Shown here in pieces: positions 1 through 64,000 of a stretch of DNA of 64,000 nucleotides. Numbering within the stretch: position 1 is the stretch's first letter; each line of letters begins with the position of its first letter. The notes under the pieces are model-generated. The model was not told the DNA's origin. It ran no database searches and was given only the letters and a program-made list of their open reading frames with translations. Source of the DNA: Octopus vulgaris (lineage: Eukaryota); assembly GCA_951406725.2 (NCBI GenBank), contig OX597817.1, positions 162,626,001-162,690,000 on the forward strand. Reading direction: 5' to 3'. Both the position numbers and the translations under genes were made by a program.

Positions 1-157
1 CCGTCTAGGGGATGCAACTCCACCTTTTTTAAATCTCAAAAAAAAAATTTACCATCATTTTTTTCCATTTTTTTGCTATTTTTGGGCTATAACTCTCTAA
101 AAATGCTTTATAGTTATTTCCCTTACAAACCTGAGCAACGCCGGGCGATACTGCTAG
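1..157 (+). mobile_element. 3' part of a non-autonomous Helitron
   Basis: Ends ...GAGCAACGCCGGGCGATACTGCTAG|T; same family as 42956-43344 and 56633-57011. Confidence 0.8.
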
Positions 158-487
158 TATCAGTCTAAATATATACAATCATATCTTCAAAATCTCAAGC
201 TTTGGGGGTCTACCAAAATAAAATAGTAATCAGAGGATCCATATGTAAAAAAAAAAAGAAGTGGTTGTGAACCACTGGTTTAGAATGAAGCATTAAGTGA
301 TATATATCCTCCCACCTCTTATCTACCTTTCAGTATAGTATATTCACCCTTCAACTCTAATGATTTTTTTTTTTTTTTTTCTGTTAAAGCTAAAAGCGTT
401 TTGAGTGTGAAATGAAGAAATTTTAATTGCTCAAACTTTGATGGTCTGCATTATTAATTTAAATCTATTATCTTCTCTTTTTTCCAG

Positions 488-670
488 ATTGGTCAGCTCA
501 CAGTAATGCCATCTTTGATTTGGCTTGGATGGAAAATGAACACAAACTGCTTACTGCTTCTGGTGACCAGACTATCGTCTTATGGGACGCTCTCAGCCAG
601 CAGAAAATACAGACATTTAAAGGACACAGTCGCAGCGTTAAATCTGTGTGTTTCAGTCCATCAAGCAATT
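488..670 (+). CDS. DTL: DTL/CDT2 internal exon (WD40): WSAHSNAIFDLAW...TASGDQT...GHSRSVKSVCF
   Basis: ttccAG acceptor and GT donor at 671. Translation matches CDT2 'W.AH.NAVFDLAW...TAAGDQT...GH..SLKSV'. Upstream exons lie outside the window. Confidence 0.95.
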
Positions 671-715
671 GTAATTTGTTAAATTTTAAAATCTTTTAAT
701 GTAATACTATGTATA

Positions 716-1075
716 CTCTTTTACTCTTTTACTTGTTTCAGTCATTTGACTGCGGCCATGCTGGAGCACCGCCTTTAATCGAGCAACTCGACCCCGGGAC
801 TTATTCTTTTATAAGCCCAGTACTTATTCGATTGGTCTCTTTTGCCTAACCGCTAAGTAATGGGGACATAAACACACCAGCATCGGTTGTCAAGCAATGC
901 TAGGGGGACAAACACAGATACACAAACGCATATATATATATACACGACGGGCTTCTTTCAGTTTCCGTCTACCAAATCCACTCACAAGGCTTTGGTCGGC
1001 CCGAGGCTATAGTAGAAAACACTTGCCCAAGGTGCCATGCAGTGGGACTGAACCCAGAACCATGTGGTTGGTAAG
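716..1075 (-). mobile_element. tRNA-derived CORE-like SINE (family A), 5'-truncated
   Basis: Reverse complement of 18012-18415; TTGGGCAAGT core. Confidence 0.9.
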
Positions 1076-1767
1076 CTGTGTGTTTCAGTCCATCTAGCAA
1101 TTGTAATTTGTTAAATTTTAAAATCTTTTAACGTAATACTATGTATATGTATTTATTTTTTCTATCCTATATATGGTTTGGTCATTGAGCTGAGGCCATG
1201 CTGGGGCACTGCCTAAAAGTGTTTAGTCCAAACAAATCAAGCCCATTACTTTTAAGCCTGGTTCTTATTCTATTGGTATATTGGTATCTTTTGCAAATGT
1301 TAAGTTAATGGAACACAAAAATAGAATACCATCAGTAGGGTACAAACATGGGGACATATTCTTATATATATACATATACACACATATGATGGTTATATGT
1401 CAAGATAACTCAAACTAATAGATATGCATTTTAAGTGCTCAAATAGGTGTGACACCAAAATTCCAGTTAGAACAGTGATTGAAGTTGTGGTTGTGTGATT
1501 GCCTTGTTCAAACATGGCTATAAGTGGCATCCCTTTGAGTCAGTAGGTATAGGTAAAAGTAGTGAGGAAATGCAAACGATTAGGCAATGCAGGACAAGGA
1601 TATTTAATTTGATTTAATTCAGTCTAAAATTTAGCTGCATAATGAATGGTAAAGTTAGTCTCATTTTTATCATTCGTTAAGTAGCTAAATTTTAGATTGA
1701 ATTAGATGAAATTAAATGTCCTTGGCCTGCATTGCCTAATTATTCGCCTTTCCTCACTACTTAAACC

Positions 1768-1808
<41 letters not shown>

Positions 1809-2330
1809 CAGGCTTTCACTCAGTTTCCATCTACCAAATCCACTCAAAGCAATGGTTCATCAGGAGCTATAGTAGAAGATACTTGCTCGAAGTGCTGCAC
1901 TGTGGGACTGAACCCAAAACTATGCAGTTGCAAGGCAAGCTTCTTAACCACAGAACCATGCCTGTGCTTCTATATTTGAAATATATATTGATTTCACATT
2001 TTGGCACAAGGCCAGCAAGTTCAGGGAAATCAATGGTGAACTTGTGTAATAAATGTGACAGACCTTTAACTGTTTCATTTTTCTAGTAAATTTAATTAGT
2101 TTATTCAATAGATTTACAGATGGTTACAGCCTTCTTGAGATTTTGATCATGATGTGATTGTTGCTATTTTTGAAATGACATTGTAGGGTAAGTGAGGGTG
2201 GCCAAATGTGGCTGGTTTGAACATAAAACTGGTAGAATATTTAGTCAGTTTAAATGTTAAAGGGTTAAACAATCAAATTCAGGACAGCTCGATTTATGGT
2301 CCATCGCTCATACACCTTTAATGTTTATTA

Positions 2331-2952
2331 GGATCTTTACCTTTTGACCTACAGATTTAAAAAATAATTTTTTGTAACAACACTTTCAAACTTCGGACAC
2401 TGGTAGAATGTGTCATATAAAACATGTTTTACTCTTAGCATTTTTGAGAAAAATTTATATTTACAAAAGATATTTCACCATAAAGTTCTCATATTTCAGT
2501 AATTTCAGCCAATCAATGATGTGTATTCAGCTGAATAAAATTATTGCTGTTGTTTGTCAACAAAAACTTCCTGCGGTGTATATTTCGTTTGTCACTGTTA
2601 TTTATGACAACCCTAACCCTAAAACCCAACCCTAATCCTAAAACCTTAAAACCAGTACAAACGCACGAACGATGTCATAAATGATAGTGAAAAACGAAAA
2701 ATACACCGCTGATAGTTGTTGTTGACAAACAATGGCAGTAATTTTACTCATCTGAATACATGTCATTGATTGGTTGAAATTACCGAAATACGAGAATTTT
2801 AAGGTGAAATATCTTTTGTAAATATAAGTTTTTTCAAAAATGCTAAGAGTAAAAGATGTTTTATATGACACATTCTACCAGTGTCCAAAGTTTGAAAGTG
2901 TTTAGTTACAAAAAATCATTTTTTAAATCTGTAGGTCAAAAGGTAAAGGTCC
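2331..2952. mobile_element. Foldback MITE, ~280-bp inverted arms with a telomere-like (CCCTAA) spacer
   Basis: GGATCTTTACCTTTTGACC...GGTCAAAAGGTAAAGGTCC termini; 8-bp TSD gtttatta/gtttgtta. GG termini with an 8-bp TSD suggest Merlin-like. Confidence 0.88.
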
Positions 2953-3026
2953 GTTTGTTATATTGATTTGAATGAAGTACTGTGTTGATGGTGACTAAAT
3001 GTAATTACTTTTCCATTCCTCTCTAG

Positions 3027-3092
3027 TTGTTTTCTGTTCTGGTTCAAGAGATGGTCAAATTCTAATCTACGACACAAGAGTCAACTCCAGAG
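3027..3092 (+). CDS. DTL: DTL exon: VFCSGSRDGQILIYDTRVNSR
   Basis: ctctAG/GTaat boundaries, phase-compatible. Matches CDT2 'VFCTGGRDGNIMVWDTR'. Confidence 0.93.
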
Positions 3093-3834
3093 GTAATGTC
3101 ACTATTATTGTCCTCATCATAATTTAGCATCCATTTTCCATGCTAGCATGGGTAAGATGGTTTGATTGGGGCTGGTAAACCAGAGAGCTGCATAGGGCTC
3201 CAGTCTGTTTTGGCTTGGTTTCTATGACTAGATTCCCTTCCTGAGTCTTTTACATGTCACCAGCATGGGACATGTAACTTATAAATATTGATTCTGTGGT
3301 CCTCACATTGCTGAAAGATTTAAGATCCTTCCTTCATCCTTTACTTGTTTCAGTCATTAGACTGTGGCCATGCTGTGGCACTGCCTGAAACAATTTGTTT
3401 TAGTCAAATGAATTGACCCTAGTCTTTTACTCTTTTACTTGTTTCTGTCATTTGACTGGCCATGCTAGAAATAAACAGCATTGCTTGTATTATGATGCTC
3501 ATTTGCAACCATAGCACAATGTCAAAACAAGGATACCCACATATAACAGGCTTCTTCTAGTTTCCATCTACCAAATCCACTCACGAGATTTTGGTCATCC
3601 TGTAAAAGCTATAGTAAAATACATTTGCCCAAGGTGCAGCACAGTGAGGCCTATCTCAAAACAAGGTGGTTAGAAAGCAAGCTTCTTAGCCATACATCTA
3701 CTCCTGCACCTAATCACTAAGTGAATTTTCTTCACTCTTTACATTTACTGTAAATTGTCATTTCCCTCCTCAACACTTCTATGAAATTATGGTTGTTCAG
3801 GCATGCAAATAACTGTATGTTGTTCAAATTTTAT

Positions 3835-4190
3835 ACTCTTTTGCTTGTTTCAGTCATTTGACTGTGGCCATGCTGGAGCACCGCCTATAGTCGAGCAAAT
3901 CGACCCCAGCACTTATTCTTTGTAAGCCTAGTACTTCTATCGGTCTCCTTTGCCGAAACCGCTAAGTTACAGAGACACAAACACACCAGCATCGGTTGTC
4001 AAGCGATGTTGGGGGGGGGACAAACACACACACACACACATATATATATCTTTCAGTTTCCGTCTACCAAATCCACTCACAAAGCTTTGGTCGGCCCGAG
4101 GCTATAGTAGAAAACACTTGCCCAAGGTGCCGCGCAGTGGGACTGAAACCGGAACCATGTTGTTGGTAAGCAAGCTACTTACCACTGAGC
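3835..4190 (-). mobile_element. SINE family A
   Basis: Near-identical to the other family A copies. Confidence 0.9.
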
Positions 4191-4252
4191 GCCAGTTGTT
4201 AATGAAAATTTCATTTATAATAGTTAGTGATATTTCTGCTTTTCTTCCTTAG

Positions 4253-4344
4253 ATGGCTACATGAGAAGTGTGAGTACCATAAAGAATGCACATTCCACTG
4301 GACCTGCAATGCACTTGAAAAGGAACTACAGGAATAAAAACAAT
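4253..4344 (+). CDS. DTL: DTL exon: DGYMRSVSTIKNAHS...KRNYRNKNN
   Basis: ccttAG/GTaaga boundaries, in phase. Resembles CDT2 'DGFYRQVNQISGAHN' plus its basic patch. Confidence 0.88.
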
Positions 4345-5593
4345 GTAAGAAAAGTTAATGTTAGACTTACCTTCGATTTATTGGTTTATTTATGTGTATC
4401 TTTTCGGAGATCAGTGCATTATTTTTCCCTGTTAACATAGATTATTTGGAGATTCATCATCATCATCATCATCATCATAGTTTAACGTATGCTTTCCATG
4501 GTAGCATAGGTTGGCCGATTTGACTGAGGACTGGTGAACCAGATGGCTGCACCAGACTCCAATCTTGATCTGGCGGAGTTTCTACAGCTGGATGCCCTTC
4601 TTTATGCTAACATATATATATATACATGTGTGTGTTGTTGTTGTTGAATGAATAAGAAATACATGTGGAAGATATATTACTTTTTCTTTTTATTATTACT
4701 GAAGCTTTGAGTTTGTCTTGTAACTTGAGTTTTATACTTCTGCAATCTTCAGGTGGTCTCCCCCCTACCCCATTTCCAGCTACCAAATCAAACCACAAGA
4801 TTTTGATTAGCCCATGGCTATAGTACAAGACACTTGCCCTGAAGTGTTATACTGTGTAGCTGAACTCAAAACTACATGGTTGGAAACCAGACTCTTCAGC
4901 TACATAGCTATGCCTACATCTGTTTCTCTAATAATAAGTGGCATGTCTCTGAAATTTATTTTAGTGTTACTATGGTTTTTCTTCACTATCATCATCACCA
5001 TCGTTTAACGTCCATTTTCCATGCTCGCATGGGTTGGAAAGTTCGAATGGGGTCTGGGAAGCCAGGAGGCTGCACCAGGCTCCAGTCTGATCTGGTAGTA
5101 TTTCTACAGCTGGATGCCCTTCCTAACGCCAGCCACTCCATGAGTGTAGTGGGTGCTTTTTACGTGCCACCAGCACATGAGTGTAGTGAGTGCTTTTTAT
5201 GTGCCACCGGCACAGGTATCACAACTACCATTTCCATTTTATTTTTATTTTATGTACTTGACTCAGTAGGTCTCCTCAAGCACAGCAGGCTGTCCTGCGA
5301 TCCAAGGTACTTTGGATTGGCTGGGGTTGCTATGTGAAGCTGGTGCAGGAAACAGCCATGAACTCATATTATTTGTCGGGTCTTCGCAGTCACAGCATAT
5401 CTCCAGAGGTCTTGGTCTTTCATCATTGCCTCTGATGTAGATGATTTATCATTAAACTACAAAGAAAGACTGGTCCATATTGTTAATGATAGCAGAATAA
5501 TGTATCTTGTCTAGAGCATCAGCCTACACTTGTAAGAAAATCCAAACTCCTCGTGTACAGTTTGCCTACATAGTATTCCATTTTGTATTCCAG

Positions 5594-5670
5594 GATAACC
5601 GAGAAAAAAGTGTTACTGCCGTCCTCTACCAGACAGACAATCTCCTGGCCTCAGCTGGAGCTATTAATAG
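5594..5670 (+). CDS. DTL: DTL exon: DNREKSVTAVLYQTDNLLASAGAIN
   Basis: tccAG/GTtagt boundaries. Matches CDT2 'SVTVVLFQDENTLVSAGAVD'. Confidence 0.93.
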
Positions 5671-5904
5671 GTTAGTTCTTTACCTGTCAAGCTACCATAG
5701 CTGTTAGTGTCTTACAGATCTCTAGCAGCTATGGTATCACATTGTGTTGTGTAAGTACCATACAACATGTACACTGCCACTGCTCCTATACTGTATGTTC
5801 AAAACCTCCACCATACATACATGTTCACCACCACTACTATAAAGACATACATGAAAATGCACGTATATACAGATACAAATGCAAATAGTTGTACTAATAC
5901 ATAC

Positions 5905-6497
5905 CTATTTGTTTACTACCCACAGAGGGGACAAACCCCAGTGCGTAACTGGTACTTAATTTATCGACCCCGAAAGGATGAAAGGCAGAGTTGACTACGG
6001 CGGAATTTGAACTCAGAACGTAACAGCAGATGAAATACCGCTAAGCATTTCGCCCGGTGTGCTAACACTTCTGCCAGCTCACCGCCTTTTGCGCTAACAC
6101 ATACTCTCTTTTACTCGTTTCAGTCATTTGACTGCGGTCATGCTGGAGCACCGCCTTTAGTCGAGCAAATCGACCCCGGGACTTATTCTTTGTAAGCCCA
6201 GTACTTATTCTATCGGTCTCTTTTTTGCTGAACCGCTAAGTGACGGAGACGTAAACACACCAGCATCGGTTGTCAAGCAATGCTAGAAGGACAAACACAC
6301 ACACACATACATATATATATGTATACATATATACGACAGGCTTCTTTCAGTTTCCGTCTACCAAATCCACTCACAAGGCATTGGTCGGGCCGGGGCTATA
6401 ACAGAAGACACTTGCCCAAGATGCCACGCAGTGGGACTGAACCCGGAACCATGTGGTTGGTTAGCAAGCTACGTACCACACAGCCACTCCTGTGCCT
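5905..6497 (-). mobile_element. Meta-like SINE (~5905-6087) adjacent to SINE family A (~6103-6497)
   Basis: Both match other copies in the window. Confidence 0.88.
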
Positions 6498-6709
6498 ATA
6501 CCTTCAAATCATATATGTTCACTGATACAAAAAAGTATAATGACAGCACATGCCTGTGCAGTGACAAATGCTTACTATAACAAACACACACACAGATGCA
6601 CTGCATATCATGAATACAGGGACACATAAAATATTGAATATAGTCACATTAAAATAAGCAGTCTGAGAGAGAGACTTTTTCTGATGATTTCTATCTTTTC
6701 TCTCTTCAG

Positions 6710-6810
6710 CACTGTTAAGATTTGGGACTTGCGAAAGTGCAGCAGTCAAAATCAAGACCCAGTACCTGCATATATGTTTATGTGCAGCAAAAATGCAATG
6801 AGAAACTTTG
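6710..6810 (+). CDS. DTL: DTL exon: TVKIWDLRK... (WDxR DDB1-binding motif)
   Basis: ttcAG/GTaagt boundaries. Contains WDLR, the DCAF WDxR motif. Confidence 0.93.
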
Positions 6811-6957
6811 GTAAGTGAACAGTTCTTTATACTTACAACTCTTGTACAAACTCTTGCATATGAATATAATGTTTGGTTAAACTTGATTTATTATTATTTA
6901 AAAACAAGATTGTTTCTATTTCATTAACTTCGTTATCTCTATCTAATCTTTTTTTAG

Positions 6958-7062
6958 GGATCACCAGCCTTGCATTTGATCCCAGTCTTAGTCGTTTGTT
7001 TGCAACATGTAAAGATCACTCAGTCTACCTCTACAATTCTGCTACATATGCTCGTGAACCCA
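6958..7062 (+). CDS. DTL: DTL exon: GITSLAFDPSLSRLFATCKDHSVYLYN
   Basis: ttttAG/GTaagt boundaries. Matches CDT2 'GYSSLILDSTGSTLFANCTDDNIYMFN'. Confidence 0.93.
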
Positions 7063-7187
7063 GTAAGTAAACCATTTTATAATTCTATCTGGCTGTCATT
7101 CACCATTTAGTTTATTTTTGTTTTCTTACAATATCTGCTGTATAATGTTGTTTAACCTCAGGTTACCCTGTTTCCTTTTTGTGTGAA

Positions 7188-7512
7188 GGTGCATGGCTCA
7201 GTGGTTAGAGCATCGAGCTTATGATCGTGAGGTTGTGGGTTCAATTCCCGGACCGGGCTGCATGTTGTTCTTGAACAAGGCACTTTATTTCACGTTCTCC
7301 AGTTAACTCAGCTATAAAAAGATTTGTGACATCACTTTTGCCAAGCTTTATCGGCCTTTCCCTTGGATAACATCAATGGTGTGGAGAGGGAAGGCTGGTA
7401 TGCATGGGCAACTGCTGGCCTTCCACAAGCAACCTTACCCGGACTTGTGCCTCGGAAGGTAACTTTCTAGGTGCAATCCCATGGTCGGTCATGACTGAAG
7501 AGGAGTCTTCAC
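7188..7512 (+). mobile_element. tRNA-derived SINE (family C)
   Basis: TGGCTCAGTGGTTAGAGC...GTTCAATTCCC head; second copy at 63403-63732. Confidence 0.85.
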
Positions 7513-8486
7513 CCTGTTTTTCTGTATATAGACACCAGCATGGCTGTATGGTTAAGAAGCTCACTTTGCATCTAAATGGTTTGGGATCTGTCCCAGTACA
7601 GGGCACCTTGGGCAAGTGTCTTGTATTATGGCCTGGGTCAACCAATTCTTTGTAAGTGAATTTAGTAGAAGGAAACTCTGTGGAAGCCTGTGAAGTATAT
7701 CTTTGTCTTGTAAGTTACTTAGTGACCCTGCCACTGTTGGTGCCACATAAAGAGCATCCAGTCAACACGTGGTTGACATTTAGAAGGGCATCCAACTGTA
7801 AAAACCATGCCAAAACTGACCTCACCTGTGTTGGTGTCATGTAAAAAGCACTCACTTCACTCTGTAGGGTGGTTGGTATTAGGAAGGGCATCCGACCCAT
7901 GCCAGCATGGAAAGCGTACGTTAAACGATGATGATGATGATCCAGCCATAAAACCCATGCCAGAATGGAAAGCAGACATTAAGTGATGGTAATGATAATA
8001 TATATATATATTTATTTCAAATTTTGGTACAAGGCCAGCAATTCCTGTGAAAGGATTAAGTCAATTACATCAACTCCTAAAGGATGAAAAGCAAAATTGA
8101 CATCGGTAAATTTGAACTCTGGACATGAAAATGGGTGAAGCTAAATATTTTGTCAGGTGTGCTAACAATTCTGTCAGCTTGCCACCCTTATAAATTTATA
8201 CATAATGAAATCATGTCCTATAAGCTATGAATGTTTATAATTCCCTCAAGCCCCTCTGGTATACACAGTACACTGTGTAATTCATGTTTATGATTCCCTC
8301 CTGAGCTGTATACATTTAGCCTTTCTGTTATAGTTTGCTTGTGATTCATACATATTTCTACCTTCAGCTTTGATTGTATTCTCCACATAATCAATTTATA
8401 ATGTCTTCAGTAAACTTAGCTAAGTGTTTAAGATGTGATCCGTTCTGATATCTTTGGTAATTCCAGTTCAATGTTTTATTTTGTAG

Positions 8487-8599
8487 TCCGCACATACAGA
8501 GGGTACCAAAATACTTCGTTTTACATCAAAGCTGCTGTAAGTCCATGTGGCAGGTTCTTTGTTAGTGGATCAAATGATGATAATGCCTATATATGGGAG
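8487..8599 (+). CDS. DTL: DTL exon: RTYRGYQNTSFYIKAAVSPCGRFFVSGSNDDNAYIWE
   Basis: tgtAG/GTttgt boundaries. Matches CDT2 'GHQNSTFYVKSSLSPDDQFLVSGSSDEAAYIWK'. Confidence 0.95.
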
Positions 8600-9207
8600 G
8601 TTTGTATTGTTCTTTGTCTTTTGTTGTTCTTTTCTTTACTGAGCAAGCCCATAGCCATCAGGTGTTGCAGTGTAGATAGAGAAGAGAGGAGGAATAATAA
8701 TTAGCTATAGTAAACCATAGATTGGGAAGTATATGCTTGGGGTAGTTATCTCGTCATAATGGGCCCATGGTGTTAAAGATGCAATAATACCCTAGCGCGT
8801 AGCCCAGTAGCTATGTGATTAGGGTGCTGGACTGCTAACTACATTGTCATGAGTTCAAACCTAACTAAGCATAAAATAGATTCAACTCTGTTTTATGGTG
8901 GAGTGATTAGTGGTAGAAATGAGTATGGTAAGCATTGTTTCGATGTATTCTTAAGTCTACACCATAAAATAGATCCCACTCTCTGTTTCATTGTGGACAT
9001 CGACTCCAGCTCAGGAGCAATTTTTTTTACAGGCTGTGCAAGATGACATTGTGTGTGCCAGCTCTGAGACGGCGCTCACACACCTAAGTTCACGGACATA
9101 GATCATGCAGGCTTGACCACCAGGTTTGAATGTCCTCGTGGGTTAAAGAAAAAGAGTAAAGTGACAAATTGATTTGTTTGATTGTCTGGCTTAACAGGTT
9201 GCTTTTT

Positions 9208-9568
9208 TTACTCTCCTTTACTTGTATCAGTCATTTGACTGTGGCCATCCTGGAGCACTACCTTTTTAGTCGAGCAAATCGACCCCAGGGCTTATTCTTT
9301 GTAAGTCTAGTACTTATTCTATCGGCCTCTTTTGCCAAATCGCTAAGTTACGGAGACGTAAGCACACCAGCATCGGTTGTCAAGCAATGTTGGGGGGACA
9401 AACATATACGTATATACGACAGGCTTCTTTCAGTTTCTGTCTACCAAATCCACTCACAAGGTTTTGGTCGGCCCGAGGCTATAGTAGAAGACACTTGCCC
9501 AAGATGGCACGCAGTGGGACTGAACCCGGAACCGTGTGGTTCGTAAGCAAGCTACTTACCACACGGCC
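9208..9568 (-). mobile_element. SINE family A
   Basis: Matches the family consensus seen in the window. Confidence 0.9.
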
Positions 9569-9609
9569 AGATCCATATTGTGATTTGTCTGACATATGGT
9601 GAGGATAAG

Positions 9610-10530
9610 AAATGTTAAAAGCCTAGCACAGAAGTTGAGTGTATATGCTGTTGTGCCACAATAAGAGGCCAGCATTTAAAGTCATAGATCAGAACATTCT
9701 ATTGTAGCACGAATAGGCATAGTTTTAGCTCATGTGACAGTTGTGGTGCTTTCTAAATTTTCCATTGCTTGTCGGATGCTGACCATGTTATCACTTTACA
9801 GGTGTTAACATCTGTGCTGGTATAGCAAATATGAGAGCCCAGGTAGCAGAAATAGGCAACCGATTCAATGGTCTTCAAGTGGTTTATTGAGAGACCAGCT
9901 TCAGTGGCAGCTGACTCCAGATTTGCGAGGTGGATTAAGTGTTTGTGTTTGTATATGTGATGAGTATGATGTCATCTGCTAAGTTGAAGTCAGTGAAGAC
10001 CAGTGCTGGACGACAAGCCCTGGCAGGGACGGAGCACTATGCCTAATTCAGATAGCATGCTGTAATAGATAGTCCAAGACTGTAAAGAAAAGGAGCTAAG
10101 GAGAATTCCTTTGTCGACTGCGAATGTGTTGTCTCCATCATGAGTGCATATAAAGCTTTTGCAGTCTGCCTAGACAGAGCAGGTAGCATTTACAACTTCA
10201 TTTGGTATGCCATAGACAGAATGAATCAGAAGTATTCACTTAAAGGTGGACAGTCAAAAAGCTTTGGTGAAATCTGCAAAGACTTATCTTTCATTGCCAA
10301 GATGGTTTCAACAAGTCAGTGAAGAGTTCAAAAGTAGAGTGGCCTTTGCAAAAGCTATTTTGGTTTGATCTGAGTATGCCAGTCAAGTAAATTGGATAGG
10401 AAAAGCATACTTTAGTACATGGTTAATGTGCACAATACAGTGATAGTAATAAGACATTGAATTATGATCTTATGGTCTGTAATCTGACGCCTTAATTCAG
10501 AGCTGGTGTGTTTCCACTAAAACCATCTCA
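9610..10530 (-). mobile_element. Old RTE-like LINE reverse-transcriptase relic
   Basis: Minus strand reads FTDFNLADDIIL (YADD box) near 9960-10000; boundaries approximate. Confidence 0.55.
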
Positions 10531-11541
10531 TCCAGAGATAATGAATGTGAAATAGCAGAAGATATCTTGTTTTTTTTTTCTTACCTGTAGTTATTTTCAT
10601 TAATTTTGCATCATTACTATGCTGATGTACCTTCATACTGTGCCATCTCTTTTATGGTTTTCAGTGTCTTTAGTTGGGCACTGTGCAAGTAACTCTTGCC
10701 GTATACCAAAAATATCTAATGTTGCTGGACATGTTTAGGGAAATATTCACTTTCATGTAAGAGTTGGAGGAGAATAAACGATTGCTGATATATTTTTGCA
10801 GTTAAAGACAATTAGCATTACAGAAATGGTTGTTTGCCCTCAACAGGTTATCTACAACAAACGACTGATGACTTTGGATTTATATGAAAAGAAACATTTT
10901 CAAACTCTTTGCTGTTTTCTGGTTTAGAGTTTCCAAGGTTGAACAGTTCAAAAGGAGCTGGTGAGCCAGAGAACTTTGCCAAGCTCCAATGTGTGCTTTG
11001 ACATAGTTTCTATGGCTGGATACCCTTCCTAATGCCAACCACTCTCCAAAGAATACTAAGTGCTTTTTATTTAGCACTGGCACTAGTACCTCATAAAAGA
11101 GGACTCCCTTAACTGAATGAGATGGGTGTAGTATTGAGGGAGGTGGCTTTCTGTCAGGTAATGAGATAGGGACAGAAATAACAGATATCTTATAGAGAGG
11201 TTGCAGTGAAAATGTGTCAGGAGTGACCTTCAAGTTACAGGAAAGTGAATATGAATGATATAGAAAATTTTCTATATCATATAAATGTTATAGAAAATCG
11301 ACTTAATCTGTTTGTTTGTCCCCTCTGTGTGTAGCCCCTGTAAAGAAATGAGAAAATTGTACAGGGTGAGTGGATAGTTAAGTAAGTTTGCAAGAGTGTG
11401 AAAGGAGAATGTAGTGAATGGTGAACATGGGTGTCCTTCTTCTATTATTCATCACTTTTTCCACTGGTTTCATGTATTGGGCTGTAGCCATGCAAGACCC
11501 TGTTATTATTAATATATTAAAAGCCTCTTTTTAATGTTTAG

Positions 11542-11631
11542 GTCGAGGGTTCTGAATATCCATGCATCACTCTTGCTGGTCATACTGCAGAAGTGACAGC
11601 TGTTGCCTGGTCCCAACATGATTTTGGCAAG
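11542..11631 (+). CDS. DTL: DTL exon: VEGSEYPCITLAGHTAEVTAVAWSQHDFGK
   Basis: tttAG/GTaagt boundaries, phase 0/0. Matches CDT2 'LLGHSQEVTSVCWCPSDFTK'. Confidence 0.95.
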
Positions 11632-11748
11632 GTAAGTATCTTTGGAAATGTTCTTGTGACTTGTGTACAACTAGAAAACAAGGTTGTACTTCTTGTGTTT
11701 GACTCAAGATGGTGAGTTGTAAAATATTAACTTCAGAATATACCTTAG

Positions 11749-12238
11749 CCCTTTTGATACCAATATACCCTTATTATGTCTGTGTGTGTGTGTGTCCTTT
11801 ATACAAATCCACAATTTTTCAGTTAGAGGGCTCGCACTTTCTATGGTCATTTAAAACCGTTCAAGGGTGGTCGTGCACATCTTTACATTTCCCCAGTCAC
11901 CCCGCAAAGCCATTAAAAAATCAATAGAAGTGATTTTTGGTGAATTTTCTATCCAAAACCCAATCAAAATGCCTGAAACTTGATACGCCAATTGAATGCC
12001 AGCTAGCTGTATGTGATTGGTCGGAGATTTGGACAGTACTCGCGTGTATGTGCGTTGCCGGGTCATAGTGCTAGTCTATAATACAACTTATTCTAGAGTG
12101 ATCTAAATTTCACGTTAATTTATGTTCCAAACACCAGATTATTAATAATGACAAGGTTATTTTACTGAATTCTTTGTAATTTTCAAAATTATTTGAAACA
12201 AACCAATGTGTTTCAATGGAAATATGGTAACAAAAGGG
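11749..12238. mobile_element. piggyBac-like MITE
   Basis: ttag|CCCTTTTGATACCA...TGGTAACAAAAGGG|ttaa. Confidence 0.6.
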
Positions 12239-12732
12239 TTAAGGAATGTCTGGATTTTTCAGATCTGTGAACACAAAAAGAAAAACAGAAAACAATAATA
12301 TTACTTTATTGACCATGAGATTGTAAGTTCAAATCTTGCTAAAACCATTGTGTTGCTTCTTTAGACTTGATAGGCTGCCTCAGCTTGTACCTTTGGAGAA
12401 GGCGCATTGCTTGTTGTAGACTGTGCATTTAGACAAGGTACATTACATCTCTCTGTACTACTAGGCAAAGTGCGTTACAATGCTAAGCTTTCTCCAAACT
12501 CATAACTAAACAGTTTTCCCTGCTTGTGGAAATACATCGCAGCTTGATTTTAGCCATAAACAAAGAGAAAAAAAGAACTGGTCTTTAGGTTCTATTATAC
12601 CCACAGTTATTAATGAATGTCTCTTATCCTTTTTAATCTTCATCTCCAACCATGTAATGGTAGCTACAACATTTATCCATCTCTTCAATATATACACGTG
12701 ACTCCATTTTTGTGTGTGATTATACTTATATA

Positions 12733-13259
12733 CAGAATTCAAAGGGTAGATTGTCGCTGTTTTATATTTTAAATTTTGCACAGTTTGTTTTTGATTTTGT
12801 CAACTACACAGTATAGTAAGGTCCGTTGTGCACTGTCTGTGAGAAAAACAGCACCATGATGCAATTCACTCTGCCGTAGATTTGGAAATGACATGCTGTA
12901 CTGCTTGGCATTCATGCTGGAAGCTCCAGTATGAACATTTCAGTGTTAGGGCATCAATCTGAGGACAGTGCATGTACTGAGAGTGATAAAAATCAAAATC
13001 CAGTCAACATCATGGTGTTTGGAGTGATCACTAGTGATGGCAATATTATGCCTCCATTCATCTTCCCACATGGCCTCAGACTCGATACAGAAGCCAATGT
13101 CAGGTGTCTCAAGCCACTGGCGATTTTATTGAATAAATTTACTCTTTAGTATTTCAAGATATTTTAATGTAATTTTGGTAAATATATCTGTTAAAATGGG
13201 ATGTCAGTGTTATTTTCATTTTTGCAAAATTTAACAGTCAATATATTCACTACACCCTG
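12733..13259 (+). mobile_element. Internally deleted Tc1/mariner-superfamily element
   Basis: Homologous to 61331-62812; ends ACACCCTG|TA. Transposase fragment IMVFGVITSDG..MPPFIF. Confidence 0.75.
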
Positions 13260-13267
13260 TATGTATG

Positions 13268-13303
<36 letters not shown>

Positions 13304-14365
13304 CACGTGCTTCTATATGTATGTGGCTATATATATATATGAAAATAACTCGGTAGTATGTGCATGTATCATGCAGGTGTGTATATTTTGGTTTGTATGT
13401 ACATGATTGTATGCTTTTCCCCTCAAGGTTGTATTTCAAATCTGTTGATGCTCCTAAATTTCCTCCTCACTTCAAACATTTCCTCTTCTAAATAACAACT
13501 ATTTCACCTTTTAGTGCTCTCTCTCTCTCTCTCTCTCATTTTCTTATTCTTCAAGGTTTTAATAAATTTCTTTCTTACTCTCACTACTCCCAGTCTATTT
13601 ATCCAGCCACACAAACATTGCATTTTCCCATGAAGAGGACTTCTGCTCAAAGTGCTAAATTTCTTTTCCCTTAGACAAAATACATGGCTTATCTAAGTCT
13701 GTACTTCTAGACAAGGAAAATTTCTTGTCCATATCATCATCATCATCATCGTTTAACGTCTGTTTTCCGCGCTAGCACGTGTTGGACGGTTCGACCGGGG
13801 TCTGGGAAGCCAGGGGCTGCACCAGGCTCCAGTCTGATCTGGCAGAGTTTCTACAGCTGGATGCCCTTCCTAACGCCAACCACTCCGCAATGGTAAACCA
13901 CATCTCAATGAAGGTCATTCAAATGATTGACTATAATTCATTATTCAACATGCTACTACCACTGACTCACAGATGCACTGTTTTTATTCTCTAATTCTAC
14001 CATTACTAATTAAAATGGCTTCTATTGCTCTGAACTATCTTGATACTCTCTCTTCTTGTCATCTTAACTGTGTCTCAACTTCTAACCCCTGAACTAAACT
14101 TCTCACGGTATTTCTTACCAGGGCTGAAATCCTCTGGAATGTTCTTCCCAACATACTTTTCCTCCAAATATTCACTTGCAAATAAATGCTTCAACTACTA
14201 TTGGCCACATCATCCTCACAAATGTGAGATGACCCACAAAGGTCTTGGGCATCACGCCTGCTTCTGGCTAGCTTATATTGATACACTAGTTCCGTTTTAG
14301 TTAGTCACTTGCTATTAGGTGAATATAACTTTTGTTTTACAATGCTTTATATGTCTTATTCTCAG

Positions 14366-14474
14366 ATTGCTACTCTTTCCGATGATAACACAATGAGGAT
14401 GTGGCGTTTGAATTGTCGGTCTCTTCCTGCAGACATTCTGGATACGAGTGGATCAGCAATGGAGTATATTCATG
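14366..14474 (+). CDS. DTL: DTL exon: IATLSDDNTMRMWRLN (last WD40)
   Basis: ctcAG/GTgagt boundaries. Matches CDT2 'IATCSDDNTLKIWRLN'. Confidence 0.95.
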
Positions 14475-14872
14475 GTGAGTGTTTAAAGTCTTCACTTTAT
14501 GTTTAAGTATTTGCGTTTTAGGGTTATCATTCAGTGTCTAATTTTACAACACAATTATTTCATCATTATCATTTAATGGCTGTTTTTCATGCTGGCATCG
14601 ATTGGATGGTTTGACCAGATCTGGCAAGCCAGAGAGCTGCACCAGGTTCCAGTTTGATTTAACATGGTTTCTATGGCTTGATGCCCTTCCTAACGCCAAC
14701 CACTTTACAGTGTGTGCTGGGTGCTTTTAATGTGGCACCAACATGAGCACTTTTTGCATGTCATCAGCACAGGACTTTTGCAGGCCAATTCTCTTCACCA
14801 AGGAGAGTAGCCTTAACACTTCTGGCGTGGAATATGGGTCTTCTTGAGTACAGTAAGGCACCAAGTATCTTG

Positions 14873-15086
14873 TGGCGAGCTGGCAGAAACATTAGCATGC
14901 CGGGCCAAATGCTTAGCGATATTTCATCTGATTTTACATTCTGAGTTCAACTTTGCCTTTCATCCTTTCGGGGTCGATTAAATAAGTACCAGTTACGCAC
15001 TGGGGTCGATATAATCGACTTAATCCGTTTGTCTGTCCTTGTTTGTCCTCTCTGTGTTTAGCCCCTTGTGGGTAGTAAAGAAATAG
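14873..15086 (+). mobile_element. Meta-like SINE (family B) nested in an older repeat
   Basis: GCCTTTCATCCTTTCGGGGTCGAT..AAGTACCAG domain; gtatcttg TSD. Confidence 0.85.
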
Positions 15087-16448
15087 GTATCTTGGTCCTT
15101 TATCATCTCATCCAAAGGTTCAGTATTCTGAGGTTGCCCTTCAGTACTTCATCCCATGTCTTTTTGGGTCTCCCTCTTAAGCATGTTCCACCTACTTTGA
15201 GAGCTCAGCACTTCTTTATGGAGCTGTCAGCACCCATCTGTGTCACATGTCCGAACCAGTGCAGTATTCTCTCAATACACTCTGTTGAATATGTACACTT
15301 ACATTACACATCCAGTGGAGCATACTAGCCTCGTTCCTCTATATTTAAATATTGACAGAGGCGTGGGTGTGTTGTTGAAAAGCTTGCTTCCCAACCATGT
15401 GGTCTTGGGTTCACTCCCACTTTGCAGCTGCCTGAACAAATGTCTTTTACTTTAGCCCCAGGCCCACCAAAGCCTCATGAATGGATTTGGTAGAAGGAAA
15501 CTGAAAGAAGCCTGTTTGTGTGCACATGTGTATATATCTGTATGTATGACCTTTATGTTTGAAATGTGTTTGTCCTCTTGACAACTGGTGTCGGTTTGTT
15601 TGCATCTTTTTTTTTTTTTTATCCTTTATTTCACTTGTTCCAATAACAGGGCTGGGGCCGTGCTGGAAGCATTGCCATTACAATAGCTTACTTTGCCAAT
15701 AGGGACTGACATATGTGGTAAATGAATTATTCACTATGTTAGGCTACAGATCCTGTACTACAACATTATATCCTCACACTCTACATTAGTATGACTAATA
15801 AGTCATTAGTATGATGATGTAGCTACCTTCATCCTTCATTTCCAGGTATTGAGAAATGAGAAGGACAAACACCTAGGTTGCTCTGCACTAAACAAATTAG
15901 GTAACATCAACAGAAAAAAAAAATGTCCTCTCCATCCTAGCATATAAAATACGAAGGTGTGTAGTCTAGTGATAAGAGTGTTGCACTCATGATTACAGGA
16001 TCGTGGTTTCATTTTCCAGACTATGTAGTACATTGTGTTCTTGAACAAAACACTTCATTTCCTCTTGCTCCAGCCTACTCATCTGCAAATGAGTAACTCT
16101 GCAGCAGAATTGGTATCTAGTTCTAGAAGAATGTTGTGATTTCAGTCACTTATATCATAGAAACTTGGTCACCAGTCTTACAATCTTAGGACTCAAAACA
16201 GTAATATCCAGCACTTGATGTTGATTATATAAAAATGTTTAATGTGTGAGAGTGTGTGTATACATAGGTTTGGTTAATAAACAGGATTCCTATTTTAGAA
16301 AATCAATCCTGTTTTCAAGTAAGACTGTCCAACATCGATAAGATAACTAGTACATACCACTTTAGCATGTGGTATACTTAGCTATTTACACTAAAGCTAA
16401 CCCTAAATTCTAATGCTAAACCTTAATCCTAATCCTAACACCAATTCT

Positions 16449-16671
16449 TATTTCTTTATTGCCCACAAGGGGCTAAACACAGAGGGGACAGACAAAGGGA
16501 TTAAGTCGATTACATCGACCCCAGTGCGTAACTGGTACTTAATTTATCGACCCCGAAAGGATGAAAGGCAAAGTCAACCTCGGCGGAATTTGAACTCAGA
16601 ATGTAACAGCAGACAAAATACCGCTAAGCATTTCGCCTGGCGTGCTAACGATTCTGCCAGCTCACCGCCTT
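16449..16671 (-). mobile_element. Meta-like SINE (family B)
   Basis: 17-bp TSD atcctaacaccaattct, inside a degenerate CCCTAA tract. Confidence 0.9.
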
Positions 16672-16905
16672 ATCCTAACACCAATTCTAACTCAGATTAG
16701 GTCATATCACAGTGTAGACTTAAGATACTGTGGGTAAACCACATAATCTTAATGCTAAACTTCAACCCTAACCCACATCAGTTCATTTCACAGTGTAGAC
16801 TATGGATATGCAGCAAATTACATGCTATGGTAGCATCTATTAGTGTTTCCTGAATAAAATCTCTCAACAGTCAATATTTCAAAATTTCACTTTGTTTCTT
16901 TTCAG

Positions 16906-17633
16906 AAATTGCTCCATCGTCACCATCAGTCTCTGGTTGTGAAAGTAGCCAAAGTTTGACTCCATATAGTGACAGTACACCACCTTTTGTTGGTTTAAAA
17001 GTAAGAACTACACCAGTTAGTTCACCATCCACCTTGTCCATTAAAGACTGGCTGAAAAAGCCTGTCAGTGATTGGACTTCGGTGAATTCTCCGGAAAATA
17101 GCCAGATTGAAATGTGTAACTTGATAGATGAAGAGCAGGACAACCATCTGATAGAAAATTCTTCTCCATGTAGCAGTCAACTTGAGAAAAGAAAAAATAC
17201 TGCTAAGCGGAAACTGGAGAGTTCCTATACTGCTTCTACGTGTCAAAGTCCAACTAAACAAAGAAACATTCTCCGCACGCCCAACTGGGAAAATCCTAAT
17301 CAACAAGAAAATTTTAACAGATCGAATCTCGTGTTAAAATCTCCCGAGAAAAGTTCCTCATCTAGTAAATGTCTGTTCCCAGCCAGCAAACAAATCAAAG
17401 ATCAGTTGGTAGATATGGAAAATACCCCAACAAATACAGAAATTTCCTTTTGTGAAAGAACTCGATCTGAGAAAGATTCCAGTGATTCTAAACCTTTAAC
17501 CAGTTCTCCTGGTTATTCAGTTTTTGATGTTCTCAGATCTTCAGGCCATTCACCATTACATTCTCATTCTAGTAAAAGAACACCAAAATCAGCCAGAAGT
17601 AACCGGAAGCCTTTACAAAAAGGATCTCCAGAG
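16906..17633 (+). CDS. DTL: DTL large exon, S/T-P-rich disordered C-terminal region
   Basis: ttcAG/GTaaag boundaries; 728 nt open in phase and containing ORF 16956-17645. Many SP/TP sites plus the motifs SIKDWL and KRKLESS. Confidence 0.9.
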
Positions 17634-17669
17634 GTAAAGATTTAATTTATTTTTTCTTGTTTGGTAATA

Positions 17670-17810
17670 TAAGGTTGTCCCAAAAGTTTGTAGAAAGTCT
17701 TGGAAAATAATGGTCTTTATTTTGAGGAATAATTTTTGTTGTTTTTGTTAGTACTTGGCGAGTAAAAATTCAATTTTCGCAGGTGTTTACGAACTTTTGG
17801 GACAACCTAA
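17670..17810. mobile_element. Tc1/mariner-type MITE
   Basis: TA-flanked TIRs AGGTTGTCCCAAAAGTT / AACTTTTGGGACAACCT. Confidence 0.85.
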
Positions 17811-18011
17811 TATTAATTACATAATCATTTTCAGTATCAAATAAATTTAGCATATTTATCATCATTATTCATGATGTGGGTAAACAAACATATATCTTTG
17901 AGAAATAAATAGTGCAACAAAAGTAGTATTTTGCCAAAGAGTAAAATACTCACCATTTAAAAATGAATGTTGTGTTAAAACACACACATACTACAATATT
18001 TATCAAGAGAG

Positions 18012-18415
18012 AGGCGCAGGAGTGGCTGTGTGGTAGGTAGCTTGCTAACCAACCACATGGTTCCGGGTTCAGTCCCACTGCGTGGCATCTTGGGCAAGTG
18101 TCTTCTGCTATAGCCCCGGGCCGACCAATGCCTTGTGAGTGGATTTGGTAGACGGAAACTGAAAGAAGCCTCTCATATATATGTTTAAAATATATAAGTG
18201 TGTGTGTATATGTTTGTGTGTCTGTGTTTGTCCCCCTAGCGTTGCGATGCTGGTGTGTTTACGTCCCCGTCACTTAGCGGTTCGGCAAAAGGGACCGATA
18301 AAATAAGTACTGGGCTTACTAAGAACAAGCCCCGGGGTCGATTTGCTCGACTAAAGGCGGTGCTCCAGCATGGCCACAGTCAAATGACTGAAACAAGTAA
18401 AAGAGAGAGTAAGAG
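18012..18415 (+). mobile_element. Full-length SINE family A
   Basis: GGCGCAGGAGTGGCTGTGTGGT A-box, GGTTCAGTCCC B-box, CORE-like segment and AAAGAG tail. Confidence 0.92.
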
Positions 18416-18947
18416 AGAAAAACTTTCATATGGTTTTATGGTGCATGAAGGCACATCATAACTATCGCCAGCAGCAGACAGTCACCACTACTACTTCCAC
18501 TGCCAGGACTATCGGATCATGTAATTTCAGCCTCTTTTGGTCTTGTCTTTAGTAGATACCTGGCTGCTGGAAATAGCAGTAGCTACTGTGCTAGTGATAT
18601 ACATAGAATACAGAGCCCTATCAGGCAGTGTTGTTGCTAAAAGCTAGTGAGCTTATTAAAAAATAGTGGCAGAAACTGTATTAATAACAAAAGGTAAAAT
18701 ATTCACTACTTAGAAGTGGATGTTGTGTTAGACCAGTCAAATATTGCAATATATACCAAGAGATATATGATTAAAACGTTTTTTGGTAGTGTAGAGAATA
18801 GTGTATTAGTACTAAGGTTAGTTAGAAGAAATGAAGGAATTGTTCCTTAGTTTATTTTTATACAAGTGCAAAAAGTCTTCAAATTTTCCAAGGAAATAAA
18901 ATAAAATAGAATATTTACATTTTTATATTCTTATTGTAAATGGTATA

Positions 18948-19318
18948 GGTGCAGGAGTGGCTGTGTGGTAAGTAGCTTGCTTACCAACCACATGGTTCTG
19001 GGATCATTCCCACTGCATGGCACCTCGGGCAAGTGTCTTCTACTATAGCCCCGGGCCAACCAAAGCCTTGTGGATGGATTTGGTTGGCGGAAACTGAAAG
19101 AAGCCCGTCATATATGTGTGTGTCTGTGTTTGTCCCCCAACGTTGCTTGACAACCAATGCTGGTGTGTTTACTTCCCCATAACTTAGTAGTTCGGCAAAA
19201 GCAACCAATAAAATAAGTACTAGGCTTACAAAGAATAAGTCCCGGGGTTGATTTGCTCAACTAAAGACGGTGCTCCAGCATGGCCACAGTCAAATGACTG
19301 AAACAAGTAAAAGAGAGA
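18948..19318 (+). mobile_element. Full-length SINE family A
   Basis: Same structure as 18012-18415. Confidence 0.9.
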
Positions 19319-19455
19319 ATATACTTCATCTTACATTATTTTCATTTCATTACATTTCTTTGGAAAATTGAAGATTTTTCGATACCAACTAAGGAACAAA
19401 TCCTTCCCCTCTGACTATACATACGCCCATATAATGTGTTTTTGTTTTTCCCCAG

Positions 19456-19509
19456 AGTCGCAACCAATCCATATTGACCTTTATCAATCGAAACACACCC
19501 CACAACTGA
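19456..19509 (+). CDS. DTL: DTL terminal coding exon SRNQSILTFINRNTPHN* (PIP-box-like)
   Basis: ttttccccAG acceptor, phase 0, TGA at 19507-19509. NQSILTFI aligns with the CDT2 C-terminal PIP box MRKICTYF. Confidence 0.75.
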   Translation, partial: SRNQSILTFINRNTPHN

Positions 19510-19907
19510 CAGGATTATGGAAGGAAGATAAAAACTACATTTTATTACTCTCAAAACCAAACTGACTTCAACCAAAGGAAATTTTTTTCACCATATATTT
19601 TCTTTACCAACCTAATGTGAGGTTTACTAAAGGAATTTCACTACCTGAAATATGGGTTTGACCTTGTTTCAAAGGTCACTTTAAATCTTTATCATATTTT
19701 TTCCATTATTGTTCATCCTGAACCAAGCAATGTTTGTGGCCTCAACCTCTTAATATATGAATAGGGCATATTTTTCAGGTGTACAGTTTTACTGAAAGTT
19801 AACCAGGAGAATTTTTTATTTATTTTATTTTGGCTGACTTTATATATCTTGGTGCAGACTGTTGAACTGTGCATTTGATATTGCCTATCGGTGCATTGTT
19901 GTGTCGC

Positions 19908-19913
19908 AATAAA
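19908..19913 (+). terminator. Candidate DTL polyadenylation signal AATAAA
   Basis: AATAAA about 400 nt after the stop codon; not verified by transcripts. Confidence 0.4.
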
Positions 19914-22203
19914 CATTGCACAATATATATATGATCTCAAGTTGTGCCTACTTAAACATGAACCCATTAATGACCTTAGGGTTTTCCAGATTACTCTTAG
20001 ATTTGTCTCTCAAAATTCTTGTTATATCATCACTCATAACAGAAATCTCAGGATTTATTTACAATTCTTTTTTTAAATGAAATACTCCAACTCAAAATGT
20101 AATCTTTTATTTTTGTGGAAATGTTGCAGATGGTAGGTACAGAAACAGAATGTTAAGGTACCACATGGTTTCGAGTTTTGTTCCATTGCATGACACTTTT
20201 GGGCAAGTGTCTTCCACTATAGCTCTGGGCCAACTGAAACCTTGTGAGCGGATTTGGTCGACAGAAGGTGAAAGACACCCATTGTATGTATGTGAGTTAT
20301 TGTCTCCTTGCTTTTACATCCTGTGATAATTTGTGAGTGTCATCATCATGCAAGCTGTGTCCTTCGTTTCTGATCTTCCAAGACATATCCAGTCATGGGG
20401 AAATATTACCTTACTTGGAAACAGGTGAGGGTTGGGGACAGGAAGGGCATCTAACCATCAAAAATCTCAACAAATTCTGTTTCATTCATTTGTGCAGGGA
20501 AAAGTGAACATTAAATGATGATGATGGTGATGGTGTTGATATTACCATTCATCCACAGAAGAGTGATAAAATAAATACCATCTCTACACTTGGTGGCTAA
20601 GATGATAGTTGTAATTGGATGCCTTTATAGTATGTGTTTCTAATTTTAAGCCCTGTTGGATTCATTCTTTCTTTGTGTGAAACAAAAGCATCCTAAGATG
20701 CTTTTTAAAAAAATTTTTATTGTTCTAATTTAGAAAAAAGATCAACATTCCAGTTTTGCTTCCAAATCTCTTACACTTTTCCATCCAAGTTGTAGTAACC
20801 ATAAATCTTTGTCTTCCCAAATTATGACCATATGCCTTTTTTCATTCGTATTTCTTCATTCTGTAGGGAGTAAGTTTATTTTGGATCACATCAAGCTGTG
20901 TGTGTGACTTCTTCATTATCTCTATGGTATTTGCTTTTAATTGTGTTTGTCTAGCTCTGGATAGCATTACTCAAATAGAACTACATGGCAGAGCTAACTG
21001 AATGTGGATCAGAAACAGTTAAAGGCCCTCTGTCTTCAACATTGAGATACACATTATCCACCTATGCTGGTTTTAGATTGAGCTTGTTCAGATGTGGCCT
21101 CCTTTTTTTTTAATGTGAGGCATGTTATTCTTAGATTTTGGTCTTGAAACATCCAGTGTTTCTTGAAGATTTGGCTGTTATATATAATCATGTTCAGGAA
21201 ATGTAGAAACTTTCTATGTTTATACACCACCATCATTAGCAGCCCATGGGTTGGGCAAAACTTGTCACATCTCTGTATGAAATATAAATTTTGCAATAGT
21301 TTGGGGTATCACAGCTCTCTTACATCATGTGTACCTAACTTGAAAACTTGCTCCCTAAGTCAGTAACTTTCTTTAAGATAATCAAAATTGAGCATAGAAT
21401 TTCTAGAAAGAAAAGAAAATCAAAGGTAATCATATATGCTGTTAGTCCTATTATAACATGTGGATTATATTAATTGTTCGTAGGGCACTGTATTTTGCCA
21501 TGCTACTATAATATACTACTAAGTATGTTAGAGGCTTTTAAGTCAATACTGTATTTTAAAGTTCCCTGCAGATTTTCTATCAAAGCCAGAACCATGAAAC
21601 ATCATAACTTCCAGTGCTGGCTCTAGTTTCTATAGAAAATCTGTGGAGGTAACTTTAAAAAGTGATGAGGATTATAGTATATTGAATATATGTAGAAAAT
21701 ATGGTGTCACACAGCATCATTCAGTTTGTCTCCATTGAAGAGATACTTCAAATGGAAGCATAGAATCTCTTCTGTTTCAAATCTAGCGCAATAATTTACA
21801 TTACCAGAGATTCATACTTGAAAATTTTTAAGGCTGAGAAGTCATTTCAATATTTCTTGGTAACTGTTTCAACTCTGTTCGACCAGTGGTATGTATTGGA
21901 TCAAACTTTTAGATACGCTTATATTTGATTATCAAATAAATTCACTTTTTTTTTTTTTTTTTTTTTTCCATACTTGGCATTTGGTCATCATAGCTAAAAT
22001 TTATTTGAATTTCAAAAATGGTAAATAATAGTGGTAAAGGAAGAATAGAATTATGGAAAACCATAAAACATTACAATAAGAATTTTAATGTTCAAATAAC
22101 ATTGGGAAGGAATGGATCAAAATAAATGGGGGAAGAAAAATGAATGTATTTATCTGACAACCCAATATATGTGTATATATATGTGTGTATATATGTATAC
22201 ATA

Positions 22204-22241
<38 letters not shown>

Positions 22242-25200
22242 GGTGTATGCATGTATATTACCATACAATGTGGCTGTGAAGGTGAGATGCTATTACATGT
22301 AAATATTGAATTCCAATTAATAAACAGTATTGTAAATTTTTGTTTCTTTGTTTTTAAAAGCTTTTCTCTCAGCTGCCATTGTGTTATTAAACCTTTCTTG
22401 TTGCCATATTTTTGTTGAAATGCACAGCCTTTCTTTTTATTAATCATGGAAATAACTGAAGAATTCAGTATAACTGTTTATAAGCTGCAGTTTGAAGCCT
22501 AAATTAGCAACAAATTTTGATGGAAGGTTTTTTTTTTCTCAACTCAGATCTCTTTAAAACAAAAAGTTTGTTTTAAAGAACCAAAGATGGTTTCAAGACA
22601 GTTGTATCAAAATGGTTAAACATATTTAAATTGGCCATACCGGCCAAAATATTGTACCTGCTTTATGTTGAAACTGACCAAATCTGGTCCCTCACACCTA
22701 CAATGTCATAAAAATAAACAATCACATCATCAAGCACTTGAAGCTACGGGATAATTCATGGAGCGTGATCGTTGCCAGAGCGGCTAACTGGCTTCCGTGC
22801 CAGTGGCATGTAGGAGGCACCATTCGAGCAGGATCGTTACCAGCGTCGCCTTACTGGCACGTAAAAGCACCCACTACACTCTCGGAGTGGTTGGCGTTAG
22901 GAAGGGCATCCAGCTGTAGAAACTCTGCCAGATCAAGACAGGAGCCTGGTGCAGCCATCTGGTTCGCTAGCCCACAGTCAAACCGTCCAATCCATGCTAG
23001 CATGGAAAGCGGATGTTAAACGATGATGATGAATTCAAAACAATGTGAATAAATAAGCATCATATTTCAATGGAAATTGCAGCTGTGATGCCGATGACAA
23101 GTAAGTGAACTATCCGATCGTGGCTGTTGCCAGCCTCGCCTGGCCCCCGTGCCAGTGGTACGTAAAAAGCACCATCTGTCCGTGGCCGTTTGCCAGCTCC
23201 GTCTGGCACCTGTGCGGGTGGCATGTAAAAAGTACCCACTACACTCACAGAGTGGTTGGCGTTAGGAAGGGCATCCAGCCGTAGAGACACTGCCAGATCA
23301 GACTGGGCCTGATGCAGCCTTCTGGTTTCATAGACCCCAGTTGAACCGTCCAACCTATGGACGCTAAATGATGATGATATAAACACTAAAGGATTAAATG
23401 GGATCTACAAACTAAGCCCTTAAGTGGAACTTGAAGAAACAGATGGGATGCTACTCAGAGGAAACTGGTGCCAGATGCTTTAAATAAAAGGACTTTTAAT
23501 GATGCTGTTTAACCCTTGGTCATATTTGATCTAGCTTCTCTTTTTTTTTTTTTAAGAAGTGTGTAAGACTACATTGACTATAGTGTTATTCCTTGTTTGA
23601 GATGTAAGGATCGAAGGAGATAGGCTGAGTGTTTGTGCCTGGGCTTCCTTTGTTCCTTATTTAGTATGAATACTACTGGATGTAACAGATTGAGGTATGA
23701 ATTACAATCCAAATATACAGAATTGTAAGATTTAACTTTAGGAGGTAAAAACGTGGCAGTTGTAACTGCTGTGTCTTGATTGAAACCATTAGTGGTAATC
23801 ACTCACTGATAAATATCGCTATTTTGCTTTTTTGAAAAATTAGCCAAAAATATCTAGATAATACATTCCGGTAGTTGTAGGCTCTTCAGGTGTAACAAGA
23901 CACCTTCAATGTAGTGAAAGCATCTATCATGACAAGGACACCAGTCTGGTTAATACAGGTGGCGAGCTGGCAGATATGTTAACACGCTAGGTGAAATGCT
24001 TAGCGATATTTCGTCTGTCTTTACGTTCTGAGTTCAAATTCTGCCGAGGTTAACTTTGCCTTTCATCCTTTCGAGGTCGATCTAATTGATTGGACCCCTC
24101 CCCAAAAATTTTGGTCCTTGTGCCTAGAGTAGAAAAGAATATAGGCTATGAATACATAAAAAGTGTATATGTCAATAAAATATTGTATCATTGCTCTCTG
24201 CTTGCCCCCAACCTGTGCGTTCTACCCACATGCCCTGTCTCACTCTATTGTTATCTGCTCGCCCCCGACCTGGGTGTTCTACCAACACACAAAACTTTTC
24301 CCTCGCCCTACCCGCAACAAACCAATCTACATCTCTTTCTCACATTTACGTCTTCATACACCCCTGTTCCTCTCTATCCGGTAGCCCCCCCCCCCCCAAC
24401 TCTATATACCCAGGTCTTTCACCACACACTCTCTTCGCAATATTATAGCATTTGAACCTCATGGGTTTGCCATGGCACTTGCCACCATCTATATCTCTCT
24501 TCCTTTACTCAACCATCTCATTTATATTCTGATCCCCGTTCCCTGTGAGTATGCCCGGCATTTTGCCACCATCTCTATCCTGCTGTCTCCCACTCTCTCT
24601 CCTCCTGCACTTCCCTCAGGTTGGGCAACCGTATATTTTCTTAACAATAGCACGCCTGTTCCTTTCTTCATTCCTGATGTTTCTCTCTCCGGCCGGGTAA
24701 CTTTGTACTTCTTCTACAGCAAGACGCCTGTATCTGTCTCACCTCCTCCTCTCTTAAAATTTTTTCTTTTGTTACGTCCTGCAAGTACTTGGTGACCCTG
24801 TCAGTGCAGCTGCCACTTATAAGCACCCAGTCTACACCATAATGTGTTTGGTGTTCGGAAGGGCATCCAGCTGTAAAAACGTTGCCAAAACTGACCTCGC
24901 TTGTGCCACATAAAAAGCACTAAGTCCACTCTGCTAAGTGGTTGGTGTTAGGAAGGGCATCCAGCTGTAAAAATCCTGCCAAAACAGTAACAGAAGTCTG
25001 GTGCAGGTTTCGGCCTGGCCGGCTTTTGTGGTACCGTCCCACCCATGCTAGCATGAAAGACGGGCATTAAACGGTGATGACACACGCGACGGGCTTCGTT
25101 CAGTTTCTAATCTACCAAATCCATTCACAAAGCTTTGATTAACTGGGGCTAGGATAGCAAAAACTTGCCCAAAATGTCATGCAGTGGGACAACCCGAAAT

Positions 25201-25644
25201 CACATGGTTGGCATTGTTACGTCTACGCTCCATATATAACGGACTCTACCGTTGGTTTCATCTTAAGAAAATCCAACAATCTATTCTGCTTAAATGTTTA
25301 AGTCCCGACAAGGAAGATTTACAAATTAATCCACTCATCGTGCAAGAGTGTGGTTTACGGGACAATCTTACTGCTATATTTAATAATGCTTTTGTTCTCC
25401 CTCTTGTTGCCGATGGATATAGCCAGGCCCACCGGAGACCTATTCCCTTATATCACTCTCCAGTGCCCGTGAAACATTTGTTGAGAATAATATTGTTCTA
25501 CTTAAGATCTACAGAAAAGTTTATCGATTGTGGCTAAGCAGCTCGCCACTGGATCCAGCCAGCCTCTCTTGAATTGGAAGCTTCCTGTAAGATCGCACAA
25601 TGGCAGTGTGCATTGATGTGGTTCTCTCTAATTAATACCAATTA

Positions 25645-25968
25645 CAGTTCTATATTTAAGAGATGAGGAATTATTTACAATTGACGGATATTTGTCCTCA
25701 TCTTGTTTGTTGTTACCACTACGCCATATGCCCACGGGCATATGGTGTAGTGGTTAAGTGTGTGGGCTACTAAACCCAAGATTCCGAGTTCGATTCCAGG
25801 CAGTGACCTGAATAATAATAATAACAACAACATCGAAAAATACCTTAGGAGTGAGAGCCCAGGTTGGAAATTTCCCCAAGACACCTGATGAAGACTGGAG
25901 GGTATATCAGCCGAAATGTTGTTTTAACAATAAACAAGATGACAAATATCCGTCAATTGTAAATAATG
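25645..25968 (+). mobile_element. tRNA-headed element with hammerhead-like core and inverted 5' copy (Penelope-associated)
   Basis: 12-bp TSD taataccaatta; A and B boxes at 25745-25800; CTGATGA...GAAA at 25885-25916. Confidence 0.7.
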
Positions 25969-26578
25969 TAATACCAATTAATCCTTTTGTATCCCAAAGT
26001 TCAGTTACGTCACCCACATTCTTCCTTCTTTGTACATTGATGTCCAACTTCGTGTCGCCTCTAAAAACACTCATACGTAGATTATAGCACCCTTCACTCC
26101 TCCGAAACCTACACATAGTTGTCATCCACACCTAATTTAAGATACTTCATGTCAAACATAAACTTTCTGTCTTAACAGAGGCCTCTAAAATATCCAATGA
26201 GCATGTTGCTAACTTGTCTCTGTAGTGGATGTGTGTGTGTATTAATAAATTCATAAGTTGTTTCGTGATTAAATAGAGATTTATTTACACTACATAAATT
26301 TTGTAAGCAATGCTACGCATTGCTTGTACAGAATACATATTAAAGAATGCTTGTACAGAATACATATTAAAGAAGAATATGTTTGCGTGTGTGTGAGTAA
26401 ATCATTCAGGACAGTAATCTGTAGGCATATTCTCTAGTCGTCTCCAAAACGCGGGATGTCTGCTTGAGCGTCAGCTCCAATTCTCTGTCCTCTAGCCGTT
26501 TTTCCCTTTCTATTTATAAAATCTCAAACAGCCAGAAAAATAGATATATCACAACAAAGTTACTGTTTAACCTTTAGT

Positions 26579-26651
26579 AGGTCATCGTTCGTCCACCTGA
26601 ACTTCGCCTGACCTGGCTCAGGTCGGAGGTCAAATAATGGGGTTTAGGTCA
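26579..26651. promoter_or_regulatory. Cluster of six nuclear-receptor half-sites including a perfect DR5
   Basis: AGGTCA 26579, TGAACT 26598, TGACCT 26609, AGGTCG 26620, AGGTCA 26627, AGGTCA 26646. Function untested. Confidence 0.45.
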
Positions 26652-28408
26652 GACGATCAATCAAGGAGACTTTTGTCAGAACAAAGGAATCTTAATTTCG
26701 CGCCTAAACGTGCTTTGGTATTCGACGACCGATGATTCTTGGATTCGATTTCGAATCCAAGCTTAGAGAAGGAAGTGCTAACTCTTACATCTCCATCAAG
26801 AGTACCATGACATAATTACTGCTAATAGTAAGGACACAATCTTGTACTTCTTTCTCTTTAGTAAACAGTTAAACCTCCCAAAGTTGCTAAAAATACTACA
26901 TTTCACAATCATTTGCATATTCAAACTATTCCAAAGATTAGACCTGATTTTTCAGGACCGGAAAATATTTCAGCTCTGAACAACTGTTGACTTACTATAA
27001 AACGCAAAAGAGACTTGCAACAGAATACTGCTCAAACATTTGGAGCGGTCCTACTGCTGTACACACAAACATCCCATACTGTCACGCCTCCCACCCAAGA
27101 AACAAACCAGTTAATTATCAAAAGGAGAAAATGTTTTTTAAACCTTTACTGCCATTTGTGGACCATTCCAGAGTTTATGGGCTCTGCCCGTTGTATCAGA
27201 GATGTCAAAGGAAATGCACATGAGGATTGCTGTGACTATCTGCTTAAATATTTAAGGTCGGTGTGCACATTTTCTACCAGGGGTAATTAGCGTAAAATTA
27301 GCAGAATTCCGAACAGTTGGCTAACTTGAAATGCAACAGGATGTCGGTCAGTATGTGGTGTGCAACCTTGAATTCATAAACCGTTTCTCTCTAAGGATTC
27401 CTCTATTCCTTTGATATTACTAGTTTTCACTAACTGATGCGTACTTCTAGAAGTAGCAGCTACATCTACCTCAAATAACACATCTTTCTAATTTTACTTC
27501 CTCAAAATCCTTTCTGTTTCCACAACGTTTTCTTGTTTTTTTTGTTTTTTGGTGATGGTGGTGGGGATACAATAATGTACACAACCATCAACTAACCTAT
27601 CTTTAAAATGGTTTCACAAGCAATTTCTGGGGTTTGGGATTCTGGTAAATGATAAAATTTAATTTTAAAAACTGATAAAGAAATGGTATTCACCATTTTC
27701 AGAACAGATTATGCATGTTTTTGGCTGTGGGTAGGAAGCTTGCTTTCTAACCACATTGTCCAGAGGTCAGTCCCATTGCGTGGCATTTTGGGCAAGTATC
27801 TTTTATCGCCTCAGACGGACCAAAACCGTGTGAGTGGATTAAGTAGACGGAAACTGAAAGAAGGCCGTTATATATATATATAGTTGCTATTATGCAAAAG
27901 TGTCGTAAGTACAAAACGTTGCTTATTCAGAAAACGAAAAAAACAGTCTCACCATTCCATAGACAATTTTCTTGGCATCAGAAGCAGCTGGAGATACGAT
28001 AGTTTGACCAAAAGAACTGGCTATTGCAAGCAAAAATAAATATTGAAAACAAAATGTATTTGGACATACAACAGTTTAACATACTAGCAACGATATGTGT
28101 GTGTGTGTCACTCTTTCTCTCTCTCTCTCTCTCTACCTGTATGTATATATTTGCACTCCTCCCCACCGCTTGATAACTAGTTGTTTTACATCTCCATAAC
28201 TTAACGCTTTGGCAAAAAAACTACTGATAAAGTAACAGGCTTTAAAAAGGTTAAGGGGTCGATTCATTCGACTAAAAATTCTTCAAGATGGTTGGACGGC
28301 ATGGCCGCAGTCCAGTGACTGAAATAAGGGAGTGGGGAGAAAAGATTGAATGAATTCTCCCTAAAAATATTATTAGTGGAGTTACCTTTTAAAATTAGTA
28401 TTGACAGG

Positions 28409-28715
28409 GGATCTTTTCCCTTAGAACGGCAGATCGAGAAATTAATTTTTTTGTAACTAAACACTTTCAAACTTCGGACGCTGGTAGAATGTGTCATATA
28501 AAACATCTTTTACTCTTAGCGTTTTTGAGAAAAGTTTATATTTACGAATTTATTTCGTGTTAAAGTTGTCGTATTTCGGTAATTTCGACCAATCAATGGC
28601 GTGTATTCAGTTGAATAAAATTACTGTCGTTGTTTTACAACAACAACTATCAGTTTGAAAGTGTTTAATTACAAAAAATTATTTTCTAAATCTGCCGGTC
28701 AAAAGGTAAAGATCC
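28409..28715. mobile_element. MITE, internally deleted relative of 2331-2952
   Basis: GGATCTTT...AAAGATCC termini; perfect 8-bp TSD ttgacagg. Confidence 0.88.
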
Positions 28716-29601
28716 TTGACAGGATTTATCCATAAGATATCAGTAAGGATTTTGCAGTTTTGCGAATTTGTATGAGGGGTCAAATGACAAAAATAAAGTT
28801 AGGAACAACTAATCTATATAGAAATGGCCTCTACATGTTGTGTACGAAGTATCACATATCCATTTCTATCAACAAAGTTACATGCAGGAGACACAAAAAA
28901 CAGAAAGTGATGATGCCTATCCACATTACTCTGCATTCATTCTTTGTTAAAAAAAAAAAACAGTCATTTAAGCCATTTCATTTCCTAAATCCAGTTTCCA
29001 AGACGTTAGATGTTGGGTGAATGAAAAGCAATTCTCTCACACTTTAAAAGACCAAGCTTTCACTGGCAACTTTCTCTGATGTCCTGATACGTATTCTTGA
29101 TAGTTAAGTGAATTGATGTGCATTGTTTTCTTTTAGTCGCAGGTGAACTCTGATTGGAAAGACATATGATTATCAGTCTTGCCCGTCGCAGTGGAGGTGC
29201 ATGGTCTAGTGGTTAGAGCAGCGAACTGGCGGTTGCGGGTTCGAATCTCAGACCGGGCGATGTGTGTGTGAAACACTTAAGCTCCACGTGACTCCGGCAG
29301 AAGGTAATGGCGAACTTCTGCTGACACTTTCGCCACAACTTTCTCTCACTCTTGCAGCTCACCTGCGACGGAATGGCGTCCCGTCCAGGTGGGAAACCTA
29401 TACGCCAAGGAAACCGGCCCTTATGAACAACAACTTGACCATCGCGTCTGTGCCGAGTTATTAAGCACTACATTATCCAGTAAATTTATTTTCCCCTTCT
29501 TTATTTTCCGTAAGGTATGGGTTGTGATTTGAAGGAATTTGATTGTTATCTTTAGCAGATAAGCAACCACATATGCCCCTCATTACCTTGAAAAACTTAA
29601 G

Positions 29602-29705
29602 ATGCTTATGGAACTTACGTTTTTCAAGCAGTCACCTAAGTACTAACAAGACTTGGCGTTGCTTAACATCGGTAATCGGACGAGAACTGTAATATTACCG
29701 TAAGC
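29602..29705 (-). pseudogene. Degenerate 5S rRNA pseudogene
   Basis: Minus strand reads GCTTACGG...GTTCTCGTCCGATTACCGATGTTAAGCAACG...GTTAGTACTT..GTGACTGCTTG...CCATAAGC, matching the molluscan 5S pattern with internal deletions. Confidence 0.85.
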
Positions 29706-29813
29706 AATTGAAGTTTGTACAACTTAGTGGCTTACTTAGAGGACCTACGAATTCTTTGTGATGATTTGAACTCACAAATCATATTTCACACATACTATAT
29801 ATAAATTCTATTT

Positions 29814-29880
<67 letters not shown>

Positions 29881-29890
29881 TGTGTGTGTG
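29814..29890. repeat. (CA)n(TA)n(GT)n compound microsatellite
   Basis: Seen directly; similar tracts near 1770, 13260 and 22166. Confidence 0.95.
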
Positions 29891-30392
29891 TAATTGGGCA
29901 TAGATAAATATCGCTGACAGTTGGGACGAGTAAAGAAAATTTCCTCAATGCAACGCTATCTCCCAATTTGGTAAGTCTAAGAAAAGCTATTACTAACATT
30001 TTCGTTTGCAAAAACACACTGAAGCCAGGAATTCGTTTTCTTTAACAACAAAGTTGTCATAATCTGTCCTAGGGTATTCTGGATATTTTTATAATTAAGT
30101 TTATCTGTATAGCTTATCAGCTTCGTCACTACAACCAGGATTGAGAATACCAGCAACAGGACCAGTGGTATTTGTAGCTAAGTCGATAAATGAATGCATA
30201 GTTACATCTGCTCGACATTGAATATCCCTTTATTAAAAGATGGAGCTCATGATTTGGCGGGACATTAGTGTCTACATTTATGCATTCGCTAGCCATTTCT
30301 GCACCATACAAAATCTAATTGTAATAGAATATAATTCGGAGTGTGATGAAGATTTTAACTCCTGTCAGTACCGAAATGATGAAGGAAAATAA

Positions 30393-30697
30393 ATGGAGAA
30401 AAAAATGGGAGCAAAGCAGCGGAAGACGGATGATATGGGCCACATAGTCGCGGAAATGACAGCGATGGTGTTACTGCGAAGAATGGTCGGCGACACTCGC
30501 CGCAGTAGCCATACCACCTCGCGGAGCTCATTTCTCCGACGGGCCGCCGTTATCCCAATTATGTGGAAGAAAGCAGTAATATGGGGTTCTAGAACACCTG
30601 ATGTCGCGATGGCTGCCTGCCAAGCTCCTGTACTTAGTGATTTTTCTGTCTTTCGCGTTACGGACGACGACACCGTGGTTTGCGACAAATGCGGAAG
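30393..30697 (+). CDS. Candidate orphan gene, exon 1 (ends VVCDKCG-R)
   Basis: GC/CpG-rich non-repetitive ORF in an AT-rich background. AG|GTttga phase-2 donor is compatible with the exon at 33444. Confidence 0.5.
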
Positions 30698-33443
30698 GTT
30701 TGAGCTGTATATTTCTATGGGAGTTTACTGAAAACTTGTGTCATGAAAGTCCCAATATTTCTGTCTTAAAGTGAAGTAATAGTCTACCGAAACTCGAAAT
30801 AGTTTAAACAATGCTAGTTAACTTCATTCTCTTCAGACCCATAAAGAGTTAAATAGTATAAGATATTCCCATATCACAGTGGAAGTTAATATCGAACAGT
30901 TTTCCATTGAGAATTTCCTTGGAAGTAGATTTAAGTCAGGAAAGCCATTGATGGAGACTAAAAATGGGTGCGACTGCTTAAGTCCTCGTTCAAACCACTT
31001 AAATCTGAATCCGTACTCAGACATAAAACGTATTTTTCTTTTCTATATTACTATTATGAAATAAGACTTCCTATAGTATGTTTCATACCTCATTTCTAAA
31101 ATTTCTTTTAAAATTGAAACTGCCAAGAAACAACATTATTTAATATCAAATGTTTTTTACTAAGAAAAAATTTAATTCAATGATTGTATATTTTTTTTTT
31201 ATTCGTTAGTTGTGTCTGTGAAACTAGAAGTAGGATGCTTAAAATCTTGGGTATCTACATCTGCCGCGTATGTTATGGAGAAGTGGAGACATTGAGGAAA
31301 AATAAATTTCGCAGTAAAAGGTAGGTATTTGTTAAGAGAAAAATAGTTTCAAGTGTGGTACTTCGATGAATAATTAGTCTTATGAGCGGAATATAAATAA
31401 CTTTTCTCGAATTCAGAGTATAGACTTTTAAACAACAGCCCTCACTTTTGGTATGAGTTTTCAATAGATCTAAATTGAAAAGTTAGGCGTATGAACGATG
31501 GATTGCGAAATCATATTTACACTTAAAAAATTCAACGCAAGTAAAGCATATTCACACTTGAGTAAAAAAAACAAACCCAAGAATAAATCTCAGGCGAGCG
31601 AATTTTGCAATCAGTTTTCTATTCCCACTTTAAACCAAAATACCTGTGTTTCAAACAGCAAAATATGAATATTATGCGATTTCACTCTTCGTCACAAATT
31701 TATGAAATTTTGTAGAAATATGGAATTAATAAGGTAGTCGATTGTTTTGTAATTAATTGCATCTCTATACGTTCTGAGTTCAAACCCCGTTGAGGTCAAT
31801 TTAGCACAAAATGTTGCTTAGGATGATTTATTTGATTATGCGCGTACGCAAATATATTATTTTAATATAATTTTTTTAAATTTTCATTTATTACATATAA
31901 ACAAGTACATCTTTTAGAACATTGTCATTTTATAAGATTTTGCTGGCAAATTTTAAAATTAAAATGAAAGAAAATTACCGGAGAACTTTCTAGTTCTTCC
32001 AAATCTTGCTGTTAAAACTATTGAAACCATGTATGGAGAATTTATATATATATATATACATACATATAAATCGCAGTAACTTGTCGCACACCACAAGGTT
32101 TAACGGAACCTACCAGAAGCAACAATGAAACATTGTTGAATTATATCCTACAAATCTCTACCACCTGCTGTTTCGATATGCTACATATCTTTTGGTTTTT
32201 AACCCGAAATAAAGTTAAAAACATATTATTGGTTTTGATCTTCTCCGTACCAAGTAGTCCGGTCCAAGTCCATTGTTATTCAACCAACAATCGTTCTAAA
32301 CCTTTTTGTGTTTTTGTGCCGTAGATGAGGGCGATACTTTGTGTACCTTTGGTAGACATTCTTCCAATATTTATCCGGCGAGCTAGCAGAATCGTCAACT
32401 CCGTGGATAAAATGCTTAGCGGCATTTCGTCCGTCTTTACGTTCTGAGATCAAATTCCACCTGCTTCCGAAACTCCAAATGGCTTTTGGAGTTTGATGGT
32501 GAGAAGCAGGTGATAAATCTCACTCTGGTTAGGACACTGGATTATCGCAGATACCCCCCTCCTACTCTTCCCAACTACACACTCCAAGCTGATCTGGTAT
32601 ATTTTTACCTTGAGCAGTTAGGTGTAAAATAATATCGATTTTAAATTTTGGCACACAGCCGGCAATTTGGGGGAGGAGCTAAGTCGATTACCTCGATTCC
32701 AGGGTTGAAAGGCAAAGTCGACCTTGACGGAATTTGAATTCATAACGTGAAGACGGACGAAATGCCATTGAGCATTTTCCTCGGCGTGCTAGCGTCTCTG
32801 CCAGCTCGCTGCCTCATAGGACAATTAATATTGATGTTCTGTCCATAAGTAACAATTTTAGACCCAAGAGCAGTGAATTCCATATACCATCCACTTGATC
32901 TCGCTTCAAAATTATTATATGGTTATTTGATCATTCCTGCCAAAGGCATTATATTGTGTACCTTTGGTAGACATTCTTTCAATATTTATCCGGCACTAGG
33001 CGGCGAGCTAGTAGAATCGTCAACTCTGGATAAAATGCTTAGCGACATTTCGTCTGTCTTTACGTTCTGAGATCAAATTCCACCATTGTTGACTTTGCTT
33101 TTGATCCTTTCGAGGTCGATAAAGTAAATATCAGTTGAGCACTGGGGACTATATAATCGACTTAGCTCCTCACCCAAATTTTCAGGCCTTGTCCCATCGT
33201 AGAAAGAAATCTATTATCTGGCATTGTTGACGTTAGCCATTCACTAGGCCGTGGTAAATCTACCTCGTAATTTGCGTATCTTATTCCCATCCCCCATTTT
33301 ACAAGCTTTGGTAAATCCGTCTCTTTTCACGTGTCTACTTTTATGCTATTATCGGCCGTGATTAAGTTTGTCTATTCACATTACTACTTTGATAATTTAA
33401 TCATTTATGAACTGACTCAGAAATGTTTTTTTTGAAATAACAG

Positions 33444-33855
33444 ATCAAAGAACAGTCCAGTCTGTGACAAAAATGTAAGTGTTCAGGTTACCAATGGTCA
33501 ACACTGTCCCTCAAGTTATAAAATTCAATCGACCAACACAATGTCATCTACGAGGCCGAATAAGACCGACCAATGCATATCACCAATTACACGATCAAAC
33601 ACTGCTCTCAATCCTATCATCTACACAAGTGACCAACACTCGCTCCCCACCATGTCGACCAATACGAATGACCAACACTCTTACCGCACCACGTTACCAA
33701 AAACGATTGACCAAAACTCGCTCCCCACTGCATCACCAAATACGCCTGACTTCAACAAACACGAATCGCTCGTCTGTGTATCTGACATCAATAAAATTGC
33801 CTCATATCGTGAATTCGGAATAAACGAAATATTAATAAAAACGCATGAAAATTAA
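33444..33855 (+). CDS. Candidate orphan gene, terminal exon, S/T/N-rich with 13-aa repeats
   Basis: CTGAC branch site (33412), T-tract and aacAG acceptor. Frame is open from the acceptor to TAA at 33855, with in-frame 39-bp repeats and AATAAA downstream (~33972). Confidence 0.5.
33631..33747 (+). repeat. Three 39-bp coding tandem repeats (DQHSLPTMSTNTN / DQHSYRTTLPKTI / DQNSLPTASPNTP)
   Basis: gaccaa(c/a)actc recurs at 33631, 33670 and 33709. Confidence 0.85.
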
Positions 33856-34555
33856 AGTTTAATTGAGCAAAAATTTAACCATTTTTTCTCTCTAAGTAAA
33901 TACAAACTGTCATAAAAACCATGAATGCATATATATTGTCATACACATGTTTCTTAATAATTTGTCATATGAATAAAATGATGTCTTTATTAAGCCATAG
34001 CTACTTAACATTTGGAGTTTTTAAAAAAATTTTGATTAATTAGTCGGAAGAAGATAGACTAGTTCAATTGGATTTTCGTGTCTAACTTCGATGAATTTCT
34101 TTCTGCTAACTTCAAAGTGCTGCATTGATTTAGTAAACAAGTATATTACAATTTCACTTGACTGAGTAGTTTGCCAAATGTGTTGTTTTGGCATCACCGT
34201 AGAATCACAGAACTCCACAATAAAGACATGGTATATTCATTACTCCAATACTAAACGGCTTCTCGAAATTATCTGATCCCTAGCACGGTTACGCGCCTTG
34301 TACAAATATTCTATTCTATCCTATTCATTCATATTTTCTCTCTAACCCTGAAATCTAGTCTAAGTATTCTTGTATATTCTTTTCAATCACGTATTTTTTT
34401 TTCTCTTCTAACATGTTTATTTAACTTTTAGCCCACTAATTTAATATAATGTCCGGCCATCCTTCGATAGCTGTAGGAATTAATCCAGTGGGAAACAACA
34501 ATTCGTATGAGTTTTCGAAGACTTCATGTACATGGTGTATTTATTCCAATCCGGG

Positions 34556-34880
34556 ATAATAATAATAATGAAATTATTGTATACAGTGCTCAGGTGCACC
34601 ACAACTTGTCAGAAAGTGCATATAAAGTACATGCAGTAATGTAGAAATGTCTGGAAAGCGAACAATGCATGAGTCAGATACATGCTTGTGTGTGTATGGA
34701 GGGGAGAAAATCAGGTGTAGTGTTGGCGAATCTCAGGAAGCATGGAAGTTTTGAAGGATGCAGTGCTCCGACAACTAACAACTGATGCCGGCAGTTTGTT
34801 CCACGCTTCAGCAACTCTCAGCGTGAAAAAATGTTTCCTGAAGTCATGGGAGCTGTGCTGTTTTCTTACTTTGTAAATAC
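34556..34880 (-). mobile_element. CR1/L2-like LINE 3' end
   Basis: RKHFFTLRVAEAWNKLP..VV...FK ORF2 C-terminal motif, followed by a 3' UTR and a (TTA)n tail. Confidence 0.8.
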
Positions 34881-35679
34881 ACAACTTGTATATTAACATT
34901 TAACAGACCAGAAGGGAAGTTGGATAAGAAAAGGTTTTCGTCTTGCCGCCTTCCATGACAGGTATAGTGGATTTAACAAAATTCAAATCAAAGCGGGGGT
35001 TGTCCAGTAGCAAGAACAGAGATGGAGGCGATGCAGTTAGCAGCAGGCCGCGTGGGAGAGCATAAGAGGTGTTCATGGCTGTGCGCGTCTTTTTATCCCT
35101 ATCTAGTTGTTAACGATGTGACCAGCGGAGATAACTCTAGATGACCCACATTAAAACATGGATTCAAATAAGGTTACCTACAAACTCATGCTTATCACTA
35201 TCGTTTCTTTTTTCTTGTTTAGCAGTTCTTATTCTTTCTCTTAGCTTTAATGCCATCGTTTATCATGCGACACCTAATTGCATTTCTTGCATTAATTCCA
35301 TTCATTTCCTCCTGTATTAATGCTTCTCGTTATTACTGATTTCTCTCTATATACCTAAATTTTGTTTCTTCTCTTTGCTCTCTCCAAAATATTTCTCTGT
35401 GTCTTCCCTAACCTCTTTCCATTCAATTCAATTCCTGCTGCCTCGCTCTGTTAATATGAGCCACCATGACACACTAAACTTCGTTTCGGTAATAAAATAA
35501 TAAAGAAGCACTTAAAATTACAGCATTGTCAAAATTCTGTGCCCGGGACGCGAAATTTCTTCTTCTCCCTACGAGAGTTCCGGACCCCACTGATGAACAC
35601 CTTTGCATACAACCAGAGCTCACCTTGACCATGTCAAGATAATAAAAACGACGGAAGTTGTTGTTGACAAACAACAGCA

Positions 35680-36041
35680 CTGGAGGCGCAATGGCCCAGT
35701 GGTTAGGGTAGCGGACTCGCGGTTTCGATTCCCAGACTGAGCGTTGTATGTGTTTATTGAGTGAAAATACCTAAAAGCTCCACGAGGTTCCGGCAGGGGG
35801 TGGTGGCGACCCCTGTTGTACTCTTTCGCTCCAAATTTCTCTCACTCTTTCTTCCTGTTTCTTGTCCCCGACTTCCTACTCAACCGCTGAGCCTGGATGC
35901 GCATTCATCCCTCCCTCGATGCTCTCGGTGTTGGGGGTTGAGCTGCTTTCTCTTCTGCGGGTCTTACGAATAGCAAAGGACCACGTTTCGGACTTCTCCC
36001 ACTACAGACATGGGACGGAGACCGCTTCGCTCAACAAATAA
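35680..36041 (+). mobile_element. tRNA-derived SINE (family E) nested in a MITE arm; relatives at ~29193-29430 and ~38766-39045
   Basis: 13-bp TSD acaaacaacagca; TGGCCCAGTGGTTAG head. Confidence 0.85.
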
Positions 36042-37233
36042 ACAAACAACAGCAGTAATTTTATTCAGGTGAATACACGTCATTAATTGGTTGAAATTAC
36101 CGAAATGCGACAACTTTAACACGAAATAACTTCGTAAACATAATCTTTTCTCAAACGCTAAGAGTAAAAGATGTTTTATGACACATTCTACTAGTATACG
36201 AAGTTTGAAAGTGTTTAGTTACAAAGTCCTCTCCCCCACATCACCCCCGTTTGCGTAAATTTTTGTTTTCATATTCGTTTTCTGCACTTTTTTTTAAACA
36301 CCTATTAGACTAGTATTTTTTGTTTTGTTTTGGTGACCGGGTGCTAAACCAGATCCTGAAAGTTATGAGGGGGCAGGGGAAACGGATCGTGTGAACTTTC
36401 CGACAGTCCTCTCCCCACCCCTTCGGAATGCATTTTTACCACAAATTTCTTCATGATCGTAATCTGTGCCATTGAACAGTATTTCACTAATATATATCCA
36501 TTTTCCTGAAAGTTATAAAGGAAAAATCAGATCTTGTGAATTCTCCGAAAGTCCTTTCAACACCCACCTGCCCCTTTTGTTTGCGCAAATTTTTGTTTTC
36601 ATATTCGTTTTCTATGCATCTTTTTACACCTAATATGCCGGGGGTTTTGTTTTTGTGACTGGGTCTTAAACTGTATATTATCCAAATTTTATAGGTATTA
36701 GTTCGAATTATAGTCCCAACCAAATGTAGATTTCCCTTTTTAGCGAGTCATTCATTAATAAAAAAATAAAAAAATCAGCTCTAAGTTAGAGAGATTTTGA
36801 AGAAATACGATTTTAAATTAAATGCAAAAAATTTTTAAGACACAAGTGGTTTTATAGATATGACTGACCAGTGTGGAAACGAAGTGTAAAATATGAAAAA
36901 GTAAGCAAATAGAAAAAGAAATAAAAACGGAAGCTGATGGAACAAGAGATAGAAACCATACATGCAAAGAACTGTTATATACCATCTACAAACATAGGTT
37001 TTCATTAATAAAGTTTGTGCTGGTTGCTGTCGAGACATCAGGTGTTCTTGGACCCTGCATTACTGATGACACCTTTCTTGAGAAGATACAGGTACCATGG
37101 GGAAAATCATCTTCTGGAAGCATAATGTGAATGTTCACAAATGGGCTCCACACCCAATTTGTTCCTGTTAAGTCTTCACACCCTCATCGCAATTCTAACA
37201 ACTGATGTAATTACATGCAGAACTACATATACC

Positions 37234-37453
37234 TATTTCTTTACTACCCACAAGGGGCTCAACACAGAGAGGACAAACGGATTAAGTCGATTATATCGAC
37301 CCCAGTGCGTAACTAGTACTTATTTAATCAACCCCAAAAGGATGAAAGGCAAAGTCGACCTCGGCGGAATTTGAACTCAGAACGTAGTGGCAGATGAAAT
37401 ACCGCTAAGCATTTCGCCCAATGTGCTAATGATTCTGCCAGCTCACCGCCTTC
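37234..37453 (-). mobile_element. Meta-like SINE (family B)
   Basis: 17-bp TSD gcagaactacatatacc. Confidence 0.9.
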
Positions 37454-39259
37454 GCAGAACTACATATACCATTAATCTTTTCTGTGCTACCAGTTATTTC
37501 ATCCTCTTTCTTTTAACCACTTCTTTCTGACATCCATTCCTTATATCAACCACCAACTCATTCACAGATTTTCTGTTGATCATCACTGCTCTCCTCAGCT
37601 ACTTCTTATTGGCACCCATATGATAAATTCAATACCATGTCATATCTATTGTCTGCCAATCACAAGTTACATCTATGTAGCTTTGAACACCTCCACCCTT
37701 ATCACTACATTTCTCTTAGTTTTGCAGCATTCACCCACTCACCCCCACATATTTCCCATCCCTTTCCTGTCTTCTAGTGTATTATTAAACAACACATCAT
37801 CCTTTCTGTGATGCCAGTCAACACCTCATCTCTCCCAAGCCATTTCAATCAACAACTATCTTTCATCCACATCATCTTTCCCCCACTCATATTTACCATC
37901 AATCAACCCCTGACCCTTATTCATCAGGCACTACATTTGTTTCTACCTCCATCTCCAACCGTTTCTAACTCACCCAAGACACTCTTGTAATAGTCAACCA
38001 CACACCCTTCCTGAACTTCTGACCCACATGCACTCTTTCCTTCATCTTCTCATAACTCAATAGCATATGCTTCGATACCTCCTCATCACCATCTAGACAT
38101 ATCTTTCCAAATCCCCTCCAGTTCCCCAAAAGCAACCCTTTTATAATGATCTGTAGCCATAAACATTCTTTACAACAACGAACTTATTCCTGTCCCAACT
38201 TTAGCTTTTCAACATCTCAGACAAAACCATATCTCACTCTATTATACTCTCACTCAGTTGCAGAGTCATTTTACCCTTGATACTTACATAGTGCACTCCC
38301 TAGTGTTGCTACCATAATGGAAAAATACAAAACAAAAAGCACCTACTACAATCTATAAAGTGGTTAGCATTATGAAAAGAATCCATTCTTACAAATCATA
38401 CCAAAACTAAGTCACTGAAACAAGAAATGGTCTTCCACCTCATTAGATGGATGGGTTTTCATGCAGAAGCTCAGGATCCTGAGGTCAGCTCTCACTACTT
38501 CATCCCATGTCTTCTAAATCCACTGGCTCCAGCCACATTTAGTGATCAGCAATTCCTTATACAGCAGTCCTCATCACATGTCCATACTAGCTCAGTTTTT
38601 TGATTATGCATGTATCTATATTTATCTGTCAATCAAATATATATGGCAGCACATGCATATTACATAAACTAATGGAAAAGCACATAGATTTCCTCAAAAT
38701 GAATAATACACAAATGTACATAGAAGTGTGTATATAACATATGATATACATGCTTATATCATATAATGGCCCAGTGGTTAGGGCAGCGGACTCACGGTTT
38801 TGATTCCCAGACCAGGTGTTGTGTGTGTTTATTGAGTGAAAACACCTAAAGCTCCAAGAGGCTCCTGGCAAGGGTGGTGATCCCTGTTGTACTCTTTCGT
38901 CCCGACTTTCTCTCAATCTTCCTGTTTCTTGAGTAACGCTGCGATGGACTGGCATCCCGTTCAGCTGGGGGGAATACATACGCCACAGAAACTAGGAAAC
39001 TGGGCCCATGAGCCTGGCTAGGCTTGAAAAGGGTGCATAAATAAATAAAAATAATACTTATATTATACATGCACATCTCTAAGTTAAACAAATAGAAGTT
39101 AATCAAAAATGGTAATGAAATAAATGCATTAAAATACTTTATTTCTTTCACATATTTTAGTCCACAAGTCCAGTTCATGATTTAGCAATGGAAATGGTCA
39201 TACAATGTTGGTTGTTGTTGTGAGTAGTAATCAATTCCGACAAACAGACAGTCACATTT

Positions 39260-39646
39260 TTGTACAGAAAGATACATGTGAAGTTGAGTTGTGTTTTTGT
39301 GCAAATGATTTACCAGAGATATGGATTTTCCTATGAAAATATAAATCTGGTTAATTAATTCACCACATCCAGAGAATCTTTTATCACAGACACATCAGGA
39401 TGAAATGATTTCTCTCCTGTATGAATGCATATGTGTTTAGTTCAGGGAGTCCTTATGAGAGAACGATTTACTACAGACTTCACAGTCATATGGTTTCTAC
39501 CTTGATAGAATATGATTGTGTGTAGATAAGCCTCGACTTCAAGAGAAAGATTTACCACAGGTATCAGAGAGAAATGGTTTCTCTCCTGCCCGCATACATA
39601 CATGTTTAATTAAGCCACAATTATCAGCAAATGACTTACCACAGAT
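39260..39646 (-). pseudogene. Decayed zinc-finger repeats, the former C-terminus of ZNF-A
   Basis: Minus strand resumes [35 protein letters not shown] and continues with stops and frameshifts. Confidence 0.85.
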
Positions 39647-39898
39647 CATCATCATTTAACATCCGTTTTCCATGCTATCATGGGTTGGACGGTTCGGCCG
39701 GGGTCTGGTAAGCCATGGAGGCTGCACCAGGCTCCAGTCTGATTTGGCAGTGTTTCTACAGCTGGATGCCCTTCCTAACGCCAACCACTCCGTGAGTGTA
39801 GTGCATGATTTTTACGTGCCACCGGCACAGGAGCCAGAGCAGGCTGGCAAACAGCCACGATCGGTTAGTGCTTTTACGTGTCACCGGCACGGGTGTCA
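39647..39898 (-). mobile_element. (GAT)n-tailed retroposon (family D) interrupting the ZNF-A coding repeat
   Basis: GGTTGGCGTTAGGAAGGGCATCCAGC core. Other copies lie near 4456, 4989, 7740, 13734, 14560, 22762, 23065, 24790 and 44280. Confidence 0.9.
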
Positions 39899-41368
39899 AA
39901 TATCACAGCAAAATGTTTTCTCTCCTGTATGTATACGCATATGTTGAGTAAAGTTACTATTCTGAGAGAATGATTTACCACAGATATCACAGTGATATGG
40001 TTTCTCCCCTGTATGAATACGCTTGTGGTTCGTTAAGACACTATTTTGAGAGAATGATTTACCACAGATACGACAGTGATATGGCTTCTCCCCTGTATGA
40101 ATACGCTTGTGTTTAGTTAAGCCGCTATTTTCAGAAAATAATTTACCACAGATATCACAGTGAAATGGTTTCTCTCCTGTATGAATACGTTTGTGTCTAC
40201 TTAATCCATTACTTTCTATGAATGACTTCTTACAAATATCACAATGAAATAGTTTCTCTCCTGCATGTATACGCACGTGCTTAGTTAAGCCACTATTTCG
40301 TAAGAATGATTTATCACACACATGACACTGATACAGTTTCTCTCCTCTATGCATATGTTCGTGTTGAGTTAAGCCACTATTTTCAGAGAATGATTTACCA
40401 CAGATATCGCAGTGATATGGTTTATCTCCTGTATGCCTATGCACATGTTTTGTTAAGTCACTGTTTCGGAAGAATGATTTACCACAGATACGACAATGAT
40501 ATGGTTTCTCTCCTGTATGAAAACGTACATGTTTAGTTAAGTCACTACTTGCAGAGAATGATTTACCACAGGTATCACACTGATATGGTTTCTCACCTGT
40601 ATGCATACGTATGTGCTTGGTTAAGTCACTATTTCGAAAGAATGGTTTACCACAGATACGACAGTGATATGGCTTCTCCCCTGTATGTATACGTTTGTGA
40701 TGAGTCAAAACAGTTTTCTGAGAGAATGATTTACCACAGACATCACACTGATATGGTTTCTCTCCTGTATGAATGCGTTTGTGAGTAGTTAATACACTTC
40801 TTCGAGAGAATGATTTACCACAAATATCACAGTGAAATGGTTTCTCCCCTGTATGCACACGTGTGTGTTCAGTTAAGTCACTATTTGTAGAGAATGATTT
40901 ACCGCAGATATCACACCGATATGGTTTTTCTCCTGTATGAATAAGTTTGTGTCTAGTTACACCACTACTTTTAGAGAATGATTTACCACAGATATCACAA
41001 TGATATGGTTTTTCTCCAGTATGAATATGCTTGTGAGTTGTTAAACCAGAATTTTGAGAGAATGATTTACCACAGATATTGCAATGAAATGGTTTCTCTC
41101 CTGTATGAACACGTTTATGCCTGCTTAACTTAGCACTTTCAGAGAATGATTTACCACAGATATCACAGCCATGTGGCTTCTCTCCTGTATGAATATGTTT
41201 GTGAGTAGTTAAGGAACTACTTACAGAAAATGATTTACCACAAATATCGCAGTGAAATGGTTTCTCACCTGTGTGAATACGTACGTGTTTACTTACGTCA
41301 CTTTTTTGCAAAAATGATTTACCACAGATTTCACAAAAAAATGGTTTCTCTTGTAAATTTTTTGACAT
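39896..41368 (-). CDS. Tandem C2H2 zinc-finger protein (ZNF-A), 17 fingers, truncated in the 18th
   Basis: 490-aa ORF with 28-aa CxxC...HxxxH repeats and TGEKP linkers; no effector domain seen. The stop is supplied by an inserted repeat. Confidence 0.95.
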
Positions 41369-42955
41369 TCTTCAAAGAATATAGAAACCCTGTCTACTGT
41401 TATCGACTGTAATCTTGATTGATATTTAGAGGCTATGAACACCTTTAAAAATTTATTGTAGCTTAACTGAAAGGCAAAAAGCACCAGTCCATGAGGTTGA
41501 GAAATGTTGCTATTAATCTGAGTTCAGAGCAAATAATTCACAGTAATTCCATCATAGATTAATAGCATGTCTTGTGTAACATTTTCCTTTAGACTTTAAA
41601 AGGTTACATATATTGAAGATGTATCCAATGTAAAAATAAATTCTGTTGTGTTCATGTTGTCTGTTAATCTGTAATAGAAAAGAAACAGTATAAGAAACAG
41701 AGGAGAGATCAATATGGAAATTTACCTACATACTGATAAACAAATTACACAACACAGATGGATGGATAGACAGAGGAATGGATGGATGGATAGATAGGTA
41801 GGTAGAGAGATAGATAGATAGACTGGTATAGATATATTGCTATTAGAATTGGAAAAGGCTGGGGAACTTTTGTCAGTGAGACTTGTATTATTTAGAAAAA
41901 GTGACAGAAAGAATATTGTGAAGTTGTCAACACTTCAGACAGGGACTTTTTCAGTCTCAAAAAGATAGTGGGGGAAAACAACAACATACCCCAGAAGTTT
42001 ATACACTGTAGGATATCTTTCAATTTATACGATAAACTTTATAAATTTTAAAGTTCAATATTCCCATGACGTAAGTTAGAGATATCGACATGAGTTATTC
42101 AAATAATGTACCTTATATATTTCTTTATAATTGTAATCTATGTCGTTTGAAAGGTTTTTTATATAGAATTTCATTAAAAGATATCCATTCTCCTGAAAGT
42201 TATGATGTAAAAAATGGGCTCGTGTGAATTTTCCGAAAGTCCTCTTCCCACTTCACCATCCCGGGTTCTTTTGCACATTTTTTTGTTTTCAGATTCGTTT
42301 CCTACACATTTTTTACGCGTATTACACTTTTTTTTTGTGGCCGGGTGTTAAACTAGATATTAACCGAGTTTTCTATTTCTTTGAAAGTAATAAATGTCTC
42401 TCATGAAAAATTCTCAAAAATTCTGCAATGCGTCTTCTATCAACTTACAATTTAACAGTGGACGGCCCTAGTTTTAGTGAAATTCTGCCATCAACATCGC
42501 ATTCAATAACAAATCAAAAACCTTATTCTAGACCTTTCCCTACAATGTAGGATAATATAAAAAGCAATGCAAAAATAGTTTGTACTACTGAAGGTGTAAT
42601 TAATAAAAGACTGGTAATCATTTCCAAGAGTTTCAACTTGACAATTTATGTAGAGTCTATGAATCACCCAAACAAATGTTTCTCATCACATACAGTTCTT
42701 TTCATTCCCTATCCGGACCACCAGTGAATTTTATTTCAAAGGATATACATTAAATCATCTTTAACAAAAAGAATTATTAAAGATAAACTAAATGCACGAA
42801 TAAATATTATTAGATTCGATTCGTTAGAGTATATTTTTTTGGTTTAAAATGTGTTTAATAAGTTATTTCAGAACATAATATAATTGTGAAGAGAGGTGTG
42901 TTATTAGCAACATGAGAAAATGTTTTCAATTAACAGATCTGCAATTTATTTTATA

Positions 42956-43344
42956 CTAGCAGTATCGCCCGGCGTTGCTCGGGTTTGTAAGGGAAATAAC
43001 TATATAAGCATTTTTAGAGAGTTATAGCAAAATGCATTAAAAATGGGGGAAAATGAAATTATGGTAAATTTTTTTTTAAATCGTTGACTCATCGTAGACA
43101 TTTTTAGAGAGTTACTTCCCTTATATAATAGCGAAAATAATGCACTAAAATGAAAAAAAATGATGGTAAATTTTTTTTAAATCGTAGACTCATCGTAGAC
43201 GCGCGCTAATACCCAGAAGGGCTCGATATGAATCACGACTATAAGATACCCGGTTTTGGTTAAACTGCACCGCAAAATGTGGGAGTAAAGAATCTAAATC
43301 GAAGGAGACAGACACTCACACAACTTCTCTTTTATATATAAAGA
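42956..43344 (-). mobile_element. Non-autonomous Helitron in the ZNF-A intron
   Basis: A|TC...CTAG|T termini, subterminal CCCG..CGGG hairpin, no TSD. Confidence 0.88.
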
Positions 43345-43581
43345 TTACATGTAACAGGGGAACGTTTTCTTTTTCTTTTTTTATTTTCCTTCTTCAAAAA
43401 TAACAAGTATTAAGTATTATTCTTTGGTAAAAATCTTCAAGGCAATAACGACGAGTCAATATTTTTGTTCCGGTGTGTCTCTATGTGTATTGAATTACTG
43501 TATGGTTGAAGGGTTCACGAAATAATTCCGTATTTACACACATTATTACAGATATATTCAAGTACATCATTGTCAACTTAC

Positions 43582-43735
43582 CGTTTCTAATATATCATTA
43601 GTGAATCAGTTTGATGACCAAACTCCAAAAGAAATTAATCGCGTTGTTAAATTGGGATTTTCAAAGGTTTTATTCTCATTTATTCTACGTTAACGTTACG
43701 ATTGCTTCTTCACTCTTTAGACATCAATTCGTATC
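43582..43735 (-). other. Putative non-coding first exon of ZNF-A (intron 43581-41669; exon 2 starts at 41668)
   Basis: Homologous to 44884-45036 and 56266-56391. Ends G|GTAAGT; conserved acceptor cAG|ATTAACAGACAAC. The 5' limit is a homology limit, not a mapped TSS. Confidence 0.7.
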
Positions 43736-44883
43736 TGTCTCTATTTTCGATTTATCATTTAGTTGCAAGAATGGTTAGTGTAGTCGAATTCGTTTGTATG
43801 TTGTTCTAGATTAATAACAACAACCAACTTTCTTTTTGGCGCGATCATTTATTTACATATTATTGGGTTGGTGCATAATTATTGCGGCTTTTTTTTCCAA
43901 CAAATTTTATTCAACAAAAACAATAATAATATTTAACTAGAAAAGCACTCGGAGAGCGCAGACCTCTGCCAAACTAGCAGGAGCAGCACTACGACGACCA
44001 CCACCACAACTATCATACCACTATCACCACCATCACAACCACCAATATCATCAGCAGTATCGTCATTGCTTCCACCTCAACCACCATCAACGTTATCATG
44101 ACAGTTACCTTGACAGTCACTTTCACCACCACAACCAGTATAACCATTACAATACCACCATCACACAACTAACAAGATGACAAAAGGCCGAGATGCCTGG
44201 TGCCTTGTTGTACTCAAGAAGACCCATACTTCGCAGCAGAAGTGTTAAGATCAGTCCCTCTGGTGGTGTAAAGCTCTGATGTCAGTATCACATAAAAGCG
44301 CCAATGCAGTGCCACGTAAAAGCGTCTGTGCGATGCCTCGTGAAAGTGCCCGTGTGGTGTCACATACAAGCACCCGTGTGGAGCCGCGTAAAAGCACTCA
44401 ACACTCTATAAAGTGGTTGGCGTTAAGAAGGGCATCCAGCCATAGAAACCATACCAAATCAGACTCCAGTCTGATTTGGTATATTTTTTGTGGTGTGTGT
44501 GTGCGTGCGTATCTATGAGTTTTCCGCATTTTGATGCTGAACTGATGTTTTTCTTCCTGTTTTCTTTCATTGTTCCTCTGTTTCCATTTTTATTTTATTG
44601 AAATCTGTGCGCTATCCGGAACTTCCATTAATAGATAATATTTGATTGGACACCCTCAATCCGCATTCGTTCGTGTGATTTTCATTTCGACGTAGGTTTT
44701 ATATTCACTTATAAATCTCAATAAAAATTAGTACATAGTTTGAAAAAAAAATTAAAACATAGATATATTTAATAAATATTAAAACAAGGGGTAGCTGTAG
44801 TATTCTAATATACACGCGGATATATTTGTGATGGAAGGTGCATTTAAGGACATCAGGTCGTGTTCATTGGCTCAATGTGACAA

Positions 44884-45036
44884 GATACGAATTGATGTCT
44901 ACAGTCAGGAAGCTACCCGAACGTTAATGCCGTAGAATAAAGTGGATAAAACATTTGAAAATCCCAGTCTAACAACGAAATAATTTCTTTAGGAGTTTGG
45001 TCAACACCCCGATTCACTGTTGACATGTTAGAAGCG
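44884..45036 (+). other. Putative non-coding first exon of ZNF-B (exon 2 starts at 46941)
   Basis: Paralogous block GATACGAATTGATGTCT...G|GTAAGT; acceptor ttcAG|ATTAACAGACAAC at 46940/46941. Confidence 0.7.
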
Positions 45037-45389
45037 GTAAGTTGACAAAGATTTACTTGAATAAATCTGTAATAATGTATGTAAGTAGCAGAATTAATGT
45101 GTTAACCTTGCAATCATGCAGTATTTCTGTGGAAGTATCGTCTTTTTGCTGACCTTTTTTTGAAGTGAGGGTGATACTTAAATGTTGATCTATTTTTTGA
45201 AAACAAAAAAAAATAATAATAATTATAATACCTGACTGTTACAGGTGATATAAAGGAATTACAGATCTGCTAATTGAAAACCTTTTCCTGTTGCTAGTCA
45301 CACAGATATTCTCTTCACCGCTACATTATAGGCGCATTTTAAGCAATAACAAACCTACAAGTTTATTCTATCGATCATTATAATATTTA

Positions 45390-45855
45390 CTCGTATCTTC
45401 TACTTCTTTCAGACGTTAGTCTATGGCCATGCTGGGGTACCGTCTTGAATCATTTTTTTTACCAATGAATCGACCCTAATACTTTTTTTTTTAAAGTTTG
45501 GTACTTCTGGGCGAAAGTAAAGAATACGTACACCCGGTTTTTAGTTACGTTGTAAACTGGTGGTGTATATATTCTTTACCTACGCCCTTCTATCGGTTCA
45601 TTCGCCGAACCGCTAAGTTACGGGTACGTAAACACACCAACACTGATTGTCGAGCGACGGTGGAAGACACACACACACACACACACACACGTGTGACGGG
45701 CTTCTTTCAGTTTCCGTCTAACAATTCTACTCACAAGGCTTTGGTCCGCCCTAGACTATAGCAGAAGACACTTGACCAAGGTGCCTTACAGTGGGACTGA
45801 ACCCGGAACTATGTGGTTGGGAAACAAGATTCTTACCACAGCCACATCTGCCCCT
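45390..45855 (-). mobile_element. SINE family A, diverged, in the ZNF-B intron
   Basis: Matches family A; boundaries approximate. Confidence 0.8.
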
Positions 45856-46456
45856 ATATGTTGTATTATTATTATTATTATTTTATTTGTAGTCGTGACG
45901 TTTTTCAGTCTTCAAATATCATTAATTGTACACGATGGAAATCTTGCTTAATTTCTTCTAACCAGTTGAAGTTTTTCAAAAAATGTACTTCTGATGAGAA
46001 AACCGCATTATTTTTCTTAGAGATTAATAGTCCAAAAGTTACAAACATTTACATTATTTTAGCCAGTCGAAGCCTTGATTGCCCGACATAGCGGAAGTTG
46101 TGAATGTTTGTCCCCGTGCGAACAGCAGAAACCTTTGCGTGATCTCTCTTCCAAAAAAGTATACATTAAAAAGGATGGCACAAAGTACTACAGCACGGTT
46201 TTTTTTCCTCACTTGAGATAGGCCCAAGTGGTTTCCACTTGTTGAGTGATTGATTATCAATAACATTGAAATACAGACAGTCTTCTTCCAAATAATACAA
46301 GTCTTGCTAACGCAGACACCCACCATCTTTCTACAGCTCTGATATGTGTGTGAGTGTGTGTGTTAACATTCCATGGCTTTGTTTGGAGTGAAACAGTGTT
46401 ACATTGACATTCCATATTGACATTACAACTAGTTGTACTGTATTAAATAATTTGTC

Positions 46457-46860
46457 GGATCTTTTCGGTTTGAACGGCAGTTTTTTAAAATAACTTCCAC
46501 GTAACTAAACACTTTTAAACTTCGTATACTAGTAAAATGTGTTTATAAAACATCTTTTTCTCTTGGTTTTATTGAGAAAATTCTATAGTTTGTAAGATAT
46601 TTGCTGGGTTTTTTTCCTGCAATTTCAACCAATCAATGACGTCTATTGAGGTGAAAACATTCTGTGCCGTATGAACATGTCCCTCGTTTAAGAAACAGAT
46701 TGGGTTTATTTACATTTGTGAAGAAAAAAAGATACCCTTCCCCCTACCCCTAACCCTAAAACAAATTGAAATGCAATAGATCGATACTAGGGTCATAATT
46801 ATGGGTGACAATTTCATATGACACTGCTAGAAAAAACTGCCGTTCAAACTGAAAAGGTCC
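46457..46860. mobile_element. Related MITE in the ZNF-B intron
   Basis: TIR GGATCTTTTCGGTTTGAACGGCAG; TSD aatttgtc. The empty site is visible in the ZNF-C paralogue (~57515). Confidence 0.9.
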
Positions 46861-47235
46861 AATTTGTCTATCAATATAGAAATGTAGTAAAATTTCCATG
46901 TTTATTTTCTGTTTCTTACACTGTTTCTTTATTATTTCAGATTAACAGACAACATTGGCATACAGGATTTATTTTAAATTGGATACACCTTCAATATCTA
47001 ATCTTTTAAAGTCTAAGGGAAAATGCTATGTATGACAGATATAACCCTATTGCTATTAATTGATGGTGGAATTACTGTGAAATATTTTCTTTAATAGCAA
47101 CTGTCTGATGCTTTTTCCTTTTAATGGAACTTGATTAAATTTTTGAAGGTGTTTACAGCACCTCTTAGATGTCAATGAAGATTACAGTTCATAACAATAG
47201 ACTGAGATTTTATATTCTTTGAAGAGCTGTTCAAA

Positions 47236-48108
47236 ATGTCAGAAAATACACCATACCTCTGTGAAATCTGTGGCAAAACTTTCACTGAAATGATTCTGTT
47301 ACATAGACACATGTGTATTCATACAGGTGAGAAATTTCACTGCGGTATCTGTGGTAAATCATTCTCTGCCAATAGTGACTTAACTAAACACCTTCGTATA
47401 CATACAGGAGAGAAACCATTTCACTGTGATGTCTGTGGTAAATCATTTTCTTTAAATAGTTCCTTAACTAGACACAAACGTCTTCATACTGGAGAAAAAC
47501 CATATCATTGTGATATCTGTGATGAATCATTCTCCGAGAGCGCTAAACTGAGTAGGCATAGACGTATTCATACAGGAGAGAGATTTCACTGTGACATCTG
47601 TAGTAAATCATTTTCTGAGAGCACTAAACTAAATAGACATAAACGTATTCATACAGGAGAGAAGCCATATCACTGTAATTTCTGTGGTAAATCATTCTCT
47701 TATAACAATGTTTTAACTAATCATAAACGTATTCATACGCTGGAGAGACCGTATCACTGCCATTTTTGTGATAAATCATTCTTGCGAAATAGTGACTTCA
47801 CTAAACATGTCCGTATGCATACAGGTGAGAAACCGTTTCAGTGTGATACTTGTGGTAAATCATTCTCTGCGAGTAGTGACTTAACTAAACACAGACGTAT
47901 GCATACAGGAGAAAAACCGTTTCACTGTGATGTCTGTGGTACATCATTCTCCAGAAGTAGCAGCTTATCTATACATGTACGTATGCATACAGGAGAGAGG
48001 CCATTTCACTGTGATATCTGTGGTAAATCATTCACTCGTAATAGTATTTTAACTAACCACAAACGTATTCATACTGAGGTAAATCATTCTCTAGAATTAG
48101 TGACTTGA
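47236..48108 (+). CDS. Tandem C2H2 zinc-finger protein (ZNF-B), 10 fingers
   Basis: 290-aa ORF of C2H2 repeats ending in a frameshifted tail EVNHSLELVT. Confidence 0.95.
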   Translation: MSENTPYLCEICGKTFTEMILLHRHMCIHTGEKFHCGICGKSFSANSDLTKHLRIHTGEKPFHCDVCGKSFSLNSSLTRHKRLHTGEKPYHCDICDESFSESAKLSRHRRIHTGERFHCDICSKSFSESTKLNRHKRIHTGEKPYHCNFCGKSFSYNNVLTNHKRIHTLERPYHCHFCDKSFLRNSDFTKHVRMHTGEKPFQCDTCGKSFSASSDLTKHRRMHTGEKPFHCDVCGTSFSRSSSLSIHVRMHTGERPFHCDICGKSFTRNSILTNHKRIHTEVNHSLELVT

Positions 48109-48206
48109 GTAACCACAATCATATTCATACAGGTGAGAAACAATATCTGCAATATATGTTATAAATCTTTTACTTGACAAAGCAACTTAACTTCACATAT
48201 ATCTAT

Positions 48207-48427
48207 TCCTTTACTACCCACAAGGGGCTAAACACAGAGGGGACAAACAAGGACAGACAAACGGATCAAGTCGATCATATTGACCCCAGTGAGTAACTGG
48301 TACTTACTTAATCAACCCTGAAAGGATGAAAGGCAAAGTTGACCTCGGCGGAATTTGAACTCAAAACGTAGCGGCAGACGAAATACCGCTAAGCATTTCG
48401 CCCAGCATGCTAACGTTTCTGCCTTAC
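48207..48427 (-). mobile_element. Meta-like SINE (family B) in the fossil last finger of ZNF-B
   Basis: 17-bp TSD acttcacatatatctat (48190-48206 and 48428-48444). Confidence 0.9.
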
Positions 48428-48699
48428 ACTTCACATATATCTATCCTTATAAAAGTGTGACTGTGTTTTTGTTAGAATTGATTACCACTAACAACCACTG
48501 CCAACATTTCAAGGTCTTTTTCATTGCTAAATCATGGATTAGCCTTATGGACTTAACAACTATCAGTGAACTCATGACAAACTATATACTCACCATGGTT
48601 TCATTTTTGTGATAGTGTTTTACAGCCAGATGCCATTCCTTATGTGAACTCTACTAATAACCTCTTAAAATCAAATCAAATCAAATCAAATCAAAACAA

Positions 48700-49322
48700 A
48701 TCAAAATAGATGAACATCAATGGAATTTGTATCTTTGTGGTACCAGTGCCGGTGGCACACAAGAAAATCATCCGAACGTGGCCGTAGCCAGTACCGCAAT
48801 GACTGGCCTCCGTGCTTTGGCGCCAGCCTCATCTGGCACCTGTGTCGGTGGCACATAAAAACACCATCCGAGCGTGGCCGTCCGCCAGCCTCATCTGGCA
48901 CCTGTGTCGGTGGCACATAAAAAACACCATCCGAGCGTGGCCGTCTGCCAGCCTCGTCTGGCACCTGTGTCGGTGGCACATAAAAACACCATCCGAGCGT
49001 GGCCGTCCGCCAGCCTCATCTGGCACCTGTGTCGGTGACACATAAAAAAACACCATCCGAGCGTGGCCGTCTGCCAGCCTCGTCTGGCACCTGTGTCGGT
49101 GGCACATAAAAACACCATCCGAGCGTGGCCGTCTGCCAGCCTCGTCTGGCACCTGTGTCGGTGGCACATAAAATCACCCACTACACTCTCGGAGTGGTTG
49201 GCGTTAGGAAGGGCATCCAGCTGTAGAAACACTGCCAGATCTGACTGGCCTGGTGCAGCCTTCGGGCTCCCAGACCCCAGTTGAACCGTCCAACCCATGC
49301 TAGCATGGAAAACGGACGCTAA

Positions 49323-49352
<30 letters not shown>
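48700..49352 (+). mobile_element. Family D retroposon with an expanded internal ~62-bp tandem array (48822-49170)
   Basis: About 5.5 near-identical units GCCAGCCTC(A/G)TCTGGCACCTGTGTCGGTGGCACATAAAAACACCATCCGAGCGTGGCCGTC; (GAT)n tail. Confidence 0.9.
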
Positions 49353-49353
<1 letters not shown>

Positions 49354-49794
49354 GATACACATACTGTATTTGGACACTTGCTCTGTGTTGAAATTTATTA
49401 TATTTTAAAAATAACTTGTATAACTATAAATGTATTTGAAATGGACAGAAGATATAGAAGTGTAATAACAAGCTGCTGTGACTATATTTTTTATCATCAC
49501 AGTGCTGAAATAACATATTGTGATATTTTAAATAAAAGCATAATCATATATTTTCTCAGAGATCAGTAATATCATTGTACAATTGTTATGCTATCAATAA
49601 ATAAAGTGTAAAAGAGAATTGTTCATCACAGCATAATAGAATATATATATGAATTTGTGTGTGTGTCTTTCTGTGTCTCTATATATACATACATACATAC
49701 ATATATGCAGCATTTGTAAAAATGAATAGAAATATGTATCAGTATAAAGTGCCATTGAAGCATGATTTGACCATGCAAAAGGCACTTTGCATAA

Positions 49795-51235
49795 TGCTTG
49801 CAGTCCGGGTTACAAACTGTTAGCATTACTCAAACTGTTAGCATTACCATGTACCCACCCCAGATGGTGCTGTACCTCATAGTTTTGCTGGTTCAGTTCC
49901 CCTAGCCAGCATGCTAATTGTCCCTCCAGGTTCCTCAGTGTCTTCAGCCACTTGAGTGCTGCATGGTCCATTCTGATGATAAAGTGGGAACTATACAGGT
50001 ACGGATAGAAAGAGTCAATGCTCTTCATCACCAGCAAAACCTCCTTACGAGTTGGTCAATAGTTTCGCTCTGGTGGACTAAACTTTTTGCTGTTATATGC
50101 CACCACATTTTTGTCACCCTACCTCCGACACAGTACTCCACTGATAACATGGCTATTGGCGTCACAGTCCAGTATAAAAGGCTGGCTTGGGTCCAGGTAT
50201 GGCAACACAGGAGAACTTATTAGCACCTGTTTGAGTTTGTCAAAAGCGTTCCATGTCATGGCAGTCCATTCAAACTTTTATCTCTTTCCCAACAGCTTGT
50301 GCAATGGTGCGGTCACCATCACAAAGTACCTGTCATAGGTACACAGCCCTAGGAATCTCCTTGACTCGCTTGCACAAGTAGGAACTGGCCAATCTCCCAC
50401 TGCTGCCACCTTCTCTGGATCAGTATGGACACCGTCTTCTCCCACAACATGTTTCAAGTATCTTACTATCTTCTGGAACAGATAGCATTTCTTCGGGTTC
50501 AACTTGAGGTTTGCAGCTCGAAACTTCTTAAATACCTCCAATAACCTCTCCAGTTCCTGATCAAATGTTTGACCAAATACAAGATAGATGAGGGTGACCT
50601 GCCAGTGTAGGCCTCCAGTACCCAATCCATGAGGTGCTTGAAAGTTGCAGGGGCGTTGCACAGGCCAAATGGCATTACATTGAACTGCCACAAACCCCTT
50701 CCATATGAAAATACAGTCTTCCCCCTACCTTTTCTGGCAACCTTGATTTGATGGTATCCAGCTTTCATATTCAAAGTAGAGAATTACCAGGCCCCTGCTA
50801 AAGCATCAAGTGTGTCGTCAATTCTTGGCAAAGGATGTGCATCCTTCACTGTCGCATCATTTAGTGCTTTATAATCCACGCGGTATTTCCCTGTACCATC
50901 TTTCTTCTGCACTAAAACAACTGCTGAAGACCAGGGACTGTTTGAGTTTTCGACTACTTCCTGTCATCAATATTCCTCCATCACTTCTTCCATTTCCTGT
51001 TGCTGAACAGGGGTCATCCTCCGAGTCGGTTGTTTTTACCACACACAAAAGCTATTTTCCCTGTTAACCTTCCTCTGGTATTGCTGCACCTTTTATATGT
51101 CCATAGCTTACACCAGGTACATCTTATGGAGTTTCTCATGGAGGCAGTGCCAGGTGATTGAGACCTTTAATGATATATTGTGCTTGTGTAGACCTGTCAA
51201 GCCAAAGGAGATCGTAGTCATGACCAATGCCAGTG
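49795..51235 (-). mobile_element. Gypsy/Ty3 LTR-retrotransposon pol relic (RT and RNase H)
   Basis: MKAGYHQI, QFNVMPFGLCNAPATF, LKLNPKKC and FIIRMDHAALKWL in disrupted frames. Confidence 0.9.
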
Positions 51236-51258
51236 TGTGTGTGTGCTGGCATATATGA

Positions 51259-51492
51259 TAATGCGGCGAGCTGGCAGAAACGTTAGCATGCCGGGTGAAA
51301 TGCTTAGCGGTATTTCGTCTGGCGCAACGTTGTGAGTTCAAATTCCGCTGAGGTCGACTTTGCCTTTCATCCTTTCGGGGTCGATAAATTAAGTACCAGT
51401 TATGCACTGGGGTCGATGTAATCAACTTAATACCTATGTCTGTCCTTGTTTGTCCCCTCTATGTTTAGCCCCTTGTGGATAATAAAGAAATA
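51259..51492 (+). mobile_element. Meta-like SINE (family B)
   Basis: TSD ggcatatatga. Confidence 0.88.
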
Positions 51493-51660
51493 GGCATATA
51501 TGAATATTGGAAAAAAGGTTTAGGAAATGATGGGAAGTATTTTTCAAAATGATAATGATATGTATAAAATTATTTTTAAGTGTCTGTTCTTATTTATTTG
51601 TTGTGGTTGGGTCTATATTTAATTGTTGTTTATACTTGTTGATAAATTGCCATTCTTTAT

Positions 51661-52075
51661 TTAGTCTTGTTGATTGAAGGAATCCGAACATTTGTAGAGG
51701 GGAAATATTTTGAAATTTGGTAAGATCATTCCTGCACAGGTTGCAATGTGACTGCTTAAAGGAATTTTCCTTGTGCTTTTATCTTGGACCTGTTGGCGAT
51801 GGGATGTCATTCTGTTGCATAACGATCTGCCCGTCTGACCTGTGTAATTATGTTGGCAACCATTGCATGTGATTACGTAGATCAGGTTTTCCATGTTGCA
51901 GGTGAAATTGGACTGGACTTTGGAGGTTTGGCCAACTTTGAATTTTAATTCTGGCCCCCTCAATTTAGTAACAGCAAGTGCCGCACTTCTTGTGCATTTT
52001 GTAACCATTCGATTGGGGGTTTCTTTGTGCATTTTTGTTCCAGTGAGAATGAGTTTTAGTGTTTGGGGCTGCCTT
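51661..52075 (-). mobile_element. Penelope-like element fragment (GIY-YIG endonuclease)
   Basis: FTC..NLIYVITCNGCQHNYTGQTGRSLCNRMTSH is a PLE-type GIY-YIG with the CxxC insert. Confidence 0.82.
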
Positions 52076-55000
52076 TTGCTTTTGATGATTTTTTTCTTTC
52101 TAAGATTCATGGTTTCCTGCTCTCTTGTTCTGAATGTTCTAAGAATCCATCTGGCCAGCTGCTTGCATCTCATTGCCAACTTAGTGAAATGCACAAGGAT
52201 GCATTACTTCTCATGTCAACGTTCAGCTCATGTACTGATTATGAATCTAGAACTATGATCCCTCCAGGTCCAGTGTATTTTATCTGCCGATAGCATTAAA
52301 CAGCTTGTTATTGCTTCTTGTCTCAAAGTCTTTGATTCCAGACCTTTTAAGTTTTAGCCACTGATCACACAAGTCATAACCAGTTCCAGCCACAATGCCA
52401 GATAACAACACCCATCCAACAGCATTACAGCAATCTCTTTCTTCGTCGCTACCATCTTCTTCTTAATGACATCAACAACATCTCTACATACACAGCTCAA
52501 CCAGCAACACTGCACAGGTTCCAACACAGCAGTTTGTGAATTACTTCACCATGGTTAACAGCGAATATACAACCTGCGAGAATTCCTGTACAACTAACCC
52601 ACACAGCAGCATTATAGCCACAACTTCATATGACACGTACCACACCAGCTCGGCATCTTCGCTGCAACTTCTTCATACAATATTTCAACTACTGTGTACA
52701 ATTGACTATGAACTGGTATCTCTCATTTCTTGTATCTGTGAACATTTGTAATTTATTTTATCATTCAGTTGTGGTAGCAATTGAATAATATTCTTAAGGC
52801 TGCAATTTACTCACATGCAATATCTTTCAGAGCTTATCGCTCATTCAATTCTCAACCAAATTGGAAACTGTTAACATTGTTGAAGAGAAATAGTCCCTAG
52901 TTATATTTTGGCATAAAAAAATTAAGATTTGGTCCAGTAGAAAAAAGTTTGCGTCAAAATTTCTAGCCACATTATAGGAGAGTAAGTAACGCCTCCAATC
53001 AAGTTTAGATCTAAATAACTTTTTTATTTTAAAAGCATAATATATTTATCTTAGCTTCAATGATAGAAGAAAGCATGAGGAATTTCATAGTTTTGGTCCC
53101 AGGCAACAAAAATTTGTATCAAAAAAAGTTGAGGTAAAATATCCTGAAAAAAAAATATAAGGCAAAAAATTGGATTTAAGTATAATTAACTTTTTTATTT
53201 TACAAACAAACTATATTTTAATTAAGCTTAAATGATAGAGCTCAATTCAAGGAATTTCATGGTATCAATCTCATGCAGTGAAATTTTAAAAGAAAACGAT
53301 TACGAGTGTTAATTTCTCAAATTTGAGGGTGATATAGTTCTATACTTTTATGAATATAGTTTTATAAGGGGACTTTTAATATGTGCCATTGAGATAAGGA
53401 AAAAATTATCATCTTCACTGCTAATTAACACATTATTAGTTAGCACAACATGACCTAGAAAAAAAAATGGATTACATAAGAAAATGTGAGCAAGAGAAAT
53501 AATATTATTAAGATTATAAACTTGGAAAAGTACAGGACAAGTTATTACACTTGGAAAAGTCCAGAACAGGTTATTACAACTGGTAAAGTACAGAACAAGA
53601 AAAATTTTTACTTTATCATTCCCTTTTCAGTTGACAATCCAGAAAGAAAATTAATTTGATGACAAAAAAACTAAATTATAAAAGTGATAGCTAAAGCAAG
53701 TGAGCTGGTAAACTCATGGAGAAAATAGGGTTGATTTATTGTTGAGAACTTGGAAGCTGCTGCGATTGACGAAATGGTAAACTCAACAATATATTCAACC
53801 ACTACCGTTGTTGAATGATAATTACATTTGAAAAAACACTCCTGCACGTCAATATCTATCATTAGACATCACAAAGATCAGAAGTGCACCATGAATTTTA
53901 AATATCTTAGTCAAATGAAAGAGGATCATAGAAAATAGCACATGATCTGAAATTAACGAAACCCTTCTAAATCTAGACTTAATATTCTCTGCAGCTTCTT
54001 CACGATCTGCTAGACTGATATATTTATGTGCCATGCAGTTAAAGAGAAATTACTGAAATAACTCGTTACTGATTTTATCCCACTTTGGACACCATTTCTT
54101 GGGAATTGAAAATGATCAAATTAGACCTTAGTATGAGGGGGAAAAAACTGAGTTGGGATATTAATTGTTAAGCATGAAAAATTCCAGATATTTTATTGGC
54201 AACTTCAATTACAATTGGGTTCAAAGTTGAATAAAAAGTTTTTGAAAGAAAGTGCCTTGTGGGATGACGTCAGCAGCTGGGGAGCTGACCAGAAGAGGAG
54301 GGGGCAGGAGTGACGCGCAGGCAGGCAGGGCAGCATTGGGCTTTTCAATCAAGGTAGCTGAGCGAGACAGACATGTGAGCTCATTGTTAAGGTAGGGGAA
54401 AAGCAGCTGCTATTTCTAGTGTTCGGGTTGGGCTGCGTGAAAGGGTGCATTACCACTGAGAGGTCTCCTTATTTCAAATATCTCACATACACCACACCTG
54501 TCACTTAAGTTTCAAAGTTTCTCAACTTATACAACTATGCTGACCAATTTTTACTCCGAAAGACGATGTAACAGCACAAAATCATGGTGTGACATTCAAA
54601 ATGTCGAGGAAATGGGGGTGGGGAATAACAAGAAAGAAATCAGAAATGACCCATTTTGCCTCACTAACCCAATTTGCCCCACCCTCTTCATGCCTATAAG
54701 TTCTTCATTCTTTAGACTCTGTTTCGTATCATGTCACACTGAACATGAGCTTGTCTTTAAATGCACTTTCCATCTCAAATATATCTGTGTGTATTAGAGT
54801 ATAACATTTACCTTTAGTTTCAATATATATTAAATAATATATCTGGGGCTTGTTTTAAATAATTTGATGATTCACAATAAGAGAAAAGTCGAAAAATAAT
54901 ACAATATCAAAATCATTTAATTACACTAAAAGAATTATTGTAGACCACGACAGTCCTGGAGTTTTATGTTCTGCTAGCTTTGCAGACATAAATGAAAGAA

Positions 55001-55320
55001 ACTAATCAGTTTTACGTATTAATCGGTTGTTGCTAAATGTAGACCCTCGAGGACTTCGGTCAATCCACTGCACTGGATAGATACAAAAGAAAGACATGTA
55101 AAACTGAACGAGCATTAAATACAAATGTTTCTCTACAAAAATTATGATTTGTATTCCTATATTGATTTAATATCGTAACTCGGAAATAAATACTCAAATG
55201 TAAAAAGCAGAACGTGGAGTTTACAATCATACTTTCACAACTATCATATAAGAGGGATCACCGATAATTATTCAGTTTACGCTTGTAGAATCAAAACGTA
55301 TTGGTGACAGTATTGATAAT

Positions 55321-55729
55321 GGCAATCTTTCGTCTCTAGTAGACCTTGCCGTCGATTTCCGTAAAAAACTGGGCTTGCGGGAACTTTTGAAGTAATGAGA
55401 GCGAAAGAGACTAAGAGAAAGCGATTGTATGACGAGGGAAGTTCTTTTGAAGTCACCGTGCATGGGAAGCATTGATGTACATGTGGGTGTGTGTGTGTGT
55501 TTGTTGGGGTGTGGGAGACAGACAGTATGTTGTGTAAGTGAAGTGCTTCTCTTAGTGTGTGTGAAGAGACAGAGTAATGTGTGAAAGAAAGAGATAACTG
55601 AATTTTTTTACTCGGTGTATGTGTATATGTATGTATATTACTTCAAAAGTTCCCGCAAGCCCATATGTAAAAAAAACAACAATTTTTACGGAAATCGACG
55701 GAAAGGTCTACTAGAGACGAAAGATCGCC
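55321..55729. mobile_element. MITE with ~75-bp TIRs
   Basis: GGCAATCTTTCGTCTCTAGTAGACC...GGTCTACTAGAGACGAAAGATCGCC; TSD ttgataat/ttgataac. Confidence 0.88.
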
Positions 55730-56265
55730 TTGATAACTTTGATTTTAGTTTGTTTTTGTTTATTTACTATATTTTCTTTCTTTTTTTTTTTTGATGTGTA
55801 CTTATAGCTGCAAGTCTGTTTTATGAAAGGAAAGAAGAAAGCAGTAAGAAATGATAACTAGATAGATAACCAGTCAGAAATAAAGATTTATGTGTGAAAG
55901 ACACAAATAGATGGTTTTATTAGTCGAGTAAATAATCATTTTCTCCAAAGAAAAGCTGGAAATCAGTTGTAAATTACAGATAAAGATGACGAGGAGTGAC
56001 AAAAGTGAGTAAAATATCAGACAATCTACTTTGTTGTGTTTAGTTATTTCCCTTTACTTTATATTATTTTATTAACGAACGTAAACTGAACAATTGATGG
56101 AAAAATGTTAAAAACGATGAGAAAAAATTATAAAATGTATATTATTTAGAACATCTTATATATACATATATGTGTGTGTGTATACATATGTGCATGTATA
56201 TATGGATGAATGTAATAAGACTCAACAAGGAATATCTTTGAAGAGTACGTTAAAAATAGAGGCAA

Positions 56266-56391
56266 ATACGAATTGGTGTCTAAAGAGTGAAGAAGCTCTC
56301 TGAACGTTAATGTAGATTAAACGTTTAAAAAGCCCAGCTTTAACGACCAGGTAATTAATTACTTTAAGACTTTGGTCGACACACTGAAAAG
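56266..56391 (+). other. Putative non-coding first exon of ZNF-C (exon 2 starts at 57592)
   Basis: Paralogous block ATACGAATTGGTGTCTAAAGAGTGAAGAAGC...AG|GTAAGG; acceptor ttcAG|ATTAACAGACAAC. Confidence 0.65.
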
Positions 56392-56632
56392 GTAAGGTGA
56401 CAAAAATTTACTCGTATAAATCTCTAAATAACATGCGTAAATAACAGAATTATTAACCATGAAATAATTCTATACTTTTCTTTGTTCCTTTTTTTCTTCT
56501 TTTCTTTCTTTTGTTAAATATATTCTTGTTCATATTTTGAATAAAAACCATCTCTCATTACAAAGAGTAATTACTTCCAAACTGAAATGTTGATCTGATA
56601 TTTTGAAAAAAAAAAAATCCCTGACTGTTACA

Positions 56633-57011
56633 TCTTTATATATAAAAGAGAAGTTGTGTGTCTATCCCCTTCGATTTAGATTCCTAACTACTCCCACATT
56701 TTGCGGTGCAGTTTAACCAAAACCGGGTATCTTATTAGTCGTGATTTATATCGAGCCCTTCTGGGTATTAGCGCGCGTCTACGATGAGTCTACGATTTAA
56801 AAAAAAAATTACCATCATTTTTTTCCATTTTAATGCATTTTTTCGCTATTATATAAGAGAAGTAACTCTCTAAAAATGTCTACGATGAGTCAACGATTTT
56901 TAAAAAAATTTACCATAATTTTTTTGCTATTTTTTGGCTATATAACTCTCTCAAAATGCTTATATAGATATTTCCCTTACAAACCCGAGCAACGCCGGGT
57001 GATACTGCTAG
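56633..57011 (+). mobile_element. Non-autonomous Helitron in the ZNF-C intron
   Basis: A|TCTTTATATAT...CTAG|T termini with hairpin; closely similar to the 42956-43344 copy. Confidence 0.88.
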
Positions 57012-57036
57012 TGTGATATAAATTAAATATCATATC

Positions 57037-57475
57037 TGGCGAACGTTGGAAATAGATAGCACCAAGTTGGAATTTCTCCGTTTTGACGAGTATTTTTCAA
57101 ATTTTTTTTCTACGGTGGCCTTGGAAATGCTTTCTGTAAAGTTTTAGCAAAGACATTTGCGAAAACTATAGAAGCCTTTTCGGTTAAAAAAAAAACAAAA
57201 CATTTTTCAGACGAAAAGGTGTGATTTAAGGGAGATTTGACGGTTGTTTCTAGCGTATCAAACAACCAGTAAAGTTGATAAAAATAAATTTTCAAACGTT
57301 TTTTTCGTAGAATGAGTTTATGCTATTAATGAGACCATTTTTCTAAAAAAAAAAATTTTGTTAAAAAAATACTCCAGATCATTTCCAAGGGCACCGTAAA
57401 AAAAAAAAAATTTGAAAAATTCCCGTTGAAACGGAGAAACTCTAACTTAGTACTACCTATTTCTGATATCTGCCA
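57037..57475. mobile_element. MITE with ~90-bp imperfect TIRs in the ZNF-C intron
   Basis: TTTCTCCGTTT...TACGGTGGCCTTGGAAATG is inverted as ATTTCCAAGGGCACCGTA...AAACGGAGAAA. Confidence 0.75.
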
Positions 57476-57958
57476 CATTACATTGACATTACAACCAGTT
57501 GTACTATGTTATATAATTTGTCTAACAATACAGAAATGTAAAATTTTCTTGTTTATCTTCTGTTTCTTATACTCTTTGTTTATTATTTCAGATTAACAGA
57601 CAACGTTGGCATTCAGGATATATTTTTACATTGAATTCATCTTCGATATTTGTAATCTTTTGAAGTCTAAGGGGAAATTTTATATATGACATATAACCCT
57701 ATTGCTATTAATCGATGTTAGAACTACTGTGAAATACTGGCTTTAAATAGCAGCGTTTCTCTACCTCACTATCTGATGCCTTTCTCTTTGAATGAAACTT
57801 GATTAAATTTTTGAAGGTGTTTACAACACCTCTTAGATATCAGTGAATATTACAGTTGATAACAATAGACTGAGATTTTATATTCATTGAAGAGGTGTTC
57901 AAAATGTTAGGAAAAACCCCCATATCACTGTGAAATCTGTGGAAAATTTTTCTCTAAA

Positions 57959-59263
57959 ATGATTAAATTACATAGCCACATGCATATTCACACAGGGGAG
58001 AAGCGATTTCATTGTCATATCTGTGATAAATCATTCTCTACAAGTAGTGGCTTAACTAAACATGTTCGTATGCATACAGGAGAGAAACCATATCAGTGTG
58101 ATGTCTGTAGTAAAGCATTTTCTGCCAGTAGCTCCTTAGCTAGACACAAACGTCTTCATACAGGAGAAAAACCAAATCCGTGCGATATCTGTGATAAATC
58201 GTTCTCTGACAGCACAAAACTGAGTAGACACAAACGTATTCATACTGGAGAAAAACCATATCACTGTGATTCCTGTGGTAAATCATTCGCAGGAAGTAAT
58301 GACTTATGGAAGCACATACGTATTCATACAGGAGAGAAACCATATACGTGTGATACCTGTGGCAAATCTTTCTGCCATTCCAATGATTTGACTAGCCACA
58401 AACGTATTCATACAGGCGAGAAACCATACAAGTGTGATATCTGTGATAAATCTTTCTCTCATTCCACTGATTTAACTACCCACAAGCGTATTCATACGGG
58501 TGAGAAACCGTTTCACTGTCACATCTGCAGTAAATCATTCACTGGACGTAGTGCCTTAACTAAACACCTACGTATGCATTCAGGAGAGAAACCATTTAAC
58601 TGTGATGTCTGTGGTAAATCATTCTCTGAAAAACCTAGATTAATTAGACACAAACATATTCATACAGGAGAGAAGCCCTATCACTGTAATTTATGTGGTA
58701 AAGCATTCTCTTACAATGATCTTTTAACTAACCATAAACGTATTCATACATTGGAGAAGCCGCATCACTGCCGTATTTGCGGTAAGTCATTCTTACGAAA
58801 TGGTGACTTAACTAAACATGTCCGTATGCATACAGGTGAGAAACCTTTTCCTTGTGATACGTGTGGCAAATCATTCTCTGCAAGTAGTGACTTGGCTAAG
58901 CATAAACGTATTCATACTGGAGAAAAACCATTCTGCTGTGATGTTTGTGGCAGATCATTCTCCAGAGCTAGCATCCTATCTAAACACATACGTGTTCATA
59001 CAGGAGAGAAACCATATCAGTGTGATATCTGTGCTAAATCGTTCACTCATAAAAGTGTTTTAACTGTCCACCAACGCGTTCATAGCGGGGAGAAACCGTT
59101 TCGTTGTCATATCTGTGGTAAATCGTTCTCTGGAAGTAGTGACTTAACAAAACACAATCGTATTCATACAGGGGAGAAGCCATATCTGTGTGATATCTGT
59201 GGTAAATCTTTTGCTGAAAAACGCAACTTAACTGCACATTTATCTATCCATACAAAAACGTAA
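57959..59263 (+). CDS. Tandem C2H2 zinc-finger protein (ZNF-C), 15 complete fingers plus an N-terminal half finger
   Basis: 434-aa ORF. The paralogous ATG at 57904 is out of frame by +1. Confidence 0.92.
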   Translation: MIKLHSHMHIHTGEKRFHCHICDKSFSTSSGLTKHVRMHTGEKPYQCDVCSKAFSASSSLARHKRLHTGEKPNPCDICDKSFSDSTKLSRHKRIHTGEKPYHCDSCGKSFAGSNDLWKHIRIHTGEKPYTCDTCGKSFCHSNDLTSHKRIHTGEKPYKCDICDKSFSHSTDLTTHKRIHTGEKPFHCHICSKSFTGRSALTKHLRMHSGEKPFNCDVCGKSFSEKPRLIRHKHIHTGEKPYHCNLCGKAFSYNDLLTNHKRIHTLEKPHHCRICGKSFLRNGDLTKHVRMHTGEKPFPCDTCGKSFSASSDLAKHKRIHTGEKPFCCDVCGRSFSRASILSKHIRVHTGEKPYQCDICAKSFTHKSVLTVHQRVHSGEKPFRCHICGKSFSGSSDLTKHNRIHTGEKPYLCDICGKSFAEKRNLTAHLSIHTKT

Positions 59264-59635
59264 CTGTCTCTTAGAATTGGTTACTGCTCACAACAACAAT
59301 CAACATTTTACAACCATTTTCATTGTTAAATCCTGGATTAGCCACATGAACTAAACAGTAATCATTGAACCAGACCAGTGACATACTACATACTCACCAT
59401 GATTCCCTTTCTGAGGTATTGTTTTGCAGCCAGATGTCATCCCTTTTAGTAATCTCTTATATGAGATATATGTAGTTTATCTGGACTCATGCTCTTTGTT
59501 AAAATTCATATTAAAAAAAATAACTTGTATAACCATAAATGTATTCAAACTGCACTGAAGATATAACATTGTGAAAGCAAGCTGCAGTGACTATATTTTT
59601 TTATCATCACAATTACATCTACATTGCTGAGATAA

Positions 59636-60045
59636 CATCATCATCATCGTTTAGCGTCCACTTTCCATGCTAGCATGGGTTGGACGGTTCAACTGGGGTC
59701 TGGGAAGCCAGAAGGCTGCACCAGGCCCAGTCTGATCTGGCAATGTTTCTATGGCTGGATGCCCTTCCTAACACCAACCACTCCATGAGTGTAGTGGATG
59801 CTTTTTACATGCCACCAGCACAGGTGCCAGGCGAGGCTGGCAAACGACCACGATCGGATGGTGCTTTTTACGTGCCACTGGCACTGGGGCCAGGCGAAGC
59901 TGGCAATGACCACGAACAGATGGTGCTTTTTACGTGCCACCGGCACGAGGCCAGTCGGGGCGGTGCTGACAACGGCCATGTTCGGATGGTTCTCTTACGT
60001 GCCACCAGCCCTGGTATCACAGCTGCAATTTCCATTGATGTTGAG
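59636..60045 (-). mobile_element. Family D retroposon downstream of ZNF-C
   Basis: (CAT)n tail on the + strand, core motif and diverged internal units. Confidence 0.88.
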
Positions 60046-61330
60046 TCCATATTTTTCCAGATTAGTGAAAAATACTGTTGATACCTATATCTAAAAAAAG
60101 AGCACTCCACCAGTTATGATGACAAGGGTCCCAGCTGATACGATAAATGGAACTGCTTGCTCATGAAATTAACATGCAAGTCCATACGTGTACCCTTAAT
60201 GTAGTTCTCAGGGAGATTCAGCATGACACAGAGTGCGACAAGGCTGGCCCTTTGAAATACAGGTACAACTCATTTTTGCTAGCTGAGTGGACTGGAGCAA
60301 CGTGAAATAAAGTGTCTTGCTCAAAGACACAACACGTCGCTGGGAAATGAACTTATGATCATGAACCGAATACCCTAACCACTAAGCCATGCACCTTCAC
60401 TGATACCTATATATATAATATAGGTAAATAATTGAGAAATTTGTCTTGTATGCTGAAAGAGAACAGATAATTTTCTGAAATTGCCTTCAAAATGTAGATC
60501 TCTTTGTGTGTATATACGTATATATATATATGGACAGTTGACGATTTTCCTTCTCCGGACTTTTCCCTTTCTCCTTTCCGACAAAGAGCCATGCTTGAAA
60601 CATTAGAGACTCCCTTCTTTCACCAAGCATCTAACTAATATAATTCTTGTGCATGTCCTCACATGCGTTTCTCTTTTTTTTTTTTTTCTCAATTTGTTTT
60701 TTGAATTGGCTATATTTATATCTAGGGACATTTTATTATCTCCCTTTCTTTCAAACTTTTCTAATCATTCACCATGCTTGACTGCTAAATCTACAAGTTT
60801 TTTTTCATTCACTCTCTTATTGCTTTCTGTTGAAGAGTGTAGGCTCAAAACGAAAAAGACTTTTCCATTTTCCTGAGCATCAAACTAATATACCTGCTTG
60901 TTGTTCATACACCTGTCATTGTCTTTTGTTTTCCTATAAATTTTATCTATATATGTATGTGTGTGCTTATAAAAAGCAAAAGTTGTCTGTACATTAACCG
61001 CTAATTTCACTAAATAAAATTGATAAGTTTGGTTTTTTTATGTATTTTCAACTTATCTGACCTCTGTCATGCTCACTATTTTCTTTTTTTTTTTTTTTAT
61101 CCTGAAACATTTGAGAGTATGGGTTAAATTACCTTTAGAATTTGAAGTTCAGAAGTGTGGAAGTTGTAAGGATAATTTATGGACACTCTTCTATCACATC
61201 AGTTGTGTTGGGAAAACAAGACTAAAACAACAAATGGAGTGGGAGTGACAGAGATGCTATATGCAGGCAATGGATTTAATTTATTAGTTTCACAGACATA
61301 TAAATACATATATGAAATTATGTATATATA

Positions 61331-62812
61331 CAGGGTGTGATAGGTAAATTGTTGCCATTTTATATTTTTAATTATGTGCATTGTATTGTTTTTTATTTTG
61401 TTGACTACACAGTATAGTAGGGTCAATAGAGCACTGTCTGTGAAAAAAAAACACAGCACAATGATGCAATTCACTCTGCCAGAAATTTGGCAACCACATG
61501 CTATACTGCTTGGCATTCGTGCTGGAAGCTCCAATACAAATATTTCAGTGTTTGGGTGTCAATCTGAGAAAAGTGCAGAGGATTCTGAAAGAGTTGGATG
61601 AATCTAATGGTGATTATGAAGGAATAGCAGCTCGGAAAACTCTCTCTGATCATTCTGATAAGTACTCCTGAATTTGTTGGTGAGATCCAGGCCATGATTG
61701 ACAACAATCCCTTGAAGTCAACGAAGGACATGAGGGAGGGGAGTGTCTGAGTTTCTTACCAGGCAGATAATGAATGAAGACATTTGGTATTCCTCATACA
61801 AGATGAAAAAGGGCTAATTTTTATCCCAATCCATCAAGGACAAGAGGAAAGACTGCATTACAAAGCTTTTGAACAAACTCAAGTCAAGTATCCATCCAAA
61901 CATGCTTCGGTTTTTCTCAGACAAAAATTTCTGCCAGGATCAGCTGGTGAGCACACAACGACTATTGGCTTGCCATGTAATGAGAGTGATTAAAATCAAA
62001 CATCATGGTGTTGGAAGTGATGGTGACATACTTCCATTGTTCCACACAGCCTCAAACTTAATATAGAGCCTATATCATAGGTTCTCAAAATGAGTGCTAC
62101 CCCCCCCCAGTGGGTGTTGAGTCGGTGGGGGTGGTAGAGAAAAAGGAGGTATTGGAAGGAAGGCAGTGAATTGAGGGATGATGTGAATTTATTATAGTAT
62201 TGTATATAGATTATATATTATATTAAATATCAAATGATTCATAGTATATATAAATTAGTAAAATATAAAATATTTATACATAAAAATGGGTGGGGGCACT
62301 GAGGGTATTATGTGGCCATGAGGTGGGCGGTGGTCCAAAAGGTTTGAGAACATCTGGCTTACATCAAGTGTCTGGAGAAGGTAGTGCTGCCCTGGGTCAA
62401 AAGGGTGGCTGCTGGAAGACCCTATGTCTGGCAGCAGGACTCTGCACCATGCCACACAAGCAGGAGAACCCAGACAATTTCTGTGACCACATCACTCCTA
62501 ACATCTTGCCACCTAACTCCCCACACTGCAACCCCCTTGATTATTATGTGTGGGGCGCAGTTGAGCGAGAGAGCAACAAAACTCCTTGTAACACCAAAGA
62601 TGAACTGAAGGCAAAGATTATGGTAACATTCACTTAAACAAGGAGATCGTTCAGAAGAGTTACAGGAGATTCCAAAGTCGTCTGGAGGCTGTCGTTGAAG
62701 CCAATGGCAATTTTATTGAATAAATTTACTCTTTTGTATTTCAAGATATTTTTATGTAATTTTGGTAAATATATCTGTTAAAATGAACTGTCAGTGTTCT
62801 TTTTATTTTTGT
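61331..62812 (+). mobile_element. Decayed Tc1/mariner-superfamily transposon, with a probable nested hAT-like MITE at ~62077-62356
   Basis: TA|CAGGGTGT start. Transposase motifs WQQDSAPCH and PPNSPHCNPLDYYVWG lie in broken frames. Confidence 0.85.
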
Positions 62813-63402
62813 TTACTCTCGGGTCTCAAATAATAGGGATGCTGGAATAAGCAGGTGGGCTGGACATTTGCTTAAATTTATATAAGTTGGTGGGTTGGAA
62901 AATTGGTAATTGTATAGTGGTAACTATAAAATTTTTAAATTTTCTAGGTTGTCTCCCTTGATGTTTTTAAAAACCCAGTTATTTATTCTCGTATCTCAAA
63001 CAATAGGGGATGGTGTTGGAATAAGCATAAGGTTGGACATTTGTTTAAATTCATATAAGCGGGTGGGTGGGAATCAGTAACTGTAAAGTGTATGTACGAA
63101 AATTAGGAAAAATAAACATCTTAAACCACATATAATGACACAACGAGGCAAGTGAAAGCACATACGTGTGCTCCAAGCGTTCAGTTTAGTTATACATTTG
63201 TATAATAAAAGTAAAACATTTGTTAATTATGGTAATTAATGGGATTTTTATTTATTTATTTACTTATTTTTGTAAATGCTACGAATAAAACATATTGATA
63301 CAAGTAACACGTCTTAAAAAGTAAGAAAAGTAAAACACAATGAAAAGAGTATAATTACCGTTTCGTGAACTGCGGTATTAATTATACTATACATAGTAAA
63401 TT

Positions 63403-63732
63403 CGTGGCTCAGTGGTTAGAGCGTCGAGCTTACGATCGTGAGGTTGTGAGCTCGAATCCCGGACCGGGCTGCGTGTTGTGTTCTTGAGCAAGACACTTTA
63501 TTTCACGTTGCTCCAGTTCACTCAGCTGTAGAAATGAGTTGCGACGTCACAGGTGCCAAGCTGTATCGACCTTTGTCTTTCCCTTGGATAACACTGGTGG
63601 CGTGGAGAGGGGAGGCCGGTATGCATGAGCGACTGCTGGTCTTCCATAAAACAACCTTGCCCAGACTTGTGCCTTAGAGGGTAACTCTCTAGGTGCAAAC
63701 CCATGGTCAGTGTCTGACCGAAGGGGGTCACC
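63403..63732 (+). mobile_element. tRNA-derived SINE (family C)
   Basis: Homologous to 7188-7512 over ~320 bp. Confidence 0.85.
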
Positions 63733-64000
63733 ACCACATAGTAAAACATAGCACAGACTCCTAATTTTTCGTCACTGTCATTCTGCAAGTTTCTCGGTTT
63801 CGATATTCGCTTCTTTACGGATCACTGAGCTTCACTGGCAGCTGAGATGAGTTTGCTTCGATATGGCAAGAAAAGTGTAGAGGTCTCGTTTTCATCCAAC
63901 CCCAGTATTTTTCCAAGGAACATGGCATCTTTATTTACCCTATTGAAGGTGGGTGTCTTAATGTCAACCAGAGAAGTTGAATTGTTGAGAATCTTTTTAA

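Follow-up and report, generated by a model that had tools for sequence, protein, structure and literature searches.

Canonical Helitrons of the HLE1 type and the Helraiser element are described as starting with 5′ TC, ending in a 3′ hairpin followed by CTRR and inserting between A and T without target duplication, with a preference for AT-rich DNA that is strongest on the 3′ side (PMC4778049, PMC5876387, PMC11417382), and the octopus elements considered here are alike in these respects. For Helraiser in particular, the consulted part of the report places the AT preference on the 3′ side of the target and gives enrichments of 7.3-fold for the promoters of highly expressed genes and of 14.2-fold for open chromatin (PMC4778049); in octopus, a similar association with active promoters and open chromatin is suggested by the sequence context. 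Recurrent hits at homologous sites across a gene family are not described for canonical Helitrons in the accessible parts of these sources (PMC4778049, PMC5876387, PMC11417382). P elements, according to the available text, are cut-and-paste DDE transposons without orientation bias that segregate in populations, and have inserted repeatedly and independently at identical nucleotides of Drosophila heat-shock promoters, often near the TATA box; these hotspots, which include the multi-copy Hsp70 genes, are ascribed to features of the site combined with DNase hypersensitivity (PMC1592238). The hotspot in zinc-finger (ZNF) genes described below resembles that of Hsp70 in that independent insertions have recurred at one nucleotide position or close by (0, +5 and +16), but differs in involving a rolling-circle element, a single orientation and paralogues that are 20-35% diverged. 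Another relevant system is TFIIIB/TBP-tethered integration, as in yeast Ty3: insertions keep a constant distance to a TATA-like element and a set orientation, as do the ZNF insertions.

Two Helitrons in homologous introns

The window, that is, the whole 64,000-nucleotide stretch of octopus DNA that was analysed, carries the genes ZNF-A, ZNF-B and ZNF-C. ZNF-A, on the minus strand, has a putative non-coding first exon with a conserved donor motif (43562..43736, GT at 43581), an acceptor AG at 41669 and a C2H2 array ORF of 490 amino acids (39896..41368). Head to head with it, on the plus strand, lies ZNF-B, with a putative first exon and donor (44883..45056, GT at 45037), an acceptor AG at 46940 and a C2H2 ORF of 290 amino acids (47236..48108). 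ZNF-C follows on the plus strand (putative first exon and donor at 56253..56411, GT at 56392; acceptor AG at 57591), and its C2H2 ORF (57959..59263) measures 434 amino acids when counted from the first in-frame ATG.

Intron 1 of ZNF-A contains a Helitron of 389 nt (42956..43344, minus strand) and that of ZNF-C one of 379 nt (56633..57011, plus strand), each sense to its gene and both of an about-380-nt subfamily. Another copy of the family, reduced to its 3′ part, lies away from the ZNF sites at the left edge of the window (39..157, plus strand). Both intronic elements start with TC, as do the C6, C29 and C18 elements discussed below, and end with a hairpin and CTAG, between a flanking A and a flanking T. 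The joined flanks of filled sites reproduce the sequence of empty paralogues, so that there is no target-site duplication. The hairpin (near 56983-57000 in the ZNF-C element) is 18 nt long and GC-rich and stops 11 nt before the CTAG end, with a folding energy of -5.5 kcal/mol (z -2.24) that was equalled or bettered in 4 of 200 shuffles. A T follows the element in 30/30 best matches and in 62 of 63 consecutive copies, and an A precedes it in 27 of the 30 best matches. Both elements are non-autonomous canonical Helitrons (HLE1). Membership of HLE2 (Helentron/Helitron2), whose hallmarks in the consulted text are short terminal inverted repeats and T^T insertion (PMC11417382), was rejected, since insertion is at A^T and the ends are TC and CTAG.

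The insertion points lie 237 nt (ZNF-A) and 241 nt (ZNF-C) past the intron-1 donor, in keeping with the figure of about 240 nt in the preliminary description, whose coordinates and junctions for two same-orientation Helitrons 5 bp apart were borne out. The target in ZNF-A (minus strand) comprises a 5′ half at 43345..43357 and a 3′ half at 42944..42955, with ATAAA at +7 to +11 from the insertion point, and that in ZNF-C (plus strand) comprises 56625..56632 and 57012..57028, with a TATA-like TATAAA at +6 to +11; directly past the latter site a probable MITE, whose ends are inverted repeats, breaks the flank (57049..57463). Freed of their elements, the two sites align without gaps with each other and with the empty paralogues D and F, and the insertion points fall 5 alignment columns apart at homologous positions, which agrees with the claim that the A^T rule is followed at two different AT dinucleotides. 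The 5′ half of the ZNF-A target still contains, unused, the A^T that is occupied in ZNF-C. The ZNF-B site (45236..45259, plus strand), reported as empty at 45236, is indeed so, and its motif is broken because, at the A^T that the ZNF-C element occupies, a G has taken the place of the T. The elements are also, as had been noticed, more alike than their flanks: they differ by 4.8% (18 mismatches in 374 aligned positions), against 28-32% for the flanks over whole alignments (18% in the best local block).

A genome search with PF14214, a Rep-side family, gave 150 scored matches. Among 20 stretches examined, 18 have a related 3′ end past a long ORF and 12 align with the last 36 nt of the element at 86%. 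Judging from these matches, the genome contains an autonomous RepHel element whose termini are related, and such candidates may mobilise the about-380-nt subfamily.

An oriented target motif

The family, which comprises at least 18,379 copies when counted as exact 3′ ends, prefers an oriented target consisting of A^T, then 5-6 bases, then ATAAA. Specifically, T-N5/6-ATAAA directly follows 5,998 of the 18,379 exact 3′ ends, against 0.70-0.76% of background AT sites (341/48,996, 325/42,894 and 318/45,540), an enrichment of about 45-fold; among 63 consecutive copies, 26 match the motif and 12 sit in TA runs. The same register appears behind the 3′ end in loose contig ends of all four sequencing runs analysed, from four organisms (166-241 contigs per run, agreement 0.42-0.44). 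For Helraiser, the text of the report, as distinct from its logo figure, speaks of AT-richness within about 20 bp, whereas the octopus family has ATAAA in a fixed register at +7/+8. TATAAA makes up about 59% of the motif matches versus 36-39% in the background, and is preferred but not required: its first T is missing in about 41% of matches. As many matches also lie in TA runs, an intrinsic transposase preference would fit better than a TBP tether of the Ty3 type.

Around the motif, A is favoured at -3 (36 of 45 targets) and at +12 (50 of 63 copies), C is rare at -2 (3/45), and no clear base preference was seen from -30 to -4 in 24 copies. The proposal of targeting beyond AT is upheld in so far as a motif exists 3′ of the insertion, but the CTGTTACA-like upstream motif that had been envisaged is ruled out, the preference being 3′ and the -2 C rare. 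A pattern combining upstream bases with the left end gave 71 matches (control 12), among which A, C and C6 alone are tied by position to ZNF donors. At the ZNF spot, the motif occurs twice in ZNF-A, once in ZNF-C and not in ZNF-B; the two copies in ZNF-A, 5 bp apart, account for the 5-bp offset and the orientation of the A and C insertions. Neither the ATAAA register nor a recurrent ZNF hotspot was found in the consulted text of the literature searched (including PMC13286980, PMC3789558 and PMC13282606), of which figures, supplements and subscription papers may contain either.

Recurrent insertion across ZNF paralogues

Loci with the common intron-1 donor number 107, of which 100 were listed and analysed; 27 of the 100 have no recognisable site and were left out of the tree, and the recognisable sites are filled in 4 cases and empty in 69. 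The four filled sites (ZNF-A, ZNF-C, C6 and C29) involve two subfamilies and three chromosomes, the C6 and C29 elements belonging to a subfamily of 500 nt whose middle part differs, and the nearest paralogue of the C6 gene, 4.5% apart, is empty. Three insertions lie at offset 0 (C, C6, C29) and one at +5 (A), and a fifth lies at +16 in a further paralogue, on C18, which has the motif in the corresponding register. All five are sense to their genes, and all five match the motif. At the 43 motif sites of the spot, the genome-wide rate per motif would give 0.057 insertions and 4 are observed, and the enrichment in ZNF paralogues that had been put forward for checking is thereby found; with the discovery pair removed, 2 insertions at 40 sites remain (P = 0.0014), event counts then being as small as 2-3.

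At least five independent insertions have thus taken place within 16 bp of one homologous spot. The preliminary description had inferred independent insertions after duplication, and the different sites, the low element divergence, the hits by another subfamily on other chromosomes and the 4 changes needed on the paralogue tree, whose starred branches force at least three, bear it out. A single ancestral insertion, lost from most paralogues, with junction slippage and element homogenisation, would explain the exact position common to C, C6 and C29, but is extremely improbable: it requires many precise losses, replacement by another subfamily and, for ZNF-A, a 5-bp duplication plus a 5-bp deletion that recreate the empty D/F sequence by chance, and element divergence within subfamilies (5-6%) is far below that of the flanks (22-35%).

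Homology-guided spread, in which the element is copied between paralogues by local hopping or gene conversion, had been another suggestion. ZNF-A and ZNF-C are 13 kb apart and carry one subfamily, and the star-like element tree does not reject their elements as sisters (p-AU 0.47). However, conversion would preserve the junction, and the A, C and C18 copies use three different A^T positions; the flanks show no converted tract; and in a comparison of 41 copies, 27 of them chosen as best matches to C, the C element is only 35th among the nearest copies of A, and A 25th among those of C. Moreover, the C6 and C29 elements are of the other subfamily and on other chromosomes, and Helraiser retransposition, in the part of the report consulted, is without clustering near donors (PMC4778049). 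Such spread is very unlikely overall, and for C6, C29 and C18 it is largely refuted.

Some neighbouring elements were kept out of the counts. On C29, a degraded element of another subfamily follows the site at a distance of about 45 nt; six C27/C29 loci have in common an old element upstream of the donor. L011 and L014 were not accepted as a second parallel pair, since only the 5′ flank is common to both. A related-family insertion 475-947 nt past the donor of C28:6145444 matches the motif and resembles the A-type site; it was not taken as a hotspot event, since its flanks fail to align.

Sequence, promoter context and selection

One alternative is that sequence alone makes the site exceptionally attractive: longer-range features, whether the bases upstream, DNA shape or melting, would suffice, and promoter state would be irrelevant. 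The obedience of five out of five insertions to the motif, that at +16 included, and the favoured A at -3 of the C-type site agree with this, as does the restriction of the excess to the spot: among other motif sites up to 1.5 kb downstream, 0/207 carry this Helitron family, with one related-family insertion there, against 4/43 at the spot (p = 8e-4; 4/43 vs 1/208, p about 0.003 by hand calculation, when the C28:6145444 insertion is set against the hotspot). The excess is therefore very local, contrary to a general promoter-proximal effect. Nevertheless, the site carries the rare -2 C and has G or T at +12 in place of the favoured A, and the exact 12-mer downstream of the insertion is filled at 3/32 ZNF sites versus 9/2,244 elsewhere (odds ratio 26, p = 5e-4; without ZNF-C, odds ratio 17, p = 0.009), an excess inflated by some factor, since sites that arose after the burst also count in the genome-wide denominator. 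Since identical 12-mers outside ZNF genes are hit at a rate 17-26 times lower, sequence alone falls short, and we consider it an unlikely explanation.

Open promoter DNA at the spot is a likely additional factor, as its surroundings suggest. In particular, CpG o/e exceeds 0.8 in 86 of 100 donor regions versus 30% of random tiles, and head-to-head gene pairs and the TATA-like sequence are further indirect signs of promoter context, as is a second donor-like motif found 107-148 nt past the site at 24 of 74 sites. Against the promoter reading, this second motif is absent from ZNF-A, ZNF-B and ZNF-C, and genome-wide the lean of the family to CpG-rich DNA is slight (median 0.70 vs 0.60, p = 0.022).

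Selection might also have retained insertions that change ZNF expression, for example because the TATATAAA of the element comes nearly into the native TATA-like register, or by damping an internal promoter. Every insertion is sense and at a conserved, probably regulatory site, and contigs of two other organisms seem to carry the ZNF-C 3′ junction in unchanged form, with an element side of 19 nt only, below the 31-nt bridging rule; no joint skipping the ZNF-C element occurs among the sequencing-run contigs listed, which proves nothing. Conversely, 69 of 73 sites are still empty, close relatives of a filled gene among them, and the single orientation follows from the asymmetry of the motif, which counts against selection. 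We regard this explanation as quite improbable.

The reading that we favour, with a probability of roughly 60%, is that of independent insertions by an abundant, motif-preferring Helitron into a TATA-like intron-1 site conserved among ZNF paralogues, overhit probably by way of open promoter DNA. Mechanistically, an autonomous RepHel element with matching ends would provide the transposase, which might read the 3′ side of the target in a similar way to the element's own left end bearing TATATAAA. On this view, the conserved site would serve as TATA box in a module of promoter, exon and donor that has been duplicated, and in the germ line this module would be accessible or would melt transiently. 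Against this explanation, the commoner +7 register shows no base-for-base match with the left ends of these subfamilies. A more elaborate version, which we hold to be possible though rather unlikely, is that the family homes on TATA boxes of active promoters as left-end mimics, inserts a few bases upstream in sense and swaps its own TATA into the native register, thereby repeatedly rewiring alternative ZNF promoters.

Significance

The usual summary of where Helitrons insert is 'AT in AT-rich DNA', to which a fixed, oriented ATAAA register in one third of 18,379 copies adds. This register is a direct, testable handle on target recognition by a RepHel transposase; it may also be the reason why copies nest in the left ends of others. 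Since five insertions have arisen in parallel at one spot, a common Helitron position in paralogues need not reflect common ancestry, which calls for caution when such positions serve as markers. Were the spot a working promoter, transposon insertion there would be a recurrent way of altering an expanded zinc-finger family.

Two Helitrons in paralogous zinc-finger introns

The window, part of contig C4 in the 2.8-Gb host genome, contains three C2H2 zinc-finger genes, ZNF-A (ORF 39896-41368, minus strand, donor 43581, acceptor 41669), ZNF-B (47236-48108, plus strand, donor 45037, acceptor 46940) and ZNF-C (57959-59263, plus strand, donor 56392, acceptor 57591). Donor and acceptor are conserved among the three, and their putative non-coding first exons are homologous. 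ZNF-A and ZNF-B are arranged head to head. The finger array of ZNF-B stops mid-linker (48060-48110), ending the protein after 290 aa, with further finger-like sequence behind it, out of frame. In ZNF-C (57904-57960), the homologue of the ZNF-B start ATG is not in the reading frame of the fingers, through a real frameshift or an assembly slip, and the next in-frame ATG (57959) gives 434 aa. Between ZNF-B and ZNF-C lie a degenerate stretch (49900-51050) and a 170-aa ORF (51661-52173), which by eye we take to be reverse-transcriptase-like and similar to a Penelope-type endonuclease, respectively. Upstream of ZNF-C an inverted-repeat element is found (55321-55729); similar sequence also lies within the intron of a paralogue on C28 (L105), interrupting it immediately before the homologous site.

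The elements in ZNF-A (42956-43344, 389 nt) and ZNF-C (56633-57011, 379 nt) are ordinary HLE1 Helitrons in sense to their genes, with a TC start, a 3′ hairpin and a CTAG end, inserted between A and T. After element removal, A, C and two empty paralogues farther down C4 (D and F) align without gaps, and the two insertion points fall 5 alignment columns apart. Element divergence is 4.8% (18 mismatches over 374 aligned positions), against flank divergence of 28-32% overall and 18% in the best local block. The preliminary description of two Helitrons in the same orientation 5 bp apart was right.

Family and target motif

The last 28 nt of the element occur exactly 18,379 times in the genome and never in the reversed control, and this common 3′ end is found across several subfamilies. 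In 18 of 20 RepHel stretches, fetched out of 150 scored matches, a related 3′ end follows a long ORF, in most cases with a TC..TATATAAA start about 6.1 kb upstream; RepHel elements with related ends are the likely source of transposase. L374-L384 and L388-L391 include many RepHel elements of about 6.1 kb that are nearly identical at their ends and have open frames 1,100-1,740 codons long, possibly reflecting recent activity.

With +1 as the T just 3′ of the insertion point, the motif T-N5/6-ATAAA directly follows 5,998 of the 18,379 ends (32.6%) and only 0.70-0.76% of background AT sites (three samples), an enrichment of about 45-fold. This demonstrates an oriented 3′ motif, and supports the earlier suggestion of targeting beyond AT. 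Among 63 consecutive copies on C1 the next base is T in 62, the motif fits 26, 12 lie in TA runs, and A is present at +10 in 50 and at +12 in 50; on the 5′ side, A stands at -3 in 36 of 45 and C at -2 is rare (3 of 45). The TATAAA form (3,548 matches with a 27-nt anchor) is preferred and not required, its share being about 59% among motif hits and 36-39% in the background. Loose contig ends behind the element 3′ end, read from +2, carry ATAAA at +7 in four of four sequencing runs, and of 15 autonomous-type element ends, five fit the motif and eight lie in TA runs.

The reconstructed ZNF-A site holds two motif copies 5 bp apart, the second being used by the element, and ZNF-C holds one, which accounts for both the offset and the orientation; in ZNF-B the motif is broken. 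The motif would also predict nesting at left ends of other Helitrons, and family copies lie directly before, or within, such ends at L020, L082, L386 and L391.

A recurrent insertion spot

A search for the intron-1 donor motif gave 107 matches, against 5 in the control, and 100 of these loci were analysed; outside C4, 12 of 14 tested have a same-strand C2H2 array downstream within the 10 kb fetched. The homologous spot is conserved among paralogues 20-35% apart, is TATA-box-like, and resembles an ATATAAAGGG that many paralogues carry some 115 nt upstream of their first donor. Of 74 loci, 24 have a second donor-like motif 107-148 nt past the spot, so that units of about 350 nt are repeated in tandem; this second motif is absent in A, B and C. 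CpG o/e exceeds 0.8 in 86 of 100 donor regions against 30% of random tiles. In this reading, the duplicated unit would be a module of promoter, exon and donor, with the spot as its TATA-like box. In the 5′ regions of a large ZNF cluster on C29 (21.0-23.8 Mb; e.g., L230, L231, L233), 2-4 donor-bearing units follow one another at intervals of about 350 nt, a candidate alternative-first-exon system.

At the spot, 69 of the 100 loci have an empty site, 27 no recognisable site and four are filled: A, C, C6:42565451 and C29:22785012. The last two insertions occupy a position identical to that of ZNF-C; their elements, of a 500-nt subfamily with a middle different from that of A and C, are 6.0% apart against 21.5% for the flanks, and the nearest paralogue of the C6 gene (4.5% apart) is empty. 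A flank tree of 73 rows needs four changes, of which starred branches force at least three, with bootstrap not fully settled. Together with the 5-column offset and the element-flank divergence of A and C, this demonstrates independent insertions, as originally proposed. On C18, another copy of the module, its donor not matched by the donor pattern, carries a fifth element at offset +16, with ATAAA at +8; this element is 391 nt long and has a single mismatch to the 28-mer. All five insertions are in sense.

Older 5′-truncated sense elements of another subfamily were also seen, upstream of donors and common to six loci in the L145 group (C27, C29), and about 45 nt downstream of the module site at L369 (C29). 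At L004/L018 (C28) both flanks are common and 1.4-2.7% apart, yet the elements are 3.5% apart; at L011/L014 (C2, C27) 150 nt of 5′ flank are 99% identical and the 3′ flank is not common. These patterns could reflect conversion of the element, parallel insertions or a longer composite element.

With an expected genome-wide total of about 4.5 million motif sites, the per-site insertion rate is 0.13%. At the 43 motif sites of the spot, four insertions were observed against 0.057 expected (P = 4e-7); without A and C, two insertions remain at 40 sites (P = 0.0014). The exact downstream 12-mer is filled 12 times genome-wide, three of them in ZNF genes, and empty at 2,264 sites, 29 of them in the ZNF loci examined. 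The odds ratio for filling in ZNF genes versus elsewhere is 26 (p = 5e-4), or 17 without C (p = 0.009), all these excess figures being conservative through recent duplicates among empty loci and generous through young repeats in the genome-wide denominator. A local excess is demonstrated.

Possible mechanisms

The transposase may nick at A^T and engage the AT-rich 3′ side in the same manner as its own left end; ATAAA stands at +8 in some variants of this end, and family copies are located before the left ends of other copies. The remaining factor would probably be promoter accessibility, by analogy with Helraiser in human cells, for which the text of PMC4778049 gives an enrichment of 14.2-fold in open chromatin and of 7.3-fold in the promoters of the most highly expressed genes. 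Against accessibility, neighbouring motif sites are not hot: within 1.5 kb downstream of donors, the family occupies 0 of 207 other motif sites (0.28 expected), and one nearby site holds a related-family insertion of uncertain homology. Moreover, the family leans only slightly to CpG-rich DNA (44% vs 30% above 0.8, p = 0.022).

Local or homology-guided copying between paralogues, also put forward in the preliminary description, is unsupported, as the element closest to that of A among 41 sampled copies is on C3 (1.9%) and C ranks 35th, although the star-like element tree does not reject an A plus C grouping (p-AU 0.47). Selection for the element at the spot is a candidate rival. Contigs of two other sequenced samples (coded organisms B and C) contain the ZNF-C 3′ junction, reaching just 19 nt into the element, which suggests that this insertion is older than their split and is silent on benefit.

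Relation to known transposon behaviour

For Helitrons, A^T choice, 3′-side AT richness and promoter bias are already published in the texts consulted. P elements have known same-nucleotide promoter hotspots, and in the text of PMC1592238 the likeness to the ZNF spot lies in repeated hits at the same nucleotides. No report of a fixed ATAAA register or a ZNF hotspot was found in the open-access article text searched.
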